A DNA stretch of 64,000 bases, from the NCBI GenBank assembly GCA_951406725.2, contig OX597818.1:73966001-74030000 (forward strand), read 5' to 3'. Position 1 is the first letter of the stretch. Each line of letters opens with the position of its first letter. This document shows, piece after piece, positions 1 to 64,000 of the stretch. The stretch is from Octopus vulgaris (taxonomy: Eukaryota). Both the position numbers and the translations under genes were made by a program. The notes beneath the pieces were generated by a model that saw only the letters and a list, made by a program, of their open reading frames with translations, was not told the DNA's origin and ran no database searches.

Positions 1-404
1 GAAGAGGGAAGTGAATTACTGTTAGGTAGAGTGAATGACCAGATGTATAATAAATGAAACAAATAGATGATGGGGAGAAGATAAATTTAAGGTCAGTGTG
101 AAAGGGGGGGCAGTAGTGCTGAGGGAGTTTCACTAAGCAAACAATAAACCCGTTAAGGATATTAGCCTATCATACCGGAAGGCTGGAAGATATTTTATCA
201 AAACATCTTCTCCAGCATATATAACAATGACCATTAAATATTTCAGCTGCAACAACTGCACATTGCTCTGTATGCCATTATAGCTCCTCGTGGCTGCAAT
301 TTCATCAAGAGTTCATTATTTTTGACGCTTTCAAAGTGAACTAATTTGTATGTATGTATATATATATAGTTGAAAAAAGATAAGAGATGTATACAAATCA
401 TATT

Positions 405-712
405 TTTATATAAAAGATGGAGATTGAAATTGCACAGAAGTAAGAGGGAATTTAATAAAAATGATTTAAAAAATGATATAATGAAAATATTACCGGTTTC
501 GTCAATATTGGGTCTGAAACATGTTCTTGAAGATAAACTGCTTTTACTTCGATTTTTTTATAAATTTTTACTGATATTTCATGAGATGAAATTCATCGAA
601 ATCGGTAATATTTTCTATATATAATTTTTAAAATCATATTTATTAAATTCCCTCTTAAACTGAAAAGACTTAGACTTACTTCTGTGCTATTTCTACATCC
701 ATCTTATATAGA
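405..712. mobile_element. Fold-back non-autonomous element (PLE-terminus-like), copy 1
   Basis: aagatggagattgaaattgcacagaagtaag..agggaatttaataaaaatgat..gaaaatattaccggtttcg is mirrored by cgaaatcggtaatattttc..tttattaaattccctct..cttacttctgtgctatttctacatccatctt. Confidence 0.7.
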
Positions 713-767
713 GAGAGAAAGATGGATATACTGATGGATATACTGATGGATAGATAAATATAAATAT

Positions 768-798
<31 letters not shown>

Positions 799-1179
799 CA
801 TACATACATACATACATACATACATACATACATACATACATACATACATACATAAATACATACATACATACATACATACATACATACATACATACATGCA
901 TGCAACTATGCAGACATATGCATGCATACATGCATAATCAAATATAAATATGTCCATATGTTCATATTTATACGTATCATTTTATGCATTATTCGAAGTA
1001 ACAAACTTGGACCATACCAAAAAGAAATGAACTGTTTTCTGTATTTGAGACAAGTAAATAGGATTAAACAGTGTATATAGTTAAAACAGTATTTCCATTT
1101 CAGAACGATCAATATTCAGTCCATTGTTATGAGACAGAGGAAAAAGAAAGGAAGAAATAAAAAGTGAATTGTGTATATA

Positions 1180-1390
1180 TATGGCTCATAAGGTTTGGTT
1201 TTCCCGATTTCGTGGCGTGTACATGCCCATCACTCGCATGTATACTCATTTTCAACAGCTGAGAGGACTGGAGCAACATGAATTGATACGTTTTACTCAT
1301 GAACACAACGCATGACCTAGTGCACGAATCGAAGCAGCAATCCAATGATCGTGAGTGCAATGCCACTGCGCTGCGCGGCTCCACAGACAC
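1180..1390 (-). mobile_element. Degenerate tRNA-derived SINE
   Basis: The reverse complement has a decayed tRNA-like head and the body tgttcatgagtaaaac..tttcatgttgctccagtcctctcagctg, similar to the SINE at 60566-60810. Confidence 0.6.
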
Positions 1391-1449
1391 ACACATCATC
1401 TGTACAGTATACTCCTTTACTCATCTGTACAGTATACTCCTTTACTAGC

Positions 1450-1545
1450 TAGGGTACGGGGACGAAAACACACAAGCGTCGGTTGTCAAGCGATGTTGGG
1501 GTGGGGGGAAACACAGACACACAAACATATATACACACATATATG

Positions 1546-1590
<45 letters not shown>

Positions 1591-1640
1591 GACGGGCTTC
1601 TTTCAGTTTCCATCTACCAAATCCATTCACAAGGTTTTGT
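1450..1640 (-). mobile_element. Internal fragment of the abundant SINE family (cf. 22945-23355)
   Basis: Contains cggggacg..cggttgtcaagc and gggcttctttcagtttcc.tctaccaaatcca.tcacaagg, both shared with the full copies. Confidence 0.7.
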
Positions 1641-2172
1641 GAGCTATTTATCTCTTTTAAAAGAGATAAAATTATTTCCTTCACCAAGAGAAATTTGGCA
1701 AATCATGTCATATTAAACAGATATTTCAATGCTGCAGTGAGTCAGGAGGAAAAATAAGTACAAAAGTTGGGGAGGTGAAGGAGAATATATGCAATGTAAG
1801 AAGGATGAAGTCGAGTGAAAAAAGTAAACACAAGAAGAAGGGGTGATTTCCTGTTAGGAAGGGTGAGTGACCAGATGTAGAATAGATGAAACAGATAGAT
1901 GATGGCGAGAAGATAAATTTAAGGTCAGAATGAAAGGGAGACCCAGTGGTGCTCAGGGGGTGTCAATAATCAAACAATAAATCCGTTAAGGATAATAGCC
2001 TATCATACCGAGAGGCTGGAAGATATTTTAATGAAACATTTTCTCCAGCATATATAACAATGACCATCAGATGTTTCAGATGCAACAACTGCACATTGCT
2101 CTGTTATGTATTCTAGTCGCTACAATTTCATCAACAGTTCATTACTTACGATATTATCAAAGTGAACTGATA

Positions 2173-2207
<35 letters not shown>

Positions 2208-2254
2208 GTGTGTGGTTGAAAAAGATTAGAGATGTAGACAAATCAAATTCTTAT

Positions 2255-2565
2255 GTATAAAAGATGGAGATGGAAATAGCACAGAAAAGGGAATTTAATA
2301 AAAATGATCTTAAAAATTATATAAAGAAAATATTACTGCTGTCGATAATAAGGGGGGTCAAGAAGATGTCTGAAGCATGTTCTGAACCCCAGATGGAAGA
2401 TGAACTATTTTTACTTCAATCTTTTCCTAATTTTTACTGATATTTGGTAAGACGAGATTCGTCGAAATCGGTAATACTATCTAAAATTAATTTTTTAGCA
2501 TTTTTATTAAATTCCCTCTTAAATTGAAATGTCTTATACTGTGCTGTTTCCACCTTCACCTAAAT
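2255..2565. mobile_element. Fold-back element, copy 2
   Basis: Same inverted arms as 405-712 (agggaatttaataaaaatg / catttttattaaattccct). Confidence 0.65.
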
Positions 2566-2610
2566 ATATATATATAGAGAGAGAGAGAGATACATACATA
2601 CATACATACA

Positions 2611-2701
<91 letters not shown>

Positions 2702-2739
2702 GTATGTATATATGTATATATGTTCTTCCCCATCCGTTC

Positions 2740-2945
2740 GCTCATAAAGTTTGGTATTCCCGATTTCGTGGCGTGTACATCCCTATCGCTCGCATGAATA
2801 CTCATTTCCAACAGTTGAGAGGACTGGAGCAACAAGAAATGATATGTTTTGCTCATGAACACAACGCATGACCCTGTCCACGAATCGAAACACCAATCCA
2901 ATGATCGTCAGTGCAACACCACTACGCAACGCGTCTCCACACAAA
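2740..2945 (-). mobile_element. Degenerate tRNA-derived SINE (duplicate of 1180-1390)
   Basis: Collinear with 1180-1390. Confidence 0.6.
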
Positions 2946-3940
2946 CACACACACACATCTCCTATACTATATATGACATATTTTGTATAAATCTATCCGT
3001 GAAAGTTCTAATTTCTTCCCTGTTAATATCTTTTCAGATCAAGATCCAAAACTAACAAGATTTTCAAACTCTTTCAACATTTTCCTCGTACCAGAATATA
3101 TGTCATATGTTCTCACCTTTCCTTTCAGATATCTAATATAGACAGAGACATACACACTCACACACACATGCACATCGTGTTAACTTCACAGCAGCGAAAG
3201 TTAATAATTAATTGCAGTAAATTACCTTAGGCGTCATCTTTATAATGATATTTCTTTGTTGAATTGTTAGAATGGCTAGCAGTGAAACAGCTGACCACAG
3301 TTATTTAGTAAATGGCAGCTTGAATTTTCTTTAATTAATGGAAAACATTTTACTCTTCATGAAGAACACACGGACAATAGCTAAATGTACTTAATGATGG
3401 TTTTGATGTACCATTAATGGAACGATTTGTGAGCTGCTAACCTCTTTTAAAAGATGTATAATGAGATCGAAAGTTGTGGATTAATTTAAATGGACAGTGC
3501 TGTTCCAGAGGACTGTTATATTTGGATATTCAGAGATATCGTATTTCTTAAAGTATCCCGTTAATGTTCGTTTGGGTGTTCGACAACCGACATTACATTT
3601 ACTTAAATTATGTAACGCCAGCACTACTTGTTCTTCCGTTCTTCCTTTTTTATTTACAACAGAAAAGCATGAAATTCTTAATTCTTCATTTAATAAATAT
3701 CCCTATTCACATACAAAGACAAGCACAGACACTAGAAAGCAGAATATATTTAACTATCTAAAACTGATTCCTAGCTTCGGCAACAATTCCTGCCTCTTTC
3801 TCCGATAATGCAGATAACGTGCTAATGTTTCCCAAGGTACTGGAGATGTAAGCAAAATAAGTTTGTCATACATTGAATTCTAAAGCCATTTCGTACCATA
3901 CCATTTCCATAGCTTTCATATTTTATTATTCATAATAATA

Positions 3941-4145
3941 AGGCGGTGATCTGGTAGAATCGTTAGCACACCTGGCAAAATGCTTCGCTTTTACCTTTTG
4001 AGTACAAACTCCGCCGGGGTTGACTTTGCCTTTCCTCCTTCGGGATCGATAAAATATGAACCAGTCATACACTGGGGTCGATGTTATCGACTATCCCCAT
4101 CGCCCAGAATTTCAAACTTTCTGCATGTTGTAGACAGAATTATTC
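3941..4145 (+). mobile_element. SINE-like repeat (aaggcggtgagctggcagaa family)
   Basis: aaggcggtgatctggtagaatcgttagcac..gttgactttgcctttcctccttcgggatcgataaaat..actggggtcgat. Related copies at 12200-12770, 17975-18175, 47190-47460, 48065-48240 and 52355-52480. Confidence 0.75.
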
Positions 4146-5032
4146 TTAATAATAACTGAATACCACATTGTATAGATTTTTAAGTAATATAAAGTAATCT
4201 ATGATAGAAGCTACGCATATTTAATAAAAGGTATGAGTTATAATTTGAAAATTTTAATCGGTTTGTTCTTATTAACATAAGGAAATTGAACTTTCTATTC
4301 CACGTACATAAACCTTGAAGCTTTGGCAATTTTAAGTTCCAGTCTTCCATGATGGAATAACCGAAATACTAGATACATTGTAAAAAATTCAACTTTTCAT
4401 GTTCTTGCTTAGCCATAACAAATAATGATCTGAAATGAGGTTGAAAGTTATATAGAATAAAATGTAATTTTCTATCGTCTAAAGTATATCTATATAATAC
4501 TTAAAGACGAAGCCATTCATAACCGTGTGTATTACACCATACTACAAGCCACCTTTTCCCAATACCACAGTAGTATAAGTCAGTGTGTTAAGTTGAGATA
4601 AACTAACAACGAATGGTTCAACTAATATACTCTTCTAACAAAGAACTACAGCACTCCATTCCTAATGTGCGAAAAATCGATATTGCGACAACTAGAATGA
4701 CAATTGTAAACGGCGCAGAAGTGAAGCATATAACAAAATATTGAACTAGAAAGTTGCACCTGACTAATAACTCATATCTTTGTTAGCAAGGGCAAAATCT
4801 CAAGTATTGCGAGATTATCTGATATCGTCGGGTTTGCTATGAGTTTTAATTCATTCCTTCGAAGATAATATTTGTAACGTAACTGGAGGATCACGAATAG
4901 AGGTGCTATATTATTTATTAATGTCAACTACAACTATATCAACAAGAAAATAAAACAGAATTTATCATTATTTGCATGCGTATATAAATATGTATGTGTA
5001 TATACACGCATATTTATATATATACTTTTAAT

Positions 5033-5098
<66 letters not shown>

Positions 5099-5909
5099 TG
5101 TGTGTGTGTATGCATCTTTACATTCATGCATACAAGCACACAGATCCACACACACACACATACTTATTTGCATACATAGATTACAATCCCCCCCATATGG
5201 TATATATATATATATACAGAGAGAGAGAGGGAGAGAGAGAAAGAGAAAGAGAGCGAAAGAAATAACAAATATATGTGCGACTGTATGCGTGTATTTGCGT
5301 GTGTGCGAGCGCAAAACTGGAAAGACAAATATGTAATTATATGCACCTCTAAACACGGATAACGCATATAAAGCAGTGTTGTAAGTACAAACTAATCTCA
5401 CTAGTGGCGCCGTAATAGCGGTATGACAGAAACAGCAACGGTAAAAACTAGAATGATCAGAGCTTGTGATAAAATAGCAATCTAAATTATCATTCATAAG
5501 TGATCGACGAAAATAATTTCCGGTAAATGAGAGTGACTGTAAAAATATCTAAGTGACTGGAGAACTGCCTCACATAGCTATTCACATCATATACAATATG
5601 TGTTAAAGTTTAGAGATATACGCTGATACAATTTATCATGTTGCAGATAATGGATTGCTATGATTATAAATGAATCTTACAAAGAATGGGACGTATTATA
5701 TATGGAATACTGGAAGATCAATTTAACGGATGTCTGAAAGTGAAATCGGAGATATGATATCAGAATTAATTAAGCATGTATATTTATGTCAGTGAGTGTG
5801 TGCGTGCGTGAGTGTGTATGTGAGACAGAGAGAGGTTGACAAAAAGGCAGAGAGTGCTAGATGCTAAAAACACATTATAAACATACACGTATACACATAA
5901 ACACACACA

Positions 5910-5976
<67 letters not shown>

Positions 5977-6225
5977 GCATACATATACAGAGAAAAGAGA
6001 GAGGGTCAATAGATGAGGTCCAGAGATTCTCGATCTGGTAAACAATACCGCTCAAATGATTTGAACTTACACTCCGAAACCTTTACCGAGGACGAAGGCT
6101 GTAGGGTAAAGCGTGGTTATAAGAGGAATCAAACTGAAGAGATATGAAGACAATGATGCAAATAAACAGATAAAATTGCTTGGATTTGATATACAAAATA
6201 CAGACGTTGATATATTGATAGAGCA

Positions 6226-6320
6226 CATTATTTACATTATTTACAATTGACGGATATTTGTCCTTATCTTGTTAATTTTTAACACAACGTTTCAGCTGAT
6301 ATACCCTCCAGCCTTCATCA
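6226..6320 (-). mobile_element. Truncated PLE-terminus-like repeat with partial hammerhead core
   Basis: Minus strand reads TGATGA-AGGCTG-gagggtatat-CAGCT-GAAAC-GTTGTGTT. The 5' C of the core and stem I are missing. Confidence 0.45.
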
Positions 6321-6859
6321 ACACCACTAAAATCAACCCTATGGGTGAGTAAAAGTGGATGGTATCAGAGGTGAAGGGAACACGACCAAGTATACGGCAT
6401 AGACTAAATTCAGAGTCAAACGCAGGTGTTATTCAAATCATTTATACTTACTTTCAACATATGTCTCGAAAAAAGGATTGAAATTATTCCGGAGGAGTAA
6501 AAAATGATGGAAAACAATGCAATCATCTCGTTAAGGAAAAAGGAACAAAACACATCGATAAGCCATTTTAACCGAATGTGATTATCGCGTATGTATGTAT
6601 ATGATGTAAAGAGAACGGTAACAAGTTATTTTGTTTTTAAAAACCGTTAATAGAGAAAGAGGAGGAGAAAGAAAAAATTAACAGAAAATTAAGAGTGGAA
6701 AAATATAGTGTGATAGATGGATGGGAATAAGGTTTAAAAGTGTAGAAATAGATATATGTTGCGGAAATGAGATGTAAGAAGACAGTTAAAGGTCGAATTT
6801 TATAGATTGGTAGGAATTACTTATGGAACTTAAGGTATGTTTTTGCAAATGTTTACACC

Positions 6860-7500
6860 GGTAAACGCGTTCTTTAAACGGGTTTACAAGAGTATTCTCC
6901 GAGAAAAGGATGAGAAATTGCTCTTCATTACAGAGCGAACAAAAATATATACTTTTGTCATATGGAAAACCGAATTGTTTATTATGTTTCTTTAGAGACC
7001 AAATTAATTTACAAAGCCCAATATTATTGCGTTTATTGATATATCTAAATGCAGAATAATTGTTAGATATTCTTTTCGACAGCTAAATCGATGTGCTACT
7101 TATATAAAAATTACATCAGACCCGAAAGTAATTTTACATTGATAAACAGAGTTTCTAGTCTTAGAATTACTGCTAAGAAAAGGCATTCGATTCGAATTTA
7201 TATCAGAAATATTAATATTGTCGTTATCATTGTTCAAAGAATGATTAGACTTAACAATATCACTGTTATTATTTTCATTAAGTGGGTTTATATTTAACAA
7301 CATATGGTTATGCGAAAAAAGGACTCGTGAAAGGTTTTTGGTGTTTGAAAAACCTGTCCTAATTCGGTGTAAATTGATAATGGAATTGTATCTGTAAATT
7401 TTTGGAAAATTCTTATCTATAGCTTCACAAAACTGATAGGGAGATTTGATTTAATCTGTTTCTCAAATGGAATGATCAAACAAATTGTTTTACTAGAACA
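6860..7500 (-). pseudogene. Frameshifted PLE-type GIY-YIG endonuclease region
   Basis: Manual translation across frameshifts: KTICLIIPFEKQIKSNL..IDKNFPKIYRYNSIINLHRIRTGFSNTKNL..SHN, Asn-rich linker, NSVYQCKIT..YISST..RISNNYSAF..GLCKLIWSLK..CSLCNEEQFLI. This follows the PLE linker/GIY-YIG pattern. Confidence 0.75.
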
Positions 7501-8124
7501 CACCTTGTTCTTTGTGTAATTATTTTTAAAAGTCCTATATATATGGTGGTGGGGTACACACTCATAAATTTTGTGAAAGAGAATAACAGACGTATTAGAA
7601 ATTAACTTGTGTCAAATCACAACTAGAATACTACACTTTGGAAAGTTGTAGATTTGTTGCGTGTTGATAAGGAAGCTGGCGAAAACAAGACAACCGACAG
7701 CCACGAGTGACTCTGGCCAATTTCAGAATGATCCATACTTTATTCAGACTAGCTTTACTTAGTTCTTCCTGATTAACCACGGAGGAGGTCTGTCGAATCT
7801 TTGCCTTGACATAGTTTTGAAAAAGCGATCAATATCCGAGACCGGTTATGTACTAGATTACAATTACTTAAGTCCAGTTTGTCAAGCCTGCATGTTGCAC
7901 AGCTCTATCATCTATCGCAGCAAAATTTTGTGTTAGATTTATCACGTATTCTTTTCAAGACATTTCTGTGAGAGAAAATTACTATAGTGAATGAGGCGTG
8001 CAAAGAGCAGCACTCTTTTTCAGACAGATCTGTTTAACCTCCCCTTCCCCTTTGTCTTAGCACAGGCTGTTTTGACCGGAAGCTAAGAAGTCATCTGGAT
8101 TTATAAACAAGTTTCCTTCTTCTA

Positions 8125-8530
8125 GACCACTGGTTCTTAACTAGGGCCCATATAACACCTGGAGGTCCATAGAGAATTTTATGGGCCCCATGCAGACAAA
8201 ATAGTAAATTGAAGATTCGCAGCAGGGATTTAGTCTAGATGAAAAAAACTATGCTTTAGATATATATACTCCAAGAAACAACTAAGTTTCTTATTCCAGG
8301 GCTTAGCATAGTTCAACATGTTTACAGCGATTGAAACACGTTCTCTCTCAGATTGCAACTTCAAACATATATAAGTGAACGTCTGTTAAACAAAATAAGA
8401 AGTTGGAAATAAGTATATATAAAACTATATTTTAAATATCGAAAGGTTATGTGGTTTCATCAGAGTAAAGTAGTAATCAAAGTGGTACATAGATAAAACA
8501 CGCTTCAGAAATATTGGTTGAGAATCTGTC
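8125..8530. mobile_element. Possible decayed hAT-like non-autonomous DNA element
   Basis: Ends cactggttcttaact.. and ..ggttgagaatctg resemble CAGTGGTTCTCAACC-type TIRs. Confidence 0.35.
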
Positions 8531-8628
8531 TAGAATCTAAACAGATTTCTTCTAGCTAGAATTAGGAGTCCTTCATTCCCCTGGGGTTCTACGGCGCGCT
8601 CAATCGAGTATTTCCTTGCATAAATGTG

Positions 8629-8672
<44 letters not shown>

Positions 8673-11165
8673 TGTGTGTCTGTGTGTGTGTCCGTGTGTG
8701 TGCGTGTGTGTGTGTGCATGTGTGTATATGTGTGTGTATTTGGCACTAGTCCTAACATTTGTTTGCTCTGTTCTTTTGAAGTAGTTTGTGTCGTGTTTTT
8801 GCTCAACTTGCAGCTATTTAAAATGGTAATAACCTTTTTCTTGACTTCATTTTATAGTAGTTATTCCTAACATCGAAAAAATTACGAACGTTAATAGCTG
8901 TATTTCTAGGTAATACAAAGTCTACAATGTATAATATATAATATTCAATATACAATATATTGCTATGGATACGTTTACTCGTAAAGAGTAAATATGTTTT
9001 CAGTATATTCACTGTAGGACTATGAAATAAAAGAGAGATAAAAGAATGTGACAAGGAAAGATGGAAAAATGTAATATTAATGCGTGGAACAATGTTTGTT
9101 TACTAGTGTATGCTTTTGAAACACACTAAACAAAGCTTACATGTGAATGGTTATTTTAGTTGTGTACTACGTTCTGTTCAAATAAACAAGTGATAATTTC
9201 CAACAATACTTTGATATCTGACTGACACATTAATGATATTTGAGAACTATCTTTGATAATGAATATTCCCTTCTGTTCCTGAACCAAGTTGTAATTCTAA
9301 CAAACTGCCTCATATATATTTGAATATTTTGAAATAAATTACAACCCCATGATATTTATATCTCAAGATAGGTTTTCTAGTAACGTGATCTAAAACAAAC
9401 CAAAGATGGAGCCTCAGCATGCAAGAACTAGCGACCAAGTTTTCGTCAAATTATATATGCATCATTAGAAAAGGAAATGTACACACTGGATAGTGTAATC
9501 TTGAATCTAGTAATATTATAGACTAGCCATGGCTGGTCCGGATGCCATGGGTACCGATTAGAGTTGACTTAGACTTAGCAAGAACTAAAACAACATATTG
9601 CAAGGTGAATACTCGTCCAGTGCCTGCAAAGAACCGTCGAGATGCTTTATTTAAAGTGATATATGATTAAATGCTTACGAGCTTCTCACCCAAATATGAA
9701 ATCCCATCTTCCAACCTACACTTCAGCAATGTGGATAGATAGGTCTAAAACTACCATTGCTGCAAACATTCCGTCAGCTATGACCCTAAACTTCTGAGAT
9801 TGAATGACATGTAGAGTGCACATGCCATTATACATACAAGCTACATACACCAGTATACATGTTGGGTACAAACACGCCATTATATATAAAGTGACAATTG
9901 TCAGGAAGTGTTCTTAATCTCTCTATTCTTTGATTTTACCAAAGCTTTGTCAATAATCTTTAGCTAAGAGTCCTGAAGTATAACGTATTCAATATATCAA
10001 TGTATTGTTTGAATACATCGTTTGCCATTTCTATAGTAACGTGCAGCATCCACTGAAATACAAGCATATATCAAATATATTGAATCACATTCTCTCCACA
10101 TCCAAATGACTTCGCTTATAATAATAAAAAAATATTTTCAATTAGGTTCATTCCTTTTATGAATGGAATGAACGATGGCCTTACGCAATACGTCACACTA
10201 AATATTGTTGTATTTTCCTGGATGTAAACTGATATAATACCAATCATACACATTATTGATTATGTAGCATGATTACATCTGGCTCTAAAAGGCATTTTAT
10301 AGATTCTATTAGCATTCAGTATGTAGCACTGTTTTTTCTCTTAATGTTTGTAATTTAGAGATGCATGTGCTGTATACTTCGTTCAAGGCAATATATAGAC
10401 ATTTACATAAACCCTATCGGTTTGGTGTAGGATGATCACAGAGAAGGTGTTACCGAAGGGAGAAAAGCTGGAATTAATAGCTGAAGTTGCTAGGCTTTGA
10501 CTGGCGTATGAACATCTACATTTGGCAACGAAGTAACGCTAATGTCCCATTAAACGTGCATCCATAATAATTACGGAGAGTATATCCACGGGGACAGATG
10601 CGAATCAGTGACAACTATAGTGTCAAATACATTTGGCCTTAAAATATTCAGATGTTTCCTGCTTTGGTAAGGAAATGAATCAGTCCATTCTTAGTTCACA
10701 ACGCCACAAATCAAGGTAAATACAGCTCCATCTATAAAGGGAATATATTATAACAGCTGAAGTTATTAGAGGCATAAACAATATAAGCTAAAAGGTTTAG
10801 TTGCATTTTTTAAAGCAATAAGTTCAATCAAGTGAGAGAATACGAAGTGAAATACGGTTTCAGATTATAATAGTATGATATTGTAGCAAGAATGTAGCAT
10901 AAATCTTGCGCCGAAAACGTCGTTCTGTCTGCAGAAACATTTTCAAATTTCAGTTGAAACAAATCTCTCTCCTTTCGTTCCACCAATAGTAGTGGATTAT
11001 ATCTAATACAAGTCATTTATTACTGTAACCATATTCACATTAACCCCTGGCCCTGAGCCAACATCTAGGAAATATGGCAGATCTTGAAGTAGATAATGTT
11101 AAGTCAATTAATGCGCGTTGCGTCAGTCAAAATATGTCTCTAGTATGGTGGGTTGCTTTCCCTAC

Positions 11166-11197
<32 letters not shown>

Positions 11198-11974
11198 ACT
11201 AAGTGTAGGGAAAGCATATATATATATGATTATAAGGAAAAATATTTCCTCCAATGGATAGACTTCACTTTGAAGTGCTCAGGATATTAAATTTGAGGTG
11301 TTAGAATAATGAAGAAGTAGGAAACAAAGTTAGGCAAATCAAGTTCACTCAGACATTTATATTTATTCTGCCATGGATCCAACATGCACGAATTTCTCTG
11401 AAAGTATATTTCATAGATCAGACATAAAAAATACATAGATATGTAAAAATATATAGAGTAATCAATACATTAAAAATATAGATATCAAAATATATAGATG
11501 CATGGATATATACACTAAAAATATATTGAGATAATAAGTACATATATAGGTTGACTTACAGATTATAAAACGAAGTCATAAAATGAGTTAAGAGTCTATA
11601 AGATAAAAAGTTTGGGTATTACTAATCCAGTAAATAATCCTACAGCCGTTTCTGGAGTTCGGTTGTCCTGTCATACGAAAGACATTTACATCCATTAGGG
11701 AAAATAAGTACTGTTTTTTCAAATGGGAATTACCTACTGACTGTTTTTATAGTGTATTTATGAAAAGACGTGGGAGTGGAAGTGGTTTTGAGTGGTTGGA
11801 GGGGGAGATACAATTCATGTTATGATAATGGTTCTCTAGGTAGAGGAGGGGAGTGTTGCATTATTTTACAGAAAATGTTTCAATCGCTTTGTTCGACTAA
11901 AGGAGGTACTCCAGCAAGGCTGCACTCAAATGACTGAAACAAGTAAAAGAATAAAAGAATAAAAAAATATATAA

Positions 11975-12014
<40 letters not shown>

Positions 12015-12199
12015 TTTGCATGTGTAGTTACAAATATTATAACCCATTTGATCTTGTTCAGAAACATGGTTAGACACATCACTGAATGACGTTCAGTTCA
12101 AGGCCTGACTGTTTCAAAGTGCACTGAGTTAATTAAACTGGTGTAATTCGTAAGACGATTGTCAGCCATATATTAGTAAAATGAAGAATGTGAGGAATA

Positions 12200-12772
12200 T
12201 TCTTTTCTACTCTTGGCAAAAGGACGGAAATTTGCGGGACGGAGGCAATTGATTACGTCGACGCCAAAGATGCAACTTGTAATTAACTTATCGACTCCAA
12301 AAAAATGAATAGCAAAGTCGACCTCGTTGAAATTTGAACTCAGAGCATAAAGACAGACGAAATACCTATTTCTTTACTACCCACAAGGGGCTAAACACAG
12401 AGAGGACAAACAAGGACAGACAAACGGATTAAGTTGATTACACCGATCCCAGTGCGTAACTGGTACTTATTTAATCGACCCCGAAAGGATGAAAGGCAAA
12501 GTCGACCTCGGCGGAATTTGAACTCAGAACGTAACGGTAGACGAAATACCTATTTCTTTACTACCCACAAGGGGCTAAACACAGAAGGGATAAACAAGGA
12601 CAGATAAACGGAGTAAGTCGATTATATCGACCACAGTGCGTAACTGGTACTTCTTTAATCGATCCCAAAAGGATTAAAGGTAAAGTCGACCTCGGCGGAA
12701 TTTGAATTCAGAAGGTAGCGGCAGACGAATTACCGCCAAGCATTTCGCCCGGCGTGTTAATGTTTCTGCCTT
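12200..12772 (-). repeat. SINE-derived tandem array, 183-bp unit (two clean units plus one diverged)
   Basis: tatttctttactacccacaaggggctaaacacaga..gtcgacctcggcggaatttgaa..agacgaa(a/t)tacc at 12368-12550 and 12551-12733, with a diverged unit at 12200-12367 and the SINE 5' part at 12733-12772. Confidence 0.9.
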
Positions 12773-13364
12773 AGTATGTGAGGAATATTATGATACTCTG
12801 GTCACTTGTAGATAAATTGTCTACATTGGTATTTTACGCTCAATCAAACCTTCTTGTAGCTAATTACTCACAAAATTCCCCAGAGGCTAATTAAAAGAGG
12901 CACAAAAATCTATTGAGTGAAACGATTCATGAAAGCCAGAATAAAGGTCTTGAAATTTTCAGATTACTCTCAAAATGGAACGAACAGACCAATCCACCTC
13001 TGCTCGGAATGGGAAATATCTTACACTCGGTCTCAACAGCGTTGTATGTTCTCCCACATAATCTGATGTATACAGAAATATGTTGTTTGGTGCGTAAAAA
13101 ATACTTATATCACGACACAATAGATAGCATATATGCTCGAGGATAGAGTCAGTGGAGACGTTTTGTAACGTAACGATAACAAAGAAATCAAATCAAAAAT
13201 AATTCGTAAAAAAAAATGTTTAAGAAAGATAATATACAAGTAGCGAGGATGGAAGTTCAATTTAATATGGACAGTGAGCGGTCATATAGTGAGGAATTTA
13301 TTAAAATTCAATTTTAGAACCACAGTATGATTCTATATTGATATACCCAGACACACACACATAC

Positions 13365-13570
<206 letters not shown>

Positions 13571-13747
13571 CATAGAAACATACACACATACACATCAATC
13601 AACCGTCTATTCTCCAGATCAATATTTAATTATATTGGCTTCTGGCAATCATGCTGGCATATAATTGAGAAGCAATTTTTTTTTGTATTTTATTTTCATA
13701 TAATATTCTTTTTAAATGTATAAAGAACATTCAATTTTCTAAATTTT

Positions 13748-13908
13748 TATTATTATTATTGTTGTTGTTATCGTCGTCGTCGTCGTCGTCGTCGTTGTTG
13801 TTGTTCTCCTTCTTCTTCTTCTTCTTCTTCTTCTTCTTCTTCTTCTTCTTCTTCTTCTTCTTCTTCTTCTTCTACTACTACTACTACTACTACTAATGCT
13901 TCTTCTTA

Positions 13909-13942
<34 letters not shown>

Positions 13943-13947
13943 GATTA

Positions 13948-14015
<68 letters not shown>
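13748..14015. repeat. Compound trinucleotide microsatellite (TTA/GTT/GTC/CTT/CTA/TTA)
   Basis: Directly visible. Confidence 0.95.
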
Positions 14016-14017
<2 letters not shown>

Positions 14018-14386
14018 GACCAGAACTTCTTTTTAGGTCTTTTATCTTTATTATGGACACTCCAACTGTATTCCTTCTCTACTTACAGACTATTCAATTA
14101 AAGCAGAAGAATCTAATGTCCTGTTAGACATAGTGAAGGAAGGCACTGCAGAGAATCGTGACTTTACAGACAAAATTTTCGACCTTCACTACGAATTCCA
14201 TATTCAATTACTATGATGATCTTTTTCAAGATTTCTCTTTATGATATATAGGATATTTTTTTCTCTCCCTCACATTAAAGTAGCCATCTTGTAATTGAAA
14301 CTGAACCATGCAAGTATGTTTTTATATCTATCTCGCTCAGTGCAAGTAAGTATATATATATGTGTGTGTGTGTGTGTTTGTGTGTA

Positions 14387-14418
<32 letters not shown>

Positions 14419-14447
14419 AGTGTGCGTGTGTGCGTGTATATGTATAC

Positions 14448-14496
<49 letters not shown>

Positions 14497-16354
14497 ATGT
14501 GAGAGAAAAAGAGAATAATATTTGTGCGTGCCTGTGTTATTGTGCACTTATTGTTTATTTAAACTGATACGTGCGAAAATGCATGGATTTCAATTTCTAT
14601 GGAGAGAAATTACTCTATTCAGTCCTAATGCATAAAGATACATACTTGAATATATTTATGAAGGTTAAAGACATTCCCGTAGACATATCCAGAATGTTGC
14701 AATTATTATTGAACGAAATATATAATTTATACTTTTGTGTTATCTATCCAACTTTGTCATCTGGTTTCTATCTAAACGCATATGCAACCTTTCAACTTGC
14801 GAAACGTTCTCTCAAAGCCACTTGTAATATATATCTTCCACTTAAGTTGAAATTAAATATTTATTCCATGTTTTCTTTTTGAAACCAATGTATACTCGTT
14901 TTCAAACCTTTTTCCTCCTCACCCACTACTATCTATAAATGAAACTCAAACTAAATTTTACCAGCATCCTGTGGTGATTCTCAGATCGGAGGTTCAGGAA
15001 TCTGGCCGAAGATGGTAGTTTCCTGTCAAAGGTATAGCAGAAAATCGCTTTGTCGCTAAGGCATTAACTGAAGGTTATGCCAACATTATGATATGTAAAA
15101 AGATGAAAGATGATATAGATTAAAGACAGGAAATGTTGCAAAGTATACCAAAGCGACCACAATTTCTGTTACTATTCGGTGTACGCACACAAATCATTGC
15201 TAATCATTTTCATATAACTTCCTAAGACCGGCGTGAAACGCAGTGCCTCCTAAGTGAATAAGTTTGGAATGGTACTATGGTACCTCTGACGGAAATAGAG
15301 ATATTTGCTAATATGAGACAGGAAATAACCAAAATTTGAAGAATTAAATTAGATACAGTCTTCTAGATCCTTCGGTAACGATTTTTAAAAGAGTCATTCA
15401 ACGAAATAAATAACCAATACATATACCATATAACTAACGGTTACAATAATGTGCTCGGGAATATATCGAAAGCACAAAATAGAAAGAAAGTGATTTTAAC
15501 ATAAGCAATTGTTCAAAACCTTCGGGGTAGGAGATATTCGATATAATGCACGGAGCTATATTTTATAGATATTCGTAAGTTTTCGTAAGTTACTAGAGGA
15601 AAACAATTACCATTTTTCTCATATACTTTGAGGCATTTTGAATATCAGTAGAACATGCGTTTGTTTCTCATTCTATTAGTTTCCTTTTTCATTCAAACTA
15701 TTTCTTTCAGTTTGACAGTTTACGAGGGACTTTCTTTTCAGAGAACAATTCTACTGATTTTGAAGGAATTTCAGTTCTAAAAATGGAATAATATATTTAA
15801 AATATACTTGATATAGACTAATATACTATATGCATTGTGCATTTTGCATAAAGAACAAATTGATTTATACAGTATAGATGATGAATAATGTATAATATAT
15901 ATAATTGAATGATATATCATATTCATCCCCCTCCTTAATTCCTTGTTCCTCTTTTTCTCTCTCTTCTCCCCTCATTAATTCCTTTGTTTCTCTTTTTCTC
16001 TCTCTTCTCCCTCTCCTTAATTCCTTTGCTCCTCTTTTTCTCTCTCTTCTCTTCTCACGTGACCGCTGCGCAACTACTAGACCTTTTGCGTCGGACCACG
16101 GGCACGATAACATCGCACTTCTTGTCTGCCGTAAGGCTTAATTCTCAATACGCCAGCTGAATTCAATTCGTCTACAGTCGAAAGACGCCAGTTATTATGT
16201 CTTCTTATCATTATTATTATTGTGTCTTTTGTATTTATATTCGTATTATTTTTTGCTTTTGTTTTTGTATTTATATTCGTGTAACATCGTCCGTTTTTCT
16301 GTCCTTGTTTTGTATACATTCGATCCTTTTTCCAAGGAATCTAATGGTCTTAGC

Positions 16355-16510
16355 TTAGTTCTTCCTTGGGCCTGGCCACATTGGAACAATCTCAAGATTA
16401 ATCAGCCGAAATTGCGAGGATGAGCTGGTTCTTGACTGAAGATTAAAGGCTTCGAATGACCTGTCGGTTTTTTTATAGTCTATTTCGATGTTTTGCGTAC
16501 TTGTCCCATC
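16355..16510 (+). repeat. Interspersed repeat also present at 31970-32120
   Basis: ttccttg.g.ctggcca.attgga.caatctc.ag..taa.cagccgaaattgc..gactga.ga..cgaatgacc.gtc at both sites. Confidence 0.7.
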
Positions 16511-16513
16511 TTG

Positions 16514-16591
<78 letters not shown>

Positions 16592-16658
16592 GTGTAAATG
16601 AAAGCAAGCAATTTTTTTATCATTATTAGAAGCGTCGAAATATGTATTGTACGATACA

Positions 16659-16933
16659 AATAATAAGATAATATTTTTCGAACGCAGAGTTGCGGTTAAA
16701 AACAGCAGAAATACTGGGTAACTTACCCTTACAAATGCGGAAAAATCTGTCAACAAGCAGCCATAGGTCTGGAAACTATATTCCCATATCTTTCAAAGAC
16801 TCCTGCTGAACGCTTTACTATTAAGTTAAACTTCTCGCCGAATTGCATGCTATATAGAACAACCTTTCTAGAACAACTGCGTATTTCTGCTGTTCTAACG
16901 GCAATTCTACGTTCGAAAAATACCATCTTATTT
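16659..16933. mobile_element. Small fold-back element between microsatellites
   Basis: aataagata..tttttcgaacgcagagttgcggttaaaaacagcagaaatac is mirrored by gtatttctgctgttctaacggcaattctacgttcgaaaaataccatcttatt. Confidence 0.7.
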
Positions 16934-16946
16934 CTATCACATATCT

Positions 16947-17009
<63 letters not shown>

Positions 17010-17372
17010 CATACATACATGTGTGTGTATGATTGGGTGGGTGAGTGTGTGTATGTTGGGGGGGTAAATAAGGTAATTTCCGCAGGGGAAGAGTAGATCA
17101 TTCCTTGCTGCCGCACTGAAACAAAGAGTACAGGCTAAGGGGCGAAACGCTTGTAACATTCAAATACCTGCTGATGATTTGGAAATATTTTTCACATTCA
17201 GATGGATTTGGAAGAAATGCAGGCAAAACTTCTAAGTATCTCTTGCAGTTTCCACATAGGGCAAAGGATCTTTGATGCTTCTCTCACTTAAATATCTTGA
17301 ATGCTATAGAATATATATATGGCATAATTGACTAAATCCATAAACATAATTTGAATTATATGAAGTGAAAAT

Positions 17373-17464
17373 ATGAAGAAGGAAGAGGAAGAGAGCGAGG
17401 AGGGGGAGGACCACGACGACGACAATGAAGAAGAAGAAGAGGAAGAAGAAGAAGTGAAGACGAA

Positions 17465-17515
<51 letters not shown>

Positions 17516-17545
17516 GAAGATGAAGAAGATGAAGAAGAAGAAGAC

Positions 17546-17599
<54 letters not shown>

Positions 17600-17730
17600 G
17601 AAGATGAAGAAGAAGATGAAGAAGAAGAAGAAGAAGAAGAAGAAGAAGAAGAACAAGAACAAGAACAAGAAGAACAAGAAGAACAAGAAGAACAAGAAGA
17701 ACAAGAAGAACAAGAAGAAGAAGAAGAAAA
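17373..17730. repeat. (GAA)/(GAT)/(GAC)/(CAA) compound trinucleotide repeat
   Basis: Directly visible. It explains the poly-E/M/K ORF. Confidence 0.95.
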
Positions 17731-17974
17731 CTGTTAAGGTTGAAGGAGATTGGAATAGAATTTATCGTAGACCTTCAACAGGAAGTTTAATACTTAGGAA
17801 CAGGAAAGATTATCAGAAATGTTGTAAGTAGTTGAAAGGCTATTGAAAGCTAGTGGATACCTAAGGTTACAGGTAGTAACCAGCAACACACATAAATCCT
17901 GCCAGGAATAAGACCGAACCTGAGCCAAATCAATAATAATAATAATGATGTCGATAATGATGATTTCAAAGTTT

Positions 17975-18175
17975 GGCACAAGGCCAGTAAGATCTTGGGA
18001 GAAGTAAGTCGTTTGCATCGACCCCAGTGTGCAAGTGGTACTTATTTAATCCACACCGAAAGGATAAAAGACAACGTAGTCCTCGTCGGAGTTTGAAACA
18101 CAGACTGTAAAGATGGACGGAATACCGCTAAACTTCTCGCCCGGCGTACCAACAATTCTGCCAGGTCACTGCCTT
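17975..18175 (-). mobile_element. SINE-like repeat (same family as 3941-4145)
   Basis: ggcacaaggcc..atcgaccccagtg..ggtacttatttaatc..ccgaaaggat..aataccgctaa..cgcccggcg..ttctgccag..ctgcctt. Confidence 0.75.
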
Positions 18176-18389
18176 TAACATAACCTATAGCATTCTATCC
18201 ATCGTTGTTATTACTCAGCTCGAATGTAAATCAATATTGCTTGATATAACCACCCACCTCAACTACTAAAAAAGTGAAAAAATTGCAAAAGACACTCAAA
18301 CCTAGAGTTTTTGATGCTTAGGGTGAGCAATAAATACCGTAAGGCTACTTCAGTTATTTCTCCTTGGTACATTTTATTGTTTAATTATA

Positions 18390-18920
18390 CAGGTCTATAA
18401 GTTATTTTCTAGCAAGTCCCTTCCATTTATAACAGAGTGGTTATCATTTGGAAAAACAATAACATCTTACCAGAGAAGGATAAAAAAATGCCAGTTGGGG
18501 CTGCTTTGGCTGTAAATAGTGGTTCCAAGTGAATTGAGCAATTATCAAAGACAGCAAAATCACAAAGATGACAAACAAAAAACTATAACATAGCATGCAT
18601 TGATTACCGAAAATCATTTGACAACATGGAGCACTATTGGATATTGGAGATCTCCATACAATTAAAGTTTCTTCAATTATACATGCATTGCACCAGCTTT
18701 ATCCCTTCAATCACACCACCTTAAGACAAAGAGATAATTGAAGCAAGTAGTATATCCATAAGAAAATTGATGTTTCATGGAGACTCAGTTCTGTTCCTTA
18801 ACTCCTTCTCCTCCCAAGTTTGACACCTTCAATATATTTGATGAATACGACTACAATTAGTTATAAATGATACACGAAACTTATAAACCATCTCTCTTAT
18901 TTCGATAACTTAAAGCTACC
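18390..18920 (+). pseudogene. Degenerate R4/Dong-like (RLE-type non-LTR) reverse transcriptase fragment
   Basis: Manual translation: NNILPEKDKK..GCFGCK..AIIKDSK..NIACIDYRKSFDNMEHYWILE..IRKLMFHGDS..INHLSYFDNLKL. This matches the EQKG / WIDYKKAFDSVPH.W / GIFQGDS / INHLLYMDDLKL motif order. Confidence 0.75.
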
Positions 18921-19687
18921 TGCAAGGATTTAATACTGACTCGGCTTTATCGTCTGACTGAATTTATGAACGCTCTTTAGTAGATTCTAGATCTACGAAA
19001 ATTGTTCAAATACATACATATGGGATCAAAATTAACTCGACACTAGCAATAAGAAATTCAAATGTTCAGATGGCACCGTGGAGCACTGGGCTGAAGGATC
19101 AGCTAAAAGTTCAAAGTTTGATCCGTTTCCGAACTTCAAGTTGAGTTCAACTTGGAAGAAAGTACTATGAGGTTGTCAGTCTTAATCACATATAGACATG
19201 CAGAAGCCATCATTGAAATATCAGGTAGAAGTACCGAATACTTACGTTGCTTATGTTGGCATTTATGGCCTGATTTGCGTGATCTGTCATACATAACCTC
19301 TAATCATGTAAATGTATCAGCTTTCCGGCTGTTTGTAGGAGGTACGTATTCCACTGTTCCAAAGCTCCTCCTACAGTCAGCATTCTTTGTATGGGGAGAA
19401 GGTCATACCCTCCTATTAATGCACAGGCACAAGTTCAAGTTTGCTACCTGTAGAGATACTTGAACCGTGAGTAGATGCTAACATTGCTGGTAACACATAT
19501 ATTCCAATATAATTGTCTACTTTACCGAAATGTAGTCCTGAGTGAAAAGAACACCAAGCCAGCGAGGTGGAGGCTGCAATCTGGTACATATTCAGGTGTT
19601 CATTGTGCAAGTTATACTCTAGCAAAAACAGAGATGTAGGTACAGCAACGAAATTTAGAGTTGATGTGGAGCGATGAAATTTTCCAA

Positions 19688-19747
<60 letters not shown>

Positions 19748-19879
19748 GGGGGCTTTAGTTGACTGGTGAGCTAATCTAATATGTAAGCTGTGTAAGTGCT
19801 ATAATTGGTCATCCGTCAGGTTCCAAGTTTATAGCTGTGGCTGGGGCTACGGATCCGTATTAGCCTTTCGTGTTAACAG

Positions 19880-20340
19880 CTATATATTATATTAGAGGTA
19901 AAAGGACAACAAATGCCAAGGTAGGTCGTGAATTGCAAGCCGTTTAGAATAATTTAATTCTGAATTTGAATTCTTACAGCTGTTTCTGGGATAAACCATG
20001 TGATAGGCTAGCCAATTCGTACCGTCATCACAGACAAGATGAGTATGTAACAAATTTCCCGACGGGGGAATTCACAGTCTATAACGAATAATATAGAAGA
20101 ATAAAATAGAATACTCTTAATTTAACTACTACTTCCAGTTTTACTTTTCATTCTCCTTTCATTCCTCATAAACTGTGAATATCATTGTCTAGACATGCTA
20201 GCCTATCACTTGGAATATCCCAGAAACAGCTGTAAAACTTCAAATTCACCTTTCCCCAATTAAATTATTTTAAATGACTAGAGATACTCGTTTTCCCTTG
20301 GTTTTTGTTGTCCATTACCCTCCAATACAATATAAGATAT
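19880..20340. mobile_element. Fold-back element with hammerhead-like 3' half-core
   Basis: ggacaacaaa..ccaagg..aataatttaatt..gaatttgaa..ttacagctgtttctgggata..gtgataggctagc is mirrored at 20197-20340. Contains GAAAC-AGCT-GTA. Confidence 0.75.
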
Positions 20341-20399
20341 ATATATATAAACTTAGAGAAAACTTAGATATGTTTCGACCAATGATTGGTCCAGGCCAT

Positions 20400-21950
20400 G
20401 TCTAACTTAATAGCACCACCTGATAGGATTATTTGAATCCTGTTATGTCAAGTTTTGTTTATGGTCCATTCAAGTAGTGAGTTTTTGTTGAGTGAGTTGT
20501 ATCCAATTATGGGTGGCTTATCTGGTATTCCTTGAAGGAATCTATCCAGACTCCGTTTAAAGTTGATGGCATCCTGTTCCTCTTTGATCTCTTTTGGGAC
20601 AATGTTAAATAGGGCAGGGCCTGTTGAGGAAAAGAAATTATGTTGTAGTGTACATGTATGCTGTGGTCTTGAATTGGGCAGGGGACGTATGGCCCGTGGT
20701 CCCAGTCTTGGATGAATCTTGAAGCTTATGTTCAGGTCGCTTGGGCAAAGTTGGCGGTATATTCTCCACATCGTACAAATGATGTACCGCTCACGGCGAC
20801 GCTGGAGAGAGTAGAGTTTCAAGGCTTTAAGGCGATCCCAATAATCGAGAGCAGCAATGCCTTCAGTTCGTTTAGTGAGTGCTCTCTGGGGTGATTCAAT
20901 CCTCGAGATGTTTTGTCTTGTATGGGGAGACCACAGTGGGCAGCAGTATTCGAGGTGTGGCCGTACAAAGGAGGAGAAAAGTGGTATGATGACACCATGT
21001 TCTCTGGACCGGAAAGTTCTTAAGATCCAGGAACTCATCCTACGAGCTATATCGACCTTCTTGTTGATGTGTGCACTCCAACTGAGATCGTCATCAACAA
21101 TTACACCTAGGTCTCTGATGTTGTTAGAGGCTGTGAGCGGTTCCCCTGAAGGAAGAGAGTATGGCTGTTTTAGTGAGGAATTTCTTCCAAAATGCATCAG
21201 TTCAAATTTTACCTCGTTCAGTTGCATTTTGTTTCTGTCTGCCCATTGACTCACAGCATATAGATCAGACTAGAGTTGAGTTCGGTCTGCTTCTTCATTG
21301 ACGATTTGCTGGAGCTTGGTGTCATCAGCAAATATTTTCACTTTGCAGTAATGTACGACATTGGAAAGGTCGTTTATGTAGATTATGAAGAGTAGCGGAC
21401 TCAAGACAGTCCCCTGGGGGACGCCGCTGGTGACTTTTGCTGGGCTTAATTGGACTCCATCAACTACAACATATTGTGTTCTATTCGCCAGGAAATACTT
21501 GATCCAGTGTAGAACTTTTCCACGGATTCCAACATTTGCCAATTTTGAGAGTAGGATATTATGGTCTACCCAGTCGAACGCTTTACTGAAGTCAAGATAT
21601 ATGACATCAGAGTTCGAACCTGTTCCCAAAGCTATGAGTACATCTTCAATGTGGTGTAAGAGCTGTGTTAGGCAGTCCCTGCCACAGCGAAAGCCATGCT
21701 ATTTGCATTTAGGAGTTTGTGGATCTCCAGGAAGTCAGCTATCCTTGATCTTAACACTCTTTCAAACACTTTGATGATGTGGGAGGTGAGTGAGATTGGG
21801 CGATAGTTGAGTGCTAGGGATCTGTTTCCCTGTTTGAAAACCGGGATGACTGACTGGGATAGAAATTGTTTCGGTATATAACCTGCGTATAACGAATTTC
21901 TCCAGAGGTTGGTCAGAGGGACTGCAAGTTGGTGTCTACATTCCTTGTAG
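20400..21950 (-). mobile_element. 5'-truncated CR1/L2-group LINE, RT and C-terminus, with stop and frameshift
   Basis: NYRPISLTSH, YLDFSKAFD, SGVPQGTVLSPLLFIIYINDL, FADDTK, RDLGV, VRPHLEYCCPLWSP, LYSLQRRRER (ORFs 21270-21629 and 20448-21254 plus upstream frame). Confidence 0.92.
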
Positions 21951-22149
21951 ATATATTAATATATGAAGCCTGTTCATTTCATACTCATTCGTACTACGTA
22001 TATGCATATAACTATACACTCACATACAAACACTCACACATATAATATATATACATGCATATATAGATACATACATAGAGACATATATATATATATATCT
22101 ATCACCCTATCACTCTATCAATCCTTCCTCTGTCTCTCGCGCGCACGCT

Positions 22150-22217
<68 letters not shown>

Positions 22218-22456
22218 AGTAAAAAGGAAGAATAAATACGGTTAGGCAGCTTTTTAATGATTACTACAAATGTTTCGATACATATAGATCTATGTATATA
22301 TACAGGATTTAAATTTAAAATTAAAATTAATTAAATTAGGTAACGATTTACCTGTATAATAAGATCCATACATAAAAATTCTACCGGCTATTTGGGAATT
22401 CTAAGGGTAAACGAGTTCTGCTTGTACTTTAATACGTACTTACCGGAACAAACCTC

Positions 22457-22516
<60 letters not shown>

Positions 22517-22780
22517 GTGTGAGTGTGTATCTATATATGTATGTATGTATGTAGTTAGTTAGTTAGGTAGGTAGGTAGCTAGCTAGCTAGCAAGCTAGCT
22601 ACGTCTTCGTTAAAAATGTACTTATCTTTCAATAATCAATTACGTAGATTCTTAACTGAAACACCTGTTTCAAAATTGCTCAAAATTTGCAGAGTTGTTA
22701 AATACAGATTTCATTTCACTCTAATGAAATACATCACCTACGTATGCACGTCTCGTGTGTATATATATATATATATATAT

Positions 22781-22824
<44 letters not shown>

Positions 22825-22944
22825 TTACTTGTTTCAGTCATTAGAATGTGAATGTGCTGGTACGCCACCTTGAAAGACTGTCAGTCGAATGAATCAAGCC
22901 CAGTAATTGTTTTTTGTTTTTTTTTTTTTTATTTTAAGCATCTT

Positions 22945-23355
22945 TACTCTTTTACTCTTTTACTTGTTTCAGTCATTTGACTGCGGCCATGCTGGAGCAC
23001 CGCCTTTAGTCGAGCAACTCGACCCCGGGACTTATTCTTTTTTGTAAGCCCAGTACTTATTCTATCGGTCTCTTTTTGCCGAACCGCTAAGTGACGGGGA
23101 CGTAAACACACCAGCATCGGTTGTCAAGCAATACTAGGGGGACAAACACATACACACAAACAAACACACATATATATATATATACATATATATGACAGGC
23201 TTCTTTCAGTTTCCGTCTACCAAATCCACTCACAAGGCTTTGGTCGGCCCGAGGCTATAGCAGAAGACACTTGCCCAAGATGCCACGCAGTGGGACTGAA
23301 GCCGGAACCATGTGGTTGGTTAGCAAGCTACTTACCACACAGCCACTCCTGCGCC
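22945..23355 (-). mobile_element. Full-length tRNA-derived SINE
   Basis: Minus strand starts ggcgcaggagtggctgtgtggtaagtagcttgc..catggttccggcttcagtcccactgcg (A/B-box-like head) and ends in a (aaagagta)n-like tail. Near-identical copy at 35355-35750. Confidence 0.9.
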
Positions 23356-23711
23356 TGGTAATTTTTCTATCGTTCTCAGAGCAACTAAGTTAGGGAACAT
23401 AAACACATCAATATTGGTCGTCAAGTGGTATTCTGGCAAAACAGATTGGAAACACGGTACTTCGTGAAAGTGACAATTCACGCCTGTATACGTATGTGTA
23501 TGTGCGTGTGTATGTGTAATAGTGTATAACATTTATACACGGAGAGAAGCTCACCATGTGGCTTCTTACATGAAAAGGGCAGTCAAACCCAAACCAGGAA
23601 AAGGTATAACATTAAACCTTCCTTCTTTCCTATATTTGTTCCACGTCCTCGCGTTGTTGTGGTTTTTTGTGCTTTCATGTTTGGATTAGCTATATATATA
23701 TAATAAATGAA

Positions 23712-25920
23712 GGCGAGTTAGAGAGACAAAGGCAAAACACACCTCAATGGGTTGGCTAGTAGTCCTTTAGGAGTATAAAAATTGACTATGGGGGTAATAT
23801 ATAAATGGGACTATATTATTAAAATTCAAGGAGGTTGTCTATATTAATCATTATTCATATGAGTGAAAGGTGTGTTTTTGCCAGTGTATGCATCTGTAGG
23901 ATTTCTCGACCATTGTATTTATTAACGGGACTTTGTCGAACAAAATATGGAACAGTTCGGAATTTCAGACGCCACAAAATGTTCTGCCTTTATCAAACGG
24001 AAAGGATACAGACAATATGGACCATTCCAGCTTGAAAGTTGTATTACTGTCCTTAAGACACTAAACTATTTTACTTAGTCCTGTACTGTGTTGTTTTCTC
24101 TTATCTCGGAAAGTTGAATAATCTGCAGATTTAGGGTAACATCTAAGAAGTTGGCTTTAGTTAATTCGTCGTCGAAAACTATGCTCAAGCCCATTCTGCT
24201 AAAAAATCTAGCTAATATGTTTTTAGTCTTCTGTATCATATTGTTCGGAGAATTCTGTAGGTAAAGTAGACAATCGTCTCGATGCAGACCGCCGCAGATG
24301 TCCGGGAATTGGTCGGCCAATTCATAGAGAATATAGATTCCGAACAAATCGGCTATCTGGGTGCTATCTGTACTTCCCATTAGTACATCGAATGCGTTGG
24401 GGGTATCCCTGCGGTCCCATAACTTATCATCGAACTTTATGAAGGATTTTCTAGCTGCTAAAATTACATTAATTTCCTCCCTTGAGAGGCCTGCCTTATT
24501 ATGTGCGTGCCATAGGGCCTTATTGAGTACACTAGGGTTGATCAAAGGGTAGAAACTAGATATATCAAATTGAATGAATTTTGTGCTGTGCTTATAAGTA
24601 ATAGAAGAAAACCACTCTACGACTTGAGTGGAGCTAGACCATAGGCTGAGTTTTAACTTATTGATTAATATAGGTATGTATTTATCTAAAATGTACTTAC
24701 AAATAAATGAAAGAATGGAGTTGAACGACGAATTAATAAAATTCCTTTATCTTATTTTCGACATGCTTCTAAATTAGCCCACAGGATCTCCAACCATTAT
24801 TCAACTTTCCGAGATAAGAGAAAACAACACAGCACAGGACTAAGTAAAATAGTTTGGTGTCTTAAGGACAGTAATACAACTTTCAAGCTGGAATGGTCCA
24901 TATTGTCTGTATCCTTTCCGTTTGATAAAGGCAGAAAATTTTATGGCGTCTGTAATTCCGAACTTTTCTATATTTTGTTCGCCAAAGTCCCGTTAATAAA
25001 TACAATGGTCGAGAAATCCTACAGATGCATACACTGGCAAAAACACACCTTTCACTCATATGAATAATGATTAATATAGACAACCTCCTTGAATTTTAAT
25101 AATATAGTCCCATTTATATATCACCCCCATAGTCAATTTTTATACTCTTAAAGGACTACTAGCCAACCCATTGAGGTGTGTTTTGCCTTTGTCTCTCTAA
25201 CTCGCCCTCCTCTCTCTCTCTCTTTCTCTCTCTCTATCGTAAGCACAATCAAACACACAGACACAAACCTGTCACTTCACCACTGTCTTTTTTGGCATCT
25301 ACCCATCCACACACACAATCATGCACACACATACACATACATAGCCATTAATGCAGTTATATACATACACACACATAGACACTCATTCACAAAAGAAAAC
25401 AACAAAATCACCATTCATTTGACCTGCACCCTTTTACCTTCCTATTCTTAGGTCGCTCTCCTCTAACCTTGTTTGAACCCTTGAACCTTCTAGGATCTTC
25501 TACATTCAAGCATTTTTGACGTCACTGCTTATAACGGAATATTTTAAAGAAACACTCATTATCGCTATGGGCTCCGTACGGGCAGTCATCTAAAAATGTT
25601 TGTGCATCTTGATGCTGACATAAGTTCCTTACTTTTCCTGATGAGAAGGCGGCATAATGCACCCCTTATTCCTTCGAAATTAGGAATATGCAGCCTTCGA
25701 AACATATGTCGACAATAAAATAAAGGAATTTTATTAATTCGTCGTTCAACTCCATTCTTTCATTTATTTGTATTTAAGAAAACACCCAAATTTCTACACG
25801 ATAGCACGTGATCTCTGCCCTAGGCATGTAGCTTCAACCGTGTTTTTCTAACGTGAATTTGCTACCCAGGTATCGGTTAACCGAATTATCCATAATAAGA
25901 TAATTCATTCAACTACTCAA

Positions 25921-25925
<5 letters not shown>
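23712..25925. mobile_element. Rearranged Penelope-like element with inverted duplication
   Basis: Minus strand 24120-24700 is an RT fragment (FIQFDISSFYP..FDVLMGSTDSTQIADLFGIYIL..GLHRDDCL). Plus strand 24785-25060 is a GIY-YIG C-terminus (HYSTF..STGLSKIVWCLK..EWSIL..VCNSELFYIL..RCIH). Inverted arms at 23712-24122 and 24796-25206. Confidence 0.9.
25633..25715 (+). ncRNA. Type I hammerhead ribozyme in the PLE terminal repeat
   Basis: ttttc-CTGATGA-GAAGGC..GCCTTC-GAAAC-ATAT-GTC-gacaa. The partial sister copy at 24753-24764 (minus) has gtc-gaaaa, which restores stem I. Confidence 0.85.
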
Positions 25926-26004
<79 letters not shown>

Positions 26005-26009
26005 ATATA

Positions 26010-27064
26010 TACAGGAGGCATAAGTTATTTGAGAATAGATTTATGTTTATATATCATGAAACATGTATAATTATAGATTTTAAAATCATTTATGAAAAAA
26101 ATGTTATGAGGATAAAAATAATCCTTCTTTTTCTATAATGTTATTAAAAACAGCCACCTTCAGCTTCAATAACTGCGTCTAAATGAGATCTAAATTATCT
26201 ACATGCTCGAATCAAATGATCCTTGTTCATTTTGGACATTACTCTGTCTATGGGAGCTTTCAGAAATCTTTGATGTAATGGGCGTTTTCATTGAGTAGTC
26301 CAATGGATTGAGATCTGGGGAATTAGGAGGCCAAATGTTGGGTTATGTGATCATGAAAGCTTTCATCCATTCATTACTGTCTTACTAGAGCCATGTGTTA
26401 TACTGCAGAGTCTTACTGAAACGCATATCACCTTCCGTTGCATACACTGTCTATACGGGGCTTAACAATTATGCCCAGAACCTCAATATAGTCGGCAGAT
26501 TTAACTCTAAGGCCTTGTGGAAAGACGTAAGGACGCATTGCATATTCTTCATTGCTGACAACCCCTAAAGCCATGACAGTTGCAGGAAATTTTGTATGCA
26601 TAACACTTGGAACTTCAGAAGGGTCTACACATAACCATCTGTTATTTATTCTGTTAAGTATATGATCTCGGTCGAAGTTTCTCTTGTATGAGAAAAGCCG
26701 AATCAAGTCTTGTTCTGCTGGATTTTTTAGTTTGTTTAAGAGCCTTTTAGATCTGAATTAATCATTTTCTTTTGCCTTTTCGGAGAAGTTGTCCTTTCCT
26801 CATCATATAAGACATATCTGATGTCTTCCTGGACCACATTTCTGACTGTTTCTTGTGTAGACAAAAGATCTCGTAACTTTTAAAAATCGGGATATTTCTA
26901 AATCACTATGCTCCGCCTTTATAACCACAATAATATCTCTTCATTTCTTGAGTAAACTGAGGTTTACCATTATTATTTTCTGAAACAAAGATTACACAGT
27001 GTTAGAAAAAAATGCAGCAATGATTTAAAAAATGTATGTCCTCAAATACCCCACGCTCACTGTA
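26010..27064 (-). mobile_element. Tc1/mariner-superfamily (maT/DD37D-like) transposon fossil
   Basis: TKFPATVMALGVVS..FPQGLRV..YIEVL..VKP and IWPPNSPDLNPLDY (26297-26337). Ends TA-cag.. and ..ctg-TA. Confidence 0.8.
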
Positions 27065-27079
27065 TATATCTATCTATAG

Positions 27080-27305
27080 TTGTGCGCGTCTTTGTGTCTG
27101 AGTTTGTCCACCCACCACATCGTTTCACAATCGATGCAAATGTGTCCACGTAATTTGCAGTTCGGCTTTGGGGACGATAGAATATGTACTAGTCTTACAA
27201 AGAATAAGTCCTGGAGTTGATTTCTTCGATAAAAAAAGCCGGTGCTTCAGCATGGCCGCAGTCAAATGACTGAAAGAAGTAAGAGACTGAAACTAATAAA
27301 GAATG
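27080..27305 (+). mobile_element. SINE 3' fragment
   Basis: gatagaata..agaataagtcctgg..cagcatggccgcagtcaaatgactgaa, the reverse complement of the 22945-23100 tail. Confidence 0.7.
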
Positions 27306-27318
27306 AGAAAATATATAT

Positions 27319-27353
<35 letters not shown>

Positions 27354-27447
27354 GAGAGAGACAGAAAGAGACAGACAAATAAATAGACAAACAAAAAGAC
27401 AGTCACCGGTTTATGGTGTTATCAGTTATCGTAAACCGGTGACTGCG

Positions 27448-27490
27448 GTACGCCGAAGACAGGCAAATACCTAGAAACTGCAGTCCGTGC
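27448..27490 (+). ncRNA. Minimal type I hammerhead ribozyme (core variant CCGAAGA)
   Basis: gtacg-CCGAAGA-cAGG-caaata-CCTa-GAAAC-TGCA-GTC-cgtgc. Stem I is gtacg/cgtgc and stem III is the palindrome ACTGCAGT. Confidence 0.7.
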
Positions 27491-27657
27491 GTGTCACTTA
27501 GGATTACGAGTGAGGGATGACCTCCCTTTGCAAATACCATAAGGGCACAGAAAGTGTGCCTAAAGCCAGCTGGAGACGATGATCTCCTGGGGTTAAAAGC
27601 TACAGTAACACCCACCCTTAGTGGTTAGCCATATTGAGATGGCTAGTATACTTTACG

Positions 27658-27690
<33 letters not shown>

Positions 27691-27759
27691 TGTATGTACG
27701 TATACACCTATTTGTTGTTTATACACCTATCTTCGTCATTTGTTTTTCTGTAAATTTCT

Positions 27760-27821
<62 letters not shown>

Positions 27822-27939
27822 CATACATATATATATATAAAAGATATACACACTCTCTCACACATGCACACACACACGCACACACACACACATACACACA
27901 CACACACACACACATATATATATGTATATATTCCTTTCT

Positions 27940-28130
27940 TATTTTATTCTTTTTTCAGTCACTTGACTGCGGCCGCGCTGGAGCACTTCCTCAAGGGATT
28001 CTCAGTCGAAAAATCGACCCAGGACGTATTCTTTGTCAACCAGATACTTATCTATCGGTGTCTTTTTCTTAACTGCTAAGTTGCAGGGAAGTTAACATAC
28101 CAACATTGGTTCTCAATGAAAACACACACA
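27940..28130 (-). mobile_element. SINE 3' fragment
   Basis: cagtcacttgactgcggccgcgctggagcac..atcgaccc..tacttat.tatcggt..gctaagtt. Confidence 0.7.
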
Positions 28131-28999
28131 AGCATACTCATCCATATATATGTACATATCAAAAGGATGTGTTATAACACTATCCCACATATACAAAAAC
28201 TCCTATACCAATAATCCAAAATACATCCATCATCAGGTGCCCCACGGATATCATTATGGTTTCGACACCTGAGCAGTACCATTCAATCCGGTGGTCACAA
28301 CAGCACTAAAATAAGTATTATTTGGGAACAGACATACCAAAGAAACCACAACTTTCATACACATTTGCCTTATGTACAACCGTATCGGTAAATAAATTCA
28401 ATAAGTAAATTACAACCAACTCCTAAATACGTAACTAATCAGCGACCAAACCATTAATTCATGCAAAAATTATAATCCCTACCGTTTTCTATTGTATGAT
28501 ATAAAAGTGCACCACATTCATTCAATCAATCAATTTATAGGCAGGATTAAACACTAACTTTGATCAAATTGCATAGAAATAATAATCCCACCAGTCTTCC
28601 ATAGTTACTGCTATAATAAAAACAGAGTTAAAGCTTTATATAAATATCTCCAAAACAAAACACGATTGAATTTAATTTCACTAATAATATAATAATTGAA
28701 AGTGAAGTACATTATTTATATCATTCAAATGATAATGATATAACATTACATACTCATTAATATATCACCACTACAAGCTATAATATTAAATTACCAGTAT
28801 CTAATAGAAACATTAAATTTTATTAAGTAGCAACTAATAAAAGTACTTGTAATTAACTTTTATTATAAAACCTTGCTATTTTTAAAACTGATTAAAACTG
28901 TTTATAAGATAAGACTACATGTTTTAACACTTACATGTTTTATCAGCCACGCAGTTCCATCACCAAGAATTTAAAAGGACTATTTTAACTATTGATGAT

Positions 29000-30900
29000 G
29001 TAGTGCGTAATTACTTCTTCCTCAATTGTGTCAAACAATAGTGGTTACGTAGTAAGCCAAAAACTCGAATCGTAAACATTTCAAATCCTTATAAATGTTT
29101 GCTAAGTTAAAGACTAGATATTACCCCATATTTACTTGAAATTTCAAGTTTCCCACCTAAACAGCGATTAAAGTTTTAATCTCCTTACCATATTTATATC
29201 CCTGTTTTACTAAATGTCTTAACACTTTATTCTTTCCAAACATTTTTAGCATTATTAATAATAGTACTATATTTAACAATTTGCCCAATGAAAGAAGGAA
29301 TTCAACTATAGCATTAAAGCCACTTGGAAACCATGTGTTTTATTATAAATGCCAGCAAATATTCCATTATTATCCTTAATTACTAGATTGTCATCTAAAT
29401 AATTAATACTTCTTACATTGTTACCATTTCTGGGGACTATAATCTCACTAGGGTATATTTCTATAAGTAAAAATTCGAAGACACCATAATTAGGCATAAA
29501 TATATCATCTATGTATCTGCAGCATCTGTCAAGTTGTTTAAACAAACTCATCTTTTTCCTCGCACATAGGTCTTTAAGAAAAAGGAACTCGCATGAAGAA
29601 AGATTAAGATCCGCCAAAAGGGGGTTAGAAATGCCACTCATTGGAATTCCCCTAAGCTGCTCAAACACCCTACACGCAAACATTACAAACGAAGTATTAA
29701 TAATAAAACTAACCATTTCTTTCATCTTTCTTTGACTTATATTATCATATCCCTTATAACAACAATTAGATAAGAAATCTTTACCATTTTTTAAATATAT
29801 ACATTTATATCCTTTATTAAATATATTCTACACATTTAATTTTCAACTTTGTATATAGTGTCGAAAATTCATACACATACATACTCCTAACATTCTTACA
29901 TTTCATCAGCCTATCCAGAAATTTCTTAGTTGATCTAACACTACAATAATATTTAATTCCTGAACTGTTTTAAATTTTTTCACTATATTTTTTAAAATAT
30001 GTTCTAACAACTTTTAGACCATCATTAATCAATACAGATAGCTGTTTATTTGTGCAATTACTAGCTCCTACTTTTAAAAGTAGTTTAAGAACCAAAAAAA
30101 GTTTAGGGATATTTTTATCCTTTTCTTCCACTTCTAAACCACTCAATATTTCTACTGTGGGTATAAGTCTATTAACTAACTCATTAACGTTTTCTAGTAT
30201 AACTTTGTATGTGTTATTATTTATCCACTCCTAACACTTTACCAACAAACATCATATAATATTTGTTACAAATTACTATAAAATTCCCTGTTCCTTTATC
30301 TGCTGGTACTATTACATAGCTTTTATGTAATTCATCTACATATTCTTTAACTAGTGGTTTATACAGAACTGAATATTTCCCTATCCACTTATCGTATTTC
30401 TTTAAACATTTAACTATCATATAAGTTAATTTGCTAACCCAGCTATTGAACTTCTCCAGTTTAACCGTTCATTTGAGACTTAAATTAACTATGAACTCCT
30501 TCATGGCTTTTAATATAACTTTCTTTAAATTATATCTGCTAATTGTACTTTGTTCTCTTTTTTGTCCCTTTACTCATAATCTCCCTTAGTTCCCTATTTT
30601 TAATAATATCCGAATTTCCTGTATAAACACGCTTCGTTTCTTTATAACAAAATTCCGAATTATCAGTAAATTTCTTTCAAACCTTCAAGACTGATTTTAG
30701 ATAGGAGCTTATTATAATTAGATAAATTATTACATATCTTCTTACCAAGCTTATAACAAATTTTGACATTTATATGTTCTAACATTTCCGGTAAATGTTT
30801 TTTTGATTTATCATTTCTAATTACATTACTTAAATTAACATCATCAATGAAATTACTAACATATGGTATTTTTAACCTATTACAAAACATATCCACTGAC
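29000..30900 (-). mobile_element. Degenerate Penelope-like RT of a second lineage (tentatively Hydra-clade-like)
   Basis: SEFCYK..VYTGNSDIIKNRELREIMSKG, VIVPADKGTGNFIVICNKYY, YEFSTLYTK, FEQLRGIPMSGISNPLLADL, RYIDDIF, IYPSEI, NYLD. Multiple stops and frameshifts. Confidence 0.85.
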
Positions 30901-30916
30901 ATATATATATATATAT

Positions 30917-31350
30917 ATAGAAATATAACAAGAGGCTTCCAAATAGGAAAGCATTGTGCAAGAAAGAGCAGTGGAAAGCTCAAACCACCAATTAAGGATA
31001 AATTCTCGAAAGGAAAGAAAATTAAAAACGTTTACCATCTCAATTATTTCCCAGACAATGGTTTCTAACTATTTCCAGCAAAAGATATTTGCTGAAGGTC
31101 AGTCTTCATCAGTGGGAAGCCTTTGGATTTCAAATGTACACACAGCCAGATCCACATGTAAAACTAACTGCCTGTGTATCCTAACTTTTCATACCACTGC
31201 GCATGGTCTGGGAAATAATTGAGATGGTAAAAGTTTTTAATTTTCATTCCTTTCGAGAATTTATCCTTAATTGGTGGTTTGAGCTTAGCTTTCTACTGCT
31301 CTTTCTAGCACAAGGCTTTCCTATTTGGAAGCCTCTTGTTGTATTTCTAT
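30917..31350. mobile_element. Fold-back element with ~145-bp arms enclosing a hammerhead
   Basis: Arms at 30917-31060 and 31203-31350 are reverse complements (aagaggcttccaaataggaaagc / gctttcctatttggaagcctctt). Confidence 0.9.
31048..31118 (-). ncRNA. Type I hammerhead ribozyme
   Basis: Minus strand: ttccca-CTGATGA-agactga..ttcagcaaa/tttgctgga..tagtta-GAAAC-CATT-GTC-tgggaa. Perfect 6-bp stem I. Confidence 0.85.
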
Positions 31351-31384
31351 GTGAATAATATATAGTCTAATGACTAATTATATA

Positions 31385-31445
31385 CAAGCACTATGACCCG
31401 TCGTTGCTGGGTCTATTGCCAGTGCTTGTTGTTCGTTGCCGGGAC
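31385..31445 (-). mobile_element. Helitron 3'-end fragment
   Basis: agcactatgacccgtcgttgc.gggtc matches the 3' hairpin of the Helitron at 42435-42475. Confidence 0.55.
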
Positions 31446-32275
31446 GTTTTATGGCATATCAAGCATATTTGGTCTTTCATGAAAATCCTGCTCTCTTGTG
31501 AGTTACTTGGTCTAACTCGTTAATTATTCCCTGCAATTCTCAAATCAAAAAAAGCGTGCACGTTTGAAAGCCAAAACACATGATAACGCGTCTTCGCAAA
31601 ATACAAAAATGCGCTGAGTCATACAGACTGTATGCAAAGCGCACGCGCATTCAACAGTCAACGGTAAAATTATCTACGTCCAATCAAAAAACACCTGGCA
31701 GTCTATTGGCTTATCTACCTGTACACACGCACCGCGTACAGATTCCTGTTTTTGCCATTTTGAATGGATATGCCCATAACTTATGGGCATAAGGGGTCAG
31801 TTTATCGAATTTTAAATGACTTTCTGTGGTGACTGGGGAAATGAAAGGATCTTCAGGACCACCCTCAGACAGATTAGAAAGCCCATAGAAAATGCGAACC
31901 TTTTACGTGAAAAACTGTGGATTTTTATAAAGGACACACAGATATTTTGCCTCAATGAAATATAGAGATATTTCCTTGAGGCTGGCCAGATTGGAGCAAT
32001 CTCGAGTATAACCAGCCGAAATTGCAAAAATAATCTGGAACTCGACTGAGGAAAGAAAACTCCGAATGACCCGTCCTTGTTTTCTTTGTATCGTGTATCT
32101 GGATGTTTTGATGTCCTATTTTTATCACTTAACTGTCATGACAATATCCGTTCTTGTCTCATTTTGTATGTTTTTATACATATATATCTGCGTACATACA
32201 CTTTTGTCTCTTATATGTAAGTATATATATATATATATATGTGTGTGTATGTATGTATGTATGTATGTATATATA

Positions 32276-32310
<35 letters not shown>

Positions 32311-32317
32311 GTATATA

Positions 32318-32361
<44 letters not shown>

Positions 32362-32519
32362 ATAAGGTATTTTATATGTAAAGGAAAACATTAGATACTT
32401 TGTTTTAATTTATTTCCTCATTTGTTTTACACGCTAGCTACTCGATAAAATTTTATATAGATTTTATCTTTATATTTTATTTATATACATACATACATAT
32501 ATGTGTGTGTCTGTGTGTG

Positions 32520-33115
32520 TAATCCTACCATATTTACAGCATGACCTTTTTTGATGCATTTCAGCTTCCGATGTGGTTTGTGCTGGTTCATTACGCTTGT
32601 ACCATGATCGTTTTCGAATGATCTTATTGTAGACAATTCATATTTCATCACCAGTGAAGATTCGCTTCAAAAACAGGTCGATTTCATTGCGTTTGAGATG
32701 CCTATCACAAATATTGGTTCGTTGTGCTAGGTGAATCTCTTTCGATGTATGTGGAACTCAAATATCGATCTTCTTAACGAGTCTCCGATATTTCAAGTGA
32801 TTTTCATTTGTTGTGTGTGATACATTTACCCCCTCTGTAATCTCTCACACAGTTATATGACAATCATATTCAATTATGGCTTTGATTCGCTCATCACCAA
32901 CTTCAGTGGGTCGACCTGCACGTTGGTTATCTTTGAGTGGGAATTCTTCAGAACGGAATTTTTAAAACCATTTCTGACATACGCGTTCTGTTATGCAATC
33001 AATATCATAAATTTCACATATCTCTTTCTGAACTTCAGAAGCTTTCTTGCCTTTACGCAAATAAAAAAGATATGGCGAAAGTGTTCGTTTTTGCACACCA
33101 TGTTAAAATTGACAC
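32520..33115 (-). mobile_element. mariner transposase fossil (N-terminal half)
   Basis: LVKKIDI*VPH (WVPH motif), RIFTGDEI*IVY, and an HTH-region SGRP motif. Confidence 0.8.
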
Positions 33116-34695
33116 TGAACTATAAACAAAATTACACGCAATTTACTCGTAAAGTAAGCTAAAATTAACGGCTACCGAATGTCAAAAGGAAAAGAAAAAT
33201 CACATTGGACAAAAGTCATTCAAAAAAATCTTAGCTCTATTTGCGAAAAAAGAAATTACTTTCTTACCAGCACTATATGTATGTCTATATGTATATATGT
33301 GTGTATATATATATATATATTAGCAATCTATCTTCCTTCATCTTCAGACACAAATATACATACATATACGAACATAGTTACATACATACATACATACATA
33401 GACACACACACACATATATATATATATCCTTATATATACATATATATACAGAGAGAGAGAGAGTAAGAAAGAGAGTAAGAGAGAGATATATATAGACGAC
33501 AAGACAAGTGCACATATAAACTCATGCTTACAAACACGCGTTTCGATGCTCACCCATATACTTGAGTATGTGTGTGTGTGTGTGTGTATGTCTGTGTGTG
33601 TATATGCGTGTGTGTGTGTGTGTGTGTGTGTGTATGAGTGTGAATGTGTGTACACGCACATACAGGTACAAAGACTTTGGTAAACCCGAAGCTAGAGTTG
33701 AAGACATACTCTAGATGCCACGCGGTGGGACTGAATCTAGAACAATGTGGCTGGCTGACAAGTTTCTCATCCTTTGTTATCATGATACCTCTATACTCAG
33801 TATGTTCTCTGACGTAATCATCTCGTGTAAGCAGAAATTATATTCCCCTTTTGCCCATAACGTCCATTTTTTTTCCTGATTTCTCCTAACTTTGATTTTA
33901 GTTCTTTCTTAGTTAGGTATTCTAACAGCATTTTCTTCTTGTATACACCTTGTATCCTTCTCCACACGTTCACATATATTCCTCCTCTTTTACCACAACC
34001 CCTATTTCTTTAGTTCATAACTTATATCTTCCTACGTCTTTGTATAGCTAGCTGCCATCCTTGATTGTTTTAAGGGCCTGACCAACAATGGCTCTCCCTT
34101 TGATCATGACCTTAATTTTACTTACTACCTTTCTCGGTTCCATCATTTTGACCTCCTTACTTCCCCCTATATCATAGAGATTCTCGTCCTTCTCCCTGCC
34201 TTTTCTTGTTATTCTACTTTCTCTCTCCCCTCAACATTTAAATCTCTGTCACTACTATATGAATTACTTTTACGAAATTTCTCTTCACGAAAGAAGCCGA
34301 ACTTATGGCACTATCACTGTGTGATTACTTACTGAATGCATACCCAAATTTTTTTGCGTTCCATCTTCAAATTATTAACATTATGATTAGTACGTAAAAC
34401 TGAGCTTCCTCATATAGTTTTCGGGTTATGAAATTATGCATTTTCTTGTTAATATTCCGTATTTTTTATGCTCTATGTGTGTGTGTATACATATATATAT
34501 ATATTCAAAATGGGGCAAAATATTTCACGAAAAATTTATTTGCGAAGATATCATTAACTCTGTTATTATCTTTTGTAGTACTTTCAAAAATGATAATAGC
34601 AGAATCAATAATATAGGCGATTGCAGGCCCAAAACAAAACATTAAATAGCTGAAGGATTAAAATTAATCAAAGGACATACTAAGTATATCTACAT

Positions 34696-35293
34696 GCTGG
34701 AAATAACGGTCAAAACTCTCATTTAAATCGCCAAAATACACTGATGATAACTACAGAAATCAACCGTCCGAAAGTAAACGGGCTAAGACATTCTACCGAA
34801 TTACAATCGGGCTAAGACAATCTCTCAGCGTACATTCCAGTATTTGGTCTCGCGTGGACCGGTTTCTGCACTGGCAAAAATAGCCTCAGCTTCGCCAGCC
34901 CATGTTACCGAGATAGAGACTCCCAAACCGTCGTGTTGAAGTCTGCTAATGATACCTTCGCAAATTAATTATTCGTGAATTATATTTTCTCATGTATTAT
35001 TTGCTTCGTATTCAAATTATTTTCATACTGATGGCTGCCATGAGTTCGGCGCAAAACGAAGCCATTCCAGCGCAACCTTCAACACGCCGGGTTGGGAGTT
35101 TCTGTCATGGTAACGCGTACTGAGGAAGCTGAGGCTACCTTTGCAAGTGCATAAACCTGTCCACATGAGTCTAAATACTTAAATGTACGTTGGGAGTTTG
35201 TCTTAGTCCATTTTCCTTCGGACGGTTGATTTCAGTATTTATCATCATTGTATTTGGCGATTTGAATAAGGGTTTTGAGAGTTACCTCCAACA
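34696..35293. mobile_element. MITE-like fold-back with ~240-bp diverged arms
   Basis: aaatcgccaaa..tgatgataa..gaaatcaaccgtccgaa..ctaagaca..tagcctcagcttc..cccaa..cgtgttgaag is mirrored at 35078-35293. Confidence 0.8.
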
Positions 35294-35354
35294 AGCAGTC
35301 CTACCCAGTTTGTCATTTGATTAATTTTAATCCTTTATCTATATATACATATAC

Positions 35355-35750
35355 TCTTACTCTTACTCTTTACTCTTTTACTTGTTTCAGTCATTTTGAC
35401 TGTGGCCATGCTGGAGCACCGCCATTAGTCGAGCAAATCGACCCCGGGACTTATTCTTTGTAACCCAGTACTTATTCTATCGGTCCCTTTTGCCGAACCG
35501 CTAAATGACGGGGACGTAAATACACCAGAGGGACAAACACAGACACACAAACATATACACACACATACATATATATATACATATATACGACAGGCTTCTT
35601 TCTGATTCCGTCTACCAAATCCACTCACAAGGCTTTGGTTGGCCCCAGGCTGTAGCAGAAGACACTTGCCCAAGATGCCACGCAGTGGGACTGAACCCGG
35701 AACCATGTGGTTGGTTAGCAAGCTACTTACCACACAGCCACTCCTGCGCC
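35355..35750 (-). mobile_element. Full-length tRNA-derived SINE (same family as 22945-23355)
   Basis: Near-identical head and tail, with a small internal deletion. Confidence 0.9.
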
Positions 35751-35752
35751 TA

Positions 35753-35830
<78 letters not shown>

Positions 35831-35846
35831 TAGATAGATAGATAGG

Positions 35847-35914
<68 letters not shown>

Positions 35915-35927
35915 TAAACAGACAGAC

Positions 35928-36008
<81 letters not shown>

Positions 36009-36010
<2 letters not shown>

Positions 36011-36815
36011 GTTTCTTTATTAGTCACACAGGGCTGCACACAGATAGAACAAATTACAAGGTAGAGCTTTTCTTTTGAAGGTTTAAAAAAAAGGGAAGGG
36101 GGGTTTCGATCAAAAGGGATCGTAAAAGGAGAGAAAGAGGACAAAAAAGGGGAGTTAAAAAAAAAGGGGGAGAGGGGAAAAAAATTGATCAATAGGGATC
36201 GTTATCACAGAAATGTCAATATGAAGTGTGAAGGGGAGGACAAGTGTGTTTTACCCGTGGAAAGAAAAGCCTACGGAAAAGACCACGGTAACCTCGGTCA
36301 ATGGAGTCACATGTTATATTTCTTTTTTTTTTTTTTTTTGCGAATAAGCAACTCTCTGTTTTCAATTTCTGGGTTCATAGGATCATGCTCAAGGTGGCTT
36401 CGTCATTCATACGTGCCATTCTTGCTACATTCACCCATCTTTTTTTAAAACATTCGCTAGACAAAACTTGCCTCTCTACTCTCACTTTCCTTTTCAAGTG
36501 GTACTTGAAGAAGTTGATGAGAGATTGACCAGAGAGGAAAGTGTTTGTCTCCAATCCTTTCAGACGCGTCCACCAGATACATTCTTTCGCCATAGCCACA
36601 AGGATGATGAAAATAGCTCATCCTTCCCGTTTGAAGGAAGGAGGCGTGACAATATTGACGATAGACTCAGCTGATAAACCGACTCGTCCCACACGTAACA
36701 GCAGTTGTTCGACATAAGCCCACAGGTCGGAAATTGTTGGACACTGCACGAGTGCGTGCAGAACGGTTTCGTCGCTCTGACCGCATCTTGGGCAGGTCGG
36801 CCCCGTGTTTCTCGA
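36009..36815 (-). mobile_element. 3' end of a Tx1/L1-clade LINE within (GATA)n
   Basis: Minus strand: [28 protein letters not shown] (CCHC knuckle)..[17 protein letters not shown], then a pyrimidine-rich 3' UTR with AATAAA about 10 nt before (TATC)n. Confidence 0.85.
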
Positions 36816-36825
36816 GGTAGGTAGG

Positions 36826-36908
<83 letters not shown>

Positions 36909-36946
36909 GTAGGTAGGTAGGTAGGTAGATAGATAGATAGATAGAC

Positions 36947-37036
<90 letters not shown>

Positions 37037-38799
37037 ATCAAGCAAAAAATGGAAAATATTTGATCAACAACAATTGACTACCATCGATTATTATTTTTTT
37101 ATACAAAACTTTATCCCATCTCACAGTCTTTTCTGTCCCGCAGTGCTGCCAAAGAAACTCCTGAGAGTAATATTCGTCATATTCTATAGCACGTCCGACC
37201 TGGAACATGGAGCTTCATCAGAGTGAAGAGAAATACTTAAAAGGAAAGAAAAGAAAAGAAAAGAAAAAGAGTCTCGATAGGAGGAATGAAGGCTTAATAT
37301 ATTTCAATCATACCATTTTGCAGTGTAACGCTGGCCGATGAGAATATGACTAAACTAGAAAATTAATTGGTGGTTTAATCTTTCTTTAGGGGTAATCGTG
37401 TGTATAAATGATAAAAAGTAAAATAAGTACTTTTGTATAACGGGATATTCCAGCGGGTCTAGCAAAAGAGGGAGTGATAATGCCATAACGTTTAGAAGTA
37501 ATCATAATAGTACTTAAGTTTTCGTATATAGTACTAATTATTATTTATTCAAATAGCATGCCCATAAACTAATTACATATATTTACTTAGTGATATATTG
37601 TAAAGACCAACCACCTATACTCCGTAATGGATTGACCAAAGTTCAGCCATCAGTATAATTTAAAAACAAAGGGCAAGCTATTAAGAACGTTACAGGTGTA
37701 GATGTAAATAAGAAAGTAAATAAAAAGTAAATGTATGGAGAAGTATCATATGTTATAAGTAGTCCAAGGCCACATATGACATTGTAAATAAAACAACCTA
37801 TCGTGTAAACAAGCACCATGCGAAGGAACGAACTACGGTTAAAGGGAGACTACAGTTAATGGAAGGTAACGGCTTGGGAATTGACCTTCCATTATATAAT
37901 TATACTAGTAAATCTATCTTCTGAAATAGCCACCACACTACCCAAGCGGCGATCTTACCAGACAAACATTAATTGTGTAAACATTCCTAATTACATTCAG
38001 CCTAGTGGACCTATGAGAAGGCATAAGTACAAATCCCCAGATTAATGAAATGATTACAATTAGTCACTTGCTAATTAATATTATGGTTACTAATAAGCGT
38101 TCTACTGCAGTTTGTTAAATCATAATTAATATATATCATTATTTTGATTATTATTATATTGTTAATATTACTAACCCTGTCGATATACCAACCCTTGCTT
38201 CGATGCATCTATATGGGGCCTATCATAAAATTACACTTCTATTCATACAAAAATAGCGCCTAATGCAATACAATGTACAAGCAAATACTATCTAAAGAGG
38301 AGTTCAGTTAATATTAAGTTGTTAAATTATGTTATACGGGGTGAGGATGTTCTTAAATGAGAAAATCTAATGAGGTCATCAATAAATAGAAGTAGGCCTA
38401 TATGCTGACTGAAAGATAGGCCCTGAATGAAATTAAACTAGCTAACACTTGGGGTAGAAAGTAAAGTTAAAGTTAGTTGCAAATAAAGCCATTGCTGATA
38501 TGGCAGGTATAGGCTATTTTAGGGAGTGGGTGAGTACTTGTGCCCTCCGTATTCTAAATTAGGTTCATAGTTGAAAGGACTGGTATTATTAAAGGGAATG
38601 AGTAAGTTATACTAAGGAGAGATGGACTAATATGTGGGATGTGGAATTTAAACTCGGTTATGCTGGTATGGGGATATTACACCAGGATTACATATAAGGG
38701 ACCTAGATGTGTAAAACTATTAAAGTAGCTTTAATATGGAAGTTAATATATGCCATCATTTAATATCGAAATTTACTATTTCTGTGGTAAAGTACTCTG

Positions 38800-39670
38800 G
38801 GTGCTATTTGTGGAGATAATGCAAAGGTTCTCTAACGCTATTTAGATTTAGAGACGGTAAAAAACGAATCTAATATCTTTATCTTTAAGCTTCCAAATAT
38901 ATTTACTTAATCCGTTCGAGTTAATCATATTTCTGTTTCTGAAACAATGTTGGTGTGCGGCTAGTCTTCGTTTCATTTCATTTTGGATAGTTCCTATGCA
39001 AATCTTTTTACTAAGACAGTGCACTGGTAAATTACATCTTTTCTTTTATAAATATTTGCCAGGGTGCAATTATCTTTATTTCTACAGTCACATAGGTGGT
39101 GTTGTGGGGGAGAATAACTTGCTAGAGGGTTGGTGATACGCGTATTAAGATTGATAGGGTTAATATGGTTCTGAGAGATATCGTTACTAAATTTGGTGTG
39201 GTTATGGGGGTTATTATTTTTATTGTTGCTATTAGTGCTATTGTTGTTATAGAAAATTCTAGTTTTGTATTATTTAGGGAGTTATGCGTGAGACTATAAC
39301 CTATCTTTATTACTCTACTATTAATAATTTTTGAATACCTGCTACTCTTATCGAAGTAGTTAATTATAATTTTAAATATTCATTTAGCTAAGACAGTTTT
39401 TACTTGCATTGCATAAGGGAGTATAAGCCAATTAATGTCTTTCCTTCTTTCGGTTATCTTGTCGAACGACACAATTTTATTGCTCTTGGAGTGATGCATG
39501 TATTGTATGTGTTTTTTAGTATTAATCTTACTGTCTAATCTTTACCCGTAAATGCCGCTATTACTGATGCTACGACTCGGTTTCTACATATAATGGTTTG
39601 AGTTATTGATGTTGTCATCGACATTAGTGAATATATTGGCATTATTCATGCCTCGCTTAGTTCTCATCAT
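38800..39670 (-). pseudogene. Frameshifted PLE-type GIY-YIG endonuclease ORF
   Basis: RKDINWLILPYAMQVKT..YFDKSSRYSKIINSRVIKIGYS..N, Asn-rich linker, CDCRNKDNCTL..DVIYQCTV..CIGTIQNEMKRRLAAHQHCF..NGLSKYIWKLKDK. Confidence 0.8.
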
Positions 39671-39839
39671 GTTATCATTATTGTTGTTCTACTTAGTTTG
39701 CAATTTCCATTTGTGTCATGTACTATATGTCTCTCTGCATAATTACTTAATTTAGTTACATTTCTATCTTCTGTAATATTGATATTAATACTATCAATAT
39801 TGTCCCTATTCATTGAGTTCCCTATATGGGATATATATG

Positions 39840-39888
<49 letters not shown>

Positions 39889-39920
39889 CTATATACATAT
39901 ATGTATATATATATATATAA

Positions 39921-39963
<43 letters not shown>

Positions 39964-39965
39964 GA

Positions 39966-40355
<390 letters not shown>

Positions 40356-40404
40356 CTTCATACATACATACATACATACATGTATAAATACATACATACA
40401 TACA

Positions 40405-40467
<63 letters not shown>

Positions 40468-40469
<2 letters not shown>

Positions 40470-42400
40470 CAAATTAAGCTACAAGGATATCCAGAGGTAA
40501 TGCAGTACGATAGTTTCATGCAACTCCATTTAATTGAACAATATAATAATTACATAAATGTAAAATGTAGATCAATCTTCAGCTGCACAAAGACATAGAA
40601 TTTAATCAAATTAGAACAGATGGACATATTAGTATAATTATGCCTAAAATCTCCAAGAAGTTACGGAAATAGTCAAAGAAGCTGTTGTACCTACAACAGC
40701 ATATTAGTAACTAAAATTTTCAAGGAGACACTGCCTGTCACTGATTCTTTGTTTCTTTATATGGGGTCAGTTTTAATTTATAGACTAGTTTATCAAATCC
40801 TTTGTATATTTAAGGCTGAGAGAATCAGAGGGCCGTATTTGTTTGGGGTAGACTTGAGGGAGTAGACAGACATTCTAGATGGTATAGTCATAAAAATCAA
40901 TGTTTATTAGAATTTATAATTTATCTAATTTGTAGTACATTTGTTCTCTCATCTAACTGGTAAATCTTCCTGATAACCTCAAATTTTAACCTTATACAGA
41001 AAATGACATATTGTTTAAAATAGTTTTAGTAATTAATTTTGTTATTCCTTTCTTAAAATATTCCATCCTCTTAATTTTGGTATTTATATTGGCTTTATAC
41101 AAATAGCCCTTCCAATTAAGTACTCCTAAGAAACTAATATCATTTATGGATTAACAGAAATAACTTTTGAAATCTATATTATACCTCTTAATTTAATATT
41201 AATATATGGTTAGCTTGTCCTTTGAACAAAAATTATCTTTTCAACTAATACCGGGTTTCAGCCCTGATTATAGTAAACTAAATTAGTTAACAATTTTTAG
41301 GTCATAAATTATTATACATTTTCTATAAATACTTCATGGTTAATAAGATATGAATATTTTATTTTATTATATTTTTTAGTGATTAAATTGCTCTTATTCC
41401 TTTTCCATGATATTCTACCCTAAGTCATCATGTTATTACTGCTTTTATTGTTATTTTTATAGCAGCCTCAAATAAATCTAATACATGTACCCCTATTAAT
41501 TCATACTCAGCTTATATAAGGCAATACTAGTATCTCCACAGCTTAAATTTATTCAGTTAAATCAGTATATAGTTGACATGCTCTTTAACCTCAGTTGCCC
41601 CCTTATTAAATACCAGTTTGATCACTCGCCATATAAATCATATAAGTTCATATTATATGAACTTATTATATGTTCATATTTTAAATAAGTAGTAAGTATA
41701 TAAATGTTAATCTATTTCTTTGACATTTCTTTTTCCTCCCTTTATTGTGGTAAAAAATGTTGGTATGTACTCAAAATATTCAAAAATGTGGTCTCATTTT
41801 GTTAAAATTTTCATTCTTAATAATCTTTTTGGTTACCCTAAAAAAATTTAACCTCATACAGTATGACAATATTGTTTGAAATGATCTTTAGAAATTACTT
41901 GATTTTTCTCTTTCTTAAATGGCTCTACCCTACTGATTTTAGTATTTATAAGGACTTTTATATTAAAATAACCTTTCTAAACAAGTACCACTAAGAAACT
42001 ATAAATATCATGTAGGGATTAATATTAAACATATAATATAACCCTTAATTAAAAAAAAAAGAAGATTAGTGTAAAATAGAATTGTTCCACAACTTAAATA
42101 TTCCTTTAGCCGATACCAAACATCAGTCTTTTATAGATATTAGCTAAATAAGTAAATATAATTTTTACTCAAATATAATTCGAATTATTATATTTTTCTA
42201 AAAAAAATCTTCTCTATTGATGAACAAGCTACATACATTTTGCCATAGTATTAGTAACTAAGCCATTTTATTCCTTTTCTATGGTGTTCTGCCCTTGATT
42301 ATTTTATTTTATTTTATAATTAGCCTTTATTTATTTATAAAATTATTCTAAGTTTTTGCATCTCTATAAATTCATACCTATAATATATTCACTGCTTCTA
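40468..42400 (-). mobile_element. Highly decayed AT-rich element sharing its terminus with the 44817-45265 fold-back
   Basis: 40468-40612 matches 44820-44965 (caaggatatccagaggtaatgc..caatcttcagctg). 41720-41845 resembles 44160-44272. Only faint RT-like remnants (SINDISFL). Confidence 0.45.
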
Positions 42401-42434
42401 GGAAGACTGCTTAGATTAAAATTTTATCAACATA

Positions 42435-44021
42435 CTAGCATTATGACCCGTCGTTGCCGTGTCATAGTGCTAGTGCATGTATATATGTGTATATATATAT
42501 ATATGTGTGTGTGTACATATTACATGTACATCTATATATATACATCTACACATAAAATACAAAATACAAAGTTATATCTTGATATCGCTAGTGATAACAA
42601 TACTCAAAATATATAACAGACTGGAATTGTAAGGCCCGTCTCTTTCAATTTCTATCAATTGTATGTTGTCCTCCCTCTTGTATAGAAGTGTGGCTACAAT
42701 CCAGCCTTCCTCTACTTCTGGGGGGGGACATTTTAAATTTTTATTCGGGACCTCCTACACCCCAAATATAAAGGTAAAAATAAAATATTTCCACTTTGCA
42801 AGGTTCGAGTCGAGTACTCCCTTGCACGCTCCGTTGACTCGAAGCTTGCTTCTATTGTGGCGAATTTACCGCCTCTGGTTAGATATCTTTCATAGTCGCA
42901 TCAAGACACATTTCGATGGTGCTTTCCTCCAGGTGTTCAAATCTTTTATTTTCTATACATTGTATATTTTATAGACAATAGTCTTTCCTTTAATTTAATT
43001 TTTTATTTCGTTTTGTCGGTGATCAATCCGAAATAGGTTTGTATTTCTTCCATTTTAATTTTAATGAGTTCGCGCCCGCCAACGGCTACAGCGAAATTCA
43101 TTTTTGAACTTTCTTCTATCGAAGGCATTCTAACAAAAATGCTTCCGTGTAAACGGTGAAAATATTGTCAATTTCCCCAAACAGGGACACAATTCAATTT
43201 TTAAACAATAATCAAAGCTCCCTCTCCCAAAGGGGGAGGGTTACAGTTTACAATTATTTAACAAATGCAACACAACAACATTTCCCTTACGAGGAACCAA
43301 CAGACGTAATAACTATATTTAAACAGTAATAATAATAACAACAAACCTTACAGTGAATCAAAAGGCAGCATGCAGTTGAAGCTATAGTCCTTTATGTATA
43401 AGAAATAAACCAACAGCAGTAATCAGTAGAAGCGGCTGTTCGAGAAAACAGACATTACATACAGCCAAACTTCATATAGATACTTAATGCTAGCTAATTA
43501 GCAGATAATCTAATGTAAAAGCCGTGGTAAACGGTATGTGCACAGCTCCATCTGGACTATTCCATTTCTGCACGCTAATTTTATTTTTAATTTATTCCCA
43601 TTCATGTGAAGCCACTTATTCAAGTTCAAGTCATTGATGCAATTTTATACCAATTGCTATTTTTACTTTTGTTATGTTACGATTATATTATACTTTAGTT
43701 TGATTTTAATTATTAATTACTACATATAATTCAATTTTTATTATTATCTCTAATTTTTATTGTTAAAGTGAAAGTATCTGATTTTATTTCACTTTTAACA
43801 CGTAATACTGAAATAGTGGAGAAGATATGCTATTGCTATGGGCTCGCCCTAGGCAAGAAGTTGAACATTTTCTTTGCCCATGAAACTACATGGACCCTAA
43901 GTAAGGCATGTGTAAAATTTGAATGAAATTGTTTGTGTAGTTCTCAAGTTTTAGGGAAACACACAGACAGACAGACAGACAGACAGACACACACACATTC
44001 TCAGTTTTATATATAGAGAGA
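42435..44021 (-). mobile_element. Non-autonomous Helitron
   Basis: Minus strand: A|TCTCTCTATATATAAAA..(GTCT)n..ttcattcaaattttacaca, a 3' hairpin (ggcaacgacggg region) and CTAG|T. Inserted at an AT dinucleotide with no TSD. Confidence 0.8.
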
Positions 44022-44321
44022 TAATTAGCATGTTCTTTTACCTCAATACTCCTTTATTAATATCAGTAAATATCATTTAATCTATATTCACAGACACCAT
44101 CTTATGAGTTAGAATTTAAGTTTACAATATGTATAAATATTAAACTATTTCTATATAATTTCTTTTCCCCCCTCTATTGTGGTAAAAGTTTCATATATAC
44201 TCATATGTATTCATAAGTTTCTACATTTTTGCTACAATATTCTTCTTAATAATCTCTTGAATAACCCTAAACTTCAACTAACGCCTCAATTTAAGCACCA
44301 TATTCATCTGAATCTCTATAT

Positions 44322-44804
<483 letters not shown>

Positions 44805-44816
44805 ATATATATATAT

Positions 44817-45265
44817 ATAATCAAAATAAACAACAAGGATATCCAGAGGTAATGCCGTATGATGGTTTAATGCGACTCTATTTAATCGAACAATGTAAAT
44901 ATTACATCAATTTTAAAATGTAGAGCAATCTTCAGCTGTATAAAAATATAGAATTTAGTTAAATTCGAAGGATTCATTTGTATAGTTTTCTTATCCAAAA
45001 TCGCAAAGAGGATAAGTAGATAGCCAAAGAACATGTTTCCAACTATGATGCTGTTGATGAAACATGTTCTCTATCTACTTTGGATAATAAGAAAACTATA
45101 CGAATGAATCCTTCGAATTTAACTAAATTCTATATTTTTTTGCAGCTGAAGATTGCTCTACACTTTAAAATTGATGTAATATTTACAATGTTCAATTGAA
45201 TGGAGTCGCATGCAGCGACCGTACTTCATTGCCGCTGGATATGCTTGTTGCTTATTTTGATTATA
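44817..45265. mobile_element. Fold-back element with ~185-215-bp arms
   Basis: atcaaaataa..caaggatatccag..gtagagcaatcttcagctg..gaatttagttaaattcgaaggattcat is mirrored at 45080-45265. Both inner ends carry GAAACATGTTC. Confidence 0.9.
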
Positions 45266-45347
45266 ATCACCCCATTTTGAATTATTTGGATAATACCACA
45301 CTAAATTCTGGTACCACATTCAACTGAATCTAAATTTTACTGAACTT

Positions 45348-45407
<60 letters not shown>

Positions 45408-47189
45408 ATGTGTATATATTATAAATGTGTGTGTGTGTGTAATTGTGGTTATCTACATCCCTATCTTCAAACCAGCTTCCCTTGAATTACTATTTTAGCC
45501 ACCCTTGATACCGAGCTCGTAGTCCTGGATAAAGTATTGTGAGACTATTGTTTAAATTTATCTGAGCACTACAACTTGTTTTCCATACATATATATATAT
45601 ACATACACACTAAATTTACATACATATATGTATATATACATATTTATATATGTGTATGTTTGTAATTATATGTATGTGTGTATGTAAGAATGTATGTATG
45701 TCTAATGACGCCAAGGAAGTGAGATTTTCACAGATCACATTGATTTCGTTACTGTTAGAAAAGTGTATGATCTCTTCATGTATATATAACACAGATATTT
45801 AATCCACCTTCATATTCCATAATGTTATAGCATAATTTTTCTCATAATCTTCTTTCCTTGTCTAGACAATCGACCTTTTACTGAGAAAAACACTTCCAGG
45901 TGTATCTAGCAGCTAGAAATAGTGAGCAAATTTCTATGAATACTCATTAAGGGAAAATATACTTTGGATAATATGGTCTTAGAAATAACCCTCAATTAGC
46001 AAATAATTTCATGGTTATGAAGTGACTCGTGGATGGACAGTGCATATACAAACGGTATTAAGGACTTTTTTGTGCGTCTATATTCATAGAACAGATAAGG
46101 TAAATTTCCTGCAAAATGATTTAAGTTGGTGAACTGTGTACGACCAGACAAGTCTCAATGTTGTAGGATCCAATCCAAGAGAGGACAAAGAAGAAATAAC
46201 ATGACATATTCGTGGGTATTTAGGAAGAGAACTACTAGAAATATTGAGGGTCTTTATTTCGATTGAGAGCAGTAAGTTTATTATATTATCTACTGTTCTA
46301 TTCAATATGGAATAGATTTGTAATATTTTGTTGTTGCAGATTTTGTTTTGATATCTTGATCTCGATTATTCAAAGTTGAATGCTTTTGAGCTTCGGATGT
46401 TTACTCTCTGAAATGCTTTGGTGCCAAGAAAGTTTAGTTATTTTTCTACATGATCTTTAACTTCTGTACGTGACGTGTGTTTCTCTCATTCATATTGAAG
46501 TATGGGAATAGGGTTAGTGCAGGTGAAAGAAAAGTGACATATAATCAAAGCGTGATCAACGTTGATTTGCAAGTCGTAACATCCGCTGACGGTCATATAC
46601 ACCTACCAGGGTTGTATTTACTCACTTAAGGACATACAGACAAATGAAATAAGTCACTAGATGTAAGACAAAAGTTCTAGTTTTTCACTTGAGGAAATTA
46701 AAATCAATTGATAAAAATGATGCTTTGTAAGTAGAAAAGAAAGGAAAGCAGCAGAGAATAGCTGAGCTAACAACATCAGTATCACTTCCAAAAGTGCTTG
46801 TTGCAGGGAATTACTTTGTGCCGGGGACTGGAGTTTAGTGAGCAGTGATTCATATTTCAACCATAACACCCAACAGAACCACCGCAATCGTTCTCTGATG
46901 TCAAAAGAAGGAGCAGAAGAACCAGAATGAAAATATGAAATACAAAGAAAACCTTAAAACGAAGGGTAAATCCCACGAAAATGAGACGAAAAAGCCTGAG
47001 GTAGTTCTAGCTCTTCAGTGAGATAACGTGGAGTTCATAGAATTGTGGCAGGAAAACAAAGAATAATTGGTATTTCTAAAGAAGCATCTTTTAAAAATTA
47101 TTGTGCTGCTGATCACTGGCTTCGATTTAATCGATAAGCCCTTTATTCGAAGGTTTCAGCACTTGTATCTATAGTACAATTGATTATTT

Positions 47190-47460
47190 AGCTAGCAGAA
47201 TCGTTATCATTCCGAACATGTTTGAGTTCAAATTCTGTCTAACTGATTCTCATCAATTCTGGGTTGAATAGCCGGGTGAAATGCTCAGTGGTATTTCGTC
47301 CGTCTCTACTGTCAGTGTTCAAATTCCGTTGTCGAGGAAAACTATTCCTTGCATCCTTTCAAGCTCGATAAATTAAGTACCAGTGAAACACTGGGGTCGG
47401 TGTAATCGACTATACCCCTCCCCCAAATTTCACACCTCGTGTCTATAGTAGAAAGGATTA
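47190..47460 (+). mobile_element. SINE-like repeat (same family as 3941-4145)
   Basis: gcagaatcgtta..gagttcaaattc..catcctttc..gataaattaagtaccagt..actggggtcg..tagaaaggattatt. Confidence 0.7.
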
Positions 47461-47477
47461 TTATTATTATTATTATT

Positions 47478-48009
47478 GAGTGAGAGAGCAGTTCATGCCA
47501 TCAAAGTGACACTGGGGTAAAATATACGAAGCCCAATATACCCATCATGACTACCCGTCTGATAAGGGTACACCAGGCACATGCATCACAACCATATGTG
47601 CGCGGCATGGTAATCTCATATCAAGGTAAACAGCACATGACCTTGCAGGTGGGGCCCAGTTAGAATTTTCTTCAGGTCGAGTAGCCCATCCGCTCAAAAG
47701 GTCCCTGAATAAGGGTTGTTTAAGGATGTTGAAAGAACCACCCATGTTTCCAGAGGTGAATTATTCAAACCCCAAATAATCCCTCTCAACACATGGCCAT
47801 GATGCTCCCCCACTACTTCTGCTCGTGATCAGAGATGCACATATCTTCAGCCACTAAGGGACATGCTCAACTGGTTAAGGTCAAACAACTGACAAGCAAA
47901 TCTGTGGTATTGAGCAGAATATTTGCTGTAGCCCATCTTTTATACCAAGACAAAGCAATGTACATGATGACACTTCCAATCAGTTAAGATCAGAAGCCAT
48001 GAGAGCCAC

Positions 48010-48010
<1 letters not shown>
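47478..48010 (-). mobile_element. GC-richer retroelement 3' segment embedded in (TTA)n
   Basis: Non-repetitive 530-bp insert bounded on both sides by (TTA)n. The minus strand ends ..ctctctcactc-(AAT)n. Confidence 0.6.
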
Positions 48011-48063
<53 letters not shown>

Positions 48064-49591
48064 TGTTAGCATACCAGTGAAAATATTTAGCCGTATTTCT
48101 GCGTATATGTCCACCGAGGTCCGCTTTGCTTATTATCAATTCGAGGCAGATGAAATAAATACCAGTCAAATACTAGGGTGTCTGCAATCGACTTCTCCCC
48201 ATTCCCAAATTCCAGTCCTTCTGTCAATAATTAAAGAAACTATTGTTGTTGCTATTAACATATGTATGTCATGCGTAGGATCTAAAATGCAGAGAGACAT
48301 ACGTTATGCGTGCCAGATTGTTTGTCAGATCCACCCATGACATTAAATTTTGAAGTAGTGTTCCGTTATTTATTTGTCACCAATTATAACATTATTAGTA
48401 AATGCTATATTATTTGTTTGCACGGGCTGTGGCTTGTCAACAATTTAATGATTCATTCATGGATGAAAGTAATTTTATGCTCTGAATACGAAATATAATT
48501 GAAATGATTCGAATAAATGAGAAGACTATGAATGCGAATTCAGAGACCAATAACCGAGTTGGTCGACAATCCACTGGAACGTAAAATATACTACAGTTTT
48601 GCTATTTCAATATTAATATGAAATAAAATTGATTTTTTTTAAAACTGTGTTTTAACTCTTCTATGAAGAATGAAAAATAATATTACAATTATGAATTTTG
48701 TTGTACATATATTGAGATAATACTGAGCACAAAATCAATATAGGAATTACGTTATATTTAATTTTCTATATAATAGTAATAATGTATAACATGAAAGCCA
48801 TTTGTCTTATTAGTTAAGTTTCACTCGGCAGAATATTACAATTAAGTGTTGGCTAATGCTCTCTTTCCTCCATTTATATTTTTTTCGTCTGGGACTACTA
48901 CATTACTATATGCTCTTTCTAAACTACCAGCTATATACAACTTCTTCAGCCAGAGTCACTTAAAACAGCTTAATCTAATCACCTCACTTTCGGTCGATGA
49001 TTGGACTTATACTTAATATTCATACATATATATATAAAGAGAAGTAAAGAATGAAACAAGTGAAATACAGACTACGACCATTTCATACAGAATTGAGGCT
49101 TATTACATTGGTTGTAACACTCACGCAAACACAAAAACAGCTTAGTTTATCTTCAGATACAATAATTTCTACATTATTGTTTACATTGCTATGTGCAGAA
49201 GAGAAAATGAATTATTAAACTAGCCACAGCACGAGTGGCAAGTTGAAAAAGAATGAGGAAAAAATAAAAATAAAAATAAATGACTAATCAATGTATTAGT
49301 TAGAGGATAGGTGTCCTTAAATGGAAAATAGTGTGGGCATGTTAACAAACGTTAAGTGCCAAGATGATTTCTGGGTAAAGATGAAATGAAGGTGAGTAGG
49401 ACTAACAATAAAATTCCATAACCCAAGGACGTCAAATGGAAGAATTGACAGCATAAATGTTTTAGAAAGGTAACTGAAATAAACCATTGGAAGACATTGA
49501 TCAAAGGATGAAAGCCGACTTGGGGGTAATAAAAAGCACACAATACTACTTAAGCGTAAAACGAGGATACAAATATATATATATATATATA

Positions 49592-49666
<75 letters not shown>

Positions 49667-49729
49667 AACATTATATATTATATATTATATATTATATATA
49701 TTATATATTATATAGTATATATATTATTA

Positions 49730-50742
49730 AAACAGCCGAAATGTTTAGTGTATCAAGAATTACTGTCTCGAAAGTAATGACTGTCTTTGAGAAAGAGGAA
49801 AAAACTTCCTCGTCGAAACAAAACTCCGTAAGAAAACCAACACTTTCAGATAGGGACCGTCGGACTCATAAGTGAATTGTTAGAAAGGATCACAAAAGTA
49901 CAGCGCACAAAATTACTGCAGAACTTAATGACCACCTCGCTAACCCGGTTTCCAAAAAAACTGTTCGTCGGGAGCTGCACAAAGCCGGATTTCACGGGAG
50001 GGCTGCAGTCAGAAAACCACTGCTTTCTATAACAAATATTGCAAGGCGTTTAGAATGGAGTAATAACCTATAGAATTGGTCCCTAGAGCAATGGAAAAAT
50101 GGTATTTTCTCGAAAAAGTAATCCTTTACCGTATTTCCGACCACCGGCCAAGTATACGTGTGGAGACAGCCAAAAGAAGCATTTGACCTAGACTGCCTTC
50201 TTTCAACTGTTAAGTATGGAGTAAGATCTGTGATGAACTGGGGGGTGGTATCTTGGAAATCCGCCGGCCCAATGGTTTCCCTTCATGGTAGAGATAATAG
50301 TCAATACTATTTAAGCATTGTATGTGATCAAATTCACCCTATGATTACGGAACTGGTTTCGGGGGTAAATGCAATCTTTCAGGATAATAATGCACCTTTA
50401 CACACAGCTAAATTTTTTACTGAATGGCACGAGGAACATTCTAGCGCAGTTGAACATCTTCTCTAGCCACCACAGTCCCCAGATCTCAATATTATTGAAC
50501 ATTTATGGTGCATTTTAGAAAAGCACTTAAGGAATCGATATCCTCCACCATCATCACTACAAGAACTGGATACTGTTTTAGCTGAAGAATGGATAAAAAT
50601 ACTTTTTGAAACAATTCACACATTGTACGAGTCCATGCCTCGTAGAATTCAAGCTGTAATTACTATCAAAGGTGGTTCTACCCATATTGAAATCAATTTG
50701 TTTGAAATTTGAAGGTGTTTGAATTATTTTGCCCAAACCCTG
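49730..50742 (+). mobile_element. Tc1 transposon fossil
   Basis: TVRRELHKAGFHGRAAVRKPLLS, TVKYGVRSVMNWG, IFQDNNAPLH, PPQSPDLNIIEHLW, SMPRRI. Right end ..gcccaaaccctg-TA. Confidence 0.9.
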
Positions 50743-50809
50743 TATATATTACGCACGCACACATACACATATAAATATATAAATGTATATATATATATAT
50801 ACACACCTA

Positions 50810-51030
50810 TGTGTGAGTGTCTTTTTGTCTTCTTTGTCTCACCGTCAACGCTTTTTTTATGTTTACGTCCCCCTAACTTAGCGGTTAGGCAAAGAAATTG
50901 ATAGAGTAAGTACTATGCTTATAAAATATAAATCCTGGGGTCGATTTGTTCGTCTTAAATCCTCCAAGGTGGTACTCCAGCATGACCGAAGTCAAATGAC
51001 AGAAACTTGTAAAAGAGTAAAAGAGTAAAA
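50810..51030 (+). mobile_element. SINE 3' half
   Basis: tttacgtcccc.taacttagcggtt.ggcaaa..ggggtcgatttg..ctccagcatg..gtcaaatgac..gtaaaagagtaaaagagtaa. Confidence 0.75.
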
Positions 51031-51715
51031 TAGAATGTATATATATGTATGTATGTATGTATGTTTGTATGTATGTATGTATGTATGTATGTATGTATTT
51101 ATGTATGTATGTATATATATATATGATTTTTTTCTGTTTGGCTGCCACTTCCCAATCGCTACAGTTTTTGTTCCAATTGATTTTATTTTTAATGTAATGG
51201 TTTAGTTTGGTATGTTAATCATTGCCATGAAATTTATTTTTGCCATAAATCAATAAACACAGAGTTAATAGATTTGCAAATTTTGGTTCATTTTAGCCGC
51301 TCGAAATCCACAGACATATAAGTGCCTCTTTCCATAGTTACAAGCCAAGCTGTAAGCAAGCTTCTTACCTACACGATAATTTTTCGATTATTAAATGCTT
51401 AAAACACACGAGTTATGAGGTGGCCGTGAGATGTGCTAAATGTTATAGCTAAATAGACCTTAAATCACACAACAATTGTTTTTTCTTTTGGTCTTTATAT
51501 AATCGCATGAATTCCAGTGTATAGAATTCACAAAATTTTCTGAAAATTCCAGAAAATAGAAAATGAAGGATATGAAGAGTTGTTTGGTAGAATTCCGCCA
51601 ATATCTCATTTGCTTACAGTTGGCAACACATGCAGTTACACACAGCATGAGTTTCCAAATACTGTTTTCTGACTGGGTAAAAAGTATCAGATTTTAAAAC
51701 TCTAATTTTTAAAGA

Positions 51716-51995
51716 AGTGATTTTAAATTCTCAAACGCAGGATAATGCTAATAATATAGCCTGCACAGGATAAGCTACCCCTATTTTGCAGACAAAAGTG
51801 TTGGCGGCCGGCTATGGGACATCGGTGTTGGCGGTTTAGCTTAATGGTTCAGAGCACCGCGATGCCTATTCATGGAGATGTGAGTTCGAGTCTCATAGCC
51901 AGCAGCCGAAACTTTTGTCTGCAAAATAGGGGTAGCTTATCCTGTTCAGGCTATATTATTATAATTATCCGGTGTTTGAGAATTTAAAATCATTT
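51716..51995. mobile_element. Fold-back element centred on a tRNA-like sequence
   Basis: Arms tgattttaaattctcaaac..caggataagctacccctattttgcagacaaaagt and acttttgtctgcaaaataggggtagcttatcctg..gtttgagaatttaaaatca. Confidence 0.88.
51827..51903 (+). pseudogene. tRNA-like sequence (pseudo-tRNA or SINE head)
   Basis: Acceptor gttggc/gccagc, D-arm tagcttaatggttcagagca, T-arm GTGAG-TTCGAGT-CTCAT. The anticodon arm is imperfect, so identity cannot be assigned. Confidence 0.7.
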
Positions 51996-52245
51996 CGTTA
52001 ACTTTCTAAGACATCTCAACGCTTCTACAGCAAACTTCGTGTCTTTGTTTATGTTCATCGTAATTTGAATCTTTCTGTAACTTTTCTTTTAAAACTTCCT
52101 GGAATAATAAATTAACCCTTGAGATTCATTGTAAAAAATTACATCAATTCATCACATTTTAAATTTTTGACTAAACTTGAAAATTTCCACAAGTACAGCC
52201 AAATGGAAAAGATTTTGTAAAAGCATAGATGCACACACACATGTT

Positions 52246-52277
<32 letters not shown>

Positions 52278-52550
52278 CATACTTTATTAATACAGTGTCC
52301 GATAATCGGGAGCGTGAAAATCTGAGTAATAATTTTGTGATGTTTTGCGGCTTTATTATTCTTTTCTACTATAGGCAAAAGGCCTGAAATTTGGGGCAGG
52401 AGGATAGTCGATTACAACGACCTCGGTACTCAACTGGTAATTAATTTATCGAACCTGAAGAATGGAAGGCAAAGTTGAATGAAAGGCATATTACTCCCAA
52501 TATTCGAGTACTATTTTTTCCACCTTGTTTCACATATATGTGCTTAGTCT

Positions 52551-52649
<99 letters not shown>

Positions 52650-53594
52650 ATATATATATATATGTACATATACATGTACGTTCATATTTATACACATATA
52701 CATGCATACTTACATTTATATATGAAAAATCAGAAAATGGAGGGCACCTTGGAAATTGTAGAACACGTTAAAAGAATTATTTAATAAAATGAGAATTTTA
52801 AAACACACACACGCACGTAAAGAATGTATGCGTTCACACGCATGCATAGATTCACGTAACTGCTTTTCTATTTCATGGCTAAAGGAATTGCATTACTAGA
52901 CCTACCCTGCTTCATTTACCCTCTAAGGAGTATTCCTTTTATTTCCACTTAATGACTTCTGTAAACACATTCAACTGATTGCACATTTTATTCAAGGCGA
53001 CCTACCCTCTAGTCATATTTTCATTGGTCATTCGATAATGATTTTGTTTTGTCTTGTTCCCTTTTGCAAATCACCGTGTTTATGGATGAGTACGTTTGCG
53101 CGTGTGTGTATGTGAAAATAATATATAAAATACATTAGAGTGAATATGTTTGTGCTTGTGTGTATATGCTATAATATATATAAATGAAACCTATTTCACT
53201 ATATAGCAGACACGTAATTGATATAAATCACAAATTCAATAGTTTATCTGATCTTACCTTTTTACTAAACAGTCAAATATCTTTGATATATGGTGCGATA
53301 AATTGATAGTGGAAGACACTTCCTTTTTATATCATAGTAGAGACGATAGATGCTTGTCTGCACTAAAGGCAATATATCTACAACACATTAATGTGTTAGA
53401 AATCTTATTGCACGTTAGCGTATGATAAAAATTGTCTGTTCTTGTATATATGAATTATTTAAAGTAGGGACTTCATATGCTTAAAGAAGTTACCTCTGGA
53501 AAGATTATCATGACCTTCTCAATTGGTATATCTAAACAAGCACACATGCACACATACATATATGCATATGTGTATCTATATATGTGTATGTGAG

Positions 53595-53790
53595 TGCGCG
53601 TTGCATAGTGGTTAAGATGTTGCACTCACGATCGCGAAATCGTGGTTTCTGTTCAAGGAGCGGATGGTGTGTTGCGTTTCTTCAGCAAAATACTTCGTCT
53701 CACGTTGCTCTCTGACCACGTCGACTCCATACGTATAGTACACTGTACACCTGTACAAGCAATGTCGATTTGTTGAAAGCAAAGTGCTAA
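53595..53790 (+). mobile_element. Degenerate tRNA-derived SINE
   Basis: gcgcgttgcatagtggttaag..cgtggtttc..cagcaaaatacttc.tctcacgttgctc. Confidence 0.55.
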
Positions 53791-55697
53791 TGTCCAGTGC
53801 AAACTTTTGATTACTATATACAAACCATTTTTGTATGTTGTTCAGCAAGTATTTGCAGAACCGTCTCCCTCGGATCGAGCGACTACCATTATCTCATATC
53901 ATATCTGTGAGGGGTGTAGTATTTAGAAGTTTAAACCAATCGAAGTCGGTAAAATTGTAAAGAATACCCAAAGTAAGATTCTTATTTGAGCACTTAAGTT
54001 GGTCCAAAGCCATCGAAATTAATGCAAAGATTTCACATTAAAAGCAAACTAGAGTATTTGCTTCTTGGAAAGGTAAGTTTTGATATGTGAACAACAGTCA
54101 GCAATTTCTCAGCAATTCCTAGTTGAAGTTGGAAAAAAAATTGCAGATTTTTATATTTGTATATATATCATTGGACTCGGAAAGTAATACGTCATCTTAC
54201 TGTTAGAATGCTTATATGGAAGCAACACTTGGATTTTTATATGTTTAACAATAAAACTATTGACACCAAAGGAAAAGAACTATTCTCATAAAACAAAATG
54301 TCACTGCCGTATTCAGCTGCCACGCAGATTGAAACAAATGGAAACGAAATTATATTTTTGAAGCGAAAGACTATACCAAATAAAAAAAATTCCATCCGAT
54401 ATTTTTTCTTTCCTGTTTTTCATTGTATTTATTTATTTATTCATTTTTGTTCTGTTCCATGTTAAAGATTAGATCGATGAAGATGGCGCATTTTTATTGA
54501 GTAAAAATGTGTGGAATAGGCAGGGACTCAGGTGGTTCAAGAACGGAAATGTGTTCGCTGGTATGAGATATGTTCAGACAACTTGGACAGTGTCAAAAAT
54601 CATCTGATACAAAAGAATACAGTTACTGCCATAATTCTACAGAGAAATCAGTTTAGAGATGAACAAATGGATGATTCATGGAAAAACTCATTCGAGTATG
54701 TTGGCAATGTGTGTTTCGTGATTTTGAAATATTGGGCGGGGGGATCCAGTAAAAGTTACAAAATCATTCAGGAAAAATTGAGTATTCCAAATACGATATT
54801 TATTTTGTAGCCAACGGGGAGAACGGTAAAGTAGTAGAAATTCCAAAGAAGTGAGGTATTTCAACAATTCAGATCCATACAAAAATTGCTTTTGATTAAT
54901 GACGAGCAATATTGACAGCAAAGTTATAACAGATTTTAAAATTTAATCATACTTTTTTTAATAGCTTATATTATAGGTTTTAAATATAATTAACTTTGAA
55001 ATAAAATATATAAAACATGATTTTAATGTTGGTTTGAGCTTACAGGCGCTTATCTATTTTTTAAATTGTTTATATAACTTTTTTCATGCAATAATTTCTA
55101 AGTGCTTTAAGAATAATAGTGACAACATCTTTGGGTTTACTTTTAATGAAGTAATTATCATGTTGTGAACTATATATGATCATATTTCTCTATAGGTCAG
55201 TGTTAGGCAAACATTTGTCACGTACGAAACATACTGTGCATATTAATTAAACCTTAAGCCAAATATTATTTTTTAAATACACATAATAACCTCTATTTCT
55301 GTAATTATGAACATTACATTGTGCTATTCATGAACCTGCACATATTACACATAAATTGTTATTGTATGACAGGTCGGATAACTGAAGTTGTATTTCAGAC
55401 TGTCTTTACGCTTAACGTATCTACTTTTGGGGGTACAAAAACTATATATTCAAAATGCGGGAAGAGAGCAGGAAAAATTCAGGCTACATACGGTTCCTAG
55501 CTAGTGAATCCTCAGAAGTAATAATTACTTAGCGCTGGATACTCTACTAGCAACTCATCAGGCCGAAGAAAACTTGTATAATATACACACACACACACAC
55601 ACAAAACATGCACACAGACACAAAGACACGAACATGCGCATGTGTGTGGGCTTGCGCGCGCACACACACACATATATATATATATATATACACGCAC

Positions 55698-55770
<73 letters not shown>

Positions 55771-56166
55771 TAGGCAGACAGAGCTACTAATAGTTTCATG
55801 CATTGAAGATATTAAATAGTGAGGTATAAAGCACGCCTAGTGCTTCAAATAGTTTTAGGTTCTGGGCACATGGAGTATACGAGTTACAAATCAGGATAAT
55901 ACAACAACTGACATCAGGAGAAACGACGAGAAGAATATGGGTTGAAAGAATGAGGAGGTCTAAAAAAGACGAAACCCATCTTCATCTTTTTTTCTTATGG
56001 TTTCTCTTGTTCTATTATCTTGAATTCTAAATCGTATTTGCCGTATGCCTAATGCCTAAATATTATTTGGCGAGAGTAGGCGTGTTTTAAAACCAGCCTA
56101 GATAATATCTTCAATGTAAAAAATTATCAGCTCATACTTATATACTGTATGTATTGAAAATATATA

Positions 56167-57428
56167 TTAGGTCGTCAAATATGAAATTTGTAGTAAGGTA
56201 TATGATAAAACTTGACAGCTGCTCATTTTGCGTTATTATTATATTTTGACAATCTTTGTTTTTTGTTAGAAAGCTGACACATCTATTTCTTTATTCTAAC
56301 CCATTTTCCGTTTTATAAAGTATTTATAAATCACTTTTTCTATTTTTATTTAGAGATGGATAAGTTGAAAATTCGTACAGTTTTGAATGATGAGTTCTTT
56401 CTTGGAAATACAGCATCACAGACAGCTCGGAATATTGACGGGACGGAGTATTTTATTCTATTGTTATTACGTAGCAGACAGAATCAAATTGGTTTGAAAA
56501 AGTTTCTTCAGGTAACTTTGACCTCACAAATGAGCAACGCGGTCGACCAGAAACAAAGGTGGATAATGACGAACTGAAACCTACCATCGAGTTAGATCCA
56601 TCTCAAGGTGCCCGTGAATTATCGCTGTTATTTGGTGTTAGCAAGCAAACAATATTGAATCACCTTGTTGAAATCGGTTAAAGTGAAAATGTTGGATAAG
56701 TGGGTTCCACATGAACTCAATGAAAATGAGAAACAGCAACGTTTGGAAGTCTGCATTATGCTACGTTCTCGTCTCAAAAATGAATTATTTTTTAATCGAA
56801 TTGTAACCTGTGATGAGAAATGAATGCAATACAACAACCGTAAACGATCTGCACAACGGTTGGACAACGACGAGCCACCAAAACAGTCCCAAAACCAAAA
56901 TTCATCAAAAAGTATCTGATTGTGTAGGTTTGGTGGACTGGCGCAGGTGTGATCCATTATGATTTCATTAAATCTGGATCATCATTCACGGCCGAAGTAC
57001 ACTGCAGCCAACTGGACCAAATGATGCAGAAACTTACAAAAACAGCCTAGATTAGTCAACAGATCCACTCCTATTTTATCGCAAGGCAAATCCAAACCAC
57101 ACATCGCAAAAATGAAACTAGCGAAACTACAGAAATTGGAGTTGGAAGTTCTCCCTCACCCACCATACTCACCTGATCTTGCCCCCATTGACCACTACTT
57201 CTTCCAGAATTTGGATAACTTTTTATACAAAAAACATTTAATTCTGACGATGCTGTAAAACAATCCTGTCAGAAAATCACAGTTCCAAGCTAGACAATCT
57301 ACCGCTGAAATGGCAAAAGTATATTGACAATATGGGTGCATACTTTGTGGAATAAAATTATCCTTTGTACTTATAAAACATTAGCAAACTTTGTATTCTT
57401 TTCTACAAATTTCATACTTCACATGATA
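56167..57428 (+). mobile_element. Near full-length mariner (DD34D-type) transposon fossil
   Basis: TIRs ..aatatgaaatttgtag / ctacaaatttcata... Motifs LDKWVPHEL, RIVTCDEK*, HPPYSPDLAPIDYHFF. Multiple stops and frameshifts. Confidence 0.92.
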
Positions 57429-58441
57429 TGTACACACACACACACACACTCACATATATATATAAGGATAAGATCGTTAATTTAAGTATCGATCCTATCA
57501 AGTGGCCAGCATGGGAATAAACACCTTCAAAGGTAATAATTATTAATAAAATTATTATGTAGAGTATCTAAGAGATACCATCACGCTGGAAATAGCAGAC
57601 AAAATTTGACTCTAAAACCACATTAAATGTTCATACACCACTAGGAACGAAGACAAAAGGACAAAATAGACTAGCAAAAAATTACTGGATAATTCCAGAA
57701 CCCGGATTTCTGGCTCTAAATAAGAAACGCTTTCCACATACAGGACCAGAAGGCACTGCAATTCTAGAGTCACGGGCAGCGAGACACGTACGGGTTAGTA
57801 AGTGAAATGATGCATTATTTCTTATGCACAATATCTAGATGGCAACGAAGTGCAGACAACTAACAAGATGGATACTAAGGTCCTTGAAAATAAGAGACTA
57901 AGATGTCATGTTCACATTTGAGAAGACATTTGTCCTCAGCCAGTTGCATTAATGCTCTTTGCTGTAGTTACCATATAGCATGAAGCTAAAAGAGGAGCTT
58001 GTAGCGGTACGATGTCAATACACTAAAAAGATTAGAACAATATAGCTGATGAAGTACAGGGAAAAACTAAACTGCCTCTGTGAGTGTGCGTATGTAACTT
58101 GACACCGCTTAACAGCATTGTTTACTTGTTTACCCCACCTCATAAATTAGTGGTTTACCAACATGCACTGAGAGAGTGAATACGAAGCTTTAAAACATGG
58201 GGTTCGGTTTCATTGCTTCGACTAAACACTTCAAGGCAGTGCCCCAACATAGCTGCAGTCAAATGACTGCAACAAGCAAAAGAGAGAATATGTGTGATCT
58301 CACAAACACACGCACGCGCACAAAAGCACATTCACACACACTCACACATACACACACACGCACACACACATGCACACACGAATATGTATCACACACACAC
58401 ACACATACATACATTAAAACTCGCCAAGAAAAATTTTGAAA

Positions 58442-58502
58442 CACCTGATGAATGACTGCGACCTAAAAATTTGATGACAGCAGCCAGGAAACGATCGTAG
58501 TG
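58442..58502 (+). ncRNA. Minimal type I hammerhead ribozyme
   Basis: cac-CTGATGA-aTGaCTGC..GCAGcCAg-GAAAC-GATC-GTA-gtg. Stem I is cac/gtg and stem III is the palindrome ACGATCGT. Confidence 0.8.
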
Positions 58503-58630
58503 GATATTAATTATATTTTTTTAATAATTGTTACATATTTAAATAATATAAATTAATTTATGTATTGGCTTAAGTCTTTCATTGTTTGATTTGCCTAATA
58601 GTGGTTTTGTCTCTAATTTAATATAATATA

Positions 58631-59015
58631 TCTCTCTCTATATAAACGGCAGTTTGTCTGTGCGTGTTTCTGTGTGTCTGTTTGCTTGTACCCTCACCCT
58701 GACCACGGCTTTCAACCGATTCTGATGAAACTTGACACACACATAGCCCAATGTCATAATTCAAAACTAACGCAGCGAAAATTTTGAAAAGTTCCCCCAG
58801 TTCTGAAAAAAATCGATAAATTTGACATGGGGTCGAGAATCAGAAACACAAACCGCAAACTGTCTAGGGGACGCAACTCGACCTTTTTCACTCTCAAAAA
58901 AAATTTACCATCATTTTTTTCCCATTTTTTTGCTATTTTTTGGCTATAACTCTCTAAAAAATGCTTTATAGTTATTTCCCTTACAAGCCCCGAGCAACGC
59001 CGGGCAATACTGCTA

Positions 59016-59016
<1 letters not shown>
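58631..59016 (+). mobile_element. Short non-autonomous Helitron
   Basis: A|TCTCTCTCTATATAAA..gtctgt repeats..caaccgattctgatgaaacttg.., hairpin CCCG-agcaacgc-CGGG, then CTAG|T. Confidence 0.85.
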
Positions 59017-59073
<57 letters not shown>

Positions 59074-60565
59074 GTATATATATGTATACACACACACACA
59101 CACATATATATATATACATATGAAGCAGTTGTCATCAAGACGTGTGTATGACTCGCTCATCGATTTTAGGTGTATATGTAGTTCAGAGCAGACAGACAGA
59201 CATACTCCCTTGAAAGCAATAAACCTTGACCTAGCTGAGCACTAACTGCTATAAGTAACATGTGTGCATATATACACCATAAAGAGTGCTTGAACATGTG
59301 TGTATGTATACACACACACGCACATACATATATATATACATAAACACACACATATATATATACATGCATGTTTCTCTACGTTTAGATGCATATTTATGCG
59401 GGTGTGTCTGTGTGTATGCATCTTTTTTCGTGTGTGCATGAATGTGTATGTGTGCGTGTTTGTGTGTGTAGTGTATGATCAATGTCTGATTAAGTTCATA
59501 CATATGCACATGTTGCGAATGAAAACCTAGTTTCGCTAAAACTATATTTAAGATTTACTTGTCATCGCGGCGAGAGACTGGAAATGAAAGACAAAAAAGA
59601 TGGAGATCATCGATTTTCCGTTGAATTTCCGTCGTATCGAAGATTACATTTACCAAATTAGTTCTGATGTACGGCAAATTTTTCTTGCTATGTAGCATGA
59701 ACTTCACCAAGTAATTTTAACGGACAACGAATATGTGTGCCTCTCACTGGTTTGCCTATATATATATATTTAATGTTGTACATGAACACAGTATTCAAAT
59801 TGGAAGTAATTATGATATATCTATTCTTGTATGATATCTATGTTAAACGTGAGTGTTACCAGTCTTTTGAAGAGTAACTTCGAAAGGGTGTGTGTGCACA
59901 CCACAACTAATATCAGGAATTATGGCTTACATAAATTAATTAAATCGTATATTTTATCTACTACTTATTTCAGACGTTAAGCTGCGGTCATACTTGGGCA
60001 CCGTCTTGAAAATTATAGCTAACTTTTATCAACATTTTTTCGTGACTACCCAAAATGATGAAATGAATACTAATTTTCAAAAGAGAAATACTTCTTACTT
60101 TAAAATATAATCAATTTTAAGATATCTTTCATTCGTATAACTTACCATATTACACCGTCATTTACTAACTCACCCCGATACCTCTCTCTCTATGTAGTAA
60201 TAGTGTTCATCTTGCACCTCTTTTGATAACTATTTCCACATCTCACTTTTAATGTTTCTAAAGCGGAATTGGAGATATCAACTAGCGAACCACCATATAT
60301 ATATATCGGTTATTATTATACAATCATTATTTTATGATATTTAAATGCACAAATGTACAGAGTATCTATTTATCTCACTGTCTATCTATCTATTTATCTA
60401 TTGGGTTGGCAACAAAGTTCCCGCCGTTTTTTTAAATTTTGGAATTTATTACGTTTATAAATTTTGGAATCTACTTTTTTCGAGAATTCCATTTTTTAAT
60501 CATTATATACATGTATATATACATACATATATGTGTGTATGTGTGTGTATGTGTGTGGTGGGGGG

Positions 60566-60811
60566 AGGCGCGTGGCTTAGTGGTTAGGGTGTCAGTATTA
60601 TGGTCGTAAGATTGTGGTTTCGATTCCTGGACCGGACAACATGTTGTGTTATTGAGCAAAACACTTCATTTCACGTTACTCCAGTCCACTCAGCTGGCAA
60701 AAATGAGTAATGCTGCGATGGACTGGCGTCACGTCCAGCTGGGGAACACATACACCATAGAAACCGGAAAACCGGGCCCATGAGCCTGGCTAGGCTTTAA
60801 AAAAGGGCGCG

Positions 60812-60812
<1 letters not shown>
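60566..60812 (+). mobile_element. tRNA-derived SINE
   Basis: ggcgcgTGGCTTAGTGGttagg..GGTTTCGATTCC, then ttgagcaaaacacttcatttcac..ctccagtccactcagctg..aaatgagta..gcgatggactggcgtc. Confidence 0.85.
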
Positions 60813-60870
<58 letters not shown>

Positions 60871-61336
60871 GTTCATAGACCTTCAAAACCTACTTTTGTC
60901 GGCCCTAAATATTTTCATGTGGCGTTAATTAATATACTGATCATTAAAAAACGATTGGCGAAACGACTGACGTAGAGACACAGAGTCGTGCAGACAGTTG
61001 ATATCTTGGCAATATGTTGTTGCAAGGTACATAATCCATGCCACATACCGTGGTTGTCCTGATATAAAGGTCAGCTCAATTCTCTCCTATATTTAATCTG
61101 TGTATAATTTATATTATCAAATATGGAATAATCAACTCCCAGCGAGCTCTCATACACATCATTCAGAATTGCTTGTGTGTTATTTTGTTATAAAAATAGA
61201 GTTTAATATTTATTTCAAAGGAACTCAGACTAAGCAATATATTCTAAGTCTACATATTCAGCTTCAATGACCAGTGTTTTCATGTACCTAGAAGTCATGA
61301 GATATGGGAAACTCTTTACATTTAAGGATTTATCCT

Positions 61337-61398
<62 letters not shown>

Positions 61399-61442
61399 TA
61401 TATTTGTGTATGTATCTGTATATATATATATATAAACATATA

Positions 61443-61503
<61 letters not shown>

Positions 61504-61679
61504 GTTTAAATATTTGTTGTGCAAGATTTTTTATGTGAAGTCGTGTGTTGAAACAGATATTGTTATATTTCGGAATGGTCATATTGCCAGTTTAGCCAAT
61601 AAAAACACACGCACTATATATTTGGTGTTATTTTGCTTCAGTGATATTTATTTTTTACATTAATCTTAATCTTATTTCG

Positions 61680-61723
61680 GCCAAAGTTCTTTCGTCACAC
61701 TCCTGTGACCGCATCAGTGGTCC
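61680..61723 (-). ncRNA. Variant hammerhead-like motif in the PLE terminal repeat
   Basis: Minus strand: cca-CTGATGCG-GTCACA-ggag-TGTGAC-GAAAG-aa-CTT-tgg. The core deviates from CUGANGA. Partial copy at 63959-63992 (+). Confidence 0.5.
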
Positions 61724-62239
61724 TTTGTTTTCTTCTCACTTACTTGTGTCTCTCCTTACTAACCGTCAGCCATTTTGTATTTCTATTGTATGTCTTCATT
61801 TGCGCATGCTTATTTCTCTATGTGCGTCTATGTTTATTTAGTGTGTGTGGGGGGGGATGCCTGTAATATTTGTATCTTCTGGTTATATACATTCTTGTAA
61901 TTTGTATTTTGTTTTTGTTGTTGTTGCTTTTGTTCTAATTTTGTTCATGTGTTTACATCCACCCATTATTATCATTACATATGCTTGTATGTATGTATAA
62001 CAACAATATTAGTAATAATAATAATAAATCTAATCGAGAAAAAAAAAAAAAAAAGAATATACATATACATATATATATATATACATACATATACATATAC
62101 ATATATATATATATACATATATACACACATATATACACATATACATATACATATATATACACATATACATATATATAGATATTCATTTCTATTTCTTTAA
62201 TTACCTGTGTATTTATTATGTTTGCAGGATCCACTATTG

Positions 62240-63673
62240 TCATATGTTGTGGTGTGCGCTATTGCTCCATTCTAGTTTTCTATTCAGGCTAGGTTTATTT
62301 TCTATTATATGTGTAGCTTCTGTAATTTGTCTAATTGTTGCATCTGTTCTATGTGTGGACAATATCTTAATCTCTATGTTATTGATTGATCCCCCGTGTT
62401 CTTGTTCGGCGTGTTGGTACAGAATCGATGAGCTTTTACCTTCCTTGAGTTGTCTCCAATGTTCATTCACCCGCTCACCAATGCTTCTTGCAGTTTCCCC
62501 TACGTATGTTACTGTCTTGTTACTGCATCGTCCCTCTATACATCTTATACTATAGACCACATTTCTGGCTTTACAGTTCGTCTGTGGGCTAAATCTACAT
62601 ACAGTGCAATAGTTTTCCGTACAGAGAGTTCTACTAAAAGGATAGGTTCTACCAATTATAGATCTGATAGGGTTGCCTGGCTTTTCAACAACCTTAATTC
62701 TTAGTTTAAGTTTATCTAGGGTCCTTCTAAAGCGGTACGCTAGTTCACCTCCAGGGGTGGTGTCAACGAACATGACACTCTGGTATTTATGGCTATCATA
62801 CCAAGAGTTGGCCTTCCTTATTTTCTTTTTTGTCCTTTCTATAGTGTTCCATGACTTGTTCCTATAGAGTGGGCAAATCCCATTCCTATCATTACATAAT
62901 ATATTATCAAATTTCTTCATGGCTCCTTTGTATACTCTGATCCTTTCTTTATGGCTGTAACCTGAGAACTGCATGCGGTGAATGAAATACTGTATGTGTC
63001 TCTTTAATTCTGTAGGCTCGCACATGCGTGACACATTTCTCATTATTCTGACGAGGTCTGCCATCAAAATATTGAATTTGGCATTGCCCGCAATGGCTGA
63101 GTTCCGGTGGATCAGGTATTTTGAGGCCATAGGTTTTGCATAGTATGAATGAAGGATTTGGGTTTTATTTTTCACAATTTCTAGCCAGAGTTCAGTGTCT
63201 AGTACTGGTAGTCTATGGTTGGGGTGTTTAGTGGGGTAGTCTATTGTGACCTTAATACTCTGGTGGATGGAGTTAGCTATTTGCTGGATGCTCTCCATAG
63301 TATTAGTTTCTATTACTATATCAACAGTACTCTCTTGTGGGGGTGCCTTTACTACTATATTGATATCATCAACATAGCGAGAGTACATGTTTACGAGTAT
63401 GGATTTCTGCAGTAGGCATTCTTTAAGCCTTCTGTCCCACCATACCATGAAGAGGTTGGCCACATCACCAGCGATACTAACACCGATGGCTGCCCCCTCG
63501 TCCTGGGCATATATTTTATTATTAAATTTAAATGTGTGGCCTTTTAGGGTAACTCTTATACTAGCTCCTAGTGCATGTGCGATCATTTTCTTTACCTGAT
63601 GGACATTTGCGGGGCTCCGTATGGCTCTGGTCCATCCGCGCCATCTTTCTATATGTGTCTTCCTAGCCATAGA
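62240..63673 (-). CDS. PLE reverse transcriptase (partial) plus GIY-YIG endonuclease, open frame
   Basis: [52 protein letters not shown]-x4-C-x2-[33 protein letters not shown]. The first ~19 aa of the listed ORF come from the inverted repeat. Confidence 0.92.
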
Positions 63674-64000
63674 AGTTGTTATACATACATACAAGCATAT
63701 GTAATGATAATAATGGGTGGATGTAAACACATGAACAAAATTAGAACAAAAGCAACAACAACAAAAACAAAATACAAATTACAAGAATGTATATAACCAG
63801 AAGATACAAATATTACAGGCATCCCCCCACACACACACTAAATAAACATAGACGCACATAGAGATATAAGCATGCGCAAATGAAGACATACAATAGAAAT
63901 ACAAAATGGCTGACGGTTAGTAAGGAGAGACACAAGTAAGTGAGAAGAAAACAAAGGACCACTGATGCGGTCACAGGAGTGTGACGAAAGAAAGCAATAT

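What the first reader, a model, noticed from the sequence alone, without database searches (positions are those of the whole stretch)
27400..27655. Compact, highly structured hammerhead-containing element with no ORF (retrozyme-like)
Seen: a ~255-bp GC-richer island between (GA)n/(GACA)n and (TA)n tracts, made almost entirely of hairpins. It begins with cagtcaccggtttatggt/atcgtaaaccggtgactg (27400-27445), followed directly by a minimal hammerhead (27448-27490; stem I gtacg/cgtgc, palindromic stem III ACTGCAGT, core CCGAAGA). Further hairpins follow: ggcaca/tgtgcc, ggaga/tctcc inside ccag/ctgg, and tagccat/atggcta. Known: minimal type I hammerheads with palindromic stem III occur in PLE termini and in non-coding retrozymes, and they cleave as dimers. 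Inference: this is a short non-autonomous ribozyme-bearing retroelement, possibly forming circular RNA, that may be undescribed in this lineage.
Basis: partly seen in the sequence, partly recalled or inferred. Interest (0 to 1): 0.75.

Follow-up and report, generated by a model that had tools for sequence, protein, structure and literature searches.

The report
Hammerhead retrozyme copy with variant core
This is one cut-short copy of a 355-base, protein-free repeat found at hundreds of places in what is probably an octopus genome; it carries a predicted self-cutting RNA motif with two unusual changes and is likely pasted around by Penelope-type jumping-gene enzymes, a kind of element already known from other animals.

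Summary
The hairpins and hammerhead are real, but the boundaries were wrong. Window 27428-27659 is a 5'-truncated 232-nt piece of a head-to-tail unit of 353-357 nt. The first hairpin (27400-27445) is a private fold-back of this copy. Six subfamilies give 638 exact ribozyme-motif places in the genome, plus a 10-unit array. Insertions look Penelope-made: two fixed 3' ends about 46 nt apart, scattered 5' ends, inverted arms, 9-16-nt target duplications, (TA)n targets. No copy examined continues into a reverse-transcriptase frame, so it is not a Penelope terminus. The ribozyme is an extended type I hammerhead, not a minimal one, and its helices and C3-G8/U3-A8 pair covary. CCGAAGA is not a private mutation: 91 exact copies carry this U4C core, and 367 carry a C10.1-A11.1 mismatch. 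This window copy is probably dead. One contig from a run guessed to be RNA starts at the predicted cut site. Cleavage and circles are untested. Verdict: new member of the animal non-LTR retrozymes. This scan noted octopus retrozymes with the same footprint before on other DNA (other unit sizes). The variant cores are the interesting part.

The parts
27428..27659 (+). 5'-truncated arm of the retrozyme-type repeat: positions 1-232 of the 353-nt reference unit (L026:1501-1853), ending at the short fixed 3' end
   Evidence: 95-97% identity over query 49-280 in the best-scoring genomic copies; mapping on the unit; 3' end class
27439..27497 (+). Extended type I hammerhead: outer helix 27439-27443/27493-27497, inner helix I 27447-27452/27486-27491 (first pair broken by a private C-to-G change at 27447), core, helix II, palindromic helix III
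   Evidence: Covariation across subfamilies; own model R1 scores the window copy 113 bits (R1 was built from relatives, not from this copy); sister subfamilies match Rfam Hammerhead_HH9 below gathering score
27453..27459 (+). Core strand CCGAAGA, a U4C variant (C at 27454) shared by the whole subfamily
   Evidence: 91 exact genomic copies with CCG against 38 with CTG; 26 CTG against 2 CCA among 100 listed rows argues against CpG decay as the main source of CTG
27460..27473 (+). Helix II with C10.1-A11.1 mismatch at its base, 3 pairs and a CAAAUA loop
   Evidence: C-A in CC, CT and OLD subfamilies (91+38+238 exact copies), G-C in TT, GGGA and CCGG subfamilies; inner pairs covary
27474..27485 (+). 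GAAA, palindromic helix III (ACTGCAGT) and GUC triplet; predicted cut between 27485 and 27486
   Evidence: Helix III stays self-complementary in all five variants tested; each pairs as a dimer and none folds alone
27544..27645 (+). Three downstream hairpins (27544-27560, 27566-27590, 27626-27645)
   Evidence: 90-96% of cells paired in 46 copies, with double-sided changes in three of the four helices
27400..27417 (-). Private inverted duplication of the arm's first 18 nt; predicted to pair with and block the 5' strand of the outer ribozyme helix
   Evidence: Sequence; predicted pairing probability of the hammerhead helices falls to 0-0.01 with it, against 0.98 (outer) and about 0.35 (inner) without it
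27659..27687 (.). (TA)n tract at the 3' junction, the preferred target
   Evidence: 33 of 115 fixed 3' ends run into (TA)3 or more and the 20-nt flanks average 84% A+T
27065..27375 (-). Unrelated SINE-like repeat with a (GA)n tract, upstream neighbour; not part of the element
   Evidence: Matches other window repeats at 72-77%; the SINE label is recalled, not from a call

Best explanation
Window 27428-27659 is a 5'-truncated, probably inactive copy of a 353-357-nt non-coding head-to-tail repeat with a predicted extended type I hammerhead, likely an animal non-LTR retrozyme copied by the reverse transcriptase and endonuclease of a Penelope-like element. Shown: the unit, the tandem and inverted anatomy, the fixed 3' ends, target duplications, covarying ribozyme helices, six subfamilies, and an intact-looking Neptune/Nematis-type element with the same two-end, (TA)n footprint in the genome. 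Inferred: tandem copies are transcribed; two hammerheads pair through the palindromic helix III and cut after GUC; the monomer is ligated to a circle; the Penelope enzyme nicks AT-rich DNA and primes on the RNA at two fixed points about 46 nt apart, giving one arm or two opposed arms, and reads past one unit length. The window's subfamily (U4C, C10.1-A11.1) is predicted to cut poorly on its own yet spread from several source copies.
For: Unit and tandems; a 10.2-unit array with period 355 and 98% matches between units; 35 of 142 segments longer than one unit. Footprint: 115 of 142 segments from 95 pattern-anchored loci end at unit positions 226-234 or 270-284; 41 of 95 loci hold both orientations; of 41 abutting inverted pairs, 23 have one short and one long end and none has two alike; 24 of 95 loci have 9-16-nt direct repeats against a mean of 0.21 (max 2) in 200 shuffles. 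These match the tail, inverted-copy and (TA)n features described for Penelope-like elements (PMC8557442, passages). Ribozyme: 93% of cells paired, 13 of 39 pairs with double-sided change, against 29-45% paired for slid controls; C3-G8 29, U3-A8 17, unpaired 0 of 46; the outer-helix pair at 16/66 is C-G 19, U-A 56, other 3 of 78. One template: diagnostic sites differ at 25 of 376 between the two arms of an insertion and 17 of 177 between two passes of an arm, against 35% for random pairs. Candidate enzyme: a 781-codon open frame in 9 of 9 loci fetched, RT plus C-terminal GIY-YIG, with two 3' ends 38 nt apart followed by (TA)n. One contig of run X3 begins with an adapter-like end joined at the predicted cut.
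Against: No cleavage or circle was measured. The window's core breaks two consensus rules, and Rfam misses both this copy and an OLD copy. The candidate Penelope element shares no alignable sequence with the unit and its ends are not found by model R1, so the partner is inferred from footprint only. Shared alleles between arms would also arise from a homogeneous linear multimer such as the 10-unit array. Some insertions mix variants (L022 10 of 14 sites, L026 4 of 16). U4C arms exceed one unit as often (15 of 43) as U3-A8 arms (9 of 24) and CUGA arms (7 of 27), so a consensus core is not visibly needed. The adapter-joined end is one contig in a run only guessed to be RNA; the same run has an adapter junction elsewhere, and other contigs cross the cut site uncut. 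In a vertebrate survey only 1 of 9 retrozyme dimers cleaved in vitro (bioRxiv 10.64898/2026.07.22.740005). Subfamily members are related, so covariation cells are not independent events: about six lineages carry the signal.
Confidence: 0.72

Rival explanations
1. Same element and same Penelope enzyme, but copies are made from linear multimeric transcripts of tandem loci. The ribozyme of the window's subfamily is dead baggage and no circle is involved.
For: U4C considerably lowers activity in vitro (PMC3088659, passage). U4C arms are as long as others. A homogeneous 10-unit array exists. L026's two units differ at 4 of 16 diagnostic sites. Monomer folding favours an off-pathway hairpin in CC copies: mean P(stem II) 0.16 against 0.79 in CT and 0.99 in TT.
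Against: Helices kept covarying inside the young subfamilies (pair 16/66 in CC copies: C-G 11, U-A 23, other 1). Long arrays were rare among the loci seen (one of 10 units; the others under about 2.3 units). The OLD subfamily with a consensus CUGAUGA core also scores low in monomer folding (0.15, 3 copies), so that test is weak. A natural U4C variant still supported viroid infectivity.
Confidence: 0.2
2. The repeat is the terminal repeat (pLTR) of an autonomous Penelope-like element, seen mostly as truncated ends.
For: [quoted passage not shown] Vertebrate retrozymes are reported to derive from pLTRs. One OLD copy (L179) sits directly behind a Penelope 3' region.
Against: 5' extensions run on round the unit instead of into a shared body. 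Shared abutting flank: 1 pair among 55 flanks (64 nt, 78%), 0 among 23 OLD flanks, 1 pair among 18 GGGA flanks (one locus fetched twice), and 1 pair among 40 tail-anchored loci with up to 3 kb of flank, lying beyond a 3' end. The element behind L179 has its own different hammerhead, and 0 of 19 other copies are followed by the unit. Only the best 30 of 148 scored GIY-YIG matches plus 9 further loci were examined.
Confidence: 0.05
3. A satellite or DNA-level duplicated repeat spread by recombination, with a chance hammerhead-like motif.
For: A 10-unit tandem array exists.
Against: Dispersed over nearly all large contigs; fixed 3' ends, 5' truncation and target duplications indicate target-primed reverse transcription; core and stem covariation is not chance.
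Confidence: 0.03

Closest known systems
Metazoan non-LTR retrozymes (coral, mussel, axolotl; Cervera and de la Pena 2020, PMC7229834: passages and Discussion read, supplement unreadable)
   Same: Non-coding monomer within the reported 150-450-bp range (mussel 350-390 bp), head-to-tail copies, type I hammerhead, target duplications longer than 4 bp, co-existence with Penelope-like elements
   Different: Mostly dispersed truncated one- or two-armed insertions rather than arrays; variant cores (U4C, C10.1-A11.1, U3-A8); circles and cleavage not shown here; 'cephalopod' does not occur in that paper's main text
Vertebrate non-LTR retrozymes as non-autonomous Penelope derivatives (Li, Clavereau, Pollet, bioRxiv 10.64898/2026.07.22.740005: parts 1-3 of 5 read)
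   Same: Monomers, dimers and multimers; proposed dependence on Neptune/Poseidon elements
   Different: Their link rests on pLTR similarity and co-occurrence and no mollusc was sampled; here no pLTR similarity was found and the link comes from insertion anatomy
Penelope-like element insertions (Craig et al. 2021, PMC8557442: passages read)
   Same: Partial tandems, inverted 5'-truncated copy, tail at one end only, (TA)n bias
   Different: No ORF; tail about 46 nt rather than 30-40
[quoted passage not shown]
   Same: Type I, palindromic helix III, U3-A8 core covariant
   Different: This motif has the canonical 6-bp helix I and short helix II, not the long helix II and short helix I of min-HHRs; their highly conserved G10.1-C11.1 pair is C-A in three subfamilies here
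Rfam Hammerhead_HH9 (RF02275, clan CL00010)
   Same: Full-length model match for two sister subfamilies (31.9 and 31.6 bits), with the same outer helix, internal loop and 6-nt loop II
   Different: Below the gathering score of 52; no match for the window copy or for an OLD copy

Membership tests
Metazoan non-LTR retrozyme | Short non-coding monomer in head-to-tail copies | tested here: met
   353-357-nt period; 10.2-unit array; 35 of 142 segments over one unit; no ORF of 40 aa on the ribozyme strand of the window copy
Metazoan non-LTR retrozyme | Type I hammerhead in each unit | tested here: met
   10 of 10 ribozyme-bearing units of the array carry the motif; covariation; HH9 matches in sister subfamilies
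Metazoan non-LTR retrozyme | Target-site duplications longer than 4 bp | tested here: met
   24 of 95 loci, 9-16 nt, control mean 0.21; none is visible at the window copy
Metazoan non-LTR retrozyme | No primer-binding site or polypurine tract; GC under 50% | not tested
   Only the ribozyme part has a GC figure (0.48)
Metazoan non-LTR retrozyme | Self-cleavage of transcripts | tested here: inconclusive
   One adapter-joined contig end at the predicted site in a run guessed to be RNA; uncut contigs also present; no assay possible
Metazoan non-LTR retrozyme | Accumulation as circular RNA | not testable with these tools
   Only assembled contigs were served, and genomic tandems contain every junction a circle would have
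Consensus hammerhead core (PMC3088659 criteria) | C3 U4 G5 A6 N7 G8 A9 and G12 A13 A14 A15 U16 H17 | tested here: not met
   Window copy and its subfamily have C4. Met by CT and OLD; TT, GGGA and CCGG carry the known U3-A8 covariant
Consensus hammerhead core (PMC3088659 criteria) | Paired N10.1-N11.1 | tested here: not met
   C-A in the window copy and in the CC, CT and OLD subfamilies; G-C in the other three
Minimal hammerhead of Penelope pLTRs | Helix II of 7-8 bp, helix I of 4-5 bp with poorly defined loop 1 | tested here: not met
   Helix II 3-4 bp, helix I 6 bp plus a conserved outer helix
Autonomous Penelope-like element terminus | Continues 5' into an RT plus GIY-YIG frame | tested here: not met
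Penelope-type insertion | Tail at one end, inverted truncated partner, microsatellite bias | tested here: met
   repeated on 39 scored of 40 tail-anchored loci: 20 with an inverted arm ending at the short end, 7 other inverted, 12 single
Neptune clade (candidate partner P0001) | RT, CX2-5CxxC linker, C-terminal GIY-YIG | tested here: inconclusive
   Domains and a C-x4-C-x2-C linker are present (the RT score 28.9 is just under Pfam's cut-off 29.6); Nematis shares the linker and no tree was built

The most novel reading that the evidence does not exclude
The U4C subfamily is a ribozyme cheater. In the double-hammerhead dimer each core cuts the partner's strand. The CC, CT and TT subfamilies share an identical palindromic helix III and inner helix I, so a crippled CCGAAGA RNA could be cut, and then circularised, by an intact U3-A8 or CUGA partner, keeping only its substrate half under selection. 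Alongside it, C10.1-A11.1 would be a long-lived, functional natural exception to one of the most conserved hammerhead pairs.
Probability: 0.17. Interest if true: 0.72.

Novelty: new member of a known kind. Interest (0 to 1): 0.45.

Why it matters
The class is known, and the scan has already met it in this and other octopus-like genomes. Two things are useful. First, the insertion record ties a retrozyme to Penelope-type enzymes by anatomy and shows that both arms and repeated passes mostly come from one sequence variant; the published link rests on co-occurrence and terminal similarity. Second, the family is a natural allelic series of hammerhead cores (CUGAUGA, CUGAAGA, CCGAAGA with C-A closure; UUGACAA, UUGAUAA with G-C closure) on nearly the same 355-nt backbone: the CC and TT majorities differ at 7 of 219 positions, all inside the ribozyme. 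That makes an open question directly testable: whether hammerhead cleavage is needed for Penelope-driven mobilisation, and whether dimer partners can rescue a weak core.

Tried and rejected
Rfam on the whole window and on 27200-27800: no hammerhead, only AT-repeat microRNA noise. CpG decay as the source of CTG copies: rejected as the main cause (26 CTG against 2 CCA in 100 listed rows; CUGA also in the outgroup subfamily). 'U4C is the youngest subfamily': not supported; copies fetched without similarity selection diverge 3.5% (39 of 42 used), CT 4.1% (29 of 30, p 0.35), TT 2.4% (29 of 30, p 0.007). The tree did not resolve CC from CT. Sequence similarity to Penelope ends: none in 30 GIY-YIG loci and 9 full-length loci, except one nested OLD copy; model R1 found no strong match at their ends. 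L179 as a pLTR: rejected. Sequencing runs: no RNA holder listed on record; summed contig depth was not used as expression, and the deep stretch at unit positions about 160-230 overlaps the piece captured by another repeat. Assigning the adapter-joined contig to a subfamily failed: it has 6 differences to L026, and the subfamily majorities have 3 (CC), 4 (TT), 6 (CT) and 11 (CCGG). The second read-laying run (4 runs) listed no further adapter end among the loose ends shown; 32 were not shown. Monomer folding did not separate good from bad cores reliably. The homolog search with P0001 gave no informative host name. A look-up of earlier scan notes by sequence was blank. Lunse et al. 2017 on dimeric hammerhead variants was not held and the supplement of PMC7229834 was too large; either could list octopus motifs or the C-A and U4C variants.

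Full report
Observation. Rfam finds no hammerhead here. A search of the own genome (2.80 Gb, 227 contigs) returned 62 matches from the 40 scored of 2094 candidates; the best are 95-97% identical but only to window 27428-27659. So the opening hairpin is not family sequence: 27400-27417 is an inverted copy of the first 18 nt of this insertion.

The unit. Flanks of other copies continue into shared sequence on both sides and close into a head-to-tail unit of 353 nt (L026:1501-1853, used as the coordinate 'circle'). The window holds positions 1-232. One locus is a 10.2-unit array, period 355, 98% matches between units, also ending at position 232 before ATAT. Exact-motif counts, each with 0 for the reversed control, are: CCGAAGA core 91, CTGAAGA 38, TTGACAA with GAGG stem 105, TTGACAA with GGGA stem 48, a subfamily with CGGTGCGTA after the triplet 118 (18 of 25 distinct copies seen have TTGATAA) and an older CTGATGA subfamily 238, 638 places in all. 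A 21-nt motif across the short 3' end has 382. These are lower bounds; the true number is unknown.

Insertion anatomy. In 95 loci chosen by ribozyme motif, not by similarity to the window, 115 of 142 segments end at positions 226-234 (69) or 270-284 (46), while 5' ends fall in every 30-nt bin; 41 loci hold both orientations; among 41 abutting inverted pairs 23 have one short and one long outer end, none two short or two long, and 18 have at least one other end; 35 segments exceed one unit; 33 of 115 fixed ends run into (TA)3. Direct repeats of 9-16 nt flank 24 of 95 loci against a mean of 0.21 in shuffled pairs. Forty further loci picked by the tail motif repeat the pattern (39 scored). Craig et al. 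(PMC8557442, passages) describe this for Penelope-like elements: partial tandems, an inverted 5'-truncated copy, a 30-40-bp tail often at one end only, and (TA)n bias tied to a CX2-5CxxC linker.

Not a Penelope terminus. 5' flanks are unrelated between loci: 1 short pair among 55, 0 among 23 OLD and one twice-fetched locus among 18 GGGA, and 1 pair among 40 with up to 3 kb of flank after masking all subfamilies, lying beyond a 3' end. tblastn found Penelope protein remains in 5 of 220 element loci and in 1 of 39 long flanks, about 900 nt away. The most suggestive, L179, belongs to another old element with its own hammerhead, and 0 of 19 other copies of it are followed by the unit; the other hits were judged only by position.

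Candidate enzyme. A GIY-YIG search scored 148 matches from 6136 candidates, many in a 781-codon frame. Nine such loci all hold the frame; two are 99.8% identical over 5 kb; the unit is about 4.7 kb. The protein has RT, a C-x4-C-x2-C linker and C-terminal GIY-YIG, which fits Neptune or Nematis. It ends at either of two points 38 nt apart, followed by (TA)n, and carries its own U3-A8 hammerhead-like motif. It shares no alignable sequence with the retrozyme unit. The partnership is therefore an inference from footprint, and another family could be the real one.

The ribozyme. Alignments across five subfamilies show an extended type I hammerhead: outer 5-bp helix, internal loop, inner 6-bp helix I, core, helix II with a 6-nt loop, short helix III. 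On 46 copies 93% of cells pair, 13 of 39 pairs change on both sides, and slid controls give 29-45%. C3-G8 (29) and U3-A8 (17) alternate without exception, the covariant reported for natural hammerheads (PMC3088659, section 8 read; PMC4209133, parts 1-2 read). Helix II inner pairs switch A-U/G-C; pair 16/66 is C-G or U-A in 75 of 78 copies. A further 9-bp helix is weaker (73% paired; the OLD rows are out of register there). Helix III is self-complementary in all five variants tested and pairs only as a dimer, as expected for dimer-acting hammerheads (review PMC6765202, passages). Two sister subfamilies match Rfam HH9 over the full model below gathering score. Because copies descend from about six lineages, these counts are not independent events.

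The variant core. The window's subfamily departs twice from consensus. C10.1-A11.1 is old: it is shared with the CTGATGA subfamily, which differs at 54 of about 219 positions, while the adjacent pair covaries. U4C is derived and subfamily-wide: CpG decay cannot explain the pattern, and CC copies carry more than one downstream haplotype, so several U4C sources were copied or recombined. By summed contig depth C also predominates at this position in run X17, labelled as another organism (T in 869 of 4044; not a copy number). U4C lowers activity in vitro but was tolerated in a viroid (PMC3088659, passage). Against a simple story: CC is not the youngest group (3.5% median divergence against 4.1% CT and 2.4% TT), and its arms exceed one unit as often as others. 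The window copy itself has a private change that breaks the first inner pair, and its fold-back is predicted to block helix I, so it is probably dead.

Template. Prompted by an earlier scan note, I compared diagnostic sites. The two arms of 54 insertions differ at 25 of 376 sites, two passes of 43 arms at 17 of 177, random pairs at 35%. One sequence variant usually supplies the whole insertion, which fits a circle or a homogeneous multimer. A few insertions mix variants (L022, L026), which offers a route for swapping ribozyme halves: CC and TT majorities differ at 7 positions, all within the ribozyme.

RNA. Only contigs were served and RNA status is guessed. In run X3 one contig (depth 12.9) has a loose end that I recognise from memory as a template-switch adapter, joined to CGGTGCGTA and then family sequence. 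That string follows the GUC triplet in the 118-copy subfamily and did not occur among the 20 commonest post-triplet strings of the other loci, so the end lies exactly at, or within two bases of, the predicted cut. It is one contig; another adapter end lies elsewhere, uncut contigs exist, and the body could not be assigned to a subfamily. It is a hint only.

Known and new. The element fits metazoan non-LTR retrozymes (PMC7229834, passages and Discussion), which a 2026 preprint derives from Penelope elements in vertebrates (parts 1-3 of 5 read). Searches for retrozyme with octopus, hammerhead with Penelope and octopus, cephalopod with hammerhead ribozyme, and octopus with ribozyme, circular RNA and retrotransposon listed no description of it (listings only). 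A recent Octopus vulgaris repeat annotation has no 'ribozyme' or 'retrozyme' in its main text or its one readable supplement. Earlier notes of this scan report octopus retrozymes of 422-536 nt with the same footprint, so the kind is not new to the scan. A search for natural 10.1/11.1 variants listed five papers; the three I read in part report U-U or compensatory changes or a conserved G-C, not C-A. Lunse et al. 2017 and one supplement could not be read.

Verdict. A real feature with wrong boundaries; a new member of a known kind; interest 0.45, resting on the core-variant series and the tests it allows.

Noticed in passing
L090:2420-2835 and L306:2805-2868: Unit positions 168-229 are captured inside another repeat whose ends look Helitron-like (3' hairpin and CTAG; label recalled). 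It may account for the very deep contig coverage of that stretch.
   Followed up: partly
L156-L164 (for example L159:247-4960): Very young Penelope-like element, unit about 4.7 kb, intact 781-codon frame in many copies, two 3' ends 38 nt apart, (TA)n targets, U3-A8 hammerhead-like motif about 95 nt from the end. Its short and long ends carry TTTAC and TATTAT a few bases from the junction, as the retrozyme ends do; not tested for significance.
   Followed up: partly
L326-L344: An older Penelope-related family with a TTGAAAA-core hammerhead-like motif and palindromic helix III near its 3' end.
   Followed up: no
L144:3-99, L329:244-332 and L329:563-702: Weak matches to my ribozyme model (35.7, 24.5 and 22.1 bits) in unrelated sequence; possibly other hammerhead repeat families, the two in L329 roughly one unit apart.
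   Followed up: no
L091:6759 to L092:379: 10.2-unit array of the U3-A8 subfamily, 98% homogeneous, 9 of 10 units with a one-base longer loop II; a candidate source locus.
   Followed up: partly
window 51830-51904 (+): tRNA-like Rfam hit, 34.6 bits, with mismatched acceptor stem; probably a SINE head or pseudogene.
   Followed up: no
window 23709-24122/24796-25209 and 61687-62004/63675-63992: Two young inverted repeat pairs (414 nt at 97%, 318 nt at 99%); could be DNA-transposon ends or two-armed insertions.
   Followed up: no
window 12290-12734: 2.4 tandem copies of a 184-nt SINE-like piece.
   Followed up: no
L285 and L302: Two retrozyme insertions beside the same 500-nt, 95% identical simple-sequence-rich repeat ending in (TA)n.
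   Followed up: partly
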